Positions 1 through 64,000 of a DNA stretch of 64,000 nt are shown one piece after another; positions within the stretch are counted from its first letter, which is position 1, and every line of letters starts with the position of its first letter. The position numbers and the translations under genes were made by a program. Below the pieces are notes generated by a model. That model was given only the letters and a program-made list of their open reading frames with translations. It searched no databases and was not told the DNA's origin. The stretch comes from Antechinus flavipes. Taxonomy: Eukaryota. Location of the stretch: the NCBI RefSeq assembly GCF_016432865.1, contig NC_067399.1, positions 655,836,001 through 655,900,000 on the forward strand, read 5' to 3'.

Positions 1-548
1 GTGACAAGAACCCTGAAATATGAAGTCATAGGATCTGAATTCAAATCTTGACTGTGCTATTAAACTCCTCAACCTCATTTTCCTCATCAGTTAAATGTGG
101 GGATTGACCTCGATGACCTCTAAGCTCTCTCCCTCTTGTAAACAGCTCTTTGGCTGCCTAACATTGGGCAAGTGATGTCTGTCTGGGCTTCAGTGTCCCC
201 ATTTGTAAAGTGAGGGGGGTTAGGGAGTTAGAACAAATAATCTCCAAATTATCCTCTGGTCCCCAAATGCCTGTTCTCTGTGTCCTCTAAGATAAGGACA
301 TTCCCAAGCAAACTCCTCATAATCAAGGTGGCCAAAATTGAAAATTGTCAATGACCACCCCAAAAAATCTTGCCACCAACACCTCCCAAAGCCAAAAAAG
401 GATCAAAACCAATGTTAAATAGCCATCTACTGACGATTACATTTCAGTGGATTCACAGTCTCATTGCCTAGAGGCACCTCTGGAGAAAATAACAGTCCCT
501 CCCATGCCTTCTCCATCTTGATCCTGCCATCTCCTGTTGCTAAGATCT

Positions 549-772
549 ATATGGCGGTAGATGGATAGGTCAGCTCCAGGTCTGAAATCAGGAAGACCTG
601 AATTCAAATCCAGATTTAGACATTTACTTGCTATGTGACTCTGGACAAGCCACTTAACCCTGTTTATGTCATTTGTAAAATGAGCTGGAGAAGGAAATGG
701 CAAGCCATTCCACTATCTTTGCCAAGGAAACCTTAAATAGGGTCATCAGAAGTTAGACATGATTGGAAAATG

Positions 773-819
<47 letters not shown>
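549..819 (+). mobile_element. MAR1-type CORE-SINE (MIR core + RTE/BovB-like tail) followed by (CA)n at 781-819
   Basis: ggaagacctgaattcaaatcc core and ggagaaggaaatggcaagccattccactatctttgccaagg tail. Confidence 0.75.
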
Positions 820-822
<3 letters not shown>

Positions 823-3800
823 ATTTATGCAATCTTTTGCCAGCTCTTAAAAGCCATAGATTGTCCCTAGAGGATCCACTTAACATATTAAAACCTCCTC
901 CCTCTTTTAGTTTTTTATGATTACCAGGAGAACCTTTGGGTATCTTCCCATCTCCCCCTCTTAGCAACTGTCTAATACATGACCTGGTAAACATCTTTAA
1001 GTCACTCATTGTTAGCGTACGATATTTCCTATGACTCACCATGCAACTTGTGGTTTCCCCTTGGGTCACCTGAAATTTTGAAATTTTTTGTAGTGTCCCA
1101 TCATACATGATTATCTCAGGAAGAATATTGGTGTTAAGAAGATGGGATCTGGTAAAAATCAGCTTGGGATGGCTAAAGGCATTCTGTGTTTTCCCAGAGG
1201 CAATCTCAATCAATCTCATCCTCATGTTCAGTTTGGGCTTCTGACCTAATCCCGTGTTAGGGTTAGATAATAAGCATTCTTTATCTACTTTTTTTTTTTT
1301 AATCAGTTTATATGAGGCCATAATGACCACATTTCTTATAAATGAGGTTTTACCAAGTTTGGGGTAGAAGTAGGAGAGGGGACCAGAAACAACCTCCTAG
1401 TCTAGCTCAATACATTTAGTTGTTTGTCCTGTAAACATCAATCTCATGCTAGCAATCAATTAATCCGGAAGAGACGTTCCATGGATAGGCAACAAGATTA
1501 CATTTGTAGTGAGTTGTTGTTGTTATTGAAGGACCATGACTTCAGGAAGTGATACCATAATATACCAGTGAGTTGGATTTGAGTAAGGGAGAATTGTGCA
1601 AGGTCACCTGACTCACTTTTCCCTCTGGAGCCATCTGGGTCAGTGGCAAGATATAGATCAGGAAGACTGGAGATGGCCCTGGATGAAATGGGAGATCTTG
1701 TTCTTTTTAAACTAAGATCTTCAACAGGTCTCTGTTTGATTGAGGCAACACCCATTCTGTGATTAAGGCTAAGTAGAAACTGAGGCAAAAGAATCTCCTC
1801 TTTGATCTAATCCAAAAAAAAAAAAAAATCTAAATAAATAAATGAATGAACCTGGAAGGAGAAGACCCTCGGGGTTTCTAACCAACACAGCAAAGATTGT
1901 TATTAACATTCATTCTGAGTCAGGACCCAAACAATGACCAAATGCCAAACAGGAAACAATCACTGTCAGATAAACATTTTAAGAGTGATTTTCTAAGGTC
2001 CTGGAATCATATCTACCGACAATCAAAAGAATTAAGTCTGTGGCCAAAAACATCAAATTCAGTAACATTATCTATAATATTGAATGAGAAAAGATGGACA
2101 TTCAAGGAACTTAAAGATTTTCAGGGCTTTCTATCAACCAAACCCGAACTTAATAGAAAATTTAACACATAATATCAAGGATCAATTTTAAGGAACTCAA
2201 CATGAACAAATTATTTATGTTTGTTTTTTTTTAAACATGGGCAATGCCTACCATATGTTCAAGATCGACAGCAACAACAAGGTAGCTCAAAAGAAAGATT
2301 GGGGCAGAATTAAGGTGAAAATAGTAATTATGTCATAAAAATGAGGTGCAGAAGAAGAATAGACATAGAGGCTTATAATCTGCTTGGGAGTGAGGTAGGA
2401 TGAAAGGTGGAAAAAAGAACAATTTACAGAGAAGTAAAGAAAAGATGAATACTCGTGAATATAATTTTTTCTACATATACATATATATATAATTTCTTGA
2501 ACTCGTAATTTGTTATATATTTTGAATCTTCCCTAATGTTCTGCTGAGCACATGACAGTGTTCTCTTTTGTTTTATTTTGTCTGTATTCCTTTTTTGTTT
2601 TTTCTTATTCTGTTTTTTAAATAAAAGTTTAAAATATATAAAGAAAAATAAAAATTAGAGTGATTTTCAGTCTCTTGATAATAGCTTGCACCAAGCTCAG
2701 ATTCTCTCTATCTTACTAAGACAACTGTTTTTCCTGCCAAATGTTTCTTATCTCAGCCCCATCTTCTCCATTCTCACTTTATATAAATTGTGCCCCAATA
2801 CTAGGATCAGCTCCTCTCCTCATTTCTACTTCTTGTAATCCCTAACTTCCTTCCCTCCCAAATGTCTGTGTTCCTACTGGCTTCAATTACAAATGGTTAA
2901 TATGCTTATCTGTTTCCAGATTGCAACACCACCCTTTCTCACTCAATAAAATGTAAACTTTTTGAAGGGAGAGGCTATTTCTTAGTCTATATCCTTCATT
3001 CCTAGATCAGTATCTTGCACTCAATAAGTAGACGAGGGTGTTTCCAGCCCTTTTCAATTCCTGTATTTTGTGGCTCTCTGTAGAACCTTCCCATATGCAT
3101 TATTCAATGTGAAAGAAAATAAATGCAGAATCACTATAAATCTCAAGCAAGGTGGATTTCAATAGTATGCCATAATTATTTACTAAATATTCCCTGCACA
3201 CCTCATCCCTTCTGAAGGATGGATAACTCAATTGGTAGATTCTTGCAGTAGACAATAAATATTTGTTGGATTTGATTGGAAATCCCACTTCTCCACCCCA
3301 GTCCCATTCTCCAAGTCAGACCTCATCTCTCATAGGGCCATTTTGGCTGTTAAATCCACCTCCCCATCACGCCAAGCTCATTCTCTGTTTTCTCATATTC
3401 ATTAAATGTTTCCTCTCATTTGTGTCTATTAAATCTTCACTATCCTTCTAAATCCATCTCCAGGAGCAGCTCCCCCTCAGGAAACCCTATCCTGGTCATT
3501 CCAACCTCTAGAGGTGTTATATAATTTAGCAATTAATACTAATTATATTTTTCACTGTCATCATCTTAGTCTTATCTCTTCTTGAAAGAAGGTCCTGGGA
3601 GCTTGAGATAGTGTCTTATACTTAGATATAATAACACCTATTTTTATGTTTCTTTAAGATTTACCCAATACTAAACTGTTCACTGAAAGGGAAGTAATAC
3701 AATTATTATTTTTCCCATTGTGGCTTGTCCGTTTAGTGAGCATCAGAATCAGAATTTGAATTCAGGTCTCTCCTGATCCCAAGACCAATGCACTTTCCAG

Positions 3801-4189
3801 TAATACTCTATTGCCTCCCTTCTATAACCCAAAGTGCCTAGTATACTGTTGCACTTCAATATTTATGGATTGTTCCTTTTCACAAGTTTCAATTAAAATA
3901 GAAAATCTGATTCTATACTATAGAACTATGACTATATCTCTTCATCCAGGATCAGTTTTCATCCAGTGGATCCCCAGCAGAAGTAAACCAAGTTGCAAAC
4001 ACTGTGAGAATGCAAGTGTGGCTTCTGAGGTGATCAAGTGAGCATAGGCATAAAAGAAAAATGAAAAGTAATCCTGACTTCTATTCTATCCTGTCTGACC
4101 ACTACCTGTCCTAGGCAAGAGAAGAAAGAGGTTTTTAGAGTTAAAACAGTGTTATTTCATCTTCCAATCTTAAGATATTGTTGCTACTC

Positions 4190-5170
4190 CCTATATCTCT
4201 GGGTCTTTGCAGAAATGATTGAGTCCTCCATCCCACCTGAGCAATAATAACAAGGTTCTTGATCTTTCAAGATCAATCACCCACAAATGTGTCACCTCCA
4301 TATTAATAAACTCTAAACTTATCTGATTACAATCCATTGGTTTTCCATCTCCCTACCATAGAATCCTAAACCTTATTTTTCATCCATATGGTGATCTTCA
4401 ATCCCTTGACCCCAGTTTTCTCTCAGATATCATCTTTGCACTAGTCACACTCTCTCCCTTTTCTCATATTAACCCTTTAGTGACCCAATTCAACTCTTTA
4501 TTGCCCTTTTCCCTTAAAACCCTTGCCCTCTTATCACATGGCCTATTGCATTCTGCCAAACTAACATCTAGGATCACTCCCACCATCTGCTGCCTTCATG
4601 TGCAGCTGAATAAAAGTGGAGAAAATTAAACAAACATTCTAATTCTGGCTCCACATTTATATTATGTACAAGTTTATATTATATAACCTCAACTGGGCCC
4701 TCACTGCTGTTAGGCAATCCTTCTATACCTCCCTTGGTAACTCCCTATCCCATTCACCATAGCTGATTGATCTCCATGTGCATCTCCCAGCAGGAGTCTA
4801 TCCCTTTGAACTAGATGGAGAAAGATAGTTCCCCTCATTTCTTGTGTCAACCAGTCTTATTTTGTTATTGCTCCCCTTATTATCCTCTCCATTTAAGTCA
4901 ATCTAGCCTGCTGATTATTTGCTATACATTATATCCTTTTTTCATCTCCAGGTCCTTGCAGAAATGATTCCTCCCTTCCCCCATAATTAGAATGTTCTCT
5001 TTCTTGGTCTCTGCCCCTTATTATTCCTAACTTTCTTCAAAGCATTTCTACAAGAAGCCTTCTCAAATCTCTTAGCTGTGACTTTGTATATATTTTGTAT
5101 TTACTTTTCTGATGATATATTGTATCCCCTCAGTAGGAGATAAATTCTTTGAAAATAGAGACTTTTTTTC
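4190..5170 (+). mobile_element. degraded L2 LINE fragment
   Basis: Pyrimidine-rich L2 ORF2-like tract (ctcaactgggccctcactgct..., gcagaaatgattc...) ending in an L2-like 3' tail. Confidence 0.55.
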
Positions 5171-5414
5171 TTTTGCTTTGAATCCCCAGTATCTTTATGC
5201 TGGATGGATTGAATTCATCCCCTGGAAGATTACTGCAGTTTGGACTTTTTTTTTTTTGGACTCCTATTTATCAGTCCAAAGCAAGGGACAACAGAAGCTA
5301 AGAAAGGATGCTTTTAAAAATCTTACCTTTCCATAGTAGTAGGAAGGATGAAGGAGAACAGAAAATCAAAATAAACTTTACTAAGCAGAAAAAAAATACA
5401 TTTGAAGTTCTTAC

Positions 5415-5456
5415 CTTTGTGCCATTCAAGGGAGGAGTAATTATTGGCTCACACTC
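5415..5456 (-). CDS. HK1: HK1 sperm/testis-specific N-terminal coding exon 2 (ECEPIITPPLNGTK), phase 0/0
   Basis: Long AG-free pyrimidine tract tttctgtcttgtcttgtttttcttcaatgtttaag, then 42 nt GAG TGT GAG CCA ATA ATT ACT CCT CCC TTG AAT GGC ACA AAG, then donor gtaaga. The peptide aligns to recalled mouse HK1S DVEPKIRPPLTEEK (E-P-x-I-x-P-P-L-x-x-x-K). It ends in phase 0, as needed to join HK1 exon 2 (IDKYLY...). Confidence 0.82.
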
Positions 5457-8400
5457 CTTAAACATTGAAGAAAAACAAGACAAGACAGAAAGTAAAATAA
5501 ACTTTATTAAGCAGATTTGGATAGATGCATTGACAGACAATTCAGCCAGTTTTATGTCTATCAAATTCTTTCGAAGAAAGCAAATGGGCATATGGAAGGG
5601 TAGGAACGGGCTTTGGTTTAGGGCTAAAAGCTTTACATCCAGTGGCTCTAAAGAAGGAAAGGTCTAAAACTCTCCCTGAAAATAGCAGAGGTTTGACCAT
5701 TGCTGAACAATCAGACTTTCCTATGTCTTTGTACTGGCAGGGGACAGTTTAGCTTAGGGTTTCTTCAACTTGGGGCCTATAGGTCACAGAAGACCTCTGA
5801 GGGAATTTTGGAGAAATACAGAAAGAGCTTCCAGGTTCATTAGCTATTATATTAAATCCACTCTTTTTAAAAAGATTTATTTATTCTGAATTTAACACAT
5901 TCCAAATCAAATAAGCATTTTAATACCTCACTATAAAACAGAAGATTGTAGGTAAAACCAAGAATTTCTTTTATGTAGTGCCTATTTTCTTTTTTAGCTA
6001 AAATAGAGGAATGTCCAAATTGGTAGTTTCCCCGCTTTGCTTGTCCATTAGACTGTAAGATCCTTGAGGGCAGAATCTACTCATTTTTTTAAGAGAAAGA
6101 AACTGAGAGATTCAGTAATTTGCCCAGGCAGAACTTTCTATTTAAACCTGGAAAGGAATCTAAGAAACTGTCCAGTCAAATGCTTCTCTATCTACCAGAT
6201 GCTCAGAGGCCCAGGGTCCAAGATCCCATATAATAAGGGTCAGAGCCATTGTTCAGCATCAAAGTAGACAAGATGGTTGCCTCTTGGAGGAGATGGACCA
6301 AAGTGGAGTGGGGGACAGATGGGGTGGTATTACGACTTCTGATTATCTCACATGTAATTCACTTAATTCTAGAGCTTATTGTACTGGAGGAATTCTACTT
6401 TAAGCCCTCCCTCTCATCCCACTGACATCAGAAAGAATGAATAAGCTGAAGAAAGCCACTGTAGAAATTTAGCCTTCAGAATATTAATAGGAAACAAAAC
6501 CTACTTCAGTCATTTTAGGGATACAGGAACATGTCAGAAGCTAGATTTCCAGTCCAGAATTCTTACTGTCTTCTAAGTTCTTATTGTCAGAAGGAAGTCT
6601 ATGAGAGGGACAACCACAAGGATTCTGGTGATTCAGAAAGGTCAAAGGGTTCTAGAACCATCAAGCCAGAGGAGGCAGGGACTCTAAAAGTCATCTATTT
6701 CAACTAATTCATTTTACATAGAAGGAAACTGAACCTCATCCAGTGAAGGGACTGCCAGTGGTGCACAGTCCATAAATGTGGGATCTGAACCTCTGGCTGC
6801 CCTACAAACTAACCATTAGACAACACTGCTTCCTCAAAGTTCACAGGGTTAAAGGATGGAAATCTCCCTCATTTTACAGAAGAGGACATTTAAGTCCAGA
6901 GGTTAAATGACCAGCCAGAGTTCTCACAGATAGTGAGTGGGAGTCTGGGATTTGAATTTCAGCTCAAGAGTCTCCAACTCTATTTCTTTCCATGACACCC
7001 TATTGCCAGTTTGAATTACTACTAGATTCATTTTCATTCAGTCCCTTGGATTCACGTCACTAATAAGCCAGAAGCAGTTCAGTCAGGTCATCAAAAAGCC
7101 ACTTAAAGCAAATGGATTTTAACCTTCTGTCCTCCTTCTCCCCAGTCTTAAGGGTTAAACTAATTCTTTGATGAGCCTAGAGGGGTTAGAAAAGGGAAGA
7201 CGATTTAATATGATCTGGGGAAATTTTACAGACTTTTGTCACACCTGGAAGATGTTCTGGGATCAAACATGATCAAATTCAGGCAGTGGTGGGATGATGG
7301 AGTTTAAAACTGGGAAGAAACTTAGGGATCATCTAAGGTGACCAAAAGAAGGTAAAGGATAGACCCTAAGTAACACGGGATGAGAGCTTATATTTTGAGC
7401 TTTGAAAAGACCTTAGCGAGCTTCTCATTCAAGCTGCTCAATTTATACATGAAACACTAGTATGATCTGAATTAGAATCTGAACCCAGATTTTCTGACAG
7501 CAGATTCTGCAATCAGCAGATTTAGGAAGGTGTAAGACTGTCACAGGTTAGAAGGAACCTGAGGATAGAATGATGGGCCGGAGAACACTTAGATAAGGAG
7601 AGGTTGACTGTGGGACTCACTATATTCAGCTGTGACTATGGATGGAAAGATGAAGAACCCAAATGAATGACCGAGTGAATGGAAAGCATTTATCAAGTGC
7701 TTACTATGTATGTTGGAAAGAAATAACTAAAAAGGGGGAACAGCCTGAGCCCTCCAGGAGTTGAAACTGGGACACCACACAGGAATTATCACACAGATGG
7801 AGAATGAAACAATAGAGTAGTCCACTAACAAACCTTTCCCAGAGGCCACAGTGGGGTCTGATTTGATTATAATTTTCTGAGATTGAGATGGAAGGAAGTG
7901 AACGGAAGGGTACTTGTAAGGTTGCACAGCCCTATATAACAAGGGTGAAGAAGGGCTCTCTGGTCCCAGAAAGAGATGGCTGAAGGACCCAGCTGGCTCC
8001 CAAGGCTGTGGAAGTTCAGTTTGGAGGGTAGCTGAAGCAACAACAGGAAACAAGGGTGGCAAGGAAGAAGATGGTCAGCCCCTATGACTGAATCCCCACG
8101 AACACCAAAGTCATCCTGGAAATGATATATATTTATAACCTTTGGGAAGAGGAAGGGGGAAGTAAAGTGTTGAAATACTAACAATCTCTCTCTATAAAGT
8201 GAAAAATTAATGTCCAGAGAGAGATTAGAGTAACCAACAGGTATAAAGCTAGATGGTGTCAAAGCCAGGGAAACAATTCATTCTAATGACCTTTGGGTGA
8301 GCTCCCATTACATGACAGCCTGTGTTCCCAAGGGAACATGATCTCGGCTTTTATCTTAAGCTAGCTAGTGGTCTTAATCATCTGTCCATAGAGAGGCCCC

Positions 8401-10039
8401 TAGCATGTCATGGTAGAGACAATGCTAGCCTTGGATCCAGCAAGACTGATTCCTGATGGCTGTGTCACCCTGGGTAAGCTGTTTAATCTCTCTGTGTTCT
8501 AGGAAACTCTGTTCTGAGTTGTAGAGAGGGCGCCCACCCTTTGCTGGGAGAAGGGGCTGATTATATCCGTGAAATCACTCACAGTCACCTTTCCCTTTCA
8601 TTTCTTGAATGTGTTTTCTTTCCTTAATTAATTAGTAAGCTCCTTGAAGGCAAGGACTCTAATAATGAGTTCCTATTTATTTTTTAAAAAAGAAGAAGAA
8701 TTAAAGGTTTGCAAAGCACTTTCTGTCAAGTAGAAAGGTCGGGTATTATTGTCCCCATTTTACAGAATAGGAAATAGCCAGATAACTTGCCGGGAGTCAG
8801 GTGGCTTATGAGCTGTCCAGCCTGGATTTGAACACAGGTGTCTCGATTCAAGATCCAGGGCTTTCCCGAAGCCACGTCGTACCTTACGCATCTCTATCAG
8901 AGAAGGACGTTGCGAACTACTCCAGTTCAAACACAAGGACGAGGGTGAGAAAAATGGAATCAAGAAACAAGGCAGTTATCACACCTAACATGAACGGTAG
9001 GTGGCGCCACAGTGCACAGAGCTCCGGGCGGGAGTTCGGAAGGCACGAATGAGTTCAATTTTGATCTCAGTTACTTCCCAGTCGTGTGATTCTGGACAAG
9101 TCAACTACTTGCCTCAACTGTAAAATGGGGATAATGACGGCACCTCCTTCGTAGGATTGTTATGGTGATCAAATGAGATAATTTTTGTAAAGTGCTTAGC
9201 AGAGCGTCTGGCACATAGTAGGCACTAAATAAATGCTTATTCCCTTTCCTTAGAAGATGCTCATTAAAGATCCGTTGGTTCAGTTAAATAAATCATCCTT
9301 ATCTCTTCTGATATGATTATCTCAGGGATGAAACAATAGTCGCTGGAGACCCTGAATATATAGGGAAAGGAGTAATTTCTTGAGAAACCTGACCTAGCCA
9401 TAAAAATAACCGTAATTCACATTTATATAAGTCTTTAAGACTTCAAAGTATTTTCCTCATAGGAGGTCAAAAGAGGGGAGGGTATTATCTCCCCCTGACA
9501 GATGGACTTGGCCATGGTTTCCTAACTCAGGACTTAAACACTGATCTCTTGATTCTCTAAATCTATCACATTGCCTCTACTGCTCATTATCCCTAATAAA
9601 GAATGAACTAAGGGATAGACAACAGAACAAATTCGCCATCTCCTGCAGAAACGTAGCAGATATAAAACAGTGGCCACAACAAGGCTGCTCAAAAAAGCCT
9701 AGAAATCCCTCCAGTCATAAAATGCTTGACACCCTCACCAAAGTGGGGAGACATGGCAACCATGGACAATGTTGACTTAGCACTTAAACTCACTTATAAG
9801 ACATTCTAGAAGGAGGAAGAGGACTGCAGGTAGGAACATATCATATAATGTAGAACATATTTAACATCAGATTTTTCCAGGTGTTGGGTGGCTTCTCCCC
9901 CACCTCCTTTTTTATTATTTTTTATAAAAGATTGCTCTTTGGAAGGGTGAAGAAGGAGACACTTACTGGAAATGTAAGCAATATAAAGACTAGAGATATC
10001 AAAGCAAATGTATTTTAAGAAAATATTTTGGAAGATAAT

Positions 10040-11100
10040 GGTAGAAGATCACAAACAATAACAGTGATGAGTAGGGGAAGAGAAATTGAGTTTCCCTGAA
10101 AGTGAATCCTAATAAAACTACATCATTTCCAGGGTGTTGATAAGTGAAATAAGAAGAAATACAGCAAAGGATGAAAATGGAACAAATCTATTAGCATTTC
10201 TATAACAAACTATTTTCACTGGTGGAAGAATCATTCTAAACCCAAATGTTTCAGGTCCTGATAAGTTCTATGAACAAGTGGATATAGTGCTATGGGAAAC
10301 AAAAAGACATGGACTAAGCTAGAAAAGGAAATCTCTGTCAAGGGGGTGCAATTTTGAAAGCAATGAGAAATTCATTTTCAATATTTTTTTTTTCTGAGGC
10401 AATTGGAGTAAAGTAATTTGCCCAAGGTCACACAGCTAGGAAGTGTTAAGAAGCTGAGGTCACAATTGAACTCAGGTCCTTCTGACTTCAGAGCAGCTAT
10501 CCTAATTACCCCCATTTTCAAGATCTTTAAAGGAGGGAAAGATATTAAATGATAAGTGGGGATATCACAAACATTATTATAAGGGGGAAAAAGTGATCAA
10601 CAGAACATGTGCTCATTTTCTTATCTCCATCTTTCTTATTTTTATGAAAATAACAAATCAATAAAATTGATGTTTGCCACTTTCATGGAGGATTCTTGAA
10701 TAGAAGTCAAAGATTCCTTTTAGATGGGGAGATTTTCCAGTTGTAATAAGTAGGTGACATTGCACCAAGTGCACCAAACAGCAGAGTAGCAGACTCTTCT
10801 TTATGAAATCCCCAACCACTCAAAAGAGTTTGTCCTGACAATCCACACAAGAAACACCAAATGGATGAAGAACGCCTCTTGCCTAGCTTAGAACTTGCGA
10901 TTGTATTTATGGCCTATTGAATCTGTCCATCTGTACATATACTTTGGAAAGATATTGTAATGGACAGTGAGCTGATCCCTGAATGGAATCAGATAAAATC
11001 AGATTGGGTGGCTTGAACAAATTGGGGAGCACTTTCGGTGATTCCAAGAACCTCCCATGTTGCTTACATTTCTATTCTTTCTATGATGTCCTATGTGGCC
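10040..11100 (+). mobile_element. RTE-clade LINE fragment (marsupial RTE-like), interrupted by a WSINE1
   Basis: Conceptual EIPNHSKEFVLTIHTRNTKWMKN at ~10804-10872 resembles RTE reverse transcriptase; boundaries approximate. Confidence 0.6.
10384..10513 (-). mobile_element. WSINE1-type SINE
   Basis: ctgaggcaattggagtaaagtaatttgcccaaggtcacacagctaggaagtgttaag... with poly-T on the plus strand. Confidence 0.75.
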
Positions 11101-11407
11101 GTGAAATATGGAAAGAAGGAATAAATGATTGAAAAAGCATGTATTTAATATGATATGCCAGGCCCTGTGCTAAGCACTGGGAATAGAAATGTAAACAAGC
11201 AAGATAATTCTTATCCTCAGAGAGAGTTTATATTCCATTAGAAGATAACACACACGGATGTCCAGGAGGAATAAGAGAAATCAGAGAAAATTGTGGTTTT
11301 CATAGCCTTTCCCAGGATGGTCATGTAGATCTGCTATTAATTGAATAGCATGGAGTGAGTGGGCCAGGAATTGGAATTGGAGAACTGCAGAAAGTTACAT
11401 GATATAT

Positions 11408-12222
11408 CAGTATTTTCTTCTTTCCCCCATATTCGCGTTATGAATATCTGATCTCCTCTGATAGAATGTAAATTCCTAAAGGGGTGAGAGTGTTTTGTTA
11501 TCCTTGTACCCCCCCCCAAGTGTAATAAGTAGATACTTAAGAAATGCATTGTTGACTAACTAGTTAATTGATTTAGAATTGCAGAAAGTTGTATGATATA
11601 TGCATGTGTGTGTGTGTGTGTGTATGTATGTATATCTGTGTCCCAGCAAAATAAGATCAGTGCTCATCATTTACAATGCCAGGTCTGGAGTCAGGAAATC
11701 CCGAGTTCAAATCCAGCCTCAGATACTTACTAGATACTTACTTAGACCTTAGACTTTAAACTTCACCCTGTTTCCCTCAGTTTCCTCATCTGTAAAAAAC
11801 AGGCTGGCCAAGGAAATGGCAAAGTACTCCAGTAAATCTGCCAAGAAAACCCCAGTAGGGTCACAAAGAGTAGGACATGAGTAAAGAACTGAACAACAAC
11901 AATAAGGTGTGATGAGGCTGTGTCCCTGTGAAAAAGGAAGTTGTAAAAGTTCCTGAGATCCCTGCCAATGCTAAGTATGATGAGGACCTTGTATAATTTA
12001 CTTTCCCTCTCTGGAGCTCACTTCCTTTATTTAGAAAGTGAGAGGAATTATGCTAAATCAATTAACTAGTTAGTCAACAATGCATTTCTTAAGTATCTAC
12101 TTATTACACTTGGGGGGGGGGTACAAGGATAACAAAACACTCTCACCCCTTTAGGAATTTACATTCTATCAGAGGAGATCAGATATTCATAACGCGAATA
12201 TGGGGGAAAGAACAAAATACTG
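11408..12222. repeat. inverted repeat: arms 11408-11576 and 12053-12222, spacer 476 bp
   Basis: The reverse complement of arm 2 equals arm 1 except one substitution (11417/12213) and one homopolymer indel (C9 vs G10). Confidence 0.97.
11685..11905 (+). mobile_element. MAR1-type SINE inside the inverted-repeat spacer
   Basis: gagttcaaatccagcctcagatacttact core; aaggaaatggcaaagtactccagt...gggtcacaaagagtaggacatg tail. Confidence 0.7.
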
Positions 12223-13688
12223 TCAAAGTACATGTTTGGAAGGAAACAATAAGAGTCCCTTGGAAGATCTGAGCAAATCTTGAAGGAAACATTTTAAAGA
12301 AGTAAGGAACGGAAGGAAATCTCTTCTAGGCAAGGGGGCAGTCAGGACCAGTCATGGAGAAGGAAGATGAAGGGCTGTGTAGAAGCAGCCATTTGGACTG
12401 GAGCATATAGTACAGCAAGGAGCCTAATGGGTAATTAGGATGGAAGAGTAAATCAGAGTCAAGACATGAAGGATTGTGAAGAAGGCCGGAGATTCTTTCT
12501 AGCTCGAAATCTAGAACCCTGCGCTTCTTTGTATTCATCAATCATTTATCAAGCAAGGAACTCTGGATAGGTGCCTTTACCTCAGTACCTTAACTTAGTC
12601 CACTGCCTTTTATTTTCCTCATCTGGAAAAAGGGGGCAGAAGCAGAGACTTCTTTAGAAGAAGCTGCTCTAAAAGAGTAGATAGATTTATTTTACCTTTG
12701 GGTCAAGAGCCCATTTTAGGCTCTAGGAGAAGAAATCAAATGGAGCACAAAATATCTTTTAATTTATTAATTGCCAAATAAAGAAAAGGAAATCAACCCC
12801 AGAGAGGAGAGAAGGAGTCACAGGACCACTTTCTTGGCTTTAGTTTCTAATGAGCAGAGAACCACAGCCTCCAGCCACCATAGCAAGCCTTGGTGAGGAG
12901 TTAGCAATTGCCTGGGGCTGGAAATATCTTTGATCGAGAGGCCCAGGCAGGATTCCTAAGACCTGGAGCTCATTTAGAGCTCCTTTGTCAGCTCTTCTCA
13001 TTTCACAGGTGAGGAGGCAAAGGCCATATATGACAAAGGGAAAGCAAGGTTAACAAAAATGTTTTTTCTTTTTTTCCTATTCAAGTTTACAGACTCCTTG
13101 ATCTCTGGTCCAGGTTAAAAACCCCAGAAATGCTTAATCTTCGCCTGTGATCTGCCTGTGATAGACTGATTGATTGATTGGAAGCAAAGAACTTTGGGTC
13201 CAAAGTCCACATTTACTATTAACTGTGTTACCTCTGGCAAGCAGATTTACCTCTGTCCTCTGTAAAATGACAGGTGGTGCAGTGGATAGAGCATAGGACT
13301 GGGCAGTCAGGAAGACCAGACATTCCTTCCCTGGCTGTGTGAGTTCTAAGCCAGTCACCTCATTTCTTTGAGCCTCAGTTTCCTGATCTGTAAAATGGAT
13401 GCAAAAATACTGACTAGCCAAATGGAGCCACAACAACATAAAAAGCTCACCGTGGTCAAACTAGGAGGAAAGTCATGGACCCCTCTGGCAGTCATTCTGG
13501 TTAAGCCTATAGACCCCTTTTCAGGTTAATGATTTAAATGCAGAGGATTGGAATAAAAGCAAAGTTAGTGGACATTGTGATGTCATTTTTTCCCACCCAA
13601 GTTCACAGACTCCCTTAAATCTGCTCATGGACCCCAACTTCAGAATCCCTGATCTGGAAGTTAAGAAGGAATGCATAGGACAACTTAC

Positions 13689-13718
13689 ACATCCCAAACG
13701 ATGGCAGCTCTGTCCCAT
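13689..13718 (-). CDS. HK1: HK1 sperm/testis-specific N-terminal coding exon 1 (MGQSCHRLGC); whole exon 13689-13777
   Basis: Acceptor ctatcttctcttctttcctcctcaatctgaccttcaccag at 13778-13779. The 59-nt leader has an in-frame TGA and a strong Kozak (acaATGG). 30 coding nt end at a perfect gtaagt donor (13683-13688). MGQSCHR matches recalled human MGQICQR and mouse MGQNCQR. Confidence 0.85.
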
Positions 13719-15423
13719 TGTAGTTAATGGGAGGGTGGGCGATCTGGACCTCCGCTCCTTTCTCCTCAGTCAGCCAGCTGGTGAAGGTCAGATTGAGGAG
13801 GAAAGAAGAGAAGATAGACAGACTCAGGTTCTAACCTGTTTCCTACCTGCGTGCCTCAGTTTGTCCAAACCTCACCCTTGGGTTCTTCCCACTTCAAGAG
13901 GCTTTGATGCTAAGGGGTTCCCTGGCAGTTGACTGAGGATGGCCAATCCACCACAGACTGGTGTCTGCCAACAGACCACCATCCTTCCTTGTGGGAATTT
14001 CTATTTGTAGCCCATGGTTAGGAACTGCTCTCAAGGACATATTGTCCTTTTCACCAACTAAAGACTTTAAAGGGTCTTAAAGATAGAGCTAGAAGGGACC
14101 TGAGTAACTATCTCGCCCAACCTTCTCATTTTACAGATGGGGAAACTGAGATCCAAGTCAGTTAAGTGATTTGTTCAAGGTCTTCCTGACTCCAAATCCA
14201 ATGTCCCATCTACTACATCATTATTCTTGGCCTAGTTTAGCGGGAAAAACACTAATTTTCCAGTCAAATAATCTAGGTTAAAATCTTGTCTCTATTCCTT
14301 ACTAGCTACAAGCTCCCTCAGTCAAGATAATTGATCTCCCCAGGCCTCAGTTTCCTCATCTGTAAATTGAGACAGTGAGACTAGATGGTCTCTGAGGTTC
14401 CCTCCTGTTCTGAACCTCTGAGCCCATTCTTCCTAATAGAAAGGATAATTTCAAGGAAAGTATCAAACAGTGGGTAATTATCATTTCTGTTTTGATTTGA
14501 CATATATTTGGTGACTTTCTAAAATGTCCGATTGCATTTAAATAATATTTGATTTTTATTAATAATAAGAATTAGTTGCATTTCCAGAAAAATTTCCAAC
14601 CAATAGATAATAGGAGATTGTGAAAGAGAAAAAGGGCAGAAGCATCCTGCCCATTGGAGGAAAGACACTGGGAATTTAACATTTGACACAGAAAATCCGC
14701 AGCATTATCATGAATGGGTCATGTATGGAAATGAAACGGGGAAAAAATATATTCCTCTGACAAAAGGCTCCACGCCCATTTGCATAGTGAATTTTTGGGC
14801 AAAAGATAGTGAATGAAGGGATTTGTGACCATGCGGTTGATGTAACTGATGACAGCTAAATAATACTCTAAAGTTTGCAAACGGTACTGCAGGGACCATC
14901 ATTCCCATTTCACAGATGACAAAATTGAAGTTCAGAGAATATCAATGACTTGTCCAAGTTCATACAGTAGGGGAGATGAAATCAAACCTACATCTTCTAA
15001 CTTTCAAGTCTAGAACTCCCAAGTCATTATCCCATTATCCCATACTGCCTCTCAAAAAATCACAACAAGTATGTTAACCACCACATCAGGACCCTTTTGG
15101 AAGCTTCCCACTGAAGGCAGATAATCCTGGCAAATGGACTGAAAACTGACATTGAATGATAACAGGATTGATTTAAGAATAATAAACGTCACGGTGTTCT
15201 CTTGTAGTCTACTCTTGGGAAATGACTTAGACAGGCAGACATCCTGTGACTTTTTCAGGGATGCAGGACTATATTCCCCCTTCCCCACCCGCCCCGTCTC
15301 CAGCATCCTTCCATCTGCTGTCTTCCCTACTAGAATGTAACTCATGGAGACCAGGAATTGTCTTTTTTACTTCAATTTATATTCTCAATGCTTAGTTGCA
15401 CTTTTCATAGACTAAGCATTTAA

Positions 15424-15900
15424 CAATCTATCATCTATCTAACATCTATTTTATGTCACATGTCAATCTATCTCAACTGTTATATCTATCATAGCTATTA
15501 TCTATATCTATCATATTGTATATCTATTTATCATATCTGTCTTCCATTTTATCTAGCATGTATCAGTTTATCTAATCATCTATTACCCATTATATCTAAA
15601 ATATCAATTGATCTCAACTGTCTATATCTATTATATCTATCATATTCAATCCTCTACTTATGATTATTATAGCTACCATTTATCTATCATCAATTTATCT
15701 ATATCTCTTATATCTATAATCTATTATATTAATTTCTATCTATATTGTATCTATCATCTATCCATATCTATTTTATCTATCATCACTATTATTAATCTAC
15801 ATCTGTTATATCTATCATCTATTTATCATCTCTATCATCTATTATACTTATCAAATATCAATCACCTATCTAGTCTATTATATCTATCATCTATTTGTCT
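15424..15900. repeat. degenerate (TATC/ATCT)n low-complexity tract
   Basis: ~480 bp of decayed tatc/atct units. Confidence 0.9.
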
Positions 15901-16539
15901 GTCAGGTCAAGTCTTGGACCCAGGTCTTCCTGGCTCTCTAGTCTTTTTCCTATGCTGACCCTGAACAAACATAGAATATGGATTCATCAATCAACTCCTT
16001 GACAGTTTTTGGACAGGTTTTGCTTTTTGGAAAGGCAATTTGGTGGAATGGTTACTGTTGGATCTCGAGTCAGGAAAAAACTAAATTTAAATTCCACATC
16101 AGACACACACAATGTGTGACCCTGGGAAATTGACTTAATGCCTTTAAGATTCCTTTTCTGCAAAAAGAGAAGAATAATTGTATCTAACCTCCCGGGGTTC
16201 CCTTGAAGATCAAAAGGGATAATGAGTGTCAAGTGTTTTGCAAACCTTAAAGGACCATAGAAATGTTAATTATTCTTGTGCTCCGCCCCCCCACCTCCCA
16301 CTAGGCCTGGAAGAACTCAGTAGATACTTAATTCTTGTTTAAATTATTTGCTGAAGGGAATAATAAACAAGGGAAAGTATGCATATTCATTGAAAAGGTT
16401 AAGTTAATTTGTCCCAGTGTGAGCTAACCTTAGTGACTCCTTTTCTAGAATGAGGGGACTTATGCATTATTTATTCAACATTTATTAATTAATTACCTAT
16501 GGTGTGCAGAATACTGAGCTTGATAACATGTGGATTAGA

Positions 16540-17340
16540 TGCTAGCACTGCTGTCCAGAAGGCTACTGTCTAGTAAGCACTCCTCCTCCTCCTCTCCCCC
16601 TCCCTTCATCCTCACGGCCGACCCCCAAACTGTTGTCCTGGTGGATCAATCTGGCAACATCTCCCTAATCACCCCCCATCTCCATTCTTTCTCTTGGGGC
16701 ATTGACCCAACCCCAGAGCAGGCCCTTCTCATTTCAACTCTTAATTACTGTCAGAGCTCTCTTCTCTCCCCACTCCAATCCATTCTTGATTCAGCCACCA
16801 AAGGGATTTCCCTAAAGCTCCTAAAAAGCTCCACTTTTTTCTAAAATGACTATGACATCTCCTATCAAGTAAACTCCAGTGGCTCCCTGTCACCTCCAGG
16901 ATCCAATACAAAATGCTCTTTTTGGCATTCAGCTCCCCTTCACTTCCTTCACTTCACACCTTACTCCCCAACATGTACCCTTCAATCCAGTGACCCTCAC
17001 CTCCTGGCTGTTCCATCTCTCAGCTCCGGGCATTTTCTATGGCTATCCCCCATGCCTGGAAAGCTCTCCCTCTTCTGCTCCCTTTACTTAGACCTCTCTG
17101 CTTCCTTTAAGTTCCGACTAACATCTCACCTCCCAGAGGAAGCTTTCCCCATCACCTCTTCATTTCGTTGTCTTCCCCCTCAATCATTTCCTATCTGTTC
17201 CACATGGAGTGCGCCTGTCCACATTCTATGTGTTTACATATCCATCAGATTGTAGGCTCTTGGAGGACAGGGACTATCTTTTGCCTTTTTTTGCATCCCC
17301 AGTCTTTCACAGAGTACGAAATATTTACTGACTGACTAAT
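16540..17340 (+). mobile_element. L2 LINE 3' fragment
   Basis: cagtggctccc...ggatccaatacaaaatgctc...tagattgtaggctcttggaggacagggact...ttactgactgact tail. Confidence 0.7.
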
Positions 17341-17999
17341 AAATATAAACAATAACAAAAACAACAACAATAGCTAGCATTTTAGCTTATAATCAAAGGG
17401 AAGAAATAGCAGAGAAGAGAACTGAGGATCTATTTTCCAACAATGTGGTCTTGGTCATCTTCCTGAACCTTGTGGAGTAGAAACGACAGCTCCTATAGAT
17501 ACTCCTATCCACAAGTACACTCAATTCCTCTAACCAATCAATTAGTTAAGAAGCATCTGTTAGCAACTATTTTGTATCACTTGCTAGGGACAAAGACAAA
17601 AGTAGCAATGCTCGCCCTCAAAATGCTCACCCTCAAAATGCTCCCTTTATATCAGGGGAGACCAGCATAGAGCAGATATATAAAAAATAAATCCCAAATT
17701 ATTTGGGGCTGGAGGGGGTTCAGGAAAGGGTTTCTGCTGAAGGTGGCCTTTGCACTGGGTCTCAAAGAAAAGAAGAAATTCTAAGAGGCAGGGACGAGGA
17801 GGGAGTGTGTTCCTGGCAGGAAGCACAGCCAATGCAATGGCCGGGAGATGGGAGGAACAAAGGGATCAGTTTGAGAAAGGACAGTAATGGATAATGTTGG
17901 AAAGGTTTGATGGGGGCAGGATGGACAGGTTTCAGAAGCCAGAGGGTTGATAGGTTAGCCTGATGGGAATAGGGATCTGACATTCGAACGTATATGTTA

Positions 18000-18500
18000 G
18001 CAAACCTTAGCCATCATCTACTCTTGTATTCCCCCAAACATATCATGATCCCTGAAATGTGGCACTGCTTCAGATCCTTGACAACAGCTAACAGGTGCCC
18101 TCTGGAGGCTTCTCTTCTACAGAGAATCACTCTCAGTGCCTTCCCCTGATCCTCAAGGACCTTTCGCATCCTGCTTGCTTTCCTCCAGAAGCTCCCCAGC
18201 TGATCACTGTCCTTCCTAAACTGTGTTGTCCAGGACTGAACACAACTCTGCATGAGGAGACTACAGTAGGACTTTTTAATCACCCTGTTCCCAGAAGCTC
18301 TGTCATTTTGGTGTAGCCCAGACTTCGCTAGTTTTTCCAGTTGTTAAATAATGCTGCTTGTGGTCCACTAAAACCCCCAGATCTTTTTCAGAACAATTGC
18401 TGTCTAACCGTGATTCCCCTATCTTGAGCTTGTGAAATGGATTTTTTAGACCTGTGTGCAAGATTTTTCTCTACTGAATTCTTAGTCAGTTCTAGCCTGA
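18000..18500 (-). mobile_element. L3/CR1 LINE fragment
   Basis: ORF 18014-18283 (CVQSWTTQFRKDSDQLGSFWRKASRMRKVLE...RGHLLAVVKDLKQCH) resembles the CR1 RT C-terminus CVQFWAPQFKKDIDKLERVQRRATRM...RGDLIAVFKYLKGCH. Confidence 0.8.
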
Positions 18501-18629
18501 ATCCACATATTCACAGAGAATCTTTGTATCCAAAGGGATCTCAGGGTCCAGCTAATCCACCCTGTATCTGAGAAGATTTGCTTCCTACAACACACACAGG
18601 TATCCAGCTTTGCTTGAAGATTTATTTAT

Positions 18630-18792
18630 TTTTATTATTTTAGTTTTTTTTGCTGAGGAAATTGGGGTTAAGTGACTTGCCCAGGGTCACACAGTTGGGA
18701 AATGTTAAGTGTCGAAGATCAAATTAAGTGTCAAACTCAGGTCCTCCTGACTTCAAGGCTGGTGATCTATCATAGCGCCACCTAGCTGCTCC
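18630..18792 (-). mobile_element. WSINE1-type SINE
   Basis: tgctgaggaaattggggttaagtgacttgcccagggtcacacag...gcgccacctagctgc. Confidence 0.8.
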
Positions 18793-19959
18793 CTCCCTGA
18801 AGATTTTTAATCTCGCTCATTGAGATAGTTCATTCCACTTCTGCTCAGCACCAATGGCTAGGAAGTTCTTGCTTAAATTAAGAGAAAAACTTCCTTTTTG
18901 CAAAATGATGCCAGAACTTCTAGGACTGCCCTCTCAGGCCAGGTGGAAGACTTTAACCACATCCTCATCCTAAGTCCTCTCTTCTCTAGTCCAAACATCT
19001 CCAGGAGCTCCTAAAAAGGATCTTCCTATCAGCCAATCAAGAAACATTCATAAAGCACCTACTAGGTGTCAGGCACATGGCAAAATCTCCAGACCCTTCC
19101 CCATCAGGGTATTACTTACTCCGGGTCACTCAATGTTGAATACCCAAGATACAGTGCATCCTCTAGGAAACACCCCACCCCCACCCCCACCTTGGAAGTC
19201 AATGCTCTGGACAAAAGGCCTGATTGTTCTCTCCCAGTTAAGCCCCTCCCACTTTAGAGAGGAAACTGTGACCTGCCACCCAGAGGAAGACCAGTAACGA
19301 AGAGGGGGCAGGACTGGAATCTGAAGGGGTGCAGCTTCCCTGCGGAGCCCCCCTTGCCTCTCACATACCCGTTTCCGGTTGCCTTTTGTTATAAGCTGTT
19401 TGTTTGAGTTTTCATTTTTCCACAAGGACAGCACATGCCCTCTCCTGTAATCCCCCCAAGTTTTCTTGGTGGGAGCAGGAACCCTGGATCTATTTGCCCT
19501 TTTCCTCGTCCGTCTGCTGCCACAAAGCTCCGGGCAAAAGTCCTTCAGTTAGTTGGTGGGTGCTCTGATAACAGAAGGACAAAGATGCATTTGTCAGAAA
19601 AGCAAGGCTCTCAGAAGGGCCTGGACTGGCCTGGCTAAGCCAGTACAGGCAACAACAACAAAAAAAAAGGGGACTGGCTGGAGGCGTGTTACAATGGTCC
19701 AGAGAGGAAATCATGGGATCCACTATGTGACCTTAGGGAAGTAATTTCCATTTCCCCCACCTCCTATTCTGTGTAAAATGAACAACAGAGCCATAATTGG
19801 GAATTTTTGCCCCCGGGGACAAGCAAAGTAGCAAGAATAGCTCAGTTGCTCTTAGTTATAGCTCTGATGAAGTTTGGATTAGATCATTTGATGTTTATAA
19901 GTCAGTTTCAGAGGGGTGAGTCTCTGAAATGGATGGGAAATAATAATTTTTTATGTTTT

Positions 19960-21420
19960 AAACATTATTACTTCATACTATTTTATTCTAATTCTATGTA
20001 AGGCTAGTTTCAACATTCATCTTTGTAAGAATTTGAGCTCCAAATGTTTCTCCTTCTCTTCCCCCCTTCCTTCCATCCTTCCCCAAGCTAGCAAGCAATC
20101 TTAAATAGATTTTAATAGATTTAATAGGTCTTTAAAAGATTAAACATGTGCAATCGTGTTGAACATATTTTCACATTCATCATGCTGTGAAAGAAGACTC
20201 AGAACAAAAGGGAAAAACCACGAGGAAGAAAAAGCAAACAAACAAATAAAAATAGTGTTCTTGAATCTTCATTCAACCCCATAATTCTTATTCTGAATGT
20301 GGATTACATTTTCCATCACAAGTCCCCTGGAACTGCCTTGGATCCCCCACATTGCTGAGAAGAGCTAAGTCTATCATACTTGATCATTGCACAATGTTGC
20401 TATTACTGCATACAATGTATTCCTGCCTCTGCTCACTTTACTCAGTTCAAATAAGTCTTTCTAGATTTTTTTGAAATTTCCCTGCTCATCATTTCTCTGA
20501 GCACAGCAGTATTCCATTATCTTCATATCCCATATTTTTTTCCAACCATTCCCCAATAGAGCGACATCCCCTCAATTTCCAGCTCTTTGGCACCACAAAA
20601 AGAGCTGCTATAAATGTTTTTGCACACAAAGATCCTTTCCCTTTTATTTTTACGATCTCTTTAGGATATAAGCCCAATAGAAGCACTACTGGATCAAAAA
20701 GTATGCATAGTTTTAGAGCCCTTTGGGCATCATTCCAAATTGCTCTCCAGAATGGCTGGATCAGTTCACAACTCAATCAACAAAAATGCATTAGAAACAA
20801 TTCGCTTTAGTTCCAATTTTTCTACATCTTCAACATTTTTTTCTTTTTTTCTTTTTGTCATATTGATCAATCTGATAGGTATGAGTTGGTACCTGGGATT
20901 TGTTTTAATTTGAATTTCTTTAACCAATAGTAATTTAGAATATTTTTATATGACTATGGACAGTTTTAATTTCTTTTTAAAAATATTTTTTTTTATTATA
21001 GGTTTTTATTGACAGTACATATGCATGGGTAATTTTTCAACATTGTCCCTTGCATTCACTTCTGTTCCAACATTACCCTTCCCTCTCTTCCCCCTTCCCC
21101 TAGATGGCAGGCAGTCTCATACACATTAAACATGTTAAAGTATATCTTAGATACAATATATCTGCACAGATCTGTACAGTTCTCTTGTTGCACAAGAACA
21201 ATCAGATTCAGAAGGGAAAAATAACCTGGGAAGAAAAATAAAAATGCAAGTAGTCCACATTCATTTCCCAGTGTTCTTTCTCTGGGTGTAGCTGATTCTG
21301 AACAGCTTTAAATTCATTTGAAAACTGTCTGTTCATATCTTTTGGTCATTTATCAATTGGGAAATGATTTGTATTCTTATAAATTTGACTGAAGTTTCTA
21401 TATATTTGAGAAAAGAGGTC
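19960..21420 (-). mobile_element. marsupial L1 3' fragments (older copy with a younger L1 3' end nested at ~20985-21300)
   Basis: ORF 20489-20776 (WRAIWNDAQRALKLCILFDP...LGLYPKEI...KTFIAALFVV..WK) is the L1 ORF2 C-terminus. Confidence 0.8.
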
Positions 21421-23919
21421 TTTGTCAGAAACACTGGATGGAAAAATTAATAGGAAATATTATATGTACTTTTCACTACCTCAAACATTTCCTTCAATTA
21501 TTTTAAAATATGATTCTGAGAAAAGATCACAGGCTTCACCAGAGTACCAAAGGGGGTCCATGAAATTAAAAAAAAATGAATCCCTGCCCTGGAGGACTTC
21601 TGGGGTTCCTTATAACCCTAAATCTGCAGAAAGGAGTAGCTCCTCAACGTCAATAGAGTTTCTCATTTGATTCACACAACGGTCCACACACCAGGCAGGG
21701 CAGGAACTCATGGAATCCTCAAACGCCAGGACTTTCTCATAGCTGGTGGTGTTTTCAGAAATACTTTTGTTTAATCCATTGGGGAGAAGGAGAAAGTTGA
21801 GTTTCAAGTCATTTTTTCAGTCATGTCTGACACATCACGATCCCATTGGGAACTTTCTTGGCATTTTTTTTTCATTTCCTTTCCTAGCTCTTTTAAGATT
21901 CTAGAAGGGGAAAGTGAGGCAATCAGGGTTAAGTGACTTGGCCAGGTAAGCTGGTAAGTGTCTGAGGCCAGATTTGAACTCACAAAGATGAGTTTTCCTA
22001 ACTCGAAGTCCAGGAAGGGATTGTACAAGGTGGTGGTGAGGGGCTAAGCCTTTCAAGACTTGGAAGCAGGAAGCTCAGAGGGGACAAGATACTTCAGTTT
22101 GATAAGTAGCATAGGACCTGAGTTCAAATACTGACCCTAACATTCCTGATATAACCTCCAGCTATTCATTTAGGTCTCAGTTTTCTCATCTATAAAATGA
22201 GGCAATAGGACTATATGCCTCTAAGGTCTTCTCCTGCTCTAAATCAGTCAGTCTAAGAAGTCCTTTTGCATTTTTAGGCAATTCTCCACTGGGTGGAGGG
22301 AGACCCCCTTGCAGTGACTTTGGTTCTAGATGCATTTTCTGGAATCAGAGAATCCTGGAAGTGGAAGGGATCTCAAAGCCCAACTAATCCAACTTGAACA
22401 GGAAATCTTGTCACCATCACTCTTAAAGATGTCATGACTGACTGAACGAATAAGCATTTATTAAATGCTCACTATATACCCAGCATGATGCTAAGTGTCA
22501 GGGTTACAAATACAGAGCTGAAGAGATCACATGGCCACGCTCAGTTCGTCCTTTCTCAGATCCTGCAGCCTTTACTATCTGGCAGGGACTTTGGAAGGGA
22601 TCGTCTGAGATAAGATCAGGTAGGGTGAGTCTTCCAGCGATGGGGAGCTCATTACTTTTCCAAGATCATACTTAGCATTAGAGCTCAAGGAGACTTTGAA
22701 GATCTAATCTTTCACTTCATAGATGAGGAAACTGAGGATCAGGACACTGCCCCAGGAATCAAACATTATCCTGCTTCTCCACATTCTATGGTCCTCCGCA
22801 TGGCCAAGAATCACACAAGATGGTGGTTGACTCCCAGGATGTAGAAGTGGAAAGAACTCAGAGAGAACTCAGAGCCCCTACCCTGGTGGAGAAAATGTCC
22901 CCGCATCTCTGGACCTGACTAGTCCCAAAGAACTGCGGATTTCAGGGTCTGAGGAACTGGGTTCAAATTCTGATTCTACCACTTATTACCTGTGTGACTC
23001 CTCTGGGCCTCAATGTCCCTATTTGCAAAATGAGGGGTTTCATGGTCCCCTCCAGTGAGAACTTTATGACTATTCATTAACCTAGACAGTTACTTTTCTG
23101 AAGAGCACAACATGTCCACTCCCCCCCCCAAAAAAAGAAAAGAAGTAGCCCCAGAAGACCTGCCACACTCACTCACTGTGAAATGTCGCCTCTGAACCAT
23201 CCTCAGCCAGAGGAGCCTCAGGACCGAGGAGCCGAAGGGCAGGATCCCTGGCTCGGGGAACTCTCGCAAGTGCCCAGTTCATTCACGGGTGCCGATGAGC
23301 CTGGGAAGGGCCCTTGCCAGAGCATGTCCTGGTCAGACAGATGAACTCCATCTCCCGACAGCTGAAAGACCCGGTCAGCTCCGGGGTCCCCCCAACCCCT
23401 TTTCAGCACCAGCCTGCAGATGTGTATTGAACTCAAGCCTGGCCAGCGCTGGAAGCCAAAGACTTGCTAATCTCGAGGGAAAAATGTTAGCAATGTGCTC
23501 CCACAGTGTCCTGGCCTGGGAATCACGGAGTGGGGAGAGAGGAGGAGGAGGGGCTGGCTTCTCAGTCCATATCCCCCGACCCCCTCCTCCCAGGGCTGGC
23601 CGGTCCCCTTCGGGTGGCCCTTGGACCACTGGGGAATAGGAATGGCCGGCCCCAGCTGCCCGCCTCTGCTCCATCTCCGGAGAGGCCCCCTGGATGCCAA
23701 GAAGTGACTCGGCACTCTGACCAGTGAAGGCCTGGAACTGGCTCCTGCTCTCCATCTGCTCAGGACAGCCCTTTGTGAGAAGTCCAGTATTGTCTGGGAC
23801 ACAAAACATGGCTAGGACCCAAAACACCAACATTTAGCAGTAAATGATGAGCATCTGTCCTGTTCCAATCGCTCAGTGCCCCCCAAATCCACTCCCTCTT
23901 CATCTTCACTTCTCAGAAG

Positions 23920-24051
23920 CTTCTGCTTTCTTCAGCCTTCAGCCCACGGCCAGGGGGCTATTTGGTCTCCATCCCTGGCAAGTAACTTCTGCTTCCTTAA
24001 GCCTTCAGCCCACGGCCAGGGGGCCGTTTGATCTCCATCCCTGGCAAGTTC
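23920..24051. repeat. tandem duplication of a 66-bp segment (2 copies)
   Basis: cttctgctttcttcagccttcagcccacggccagggggctatttggtctccatccctggcaagt at 23920 and near-identical at 23986. Confidence 0.93.
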
Positions 24052-25389
24052 TAAACATTTGCCAGACATTCGCTGAGATGAACCACAGCTTGATCCATGA
24101 GGGTTGATGGAGCACCTCCAGGTTAGCTTGTCAGAGACACGTTCCGTGGGAGACACGAAAAGGGCTGGTGAAAAGACACGGGGTCCCTGCCTTCAACAGG
24201 CTTACAGTTCAGAGGGGGAAATAACATGTGCATGGGGAAAATTAACAGAACAATATAGAGTAAATAGGAAGGGTATCAAAGAGTGAGTCACTGGGGGGCT
24301 GTGGGCAAGTTTCTATCTCAGTTTCTGTAACTGCAGAACTTTGTAGTTTTAAACCTGCTCCAACTCCCCTCATTTTACAGATGAACATAACTGGCCCCAC
24401 AGAAAATATGGGATTTGGATAAGGTCAATAAATGGCAGGGACTGGATCCCAGTCCAAATCCAGTAATCCCTTTCAAGATACTGACCTTTTCTTGAATTTA
24501 ATTTTTGTTTCCTTCTCCTACTGTGCCTGTCCCATAAATGAGGTATTGTAGGGTATTTGATTTTAAATATAACAAATCAGTATTTCACGTATTTGTGATT
24601 TTCTTAGTGTGGTCACTCTCTCCGCCAATGGAAATCCCAATCCTCTTGAGCTTGCTTTCAGATGCTCTTCTGGAGTTTTGCTGGTCCCCAAATCTCTTGC
24701 CTTATGGCCAGCTTCTCCAAGCTTATGTAGACTGGTCCTTAGGAGAAGTGAGGATTAGCCATCACTGGGCCCATCTCCTGACAGGGATTGTCATCCATTG
24801 GCCAACGAATTGACCTAGAACTCAGAACTCAGTGTCTAGATCCAGGGCTCTTGCCACAGACTTCAGAACATTTAAGCACCTTAATGGAGCAGGATCCAAA
24901 TCTGTGTGGCTACTCCCTCTGCTGGGAGGATCTAAATCCATCTTTGTCTTCTCATCCTTCTCCTCCTAGCCAAAGGGCACAGAGTACTAGGATTGGAATC
25001 ATCACCTTCATGGGTTCAAATTCAGCCTCAGACACTTACTAGCAGTGTGGCCTTGGGCAAATCACTTAATCCTGTTTGCTTCAGTTCCTCCTTTGTAAAA
25101 TGAGATGGAGAAGTCAACCGCTAACCTCTCCAGTGTCTTTGTCAAGAAAATCCCATGCATGAATCGACACAACTGAAATGACTCAACAACCTATCTAATC
25201 AGTTCTGCTCTACATCCTTTCATGCAGCTTTTTGTTGACTGTCAGATGTTCAATGAATGTCTTTTCATTCCGAGCTTAAACCTGACCTACTAAACCAGAT
25301 CTAGTCAGACCTGGTTCACTACAATTATGCCTTCAAGACCTATCTGACTCACCACTTCTGATGATATCTGGGTTTTTTTTTTAAACTCT

Positions 25390-26250
25390 TTATTTTTGAT
25401 AGTATTTTATTTTGTCAACATTCACCTTTGCAAAACCTTGTGTTTCAAATTTTTCTCCCTTTCCTCTTCCCAAGATAGCAAACAATCCAATATAGTTTAA
25501 ACACGTGCAATTCTTCTAAACAGATTTCTATATTCATTATGCTATGCAAAAAAAAAAAAATCAGATCAAAAGAGGGGAAAATACAAGAAAGGGGGGGAAA
25601 ACAAGCAAATAAACAATAACAAAAGTGAAAAGACTATGCTTTGATGTGCATTCAGTCTCCATAGTTCTCTCTCTGGATGCGGATGGCACTTTCCATCCCA
25701 AGTCTATTGGAATTGCCTCGAATCACCTCATTGTAAAAAGATCCAAGTCTATCACAGTTGATCATCACGTAGCCTTATTGTTGCTGTGTAAAATGATCTC
25801 CTGGTTCTGCTCACTTCATTCAGCATCAGTTCATGTAAGTCTTTCCAGGCTTTCCTGAAATCAGCCTGATCATTATTTCTTATAGAACAATAATATTCCA
25901 TAACCTTCATATACCACAATTTATTCAGCCATTCTCCAGCTGATGGCTATCCACTCAGTTTCCAGTTTCTTGCCACTACAAAAAGGGCTGCCACAAACAT
26001 TTTTGCACACGTGAGTTCTTTTCTCTCTTTTATGATCTTTTTGGGATACAAGCCCAATAGAAACACTGCTGGATCAAAGGGGATGCATACTTTGATAGTC
26101 TTTTAGTCACAGTTCCAAATTACTCTCCAGAATGGTGGGATCAGTGTACAGCTCCACCAACAATGTATTAATGTTCTAGTTTCCCCCACCTCTCCTCCGA
26201 TATTCATCATTATCTTTTCCTGTCCTCTTGGCCAATGTGAGAGGTGTGGA
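25390..26250 (-). mobile_element. marsupial L1 3' fragment
   Basis: Same L1 ORF2 end/3'UTR motifs (ccattctccagctgatgg...gtttcttgccactacaaaaagggctgcc). Confidence 0.8.
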
Positions 26251-26872
26251 GTACCTGTTCTTTATAAGCAGAGGGGCATGATGTTAAGGGGAAAGAGAGC
26301 TGAATCTGGAGTCAGCAGCCCTGGGGCAAAATTCTGACCTTGCCATTGGTACCTCTGTAACCTTTGACAAGCCATTTAGATTCTCTAGACCTCAGTTTTC
26401 TGAGAAAAGGAGGGGCTTATACCAGTAGAATTCTAGACCTATGGTTCTGTGTTTCTTATTTCCCTTCTTGAGCACGAGTCATCATTGATCACTTGCTGCT
26501 GAGCCTGCTGCATGATGATTCTCTCAGTGTCTTTTGGGTCACCTGCCATCTGAGTTCTTTGGAGACTAAAGTACTCCCTGATTCACAGTTCTGTGACATT
26601 GCCAAAGGAATACTGATGTGAAAATGGGTTTGGGAATCTCTGAAGGCACTTCCCAATTCTGAATTGTCAATCAGCTCTCTCTCTTAATTCTGTAACCAGC
26701 TCATTGTCCATCAACACACTGTGTCTTCCCCCTTAAGATTAGTGCTCATTTATTCTTGTGTACATCTTTGTAACCTGGAATTCTAGATACATTTCTATAA
26801 GGCTTTTCTCATTGGTGTAGAGATATTTGTCAATTCACTCAAACTTTTAGTTATATCTTCCTAGAAACAACA

Positions 26873-27042
26873 NNNNNNNNNNNNNNNNNNNNNNNNNNNN
26901 NNNNNNNNNNNNNNNNNNNNNNNNNNNNNNNNNNNNNNNNNNNNNNNNNNNNNNNNNNNNNNNNNNNNNNNNNNNNNNNNNNNNNNNNNNNNNNNNNNNN
27001 NNNNNNNNNNNNNNNNNNNNNNNNNNNNNNNNNNNNNNNNNN
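26873..27042. other. assembly gap (170 N)
   Basis: Run of N. Confidence 1.
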
Positions 27043-28365
27043 TTGCTTCCTTCTTTCTCATCTTCCTCCCTCCCTGTTTCCCTCTCTCTCCCATCTCACA
27101 AAATCAGAAGACTCATAATGGAGAGAAAAACCAAGAACTTCTAACTTAATGTACCTATATATATGCATATATATATATATATATATAAAACCTTTTTCTT
27201 ATTAAAAAATCTACAAACAAAAATGTAGGGTTTTTTGCATGTTGCCACTCCCACGGGAAGGCAGACACTGTGTTTTGCCTTTCTTGTATCCCTAACACTT
27301 AGCACAGTGCCTGGAACACAGCAAGCACTGACTAGGGTCACCTCCATGGGTTGCCCACCCGACTTCATGCGACCATCTAGAGAAGAAGCATTCTCCACAG
27401 TTAGCAAGACTTCTCAGGATTTCACGCCACCCGGCATGTTGAGAAATCAGGGCTGGGCATCTCTGCCTGGAAGCATGGGCAGCTCCTTTATAAATGTAAG
27501 ATCCAGGATTCTTAGCTCTTTCAAGCTAGGAAGAACATGAAAAACAAGGTGGTGCCCAAAGGCCTTGGATATTACCAGCATGGAGGAGGTGCTGTCTTTA
27601 AGGGAGAACAAGTAAAGGCTGGTCTCTACACTCCTTTGGGTTGTTATGACTCTATTATGTTAGAAGTCACAAGTTTTGTAGCTAAGTTTGGGAAGGGCGG
27701 ATGGCTCTGTTTAGTCTCAGTGGTTACAAAACAGCTGCTTTTATGAGACCAGAGTATTTTTTTTTCGTGAAATGTCACGAAAATCTGCAAAGGATGTGGC
27801 GCACTTTGTCCAGCTTCTCTGAAGGGATGAATTAGGAAGGCATGGGTTCATCACCTGCTGCATCTGACACTTGCTGGCTGTGTGACTCAGGAAAGTTAAT
27901 CAACTTCTCTGAGCCTCCATTCCCTTATTGCAAAATGGAAATAGGAAAATCTGGAGGGTGATGGAGTGAACAGAGAGAGGGAAGTTCTCCTGACACTTCT
28001 TGGCTGTGTGATCTTTCTTCATTTATCTTATACTATAAGAATGAAGGTTGTCCTAGATGATTCTGGTCCTGAATCCTATAATTGCAATGTTGTGCAGATG
28101 ACATGCTATGGCAATGGATGAACCAAGGCTAGAATCCAGTTCCCAATCTTTCAGACCAGGATTCCCCAGACTAAGTGGTTCCCTATACCCACCTCTCTCT
28201 GTATTTCCTCCCTGAAGGGTTTCTTCAGTTTCCATAGGTGTCATATCTGATCGACCATCTAGCCCAAGTCTTTCTCTTGAATTCTACTTTAGGCAAGCAT
28301 TATCAGGTATTTGGTTCATAATTTGTCCCTCTCTTTTTACCTATTTTATACATTCCTATACTCTG

Positions 28366-28505
28366 CGTGTTTTCCAAATTTTTTGGCATATTGAGTGCGA
28401 CAGTTGAACAGACCACCTTTTAGGATTTTAAACAGCTCAATGGGAATGCAATCATCTCCACTGGCCTTATTGTCAGCAGTGCTTCCTAGTTCCACTTTAG
28501 CATTC
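28366..28505 (-). mobile_element. BovB/RTE LINE fragment
   Basis: Translates ELGSTADNKASGDDCIPIELFKILK, like the recalled BovB ALGSITTNKASGGDGIPAELFQILK. Confidence 0.7.
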
Positions 28506-28509
28506 ATTT

Positions 28510-29480
28510 TTAAAACTTTGAGTTCCAGCTTCTTTTCCTTCCCCCCAATTGACAATGCAAGTGATTCAATATAGGTTATCCATGTGTAGTTATGCAAAAC
28601 ATTTCCATAATAATTATGTTGTAAAATAAAACATAAATCCCCCCCCCCAAAATCTTTTTAAAAAGTTAAAAAAAAAAAGTATGTTTCAATCTGCATTCAG
28701 ATACCATCAGATACCACCAGTTCTTTCTCTGAGTATGGATGGCATTTTTCATCCTTCAGAGTTATCTTGAATCATTGCTAAGAATAGTGATCATTCACAG
28801 GTGATGATCATCTTACATTATTGCTATTACTTATACATTACTTATACATAGCATCTTTTCCTTTGTATCAGCTCATGGAAGGCTTTCCAGGTTTTTCTGA
28901 GAGCATCCTGCTCATTATTTCTTATAGCACAACAATATTCCATCATAATTACATATCACAATTTATTCAACTATTCTCCAATCGATAGGAATCCCCTTGG
29001 TTCCAATTCTTTGCCCCCAGAAAAGATATGCTATAAATATTTTTGTACATATAGATCCTTTTCCTTTTCGTTTTTTATTTCCTTTGTGATACAGACCTAT
29101 TGGCGGTATTGTTAGGTCAAAGGGTATGCACAGTTTTATAGTCCTTTGGGCACAGTTCCAAATCATTTTACAGAATCATTGATTCAGTTCACAATTTCAC
29201 AAACAGTACATTAAATTCTCAATTTTCCCATATTCCCTTTAACATTTGTCATTTTCCTTTTCTGCCTTATTAGCCAATCTAATAAGTAAGTGGTAGCACT
29301 TCAAAAGTGTTTTAATTTCCATTTCTCCAATCAATAATGAATTAGAGCATTTTTTCATTTGACTATAGATAGCTTCATCTGAAAATTGTTCTTATCTTTT
29401 GATCATTAATCAGTTGGGGAATGGCTCTTCTTTTTACACATGTGACTCAATTCTGTATATGCTTAAGAGATTATGGATTT
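28510..29480 (-). mobile_element. older L1 3' fragment
   Basis: ORF 28963-29166 (IWNCAQRTIKLCIPFD...IGLY) is L1 ORF2-like. Confidence 0.75.
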
Positions 29481-30349
29481 TTCAGAGAAACTTGCTTCAA
29501 TTTTTTCCCATAATTATTCTTGCTAACTGTTCTCCCCCCGTTTATTCTTTTTTTTTTTTCACTGTCCCTCTTCAAAAGTATTTGGCTTCTGATTATCTTC
29601 TCCCCCAATCTGCTCTTCCTTCTATCACCCCTCCTCCTCCTATTATATTACAGGATAAGACAGATTTCTGTTTTCAATTGAGCATATTTGTTATTCTCTT
29701 TTTGATCTATATAAATATAAATAATTAATCAAAAAAATCTTTTCCTTGAAAAATAAAAGGCTGGAAAACCAGGTAACAAGTAATTAGGGAAGAGCTGAAC
29801 AAACTGCAATATTATTACTCCAGAAGAAATAACAAGTATGGCAAATCCAGAAAAGCTTGAGAAGTCTCTTATTAAAGTGATAAGAGAATGAGATGAGCAG
29901 AACTGAGAGACAATGACCATAATGATGTAAAGGCAACATAATTTAAAAATTGACCAGTCGTGACTGATGAAGCATGCTTACTTCTTCTTGGTATAGAGAT
30001 AGTGGATTAGAGGTACAGAATGAGACATATCATTTTCAGATGTGATCAGTGTGCTAAATGGATTTGTTTAACTATATTTACTGATTACACAGAAGAGCTT
30101 CTAATGGAACTAGAGATAGTGATAAGAGGTTTTAAAAGAAAAGAATGTCAATAGAACATTTAAAACTACATAGAATAAAACAAACTATTTCAGAAAGGAG
30201 TAGAATTGTATTACTTCAGAGTTAAATTTTGTTAAATTTTAAAAACCCAAACAAACATGATAAGATTTCACGATTTTAAAAGTTCTCCTTTTTTGCTCTT
30301 TGTATACTAAAAAATTCATGTCTTGGTGACTCTCCAACAATGAGATGAA

Positions 30350-30720
30350 CCAAATAAATTAAAATTGTTCAATAATGAAGAGAACCAGCTACACCCAGTG
30401 AAAGATTTATGGGAAATGAGTGTGGACCACAATATAGCATTTCTACTCCCTCTGTTTTTATCTGCTTGCATTTTTGTTTTCCTTCTCAGATTATTTTTAC
30501 CTTCTTTCTAAATCCAATTTTTCTTGTGCAGCAAGATAAAAGTATGTATACATATGTTGCATTTAACATATACTTTAACATATTTAACATGTTTTATCTA
30601 CCTTCCATCTAGGGGAAGGGGTGGGTGGAAAGGAGGGGAAAAGTTGGAACAGAAGGTTTTGCAAGGGTCAATGCTGAAAAAATTACCCATGCATATGTCT
30701 TGTAAATAAAAAGAGAAAAT
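30350..30720 (+). mobile_element. young marsupial L1 3' end
   Basis: gagaaccagctacacccagtgaaag...ttacccatgcatatgtcttgtaaataaaa, the same family as 20985-21300. Confidence 0.75.
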
Positions 30721-31919
30721 AAAAAATTCATGTCTTGTATGACCTACCTATAATAGATTGTTTGCCATCATGGGGAGGGAGGAGAGAGAGAGAGAGAAAA
30801 AAATGGAAATAAAAATCTTATAAAAGTAAATGTTGAAAACTGAAAAATAAAAATAAAAAGGATGTTAAAAAATGAAGATACTACTCAAGAAAAAAATGAA
30901 ATGTGCATGTTCGCTGATGATTGATAGGCCCATAATAAAAAAAATTCAAATATCTATATTAGTTGATGCAGAATGAAGTAAATTTAAATTTAAGTTAGAA
31001 AACTAAAATATTCTGGAAAATATAAAGCACTAGAGAAATGAGACCCATTCTCATTCTCAACCAGGTAGTCAACTGCCCCAATAGAGAGGAGGAGAGATGA
31101 AAAGGGAGGGCAGACATGCTGGTTATCAGCTGGAGGAGACCTCACACCCAATCTGCATCAAGGCAGGAAGCTTCTCTAAACTCTCTCCAACAAATGGTCA
31201 GACAGACTGTACTGAAGACCTCTAGTGTGGGAGAACCCACTAGTCTTCTAGACAGAACATTTTAAAAAGCAATTTGGAATAATGTAAAAAAAGAAGGGGA
31301 GCTAAAAGGTCTAGTTCTTTTGAAATCCCAAGCTGAGTATATATCCCAAGGAAGCCACTGATAAGAAGAAACTCCATTTTTCACACAAGCATTTTTTTTG
31401 TGATAGCAAAAAAATTGGAAACAAAGTAGATTTCCCTGGATTAGGGAATGGTTAAAGAAATAATGAGTATGAATGTAACAGAGTATTATTGTGCTATGAA
31501 ATGATGTGTGACAAATACAGAGAAATATTCAAATATCTATATGAATTGATGCAGAATGAAGTAAACAAACCAAGAAAACAATATACACAACAAAAATTTA
31601 ATACAGTGACTTTATACCAAAAACTCCAAAGTAAACATAACAAAATTATCAAGATCAAGCAGGACTCTAATAAAGAAATATGAGAGGACACCCCCAACCC
31701 ACTTTTTCATGAAGGCAGGAAGTTCTCAGGTATTATATATGGACTTTTTCAATATAAATATATTGATAAGTTGTATTGATTTTTCCCCTTATCCTTTCCT
31801 TGTTTTTGTCTTAAAAGAGATAATATTTGTTATATGGGATGGCTCACTGGAAAAGAGGAAGGGTGTTGGATAAAACTATGATGATATGAAAAACAGAAGC
31901 TATCAATAAAAACATTTTT

Positions 31920-32830
31920 AAAAAGTAGTTGTCCAACTCTGAGGCACCACTTCACACCTCTCAGATGAGTTAAGATAACAGAAAAAGATAATGTTGGAGG
32001 GAAAAACTAGGACACTAATGCATTGTTGGTTGAGTTGTGAACAGATCCAACCATTCTGGAGAGCAATTTGGAATGAGGCCCAAAGGACTATCAAATTGCA
32101 CATACCCCTCTGACCCAGCAGTGTTAATATTGGGCTTATATCCCAAAGAGATCTTAAAGGCGGGAAAGGGACATGGGCAGAAATGTTTGTGACGGCCCTT
32201 TTTGTAGTGGCAAGAAACTGGAAACTGCGTGGCTGCCCATCAGTTGGGGACTGGCTGAATAAATCATGGTATATGAATGCTATGGAATATTATTGTTTGC
32301 TAAGAAATGACCAGCAGGATGATTTCAGAGAGTCCTGGAGAGACTTACAGGAACTGATGCTGAGTAAAGTGAGTAGAACCAGGAGAACATTGTATATGGC
32401 AACAGCAAGATTATGTGATGATTAACTGTGGTGGACTTGGATCTTTTCAACAGTGGTATGATTCAAGACAATTCCAATAGACTTGGGATAGAAAGTGCCA
32501 TCTGCGTCCAAAGAAAGAACTATAAAAACTGAATGTGGATCAAAGCATAGTATTTTCACTATTTTTGTTCTTGTTTTTTGTTTGCTTGTTTTCTCTTTAT
32601 TGTGTTTTTTTAATTGTCTGATATTTTTACACAGCATGATGAATATGGAAATATGTTTAGAAGAACTGCACATGTTTAACCTATATCAAATTGCTTGCCA
32701 TCTTGGAGAGAGAGAAGGAAAGAAGAGAGGGGAAAAAATTGGGAAGGCAAGGTTTTGCAAAAGTGAATATTAAAAATTATCTCTGCATATATTTGGACAA
32801 ATAAAATATTATTTTAAAGGGCTTTATGAA
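31920..32830 (+). mobile_element. L1 3' fragment
   Basis: ORF 32183-32425 MFVTALFVVARNWKLRGCPSVGDWLNKSWYMNAMEYY is the L1 ORF2 C-terminus. Confidence 0.85.
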
Positions 32831-33452
32831 AGGCCTAACAAGTTTCTAAAATAAAATTAAAATTTTGAATTAAATAATAAAAACTAGTAGTCATGGAAAA
32901 AGCTGCCTGGGAAAATCCCTTTTTGTAGTTCATCCATGAAACATTCTTACCACTTCATCTCTGCCAGAGTTTACAGATGACAAAATGTTTTTCCATATCA
33001 CAAATCAGAGATCTAGAGCTAGAAAGGGCTTTGAGGCTATCTAATGAAATAATCAATCCATCAACAAGTTTTTATTAAACTGAGCCCACAAGTGCAAAGA
33101 GTAAAAAAACTTTGCTCTCAAAGAGTTTATATTCTAACAGGGAAGACAACCATATACCTCTTTATCTATCTGTCTATCTATCCATCCATCCATTCATCCA
33201 TCCATCCGTATATTTATCATTCTTTCTTTTATTTCTATTATCTCTTTATATATATCATGTGTATCTTTGTATATATACATATATATGTGTGTGTGTGTAT
33301 CCTGGGGGTATATATGTATATACAGACCCACATGTCCACATAGAAAGCATATAGTCCAATCCATTCTGCTATGCTGTACTGCCTCTCTTTTCTGGGGAGC
33401 TCATTAATCTAAATTTTTAAATTGAAAAAATAAGGCATCTCATGAGATGACC

Positions 33453-33763
33453 CGTAGAGAGCCGGAAGTCTGGAAAAGTACACTTCAAACAAGGTGTTAA
33501 CTCAGTGGAACTGATGAGATGATGGTTCTCTTGTTCACATATATACTTAGTACTTAGCATGGTGATGTAATGGTTCTCTAAGTTCACACATAATCAGTGT
33601 GCTGTAATGATGTAATTGCAATAAGGTATAAAAGGGCTAAGAAGGATTAGAAGAGAGACATTCTATCTTTGACCAGCCTCGTGGTGACTCTCCTGCCTCC
33701 TGCCTCCTGCACTAAGATCAAGACTGGTCCGGAGAACCTCCAGAAAGCTAGCCGGACGTGACA
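33453..33763 (+). mobile_element. solo LTR of an endogenous retrovirus (ERV2-like by TSD length)
   Basis: Flanked by a perfect 6-bp TSD ATGACC (33447-33452, 33764-33769); starts cGTAG (TG>CG), ends GACA; TATAAAAG at 33627-33634. Confidence 0.85.
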
Positions 33764-34440
33764 ATGACCAGATCGCCCACACAATACGACTTTTTGGGAA
33801 GATGAGTAACATATCAGAAGGAAACATTAGCCAGAGAGTACTTCAGGAGACAAAACCTTCAGTCAACTAATACACCAAATTTGATTGAGAAAATTCAATC
33901 AAGGACATGTAAAGATGACAGAAATACCAAAAAATAATAACCCATGGAAAATGCTTTCAAAAACCTTAAGACTGTTATCCCTAGACAAGAACCAGCCAAG
34001 TCATCTTTTCCTTGGCACTCTGGGAAACCTCCAACCTCTTCTTCTCATTGGTGACTTCTGCCTTTTCAGAAATGACTCCAGCCATCCATCCCGTCTGGAA
34101 TCTCTCCTTCCATCTCTTTCTCATCATCTGTTGAATTGCACCCTTTCCCCTTTCCTCCTCTGGTCCTCTCTCATTTCCAACTCCTTTTTTATGTGTTGTC
34201 TTCTCCTGCTAACATGTAAATTCCTTGAAAGCAGAGATTGCATTACTTATATTTTATCTCCAGTGCTCAGACAGGGCCCGGCACCACATAACCACCTAAT
34301 AATCTATTTGTCCATTTGTCTATTCATCTAGCTATGCAATAGGTTAAAGAGAAGAAGAAACACAAACCATTTCTTGGGGAAGGGAGGTTAGTTCAACAGA
34401 AACACTTCCAAACATTAAAGGTCACTTAATCATGAGGGCA

Positions 34441-34632
34441 GATTACCTAAGGTGGTTGTAGCTTCTTTTCCCCCAAAGGTGTCTAGAACTAGGGTAGACA
34501 CCATCTCCCCTAGATGGTGTGGGGTGGGTGTCTCGATGACCCAGACGTTAATGGTCTTTAAAGTTCCCTTCCAGGCGCAGAATCCCATGACGCCATGAAT
34601 CAGGCGGAATGTGACGAGGTTGCCTGGACAAC
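34441..34632 (-). promoter_or_regulatory. candidate germ-cell promoter/first exon of HK1 testis transcripts
   Basis: Locally CpG-containing unique sequence with X-box-like GTTGCCTGGACAAC (34619-34632), half-CRE TGACG (34612-34616), CRE-like TGACGCCA (34588-34595) and a minus-strand donor tag|gtaatc (34441-34446). Confidence 0.4.
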
Positions 34633-36699
34633 TCCAGCTTTCGAGCCATAATTCCCTGGCAGCCCAGACCAGCGCCGGCTCACACATCCAGCCTGGTCTC
34701 GTAGCAGGGATGTCAGACTAGAAGCCTGCCCCAGTGCTAACCACCAGGGTGACCTTGGTGAGTCCCACTGCCCCAGCCAAGATCTGTTTCCTTACCTGTA
34801 GAAGGACAGTGGGACATCGGTCAGATGGACCCCTTAAGGTCCCTTCTCCAGGTCTAAAGTTCCTATGTGGAGAGACAGACTAAATGGTGAGAGAACTTGG
34901 TAAAGTCTTTACTCATGTACTTCTATGAAGAGGATTGGGAGAGAAGAAACAGAAGTGGTAGCTTTTAACAACCAGCTCTCTGAAGGCATAATGCATGATC
35001 AAAATTTTCTCCATCATTTTCTTAAGTTGAAATTATCCACAAAACCATAAATCAAGCCCTGATATGTGACATTTGCTGATTTTCAAGGTGCAAATGCTCA
35101 CGGTGAATATTTAACAATCAGTTTTCCTGGGCTGTTGGAGCTGGTTATGGAAAACAAAGGGAACTTAAATCATGGTAGAATCAGGGAAGTTGGGGTGGTT
35201 TATGGAAAGGGAAAGGACTGGGGAAAATAATCAAGGCAGGGAGAACAGTATGGTGCAGTGGTAGAATCACTGGATTGAAAGTTATTGGTCAGGCAAGCAA
35301 GCATTTATTAAACATCTCTTATGTGTTAGAGATTTGGGGCTGGAGAAGACCTGAGTGGTAAAAAAACAACAGTAGTAGTGTGTCTTAACACGCAATGGTA
35401 GATTAAAGGAAATACTTCCTCATGTACTACCTTACAGACCAGGAAATCAGGAGATTCTGGAATGGGGGTCTATTCTCAGTCCAATCTACTTATTTTACAG
35501 GTGAGGAAACTGAGGCTTAGAGTGAGAAAGTGGAATGGTTAGTGTCCCCAGAAAGTCCTCTCAAGTGGAAGACACTTGAGAAACAGCGTCTCAGATTGGA
35601 AAGAACCCTGTTTGGAGTGAGAAGACCTGAGTTTGAGTCTTTTTTAGGACAACTTAAGATTGTTAGGACACTTCTGCCTTGTCTCAAGCCCAAATTTTCA
35701 ACCTATCTCCTCCCCACTAATCCCCCTTACTGCTCCATTTGTGCCCTGAATTTCCTCTCCAAAAAAGCCTTTCCCATCTGTCCCATCACCCAGTGGTTCT
35801 TCTCCGGGCAGAACATCCCCAGTTCTTTCAACTGGGCAGACTTGGCTCTCTCCACCACCTTGGATCCAGCTTCTCAAGGCTCTTCTTAAAATGGGAGTCC
35901 AGCACACAACAGTTCAGGTATGGCCAGACTAGGGAGATCAGACTAGGGATTACTGTCCCATTCTTGGAACGTATACATTTCTAAACCTGCCTGAGCTCTA
36001 AAATTTCCCTCCTGGTTATGTTTCCAACTCTTGCAGACGTGACCACCATGATTCAGCTTCCTTCTCACCCTGCAATGTCTTTCCACTCATATCTGTCTCC
36101 CATTGCGGGGCTCCTTCTAGGGAGTTTCCATTTGGGGGACAGACATAGGTCTACTATGTATCCTTCTTCTTCCAGATGAACTTCTCTCTCTCCATACTAA
36201 CAAGTAACTTTATCTGCCTTAATCCACTGGAGAAGGAAACGGCAAACTACTCCAGTATCTATGACCCATGGACAGTATTGCTGTCTATTGTCCACAGGGT
36301 CACAAAGATTTGGACAAGACTGAACAAAAGAGCAATATCCAGAGAGCCTGGTACACAATAAACATGTAGTTCCATTCCTGGCTTCCATATCCATTTTGAC
36401 TCAAGAGAAAGGAGGAAAGGGATGGTTTCAGAGAAACCTGGGAAGACTCCCAAGAACTGATAGAGAGTAAAGGGAGCAGAACCAGGAAAAGAATTGAGAG
36501 AGAGAAAAGATTTGCGAATTGGACAATGAAAACACCAGCCACAACTGCAGAGGAGCAAGAATAATGACATACGGTTTTGGATATAACTGATTCAAGAATT
36601 TGTTTTGCTTGCTTATAAGTGTTTGTTACATGAGAAGATTTTTAAAAAAATATTGTGTGTGTTAGTGATTCTGTTGCCAAAAAAGGGAGGGAAGGCAAG

Positions 36700-37420
36700 A
36701 AAAGTCTTGATAAATGTTTGTGGCAGCCCTCTTTGTAGTGGCCAGAAACTGGAAACTGAGTGGATGCCCATCAATTGGAGAATGGCTGAATAAATTGTGG
36801 TCTATAAATAATATGGAATATTATTGTTCGATAAGAAACGACCAACAGGATGATTTCAGAAAGGCCTGGAGAGACTGACATGAACTGATGCTGAGTGAAA
36901 TGAGCAGGACCAGGAGATCATTATATACCTCAACAACAATACTATATGATGATCAATTCTGATGGACCTGGCCATCTTCAGCAATGAGATGAAACAAATC
37001 AGTTCTAATGGAGCAGTAATGAACTGAACCAGCTACGCCCAGTGAAAGAACTCTGGGAGATGACTAAGAATCATTACATCAAATTCCCAATCCCTATATT
37101 TTTGCCCGCCTGCATTTTTGATTTCCTTCACAGGCTAACTGTACAATATTTCGGAGTCCTTTGTACAGCAAAATAACGGTTTGGACATGTATATCTATTT
37201 TGTATTTAATTTATACTCAATATCTTTAACATGTATTGGTCATCCTGCCATCTAGGGGAGGGGGTGGAGAGGAGGGAAAAACTGGAACAAAAGGTTTGGC
37301 AATTGTCAATGTTGTAAAATTACCCATGCATATAACTTGTAAATGAAAAGTTATTAAAATTTTTTTAAAAAGCTATAATAAAAATTAAAAAACAAACAAA
37401 CAAACAAAAAACAAAAAGAA
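36700..37420 (+). mobile_element. L1 3' fragment ending in an (AAAC)n tail
   Basis: ctttgtagtggccagaaactggaaactgagtggatgcccatcaattggag... through the A-rich tail. Confidence 0.85.
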
Positions 37421-37515
37421 AAGCTTTGATAAAGCACTTTAAAATGCACAGCAGAGATCAAAGGGAAGTTCAGAAGCAGACATAATCAGGACTTCTTTGA
37501 AACTAACATGTTAAA

Positions 37516-37521
37516 TTTATT
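37516..37521 (-). terminator. candidate HKDC1 polyadenylation signal (AATAAA)
   Basis: First canonical AATAAA on the minus strand after the stop codon, ~800 nt downstream; only variants (GATAAA 37751-37756, TATAAA 37541-37546) come earlier. Confidence 0.4.
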
Positions 37522-38318
37522 TGCTTTTTAAATACTGATCTTTATACAATAGGAGTAGTAATTTCATATATAATCCTCTCTGTTCTTTATATATAGAAAT
37601 TTTCCTATTTGTTGGGTTTTGTCAAGGTCACAGTAACAAAATAAGTTTTTGAAATACATGTTTCTCTTAACAGGTAGGGGACAAAATAGACTGTTGGAAC
37701 CCTAGGATCTTGCAGCGAGGGAGCAGTTCTTCTTCATCCCCAAGGGGAAATTTATCATCAATTTCAAGTCCGAGTATTAAGCTCACATGGACAGGGAAGG
37801 AAGCTGCCTTGGGACTGGGGAGCTGGCTCCATGAGATTACTTCAACAAAAGAGATTTCTGAGGTGGCCTGAGGCAGAGGGCTGTGGGTGGGGGGAAGAAA
37901 CTTCCGGACAGAGCTATAATTAGCTGGGGGGTTTGTGCCTGGAATGAGACAAAGCTCAGCCGAAGCAAGCAGCCTGAAACATATCCTTGAATAATCTAAT
38001 TTCTTCGGGGTCTTAAGCTCTGTTGCTGTAAGTTGAGGGTCTTTGGCACCCACTAAATTGGAAAGCTCTGCTCCGGGGTCTCCCAGAGAACTGCTATTGA
38101 CTCCCTCCCCCATTCATCCCACCTCTAGCTCTTGAAACGCCAAAGATTTCTCTTTGTGCCATGAAAAGACCAAGACGAGTCGCCCAGGCCCCGAAGCTCG
38201 CCCTATTGCCCCCAAAGAGCAGCTCCGACCGTTGGTCTCTACTCAACTTCTTTCCCAAGGGAAGGAGGTTGGCAAAGGACCTCAGCCACTGTGGCAGCTG
38301 ACCCTGAGCTGTTCCTCC

Positions 38319-38463
38319 TCAGTTGTCCTTCCTCAGCTGCAATCTCTTGGCCACGGCTGTGATCAGGGCGGCCCCCTTTCCGCTCCCGTCTTCGGACAGC
38401 ATGAAGGTCACATCGCACTGAGGGGCCAGATCCTTCACGGTTTCCCGCAAGATCCGAGAAAAG
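38319..38463 (-). CDS. HKDC1: HKDC1 exon 18 (last coding exon; [47 protein letters not shown])
   Basis: Acceptor tttctctatgatttctgtag; TGA at 38319-38321; hexokinase C-terminal motif [11 protein letters not shown]; DVTFML/AVAKRLQ is HKDC1-type. Confidence 0.97.
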
Positions 38464-39789
38464 CTACAGAAATCATAGAGAAAGCATAAGAGCCACACAG
38501 AGGAGTTTCCTTCTCAAAGTGGCTTGCAAATGACCTCCATGTTTGAGCCCCAGCAGCCTGCCCCCTTGGCCTGGCTCTTTGAGACCATCACAGAGGTCTC
38601 ACTGACCAGTGAGTGAATCCCCTTGCCTGGGCCCTCTGTGGTGTTGGAGACATGTCAAATGGGACTAATAATAGCACCTATTGTACAAGGTGGTTGTAAG
38701 CATCAAATGAGAGAATAGGTTTAAGGAGCTTCGTAAGCATTAAAATGCTACATATATGTAAGATGGTAATATAATAATAATCATAGTAATAATAGACCGT
38801 TTCTAAGAATTGTTATGGCTGAATCCCTCTCTTTGGTGGATCTGGAGTTGAATCTCTGAATTTTTCTAGGCTAGTTCTGGGACAATAAACGTGGAATCAT
38901 CAGATCTATGATAAAATTTTATTTTTAATTTTAATTTAAATTAAACTTGAATTTAATTTGAATTTGAATTTTTAATTAATCTAAATTAATAATTTAGACC
39001 TGTTATTTCAAAGGTTTGGGGAATTGCCAGCATGAAATTTCCTTTCATCAATGCCGATCGGGAATTTTCTATAACTTTAGAGTTAGATTTAAAATTATCT
39101 AAAGCTCTGATGCGCCAGAGAAGGGGAGGAGGAATGGGACAGAGAATTAGGCCTCTCCTTTCAACAATTTGTACTGGAAAAACAAAAATCACATCATTTA
39201 AATAGCTAAAACACAAAATTCGGAAATTGTTGTTGTGCTGTCGCTTTTCAGTCACGCCTGACTCTCCACGACCCTTTGGGCAAAGATAACAGGAGGGATT
39301 TCCCATTTCCTTCTCCATCTCATTTTACAGACGTGGAAACTGAGGCAGTTAAATGACTCGCTCAGGGTCCCATGGCCAGTAAGTGTGTGTTAGCGTGTTT
39401 GAAGTCAAGCAGAGGAGTCTCCTTGACTTCGGGCCTGGGGCTCTGCGCACTATGGCTCCACCTAGTGGCCGCTCATAAACATCATTTTAAAATATGGGTT
39501 TTTTTGGTAAATTTAAAATCATTTTCATAATTAGCATTTTTAAAGAGGCCCATTTGGCAGAAGGAAGGCCCAGCAGGATGCCAAAGATGGGAAACATCAA
39601 ACGCAAAATCTGAGCTCTGGCTCTGACTCCGCGTTGCCCCTCCTGGTGAACCCCCTGCTTCCCTTTGCTCCCCTCCATCAATCATGCAGAATGATGGTCA
39701 CTGAGGGTTGCCGAGGCTGATGAAGCTAATCATTCTATGGGTAATCAAGGCTGGCTCTGGCCCTCTGGCCACAGGTGGGTTTTTTGGTT

Positions 39790-39945
39790 GTCTTTTGTTG
39801 TTGTTTTTTGCTGAGGTAACTGGGGTTAAGTGACTCACCCAGGGTCACACAGCCAGTAAGTGTTAAGTGTCTGAGAGCAGATTTGAACTCGGGTCCTCCT
39901 GACTTTAAGGCCGGTGCTCTAGCCACTGCGCCCCCTAGCTGCCCC
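39790..39945 (-). mobile_element. WSINE1-type SINE in HKDC1 intron 17
   Basis: ttttgctgaggtaactggggttaagtgactc...gcgccccctagctgcccc. Confidence 0.8.
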
Positions 39946-40423
39946 TCATAGGCGGTTTTCAAACTTTTTAAGCACCGAACACGTGTTAGCCATTATAATT
40001 GTCTAGATCAAAAGCTTGGGGTGGCCCTGGAGAGCCCCGCGCCCTGTGTCATGTTGGGCAGCCACGCACAGTAGGGTTGGAAGAAAGCTTATACTGCTAG
40101 GGAAGGTACGTTGCTGTTACTAGTGGTCTATCTGCTTTAGAGATGATGACACTTGGAGAGATAACACTGGTCGGTGCCTTGTTCTGTATTGACTATGAAT
40201 ATGCATCCCATATATTTGGTCTCTTCCTGGAGGAGAGAGACTTTCATATTTGTCTCTGTTCTCCTACTGTGTGCCGGACACATAGTAGGCACTTAATACA
40301 TGCTTGTTAACTGAGCGATTAGTTGACCAATAGAAGGCCCAGGACTTAATCCCCAGTCTCCCCATCTCTCCGCCCTCGCTGGACAAGAAGCGTGAAGCAC
40401 CTACTGTGGGTGGGGATACTCAC

Positions 40424-40657
40424 TGCGGGTGCAGTTTGAAGAGCGTCCCGTCCACGCCCACGGTGATTTTCAGGCGCTCCGCTTTGCGGTCTTCCCGTCT
40501 CTTCTCCACAATGGCTGCCAGGCCGGCCCCGCAGAGCTGGGCCGCTCGCCGCGAGACCGCCCCGCACACCTCCTTGACCACAATGCTGTCGTCGCAGGTG
40601 CTGTCCAGGCCCAGCTGCTGCAGGATTCTCCGGACCTGGAGGAGGGCCAGCCTGTCA
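40424..40657 (-). CDS. HKDC1: HKDC1 exon 17 (234 bp; [56 protein letters not shown]...[12 protein letters not shown])
   Basis: tttccctgtctgcag acceptor, gtgagt donor; [20 protein letters not shown] distinguish HKDC1 from HK1/HK2. Confidence 0.97.
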
Positions 40658-43600
40658 CTGCAGACAGGGAAAAAAGTCTGGTCACGAAGGCACCTGGGCC
40701 TGGGGTCGTCCTGCTCTGAGCCCGGGACCTGGGAGGAGACCCAGTGTTCCAAGGACTCCCAGGAGGAATGGGAACCTCCAAGGGCAGCGACCGCTCTGCC
40801 CCCGCTCGCTCTCCTTCAGGGATGGGACCCTCCACGTCTGGGCTATTCACTTTGTCTACATAAGAGTTGGAAATCTGCTCCTGCAGGGTCCCCTTCTCCA
40901 TGCAATATGACAACCAGAGCCACCGGCCTGCTGACAGGGGCACTTCCCCAGGGTTCCCCATTTCAGCGACACGCGCTTAAAATTATACCCAAACGGAGAC
41001 TCCGGGATGGTCTCCCGGTCCCCATGATAGGGGGGTTGGTTGGGGGAAAGATAACGAGCTCCATCTTGGACAGACTTAAAGATGTCTACTGGACACCCAA
41101 GATGTCGGAAAGAAAGGTATCGCGAGCCTGGAGACCAGCAGAGAGACTGGGGCGACACGGCGTAAAGCTGGCCATGGAGCGCGAGGGAGCTGAGCCTGGC
41201 GCTCTGTTCCAGGACAGGGACGATGGGTCAGAGGAAAGGTTGATGATTTCTGACATTCCAACGTGAAGGCAGAGAGAGGGCTGCTCGAATTCCAGACAGC
41301 CCCAGGACCAGACTCCAGCACGGCGTGTGGGGAATGAATAAATGAATCACGTCCTACCAGAGCAGCAGACGATTGCCTTCGAGCTCACCAAGATAAATTT
41401 CCCGTCACGGCTGTGGGTCGCCCTCTCTCCCTTGCAGTTATTTAGAATCAGAGAAGAAAGTGCAGGAGGGCCCTGATTCTCTTCCTGGGAGCTATTTATA
41501 TTTTGCCTCCCTTTCCCTGCCAAACACTAATATCCACCAGCTACGCCCACTGCCATCATCCCCTCCTCCCCTCCTCGGGATCTGAATTCTGCTCCCCAAT
41601 GTCAAAGTCCGCCTTGGACCTCCTGATGGCTTTTTCCCAGTCCCCAACCTTAACCTTCGGCGGCTTTTAGCAGTGTCGCCCACTCTTCTCCCGCTGTTCA
41701 CTCCTCCCTCGGGCCTGATGACAACACCCTTTCCTGGTCCTCCTCTTCACCATCTGGCTGCTTGCTCCTCAGCAAGCTCTTTGGCTTGCTCTGTCTCATT
41801 TCCACCCTCAAAGGGTGCTGGGAGTCCCTCAGATTCCTCTCTCCTCCTTTTACACCCTACTTTTTGCTGCCCCCTGTTCCACTGGGTCCCACCATCCTTT
41901 CTACACCCATGACTCCCAAATCTGCTCCAGGTTAACATCTCCAAGTGCTGAGAACATGCTCTTGAGCGTCCTGGGGGCATGTTAGACTTCCATTCCCCAA
42001 CTTTTCTACATCAAGGACACACCTTTCTGTAGCCATTTCCCATCCATCCCTTTCTCTCCACTCACACCACTGTGATTCTTGTTCAGGCCCTCATCTTAAA
42101 AGCTTCTAATTGGTTTCTCATCTCCAGTCCTTTCCTTTTCCAGTTCATCTGTCAAAGTATTTTTCCTAAGCCGGGCTATTTTCCTGCTCATGCACCTTCC
42201 CTATGGATCCCCTGAAGAACCAAGTCTTCAATTTTGATGTACATGAGGAATTCAAAGAAAAGGGAAAATTTATATAAATTGATGCAAAGTAAAGCAAACA
42301 GAACCAAGAGAAAAATTTACCCTGTCACTAACAGTCACTATAAAAAAGTTGGAACTGAGGAATAGAAAAAAAAAAAAAGTGAAGGGCCTGAATAAAGCAT
42401 CTCACCCTTTTCAGAACAGAGAAATGGGAGACAACTACCCATTGGTATACCATATGGATGGTATGGAATACCATACAAGCTGTCAGACCTTATTTATACA
42501 TCACAGACTTTTGCTTATTTGTTTTTTTTTCCTTTGTCACTAGAGAGGGTTCAATCTGCTGAAGGGGGATAGAAAATGATACCGATGTCCAAATAAAAGA
42601 CACCAATAAAAATACATATTTATATATTCTAAATATGTTATTTTAACTTATATATTTAAATGTTAAACACATTTTATAACTTTAATGTTTTATTAATATA
42701 TAACTATGGATAGTTATATATATATATCCATATATATAGATAGTTATATAAAAATATAAACATTTCTATATTTATATAAATGTGTTTATGTAGTTTAGCA
42801 TATAATTATATATAATTTATATTTCTTAATCCATCTTACTTTAAAACTCATGGATTAGTTCAGATACGAACTCCTTCAGGAAACCTTTTCTGGTGTCTCA
42901 GCTGAAAGAGTTTTCTCTCCTTAAATTTACTGAGGGTATCTTGCCTTTACTGAGGGCCCTTTCTTTGAAGCAGCCCCACAGAGCAGCGTCAAGGAAAATC
43001 TGACTTAAAATCCAGCCTCAAGACATTTATTAGTTGTGTGATCCTGGACAAGTCCCTTAACCACCATCTGCCTCAGTTTCTTAATTTCTAATAACAGCAC
43101 CTACCTCTCTGGGTTACTGTGACTATCAAATAAGATACTATCTGCAGAGTACTTTAAAGCACTCTATAAAAACAGCAATTCTCCTTCCCCTTGTATTATA
43201 CTTATGTGTCTGGTAGTCCTATATATAATAAAAGACCTGACTTTTCTGTAGCATGCTCTACACATCAATCACCTCATTCAATGATCACAGCAACCCTAGG
43301 AGGTGGACAATCCATATGGTGTGGACGAAGTTTAGTGACTTGCCCAGAAGCGTGTGAGGTTGGATTTTCCCAATTCTAAGTCTAGAGCTCTTCTGTTAGC
43401 ACGGTGGAAGGGGCCTTCGAGAATGTCCAGTCCAGCCCTTTTATACTAAGCCCCTGAGAGAAGTAAGCAGTGGAGCCAGCATTCTGACTCCAGATCTCCT
43501 GATTCAAGCTGAGTGCTCCTTCTGCTGACTTAACGCCTCCAGTCTCTTCAGCAGAACTGGGAGGGAAGCAGAGTGCTTCCTTTTCTCCCCCCACAAGGCA

Positions 43601-43727
43601 GGGCTCTAAGAGTCAAGCAGCCTTCCTTCCCATTAGGCTTGCCTCCCACACAAGAGTTGCTGAAGTTTCTGAAAACAGATGTCGTGTGCGCATTGGACAG
43701 ATTTTTGGTGATATTGCTGTTGCAATT

Positions 43728-43945
43728 GGGTAGATCCCCTTAGCACGCCGGATAGATCCTCTTAGCACGCTGGGAAGATCCTCTTAGCATGCTGGGTAGA
43801 ACCCTTGGCACACTGGGTAGATCCCCTTAGCACATCAGGAAGATCCCCTTAGCACAATGGGAAGATCCCCTTAGCACGCTGGGTAGATTCCTTTAGCATA
43901 ATGGGTAGAATCCTAAGCACACCAGGAAGATCCCCTTAGCACGCT
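43728..43945. repeat. 22-bp minisatellite, 10 copies (gggtagatccccttagcacgct)
   Basis: Counted eight 22-mers and two 21-mers in HKDC1 intron 16. Confidence 0.93.
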
Positions 43946-44389
43946 GGGAAAATGCCTAGTGTTGAACTTGGGGGGAACGCCATGGACTAAAGCTGCTCGT
44001 GATGGGTAGGGGACCCCTGGGCTGGATGAGATCTCAGGTCTATCAGAGTATGTCCTTAGAAGATGGACGAGCACTCTAGCAGGGGCAAGGTGACTTCTTG
44101 GCCCCAGAAGAAGCCTGCCTGAATCACAGAATATCTGAGCAGAGCCAGAGTTGTTACTTGGACATATATCAGTACTCTGAACACTCAGTTTACCATTCTA
44201 TAAAACAAAGGGATTGAAATATGTGATCTCTCAGGATACTTCCTGCTCTAAGTCCCAACGTCTTAAAAAGAAGCCATCTAGTCCAATTGACACATGAGGA
44301 AACTGAGATCCAGAGAAGGCTTACTTCCCCCAGAGATAAGTTCTCTATATCTATTAAATCACCAGTTCAACAAGGTGACTGGAACTTGT

Positions 44390-45110
44390 TGTTGGAACTG
44401 TGAACTGATCAGCCATTCTGGAGAGTGATTTGGAACTATGCTCCAAAGCTATCAAACTGTGCATTCCCTTTGAGCCAGCAGTGTTATTACTGGGCTTATA
44501 CCCCAAAGAGATCTTAAAGAAGGGAAAGGGAGCTGTATTGCAAGAATGTCCCTCTTTGTAGTGGCCAGAAACTGGTAACTGAGTAGATGCCCATCCATTG
44601 GAGAATGGCTGAATAAATTGTGGTATATGAATGTTATGGAATATTATTGTTCTGTAAGAATGACCAGCAGGAGGATTTCAGAAAGGCCTGGAGAGACTGA
44701 CAGGAACCGAAGCTGAGTGAAATGAGCAGAACCAGGAGATCATTATACACTTCAACAACAATATTATATGAGGATCAATTCTGACAGACGTGGCTCTCTT
44801 CAACAATGAAGTGATTCAAGCCAATTTTAATAGACTTGTGATAGACAGAGCCATCTGCACCCAGAAGCAGGACCATGGGAACTGAATGTGTGGTGATTTA
44901 TTTGTTTTTTTCCTTTTAGATCTGATTTTTTTTGTGCAGTATGATCAATGTAGGAATATGTTTAGAATTGTACATGTTTAACTTATATTGGATTACTTGG
45001 AGGGGATGGAGAAAAATTTTGGAGACAAGGTTTTTCAAGGGTGAATATTGAAAACTCTCTTTGCATGTATTTTGAAAATAAAAAAGCTATTATTAAAAAT
45101 TAAAAATCAA
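44390..45110 (+). mobile_element. L1 3' fragment in HKDC1 intron 16
   Basis: Same L1 ORF2 end/3'UTR as 31920 and 36700. Confidence 0.85.
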
Positions 45111-45883
45111 ATCACAAGTCCAGTCCCCATCCTTGTCCTTTACAGATGGCCTCGATGGAAGTGACCAACTACAATGGAATTAGAACCCTGACCTTCAGAT
45201 TTCAGGCCCAAGACTCTTTCCAGAACACTAGACTTTGAAAATTTTCCAGTTTCTACCACGTAGGACTAAATAAGAGAATGTATACATAACTGTCAGGCAC
45301 ACTACACATGACAGCTACTATTGATTGATATTCCTGTGTCCCTCTTCCACATCTTGCCTCTCCCCAGCCCTCAAGGATCCTCCTGCGGGGCCCCATCCAC
45401 ATCTTCTCTATCCCCTGCCCCTCAAATTTCTTGTTTTCATCACTTCCAACCCCTCATCCAGGACAATTGACCTGACTTAGTATTTGGAGGAGGACAATTG
45501 ATGAATGCGTTCATGTTAAAAGGTAACCTCTTGTAGTTAATGGGAGACTATACTACACCATGGATAAAGTGCTAGTTAGTCCAAAACGCTGTGTCAGACA
45601 CTCAGGTACTGAGTCTCTGTGCCTCATTTTACCCATCTATAAAAGAAGAGGTTAGAGTCTGATCTCTGAGGTTCCCGCTAGCCCCGGATCCTGTGATCAA
45701 TAAAGAGCGACAAGTTATTTTTGTCATCGCTGTAAGGCATTTCTAAAAACTCCATCAGAAGCACTAGAGGAGAGGTGATTTTCAAAGAACCACATGCCGA
45801 CTCAGTGATGAACCCGATGGCACAATTCCCTGCGGTCCCATCAGAGGCAGCCCCGGAGGATATTGCAGGAGCCGAGTCCTTAC

Positions 45884-46039
45884 CTTTCGATCTGGGACAG
45901 GAACTTGGTTTCAAATATTCCTCTGGTCCTGAGTCGCTCTGAAATCTTCCCTCGAAACAGGAGTCCGTGCTTGGTTAGATCGATTAAAATCTGCCTCACG
46001 ATCTCCCCCAGGTACATGCCGCTGGTCATCTTCTCGTAC
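45884..46039 (-). CDS. HKDC1: HKDC1 exon 16 (156 bp; [51 protein letters not shown])
   Basis: Not in the ORF track; read manually. AG at 46040-46041, gtaagg donor; phases match exons 15 and 17. Confidence 0.96.
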
Positions 46040-47550
46040 CTTTTTTCAAGGAAGAATAAATGGGGGTCACGTTAACCACGTCATGATGACGAACAAGTCA
46101 TTAAATTGCTTTGAGCCCGGTCAGTCTGTAGAATGGGAGGCGGGTTGTTGCCTTCTCTCGCTCAGTTCTGGGCTCCCCAACATTTCCCGGACGCTTCCGC
46201 CACGCGCTCTCTATTCCACTCCACCCCACTCTGGCCGCTCCTATCCCTGGCCGGACCGTCTGGGCGCATCTCCCGTTTCCAGCTCCCAAATTATGTGTGG
46301 CGGGCCCCTACTGGAATGGAAGCTTCCTGAGGTCAGAGAATGTCCTCTGGTACTCCCGGCGCTTAGCACAGTGCCTGACATAAAAATAAGTCCCAAGAGA
46401 AGCTCGCTCCATCCGCCCTCAGTGATGTGACAAGGAAACACTAAATCTCGGTGCGTAAAGAAAAGTAAGCTGCTGGTACTAGAATATTTGCAGCTAATTA
46501 TAGATGTGTAAATAGTGTTTATATAAATATTCCCTCTAAAGCCATTTTCAAGTGAATTATTGTGAAAACAAAATTCTTCCCTGGTGGCTAACCTGATAAT
46601 TTAGATCTCTCCAAACAGAGCTCTTCCCGTACCATATAGTCCATCACCAGTCCATGGTCAGAGCCTTCCCACCTTAGCAGGGTTCCCTTCTCTTCAGCTC
46701 ATAATCTATTGACATAACCCTTAAAAGCCCTGAGTCTTCTCCCTACTATAATGGGGCCTCAGATTGGATAGGGGTAGTGGGGGGAAGTCAGTCTCTTATC
46801 TCAAATGTTTTTGTTGAGACTCTTGATTTTTCTGAGCATATGAAAACATATCAAAAAGAGGTTTGCAAATCTCTTTTTTGCTAGCACTTAATTTCTCTTT
46901 CTCCTCCTCTTTCCCTTTTATTGCAAAGATTTAAAACTATTCTGAATGGCAGTGGTGAAAGTAAGCAGCCCTGATTTTCCCCTGCTCTTAGTGGTAAAGT
47001 CTCTAAGGTTTATCCATTATGTGTAATGCCAGCTCTTAGTTACAAATAAACATGATCACAATGAAAATAAATCTTTTGGTTCCTATCCTTTTAAAATATT
47101 ATATATATATACACACACACATACATATATATGTACACACACATACATATATATATATACACATATGGGGGGAGAGAGAGAGGCAACTAGATGGTGCCAT
47201 ATATATGTTTATATATATGGGCAACCATCCTTTAAAAATTGTTGTCCAAGATACTAAGGTGTGCTTCAAACTCCCTTTTTGGGGGAGGGAATGTCAGCCA
47301 GTTCCTGAATTGTGCCCCAATATAAGCCTGCCAAACCTTCAGCTCATAGAGTCAGGGTTGGAAGGGACTTTGGGAGCCCCCTAATACGATCCCCTCATTT
47401 TACAGATAAGGAAACTGAGGCAGGGGTAAGCTAAATGGTTTGCTGAAGGTTACCCAGAAATGAGTGGCAGGACCAGGCACCAAGCCGCCCCTGCCAGCTG
47501 CCCCTTCCTCCTGGAGCTGCAGGAGCTCACCCCCAGCCCCTCAACTTTAC

Positions 47551-47734
47551 CTCTGCTTGCCAGGGTTCAGGGAGCCTTCATCCACTTCCACGTCATACTG
47601 GGTCCTGATCTCGTCCAAGCAGCCGTTGTCCCCGAACCCGCCCCACTCAGTGTTGATGCACATCTTGCCCTCGTCCCCGTCTACGAGCTCGATGTTGCTC
47701 ATCTCTTCCATGTAGCACACGTTGCTGCCGGTTC
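47551..47734 (-). CDS. HKDC1: HKDC1 exon 15 (184 bp; [62 protein letters not shown])
   Basis: ccag acceptor, gtaaag donor; INTEWGGFG sugar-binding motif. Confidence 0.97.
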
Positions 47735-49099
47735 CTGGAGGGAAACCCAAGGGCTGCAGTGACGGCTGCAGGGGCCGCGGCATCCGGAGCCCGGACTGAG
47801 CTGCCTCGGACGGGTGGCCGGCCCCCTGCACTCCCCCGGAGTCCGTGAACTGTTGGGGCCGAAAGGCCACTACTCTGGGCGTGTGAGGTGGCTGCGCTGA
47901 GCTGGGCTGGTCCCATAGGGATGAGGGGTCAGCAGGGAGGCCGGGCCCCGCGGCAGAGCCGCCCTCGACCCGGCCAGACCTCCGCCTTCCTGGCGCAGAG
48001 GCAGCGTCGCGGGGTCACCCTCGGCACCCCCGGGGCCAGGTTAAAGCATCGGACTTGTCCTTGTCAGGTGGGTCAGGGAGGGTGAAGGGGAGGGGGCTTC
48101 TAAGCAGTTCGATTATATGAGTGATATATATACATATATGAGTGATAAAGGAAGAAGGGTAACATCCTTTAATCAGTAAAGAGAGGAAAAGGGCGTGATC
48201 CTGTCCTGTTCTTGGCCGGAGATCTGGGTCGTCCAGCTTTCTGCCGATTAATGAATCGACAAGGTTATCGATGTGAGGAAGGAAAGAAGGCTCTGTGTGG
48301 GGTCCTGAGTGGCTCAGCTCCCTCAGCTCTGAAAGGAGGGGGTGGGGTACTCAGGGCAGGCCCCTCCCCTTTTCCCCCCACCCCCCGGAGCTTTTCACCT
48401 AAGAGCTGCCTCAGCTTCCCCCCTTCAAGGACACAGGCTCACGGGATCAGGGGCAAAGTAGCCCCGGCGCCCGCTGGGATCCTTTCGAGGATTCCAAGAT
48501 TGTCGGACACTGTTTAAGTCGTGATCGGAAAACTCGATGCTCTTCTGAGGATGCAATTGTGTGTCTGTGAGTGTGAGTGTAAGTGTGTGTATGTGAGTGT
48601 GTCTTGTTTGAGTGTGATTGGGAGTGTACACACATGCACGCTTAGTTTGGACAAATCCTCAGGGACGAGCACTGGACCTTGCACTTAAGACACTTGCACT
48701 GAATTGGTTTATTTTTCTCCACCCCCAAAGCAAAGAAGGATAACGGGCCATAAATGGGGACCTGGGAGGAGCCCAGAAGCCCCGGAGGTCCAGCCCTCAC
48801 TGGCAGAGGAGGAAGCTGCTTCCTCCAAGTGAGAGATGACCTCACTAAGTCAGCGAGGCGGCAGATGGCAGAGGCGGCTGGGGCTCGGCTCCCCGAATTT
48901 CAAACTAGCACCTCCCCCAGTGCGCGCCCCAGGCCACTGCCCGAGGCACCTTTTAACCCTTTTTGTGCCTGGACCCCGCTGCCCCGCTCGTGAAGCCTGG
49001 GGCCATCTTCTTTGAATCATCCTTTTAACTTCAGGGAATAAAATGTACAGGATTACTGAGGACACAACCCCAATTCTATTGAACTAATTCTGCCTCCAC

Positions 49100-49365
49100 A
49101 TCTATGTCTTTCCATCTATCTGTCCATCGACTGATCCATTTATATCTATTTATTGATTCATCCATCCATCTACTTAGTTATCTCTTTTTTAAAAAATCTA
49201 TCCATCCATCCATTCATCTGTCTCTATCCATTTTCTATCCAATCATCTATCTTTTTATCTCCCTCCCTCCCTCCCTCTATTTTTCCATCCACCAATCCAT
49301 CTATCATCTATCTATCTACGGATCCCTCTATCTTATCCATTAATTTCTCTGTCTGTCTGTTTGTC
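49100..49365. repeat. degenerate (TCCA/TCTA)n tract
   Basis: Direct reading; similar tracts at ~33160-33350 and a GA-rich tract at ~50385-50635. Confidence 0.85.
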
Positions 49366-49783
49366 TAAACAGATTCACGGACCTCAGGTAAGAAACCTTT
49401 GGCCTAGAGGTCCCTGGCAAGAGACGGGCACTGCCCGAGATGAAGATTCAGGTCTGAGACCTTGCTCCCAGCTGCCTTATTTCTAGACTATACAACCCTG
49501 GGCAAGTGATCTTCTGTGCCTCAGTTTCCCCACCCACACATTACAACTCTACAGGATTACAAAGTATCTTCTTCACAGGCGCTTTGGGGATGGGAGGCCC
49601 AGATATTATTTATCCAACTCAGATTAGACGAATTAACTGCCCAGGGTCAAACAGCTTCATACAGGAGTTGGGACGCAGCCCAGAGAACATAACAAACCCC
49701 TGCCCTCCCAGGCCTGTGGCAAGAACCACTGAGCCGAACAACGCCGTGAGCAGGGGGCCTGTAGCAGGTAAAACCGGGCTTAC

Positions 49784-49883
49784 CTGCGATGAGACCGATT
49801 TCACAGTCAGGGTCTTCATATCCACAAGTCATCATGGTTCCCACCGTGTCATTGACAACGGCGACAATATCCAGCTCAAATTC
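49784..49883 (-). CDS. HKDC1: HKDC1 exon 14 (100 bp; [33 protein letters not shown])
   Basis: cctgtcgtag acceptor, gtaagc donor; catalytic VNDT motif of the C-terminal half intact. Confidence 0.97.
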
Positions 49884-50050
49884 CTACGACAGGAGCAAGT
49901 TCTGCAGTGAGCACGGACCGGGGGTCCTTCCCAAGTCATCCCTGCCGTGCTCCTAGTCTGGAGGCCCTGGGGGAAAGAGGGACCCAGAGAGCCGGGGGAG
50001 AGGGAGAAGGCGAGGGCCGGAGGTCAGGGGAAGGATCCCCAAGCACCTAC

Positions 50051-50146
50051 ATTTCTCCTCTTAATGGCCTCCCTGAGCATTTCCACCACATCTTCCCCTT
50101 CACAGTCCGTGGCTTTGAATCCTTTGGTCCACTCCAGGAGTATCCC
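50051..50146 (-). CDS. HKDC1: HKDC1 exon 13 (96 bp; [32 protein letters not shown])
   Basis: ccttctctttcag acceptor, gtaggt donor; WTKGF motif. Confidence 0.97.

Positions 50147-64000: not shown

Follow-up and report, generated by a model that had tools for sequence, protein, structure and literature searches.

HK1S, the sperm-specific form of hexokinase-1, carries at its N-terminus a dual-acylation motif, MGQxCQ, composed of Gly2, Gln3, Cys5 and Gln6 (PMC4736023). Myristoylation of Gly2 and palmitoylation of Cys5 have been demonstrated experimentally for the human protein (PMC4736023; PMC11050395). Gln6 is conserved across 13 mammalian sequences, and the Q6A mutant of human HK1S loses its membrane localisation (PMC4736023). 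The same arrangement of a myristate on Gly2 and a palmitate on a nearby cysteine, giving stable membrane binding, is found in Src-family kinases and G-alpha subunits, which have no sequence relationship to HK1S; unlike the classical myristoylation consensus, HK1S has no Ser/Thr at position 6 and depends on Gln3 instead (discussed in PMC4736023). The human leader is encoded by the first two coding exons (PMC4736023), with nine amino acids on the exon termed T3 (PMC11050395), and the mouse leader by Hk1 coding exons 3-4, both of which are taken out by a 6.4-kb deletion (PMC11285943). The isoform is required for male fertility in mice (PMC11285943).

Two placental HK1S leaders were retrieved for comparison, one from camel (P0392, Camelus ferus EPY83756.1, with its genomic locus L001) and one of mouse type (P0393). 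The camel leader reads MGQNCQRGW followed by GIAAEKPIQPPLTESK and then IDKYLY, and the mouse-type leader reads MGQNCQRGQAVDVEPKIRPPLTEEK, again followed by IDKYLY; the mouse leader quoted in the original prediction is an exact match to the latter. The camel, our sole genomic comparator for the leader exons, has its leader split into 9+16 codons in genomic DNA, and its exon 2 begins cag/ATT, so that the junction is in phase 0. The gene model for camel has faults of its own: it includes an upstream in-frame extension, and HK1 is divided between two models.

The window analysed here is a 64,000-nt stretch of DNA from the marsupial Antechinus flavipes, and its minus strand contains two small exons that are homologous to these placental exons. 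The first, exon A (13777-13689), corresponds to T3 in human, coding exon 3 in mouse and the first coding exon in camel. This internal exon begins with 59 nt of 5' untranslated sequence (13777-13719); its remaining 30 nt (13718-13689) are coding and translate to MGQSCHRLGC from an ATG at 13718-13716. The acceptor reads ccttcaccag/ immediately before the first exon base at 13777, and the donor reads TGT/gtaagt. The strong Kozak context and upstream in-frame stop described in the original prediction are both present, the former as acaATGg (A at -3, G at +4) and the latter as a TGA at 13772-13770, inside the untranslated part of the exon. Exon B (5456-5415) corresponds to T4 in human, coding exon 4 in mouse and the second coding exon in camel; it comprises 42 nt of coding sequence translating to ECEPIITPPLNGTK, preceded by the acceptor ttcaatgtttaag (tttaag/) and followed by the donor AAG/gtaaga. 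Its last codon is complete, which fits the requirement for joining HK1 exon 2. The intervening intron (5457-13688) is 8,232 nt long, and its camel counterpart 3,438 nt. Both leader junctions fall between codons and the two exons join in phase 0, so the coordinates and frame originally proposed for a 24-residue leader, MGQSCHRLGC plus ECEPIITPPLNGTK, hold when read directly from the DNA.

A leader of 24 residues, built from 10+14 codons on two small exons in phase 0, fits the layout of HK1S (approximately 24–25 residues, divided after residue 9-10), and the two-exon organisation agrees with the camel genomic DNA and with published descriptions of the human and mouse genes (PMC11050395, PMC4736023, PMC11285943). 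In common with mouse HK1S (SSR/GCS), it has an MGQxC start, a second half of the form ExPxIxPPL...K with 7/14 residues identical, a final lysine before IDKYLY, and two small coding exons several kilobases apart (PMC11285943; PMC4736023); it differs in having 24 residues rather than 25, His6 rather than Gln6, and additional cysteines at positions 10 and 12. Human HK1 T3/T4 (HKI-ta/tb, CCDS7289) has a leader of the same kind, beginning MGQICQRESATAAEK (first 15 human residues compared), except that its first coding exon contributes 9 residues as against 10 here. The camel exons differ from those of the window in their 9+16 codon split, exon A having gained one codon and the exon B acceptor having moved by 6 nt, and in a leader intron of 3.4 kb as opposed to 8.2 kb. 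Within the acylation motif, here MGQSCH, Gly2, Gln3 and Cys5 are retained and His replaces Gln at position 6. In the second half the PxIxPPL motif is kept in exon B (EPIITPPLNGTK here, EPKIRPPLTEEK in the mouse-type leader and EKPIQPPLTESK in camel), as is the lysine before the exon 2 junction. The mouse 15-PKIRPPLTE-23 region is poorly conserved among placentals (PMC4736023), and the match in this part of the leader is therefore weaker evidence of function than of homology.

Because the exons are very short, and because the match was picked by a reader after it had been seen, we considered whether two short frames flanked by splice-like sequence might have come together here by coincidence, with no relation to HK1S. 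Independently obtained placental sequences return both exons as the top sites of the whole window. A search with MGQNCQR across six frames (approximately 90,000 peptide positions) placed exon A first, at 13718 on the minus strand, with a score of 31 (z ~7), while the placental second-half 14-mer (approximately 65,000 peptide positions, likewise six frames of the whole window) placed exon B first, at 5456 on the minus strand, with a score of 29 (z ~5.7) and a GT directly after it; this is the best-scoring 14-mer of the window. With the camel exon DNA as query, exon A was the best site on both strands of the whole window (17, compared with 12 for the next best). By chance, 64 kb should contain about 0.01 occurrences of each of the motifs MGQ.C.R and EP.I.PPL (both strands); each was observed once, at exon A and exon B, respectively. 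Global alignment of the complete leader to P0393 reproduced the 12/24 identities to mouse claimed originally, and 0/20,000 shuffles matched the observed score. Since the two sites also lie on the correct strand, in the correct order and in the correct interval, with donors homologous to those of camel, we regard coincidence as extremely unlikely.

At the DNA level, exon A and the first coding exon of camel are identical at 22/27 coding bases and have a GTAAG donor at the equivalent position. The similarity runs from the ATG to the donor and is interrupted only by a 3-nt in-frame indel which gives exon A one codon more than camel. Taken alone, the DNA of exon B is not significantly similar to camel: its local score of 12 falls below the highest score in the window, 14, and an ungapped comparison gives 19/42 identical bases. 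Relative to camel, the exon B acceptor is displaced 6 nt downstream, and the indels compensate for one another to leave 14 codons and the donor intact. The donor AAG/GTAAGAA is common to both species, as is an intron motif, AAATGT, four bases further on. These alignments bear on a second alternative, namely that the conserved sequence is regulatory DNA (belonging, for example, to an enhancer or promoter of HK1 or HKDC1) in which frames and splice-like sites are incidental. The interval does contain other conserved blocks without clear coding content (see below), which would suit such an explanation, but conservation that is bounded by the ATG and the donor in exon A, and that accommodates indels in multiples or combinations preserving 14 codons and a donor in exon B, is a preservation of frame and splice sites not expected of regulatory elements. 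We consider a purely regulatory origin highly unlikely.

On the HKDC1 side, the genomic setting fits the HK1 5' region. The 3' exons of HKDC1 occupy 38319-63204 on the minus strand, recognised by hexokinase motifs and exon reading frames and ending in a stop codon at 38321-38319. A representative search with the frame 58801-59235 returned hexokinases, and the last HKDC1 exon of the window matches the end of vole HKDC1. The leader exons are on the same strand as HKDC1, 24.5 kb (exon A) and 32.9 kb (exon B) downstream of its stop codon. Between them and HKDC1 lie two conserved non-coding blocks, both on the minus strand. Block 1 (23426-23509), 14.8 kb past the HKDC1 stop, aligns to camel L001 2848-2931 with 79% identity over 85 nt. 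The camel block in turn matches vole L002 56041-56433, approximately 7.6 kb past vole HKDC1, and a three-way alignment shows a core common to the window, camel and vole. HK1S transcripts may have their promoter, or an untranslated first exon, at this block. Block 2 (19522-19596) aligns to camel L001 6071-6146 with 77% identity over 78 nt and has a pyrimidine tract and a CAG acceptor-like site in common with camel; it may be an untranslated upstream exon. The order of block 1, block 2 and the leader exons is the same in the window and in camel, and these collinear blocks support a correspondence of the window interval with the HK1 5' region of camel and, through camel block 1, with the sequence that follows HKDC1 in vole. 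In vole, HKDC1 together with a 10-kb flank yielded neither a called HK1 gene nor leader exons.

Neither HK1 exon 2 nor somatic exon 1 was found when searched for in the window, and both are therefore expected further downstream; the somatic porin-binding exon was likewise found in neither the window nor the camel locus. A reading frame at 26834-26742 containing IDKYLY was considered as HK1 exon 2 and rejected as not being the real exon. With HKDC1 upstream on the same strand and the blocks collinear with camel, the upstream side of the position agrees with the camel exon and donor alignments in supporting the proposed orthology to the placental HK1S leader. On comparative grounds we conclude that exons A and B are probably orthologues of the spermatogenic-cell-specific 5' coding exons of HK1, those known as T3/T4 in human and as coding exons 3-4 in mouse, and would act through the mechanism set out below, and that the sperm HK1 isoform is probably older than the marsupial-placental split.

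The splice sites of the leader exons are moderate to good. Ranked among all GT or AG sites of the window with a rough weight matrix, which serves for site ranking only, the four sites fall between percentiles 92.6 and 99.7, three of them only at 92.6 to 94.6. The original prediction had called these signals clean. The donors gtaagt and gtaaga and both acceptors are indeed present, but the description does not apply throughout, given the poor exonic side of the exon A donor (TGT/) and the A at -3 of the exon B acceptor. Such middling scores are among the reasons to ask whether the exons, though true orthologues, might yield no sperm-specific acylated HK1 in this lineage, being used in other tissues, included rarely or altered in targeting by His6. 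The change of Gln6 to His points the same way, the Q6A substitution being one that abolishes membrane localisation of human HK1S (PMC4736023), and in human a role in peripheral-nerve disease has also been proposed for transcripts with the T3/T4 leader (PMC11050395). Against this, divergence has gone so far that the flanking DNA can no longer be aligned, yet the ATG, Gly2, Gln3, Cys5, the open frame, phase 0 and the two donors have all survived, as would be expected if selection has continued to act on a pair of coding, spliced exons. A different or diminished use of the exons appears improbable to us.

Under the preferred interpretation, that of an orthologous HK1S leader, we infer splicing, testis expression and acylation as follows. 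Transcription would start from a promoter lying in the interval from HKDC1 to exon A, and the transcript would be spliced through exon A and then exon B; the next junction would be with HK1 exon 2, outside the window, so that somatic exon 1 is skipped. The predicted product is HK1 with the 24-residue leader MGQSCHRLGCECEPIITPPLNGTK in place of the 21-residue mitochondrial porin-binding helix. By analogy to human HK1S, this leader would receive an N-myristoyl group on Gly2 and palmitate on Cys5, and the acylated enzyme would be directed not to mitochondria but to membrane and flagellar sites, where it would feed sperm glycolysis.

A representative search with an HKDC1 exon returned full-length entries that were only HKDC1- and HK2-like, and a region search with the HK2-like P0004 returned only HK2 and one glucokinase model, with no HK1. 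An HK2 N-terminal piece used as query led to the camel fragment, and the region search with the camel leader gave one further entry only. No full-length HK1S entry was found by these protein searches, and eight window reading frames around the exons had no exact match in the protein collection. Our literature search found no paper on marsupial HK1S, and HK1 goes unmentioned in the main text of a paper on the kangaroo sperm proteome. It is conceivable, if rather doubtful as a combined proposal, that the leader predates the marsupial-placental split, is still missing from marsupial gene models and also carries an altered lipid-anchor code, with His6 and with Cys10 and Cys12 as possible palmitate acceptors.

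These exons are a well-supported and unsurprising extension of a known system, the understanding of which they leave unchanged, and they form a micro-exon pair for annotators to add, if it is missing. His6 and the extra cysteines offer a natural variant for testing which residues the acylation signal needs. It is the N-terminus of HK1S that relocates the enzyme of the first glycolytic step, away from mitochondria and towards the sperm membrane and flagellum, and leader exons with intact lipid-acceptor residues in so distant a mammal would date this rewiring of sperm glycolysis to before the split of marsupials from placentals.

The putative leader of HK1S, the sperm form of hexokinase 1 (HK1), is carried by two small minus-strand exons, and rereading of that strand bore out both the coordinates and the sequences of the original prediction. 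Exon A (13777–13689) begins at an acceptor (...ccttcaccag|, 13778/13777) and is therefore an internal exon carrying 59 nt of untranslated sequence, within which there is an in-frame TGA (13772–13770). Its ATG at 13718, in the context acaATGg, opens the peptide MGQSCHRLGC, with gtaagt directly after the tenth codon. Exon B (5456–5415) lies 8,232 nt downstream; its acceptor is ...ttcaatgtttaag|, it reads ECEPIITPPLNGTK and it is followed by gtaaga. No codon is split at either junction. A rough weight matrix ranks the splice sites only between the 92.6th and 99.7th percentiles of all GT or AG sites in the window. There is a donor-like site of equal score but in a different frame (ggaaag|gtaaga at 5326 (-), 88 nt beyond the exon B donor). 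The intron also contains a strong acceptor-like site (cttaacttccag| at 13653 (-)), 36 nt downstream of the exon A donor, and either site could compete in splicing. Exon B is flanked by a direct repeat of ~27 bp (GCTTA.TAAAGTTTATTTT..TTT; 5486–5512 and 5360–5386 (-), spaced by ~125 bp). The DNA between the copies does not align, and the arrangement is therefore no clear case of exon duplication.

The HK1S leader occupies the first two coding exons, in place of the porin-binding exon, and human HK1S has an N-terminal MGQICQ motif in which Gly2 is myristoylated, Cys5 is required for membrane localisation and is assumed to be palmitoylated, and the conserved residues Gln3 and Gln6 are both needed for localisation (PMC4736023). 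The human leader exons are named T3 and T4; T3 encodes nine residues and the leader starts MGQICQRESATAAEK (PMC11050395). The 24-residue mouse leader is encoded by coding exons 3–4, and mice with a 6.4-kb deletion of these exons lack HK1(S) in testis and sperm and have impaired fertility (PMC11285943). Our literature search found no paper on marsupial HK1S. At residue 6 the window leader has His in place of the conserved Gln, and it carries additional Cys residues at positions 10 and 12.

Placental N-terminal fragments of HK1 were obtained by a homologue search with an N-terminal piece of marsupial HK2. The Camelus ferus protein EPY83756.1 contains MGQNCQRGWGIAAEKPIQPPLTESK followed by IDKYLY, while a region search on the camel leader returned a mouse-type entry (UniParc UPI00004CAA86) containing MGQNCQRGQAVDVEPKIRPPLTEEK, again followed by IDKYLY. 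This entry has the published mouse motif 15-PKIRPPLTE-23 (PMC4736023) at the published positions, and its leader is identical to the mouse leader given in the original prediction. The 12 identities claimed between the window 24-mer and the mouse leader were reproduced by global alignment to the mouse-type sequence, with a score that none of 20,000 shuffles reached; the camel leader likewise gives 12 identities. When each peptide position in all six frames was scored against the placental leaders, MGQNCQR placed 13718(-) at the top of 89,707 positions (score 31; mean -7.2, sd 5.3), and the 14-residue second half placed 5456(-), with a GT directly after the match, at the top of 64,903 (score 29; mean -13.5, sd 7.4). 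The patterns MGQ.C.R and EP.I.PPL, for each of which ~0.01 occurrences are expected in 64 kb with both strands counted, occur once each, at exon A and exon B, respectively. At the DNA level, exon A is the top site on either strand for the camel first coding exon (17 versus 12 for the next best); in the corresponding scan exon B does not stand out (12 versus a maximum of 14).

The camel genomic locus (L001, KB016813.1) was compared exon by exon. Its first coding exon runs from an ATG at 13750 to a donor after 13776 (nine codons), the second lies 3,438 nt further on (17214–17261; 16 codons), and HK1 exon 2 starts at 46603 with cag directly before it, placing that junction in phase 0. Exon A matches the camel first exon at 22 of 27 bases from ATG to donor, with GTAAG at the same position and one codon more in the window. 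Exon B and the camel second exon have in common the donor AAG|GTAAGAA, the intron motif AAATGT four bases further on and part of the pyrimidine tract. At the position that corresponds to the camel acceptor (tttaag|GGTATAG), the window lacks an AG; the one it uses lies 6 nt downstream. Within exon B, two 3-nt indels compensate one another. The extra codon, the shifted acceptor and the compensating indels together explain, base by base, the difference between 24 and 25 residues. The exon pair retains the reading frame, the ATG, both donors and the final Lys codon at a divergence at which none of the surrounding DNA can be aligned. In the camel annotation HK1 is divided into two gene models, with an in-frame upstream extension of the leader that starts at a predicted ATG (10001); the locus contains an N run at 17735–17769, and the somatic porin-binding exon was not found in it.

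Six-frame translation places hexokinase exons on the minus strand of the window from ~63.2 kb down to 38.3 kb, the last ending in 26 residues (not shown) and a stop codon. One of these exons, used as a homologue query, returned hexokinases, and the last matches the end of vole HKDC1, which puts exons A and B on the HKDC1 strand, 24.5 and 32.9 kb downstream of that gene. The GC peak at 52–56 kb is due to a GC-rich tandem array in an HKDC1 intron (~52800–56000 (-)), several reading frames of which give repeated PDGPIRQ.GKLRRPGG units. HK1 exon 2 and the somatic exon that encodes the mitochondria-binding part of HK1 were both absent from the 64-kb window and are therefore predicted to lie to its left, as originally assumed. 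An open reading frame starting IDKYLY (26834–26742 (-)), adjoining an N run at 26873–27042, was considered as exon 2 and rejected: it is unlike exon 2 after those six residues, its scan score falls well short of that of the genuine exon, and it is most likely a chance occurrence in AT-rich DNA.

Besides the leader exons, only two collinear similarities join the window and the camel locus, both short and non-coding, in the same order and, in window and camel alike, on the upstream side of the leader exons: block 1 (23509–23426 (-); camel 2848–2931) and block 2 (19596–19522 (-); camel 6071–6146), the latter with a common pyrimidine tract plus CAG. A match to camel block 1 is likewise present in the vole, ~7.6 kb beyond the end of HKDC1. 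These matches support a single conserved order that runs from HKDC1 through the blocks and the leader exons to HK1 exon 2. The two blocks are candidates for untranslated upstream exons, or for the promoter, of the sperm transcripts.

The presence of the two leader exons is confirmed by sequence reading, the scans and the camel alignment, and their assignment to HK1S is supported by the placental leader matches, the camel exon alignment and the HKDC1 synteny. By homology, exons A and B would replace the somatic first exon and be joined to HK1 exon 2, and the predicted product would be an HK1 that lacks the porin-binding helix and has a leader retaining Gly2, Gln3 and Cys5, the residues that in the human protein specify myristoylation and palmitoylation and, through these, localisation to the membrane (PMC4736023). 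We infer that splicing, testis specificity and acylation apply in Antechinus flavipes. The evidence supports the exon pair as the orthologue, in a further lineage, of a known alternative 5′ end of HK1. The pair does not amount to a new type of system; its use lies in dating HK1S and in annotation.

What the first reader, a model, noticed from the sequence alone, without database searches (positions are those of the whole stretch)
11408..12222. ~99% identical 170-bp inverted repeat made of ancient L2-like sequence in the HK1S leader intron
Seen: arms 11408-11576 and 12053-12222 differ by 1 substitution and 1 homopolymer indel, and both retain a CGCG. The sequence resembles a heavily decayed L2 3' end (tagaatgtaaattcctaaagggg...agatacttaagaaatgcattgttgactaact), so independent L2 insertions cannot explain the identity. 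In pre-mRNA it would fold into a 170-bp stem with a 476-nt loop. Knowledge: inverted L2 ends have given rise to miRNAs (miR-28/151 family), and long intronic stems are ADAR and endo-siRNA substrates. Inference: a recent templated inversion-duplication or ongoing arm-to-arm conversion, possibly a dsRNA element in germ cells.
Basis: partly seen in the sequence, partly recalled or inferred. Interest (0 to 1): 0.7.

Follow-up and report, generated by a model that had tools for sequence, protein, structure and literature searches.

The report
Near-identical inverted L2 fragment pair
Two copies of a 170-base piece of an ancient LINE-2 repeat face each other 476 bases apart in non-coding DNA next to a marsupial hexokinase gene, and they are far more alike than the short duplication made when one copy was inserted, so they were probably corrected against each other; nothing shows that the pair has a function.

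Summary
The arms are 11408-11576 and 12053-12222. They differ by one substitution and one C-run length difference, and the spacer is 476 nt. As RNA, either strand would form a stem of about 168 bp.

The arms weakly resemble two other L2/MIR-type tails in the window (z 4-5). No third copy occurs in the 64 kb.

The left arm is bracketed, to the base, by a 27-bp direct repeat that matches at only 24/27. So it is a discrete insertion. Its target duplication has diverged about 11%, against 0.6% for the arms (Fisher p=0.009).

Best reading: one arm was inserted as an inverted copy some time ago, by retrotransposition or template switching. The arms were then homogenised by gene conversion or template switching. 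A young duplication remains a live rival.

I obtained no cross-species or read evidence.

There is no Rfam miRNA match, and no run recorded as RNA holds the stretch. The dsRNA role and the "HK1S intron" placement are untested.

Earlier notes of this scan report several other local "copied backwards" repeats elsewhere in this genome. This is an ordinary kind of feature with a neat detail.

The parts
11381..11407 (+). Direct repeat, copy 1 (AGAACTGCAGAAAGTTACATGATATAT); ends exactly where the left arm starts
   Evidence: 24/27 match with copy 2; only two matches in the window, 0 expected by chance
11408..11576 (+). Left arm, an L2/MIR-type 3' tail fragment in sense orientation; the inserted unit
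   Evidence: identity to the right arm; similarity to the tails at 33040-33146 and 34169-34261, z 4.9 and 4.1
11575..11601 (+). Direct repeat, copy 2 (AGAATTGCAGAAAGTTGTATGATATAT); its first two bases (AG) overlap the last two of the arm, a 2-bp microhomology
11590..11633 (.). TG/TGTA microsatellite in the spacer
   Evidence: it is the cause of the sub-threshold mir-297 hit
11640..11905 (+). SINE with an RTE-type tail inside the spacer (approximate limits; classified from knowledge of marsupial repeats).
12053..12222 (-). Right arm, the same L2/MIR-type fragment in antisense orientation; no flanking direct repeat
12223..12290 (-). Possible continuation of the L2 element beyond the right arm (a CCTTCAAGA..GCTCA motif recalled from the L2 3' UTR); not significant in tests within the window
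   Evidence: p=0.07 and 0.19 against two other copies; the control left flank gave p=0.8 and 0.55

Best explanation
This is a real inverted pair of a roughly 170-bp L2-type 3' tail fragment. The left arm is a discrete insertion that carries a 27-bp target-site duplication. It arose in one of two ways. Either it is a 5'-truncated L2-type retrotransposition (target-primed reverse transcription), from the neighbouring L2 or from the same master element, or a replication or repair template switch copied the right arm backwards and re-copied 27 bp on return. That event is not recent, because the 27-bp duplication has drifted to 24/27. The arms have since been kept identical, or were recently made identical, by intrachromosomal exchange between them (gene conversion or template switching between the arms). 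This exchange stops at the ends of the homology, which is why identity ends exactly at the duplication. Shown here: the anatomy, the divergence contrast and the L2-type nature of the arms. Inferred: the insertion mechanism, the homogenisation, and the age. Function: most likely none. If the region is transcribed, either strand gives a dsRNA stem of about 168 bp, which would be a generic ADAR/Dicer substrate.
For: The arms are 168/169 identical with sharp ends. A 27-bp direct repeat abuts both ends of the left arm, is unique in the window and has 0 matches expected by chance. Divergence is 3/27 in that repeat against 1/169 in the arms: Fisher p=0.009, and P(>=3/27) is 5e-4 at the arms' rate. 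An error-prone copying step would have hit the 169-nt arm as well. The arms match two other old L2/MIR-type tails at only about 58-62% identity, so they are ancient sequence and not a young family consensus. There is no third copy in 64 kb. An assembler does not invent an insertion with an imperfect target duplication. Homogenisation of inverted-repeat arms by conversion or template switching is well documented (PMC1803023, PMC8604942, PMC3723533).
Against: I have no orthologous sequence and no reads, so neither concerted evolution nor the age of the insertion is observed directly. Three mismatches in 27 bp is a small sample (95% interval 2.4-29%). Arms of 170 bp are short for efficient mammalian gene conversion. 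The arms show no GC enrichment, as GC-biased conversion might give (36% against 37-44% in the flanks). The 27-bp repeat could predate the insertion. Copy number across the whole genome is unknown.
Confidence: 0.5

Rival explanations
1. A young, lineage-specific local inverted duplication (within the last 1-2 million years). A replication or repair template switch copied 12222->12053 backwards into a site 476 bp away and re-copied 27 bp on return. The three mismatches in the 27-mer would be chance, errors made at the switch, or a pre-existing imperfect tandem 27-mer.
For: 99% arm identity. A 2-bp microhomology (AG) at the inner junction. Earlier notes of this scan describe several other 'copied backwards' repeats of 107-329 nt in this genome, so the process is active in the lineage (unchecked notes). 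The mechanism is known (PMC5453318, PMC8794818).
Against: P(>=3 mismatches in 27) is 5e-4 at the arms' divergence. Copying errors should have hit the 169-nt arm too. There is no microhomology at the outer junction. An insertion landing exactly between two pre-existing tandem 27-mers would be a coincidence.
Confidence: 0.27
2. Assembly artefact: only one arm exists and the other was created by mis-joining or a chimeric read.
For: The homopolymer length difference is typical of sequencing error.
Against: The spacer is unique and the arms differ by a substitution. The left arm sits inside an imperfect 27-bp target duplication, which artefacts do not produce. Contigs of runs from three to four organisms hold 53-83% of the sampled words of 10600-13000, though this is not resolved to the junctions. 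The N runs lie far away, the nearest at 26873.
Confidence: 0.04
3. The arms are two copies of a young multicopy element, or the whole 815 bp is a transposon with long terminal inverted repeats.
For: The genome-wide copy number could not be measured.
Against: There is no other copy in 64 kb. No target duplication surrounds the 815-bp unit (p=0.4), and none surrounds the right arm. The 27-bp duplication of the left arm is too diverged for a young insertion. The spacer holds an ordinary SINE and a microsatellite. A metagenome scan for a 32-mer of the arm was blank, which is uninformative.
Confidence: 0.05
4. A selected hairpin-RNA element (a source of endo-siRNA or miRNA, or an ADAR-edited regulator) in a testis-specific hexokinase-1 leader intron, with arm identity kept by selection on pairing.
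For: A perfect stem of about 168 bp on either strand. L2-derived miRNAs exist (PMC6433296, PMC7913837). The location is downstream of a hexokinase gene on the - strand, near a candidate leader frame.
Against: No Rfam family matches. No run recorded as RNA holds the stretch. Selection on pairing would allow compensatory and G-U changes, and it does not require near-identity to the base. 99% identity with sharp ends at a target duplication is the signature of copying, not of selection.
Confidence: 0.05

Closest known systems
Inverted repeats homogenised by arm-to-arm gene conversion or template switching (sex-chromosome palindromes, PMC3723533, PMC8327919; C. elegans long inverted repeats, PMC1803023; short inverted repeats in yeast, PMC8604942)
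   Same: The arms are far more alike than sequence of the same age beside them (here the target duplication). Identity stops at the ends of the homology, and a spacer lies between the arms.
   Different: The arms are only 170 bp, against kilobases to megabases. The locus is probably autosomal and non-coding, with no genes in the arms. Concerted evolution across species was not observed here.
Template-switch mutations that create hairpins (four-point model, PMC5453318; RNA hairpins and new miRNAs, PMC8794818, bioRxiv 10.1101/2023.04.19.537475)
   Same: A nearby sequence is copied in reverse complement. A return point upstream of the departure point would duplicate the 27-mer.
   Different: Typical events span tens of bases and occur in place. 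Here 169 nt were copied across 476 bp, and the flanking duplication is older than the arms appear to be.
L2-derived miRNA precursors (miR-28, miR-151; PMC6433296, PMC7913837)
   Same: The sequence is L2-derived and has hairpin potential.
   Different: No covariance-model match was found. A 169-bp perfect stem with a 476-nt loop is not a Drosha/Dicer pre-miRNA geometry. Expression is unknown.
Inverted SINE pairs in introns as ADAR substrates (inverted Alu pairs in primates; from general knowledge)
   Same: Two retroelement fragments in opposite orientation within about 0.5 kb would form long dsRNA if transcribed.
   Different: Those pairs are independent insertions about 80-90% identical, whereas these arms are 99% identical because one arm is a copy of, or was corrected against, the other.

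Membership tests
L2 (LINE-2) / MIR-type 3' tail derivative | Sequence similarity to the conserved L2 3' tail (TAGAATGTAAGCTCC..GAGGGCAGGG core and AATAAATG..TTGTTGA end) | tested here: met
   The arm aligns to two other tails in the window that carry the core motif (33040-33146 on the - strand, 34169-34261 on the + strand) with z 4.9 and 4.1, p 0.001 and 0.006. Three other copies were not significant.
Non-LTR retrotransposon insertion by target-primed reverse transcription | Target-site duplication abutting both ends, with the element's 3' terminus next to it | tested here: met
   The 27-bp direct repeat at 11381-11407 and 11575-11601 matches 24/27 and sits exactly at the arm ends. The arm ends in a TGAA/TTAA-like tail, as L2 does. 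A template switch with an upstream return would give the same picture.
Non-LTR retrotransposon insertion by target-primed reverse transcription | The source is a longer element of the same family | tested here: inconclusive
   L2 likeness beyond 12222 gave p=0.07 and 0.19.
Template-switch inverted duplication | Inverted copy of a nearby template, with microhomology at the switch points | tested here: inconclusive
   The template lies 476 bp away. There is a 2-bp AG overlap at the inner junction and none at the outer junction.
Template-switch inverted duplication | Derived state absent from outgroups | not testable with these tools
ORFs over the junctions are not in the protein collection.
Inverted repeat maintained by gene conversion | Arms less diverged than sequence created by the same event | tested here: met
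   1/169 against 3/27, Fisher p=0.009.
Inverted repeat maintained by gene conversion | Concerted evolution: arms more alike within a species than orthologous arms are between species | not testable with these tools
   No relatives' sequence could be obtained.
Inverted repeat maintained by gene conversion | GC-biased composition of the arms | tested here: not met
   Arm GC is 36%, against 37% and 44% in the 2-kb flanks. This is a weak criterion for so short a tract.
mir-28 / mir-151 or any described miRNA family | Match to the Rfam covariance model | tested here: not met
   At E<=1 there are only sub-threshold hits, none in the arms' pairing: mir-297 over the TG microsatellite (29.5 bits against a gathering score of 90), SCARNA7 and DUF805b.
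Hairpin-RNA / ADAR substrate | Long perfect intramolecular duplex | tested here: met
   168 pairs and about -300 kcal/mol on either strand.
Hairpin-RNA / ADAR substrate | Transcription, small RNAs or A-to-I editing | not testable with these tools
   No listed holder is recorded as RNA, and no reads could be laid.
DNA transposon / MITE with long terminal inverted repeats | Target duplication around the whole unit, and other copies | tested here: not met
   The flanks of the 815-bp unit are not similar (p=0.4). There is no other copy in the window. The rest of the genome was not tested.

The most novel reading that the evidence does not exclude
A 170-bp autosomal inverted repeat has been held identical by arm-to-arm exchange for more than 10 million years across dasyurid marsupials. 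It persists because its transcript, made from a testis-specific hexokinase-1 leader region, serves as a germline hairpin RNA (an endo-siRNA source or ADAR target).
Probability: 0.04. Interest if true: 0.6.

Novelty: new member of a known kind. Interest (0 to 1): 0.25.

Why it matters
If orthologous loci confirm it, this would be a compact, dated example of concerted evolution in a very short inverted repeat. The insertion's own target duplication serves as an internal clock showing that the arms were corrected against each other. That bears on how short a homology can sustain conversion or template switching in a mammalian germline, and on how long perfect hairpins made from old repeats can persist as raw material for small-RNA genes. 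On present evidence it is a structural curiosity without demonstrated function.

Tried and rejected
3. Exact look-up of eight ORFs over or beside the four junctions: none is in the collection. I therefore did not spend a costly homologous-protein search on them.
4. A scan of metagenome contigs for a 32-mer of the arm was blank, which is uninformative.
5. Rfam at E<=1 gave only sub-threshold chance hits.
6. A test of whether L2 likeness continues beyond the right arm was not significant.
7. A search for a target duplication around the right arm or around the whole 815 bp, and for decayed inverted homology outside the arms, found none.
8. Rejected the reading that the arm is a transposon terminal inverted repeat or a young family (no supporting feature).
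9. Rejected the reading that the mismatches in the 27-mer are copying errors, because the 169-nt arm made in the same event is almost error-free.
10. The HK1 somatic exon 1 motif was not found in the window.

Full report
**1. Observation**

The repeat finder gives two abutting inverted pairs (11408-11517/12113-12222 and 11509-11579/12050-12120, each 99%), split only by a one-base length difference.
- A gapped alignment gives arms 11408-11576 and 12053-12222 (read). There is one substitution: 11417 C against the complement of 12213. There is one extra base in a homopolymer: C9 at 11509-11517 against G10 at 12112-12121.
- Both arms keep CGCG. The spacer is 476 nt.
- The stretch 11400-12230 folds as RNA at -408 kcal/mol against -199 +/- 8.6 for shuffles. 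The arms alone pair over 168 positions on either strand.
- The homology ends sharply. The sequences just outside the arms show no residual inverted similarity.

**2. What the arms are**

- A word-7 blastn of the arm against the 64-kb window finds only the two arms.
- The arm carries the core and end motifs that I know from the L2/MIR 3' tail.
- As a test inside the window, I located other tails with those motifs and aligned them.
  - Two of them (33040-33146 on the - strand, 34169-34261 on the + strand) align to the arm over about 100-130 nt at roughly 58-62% identity, z 4.9 and 4.1.
  - Three others are not significant.
- My impression that the L2 element continues beyond the right arm (12223-12290 on the - strand) did not reach significance.

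**3. The key detail**

- The left arm is bracketed by a 27-bp direct repeat, 11381-11407 and 11575-11601. It matches at 24/27, with all three differences transitions.
- Copy 1 ends at the base before the arm. Copy 2 starts on the last two bases of the arm.
- The 27-mer occurs nowhere else in the window, and 0 matches are expected by chance.
- The right arm has no such repeat, and neither does the 815-bp unit as a whole.
- The left arm is therefore a discrete inserted unit with a target-site duplication. This also makes an assembly artefact very unlikely.

**4. Relative ages**

- The duplication differs at 3/27 sites (11%, 95% interval 2.4-29%). The arms differ at 1/169 (0.6%, interval 0.01-3.3%).
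- Fisher p is 0.009. At the arms' rate, three or more differences in 27 bp has probability 5e-4.
- If both were created in one event, the arms must have been homogenised afterwards.
- Sloppy synthesis at the event does not explain the contrast, because the 169-nt arm made in the same event is almost clean.
- A rough scale comes from the share of 31-mers held by runs of other organisms (converted).
  - Organisms A-C are about 0.6-2% diverged from the window.
  - Organisms D-E are about 4-5% diverged.
  - Organisms F-G are about 7%.
  - On that scale, the duplication looks as old as the deeper splits and the arms as young as the shallowest. This is inference from small numbers.

**5. Mechanism**

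- Origin of the left arm, option (a): a 5'-truncated L2-type retrotransposition. The element's 3' tail abuts the duplication, as target-primed reverse transcription gives. L2 needs no poly(A), and none is present.
- Origin of the left arm, option (b): a replication or repair template switch that copied 12222->12053 backwards and returned 27 bp upstream of where it left (four-point model, PMC5453318). The 2-bp AG overlap at the inner junction fits either option.
- Earlier notes of this scan list several other local "copied backwards" repeats in the same genome, which they call yellow-footed antechinus, a dasyurid. These notes are unchecked, but they raise the prior for option (b).
- Whichever the origin, the arms were later corrected against each other. 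This happened either by intrachromosomal gene conversion or by template switching between arms. Both are documented for inverted repeats (PMC1803023, PMC8604942, PMC3723533).
- An inverted repeat born identical can stay so while exchange outruns mutation. A 27-bp direct repeat cannot.

**6. Context and function**

- Hexokinase exons (Pfam Hexokinase_1 and Hexokinase_2) lie on the - strand from about 63.2 to 38.3 kb. The repeat is about 26 kb downstream of that gene's last coding exon.
- The HK1 somatic first-exon motif is not in the window. A short MGQSC... frame lies at 13686-13718 on the - strand.
I did not test that idea.
- Rfam finds no miRNA family in the arms. The mir-297 hit, at 29.5 bits against a gathering score of 90, is the TG microsatellite.
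- No listed run that holds the stretch is recorded as RNA.
- The dsRNA reading is therefore only a structural possibility, true of any transcribed inverted repeat pair.

**7. What could not be done**

I worked beside those places afterwards and sent none of their letters to a search tool.
- ORFs over the junctions are not in the protein collection.
- A metagenome scan was blank.
- As a result there is no read-level confirmation, no genome-wide copy number, no spacer-orientation test and no orthologous comparison. The last of these is the decisive test between "old and homogenised" and "young".

**8. Verdict**

This is a real, well-defined inverted L2-fragment pair of a known kind. Its own target duplication gives an internal clue that the arms were homogenised. 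There is no evidence of function.

| Reading | Confidence |
|---|---|
| Older insertion followed by homogenisation | 0.5 |
| Young template-switch copy | about 0.27 |
| Artefact, multicopy element, or selected hairpin | about 0.05 each |

Interest is 0.25.

Noticed in passing
window 38322-63204, - strand: Exons of a hexokinase gene (Pfam Hexokinase_1 and Hexokinase_2), with the C-terminal GSGKGAA exon at 38322-38513. The gene runs off the high end of the window.
   Followed up: partly
window 13686-13718, - strand: A short frame beginning MGQSCHRLGCV, 5 mismatches from the mouse sperm-type hexokinase-1 leader motif as I recall it. The match is no better than several chance hits in the same scan.
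   Followed up: no
window 11367-11381 and 11590-11633: A (GGAATT)2.5 repeat lies just left of the 27-bp direct repeat, and a TG/TGTA microsatellite lies just right of its second copy. The insertion site lies between two simple repeats.
   Followed up: no
window 11640-11905: A SINE with an RTE-type tail sits in the spacer. If it arrived after the inverted pair formed, the arms were originally only about 200 bp apart.
   Followed up: no
window 26873-27042, 51722-52011, 57816-57947, 59463-59844: Four runs of N (gaps or masked). They were left as they are.
   Followed up: no
window 12300-12420, + strand: Sequence typical of another old interspersed repeat (..GGCAGTCAGGACCAGTCATGGAGAAGG..TGGACTGGAGCATATAG..) directly beside the right arm. 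It was not classified.
   Followed up: no
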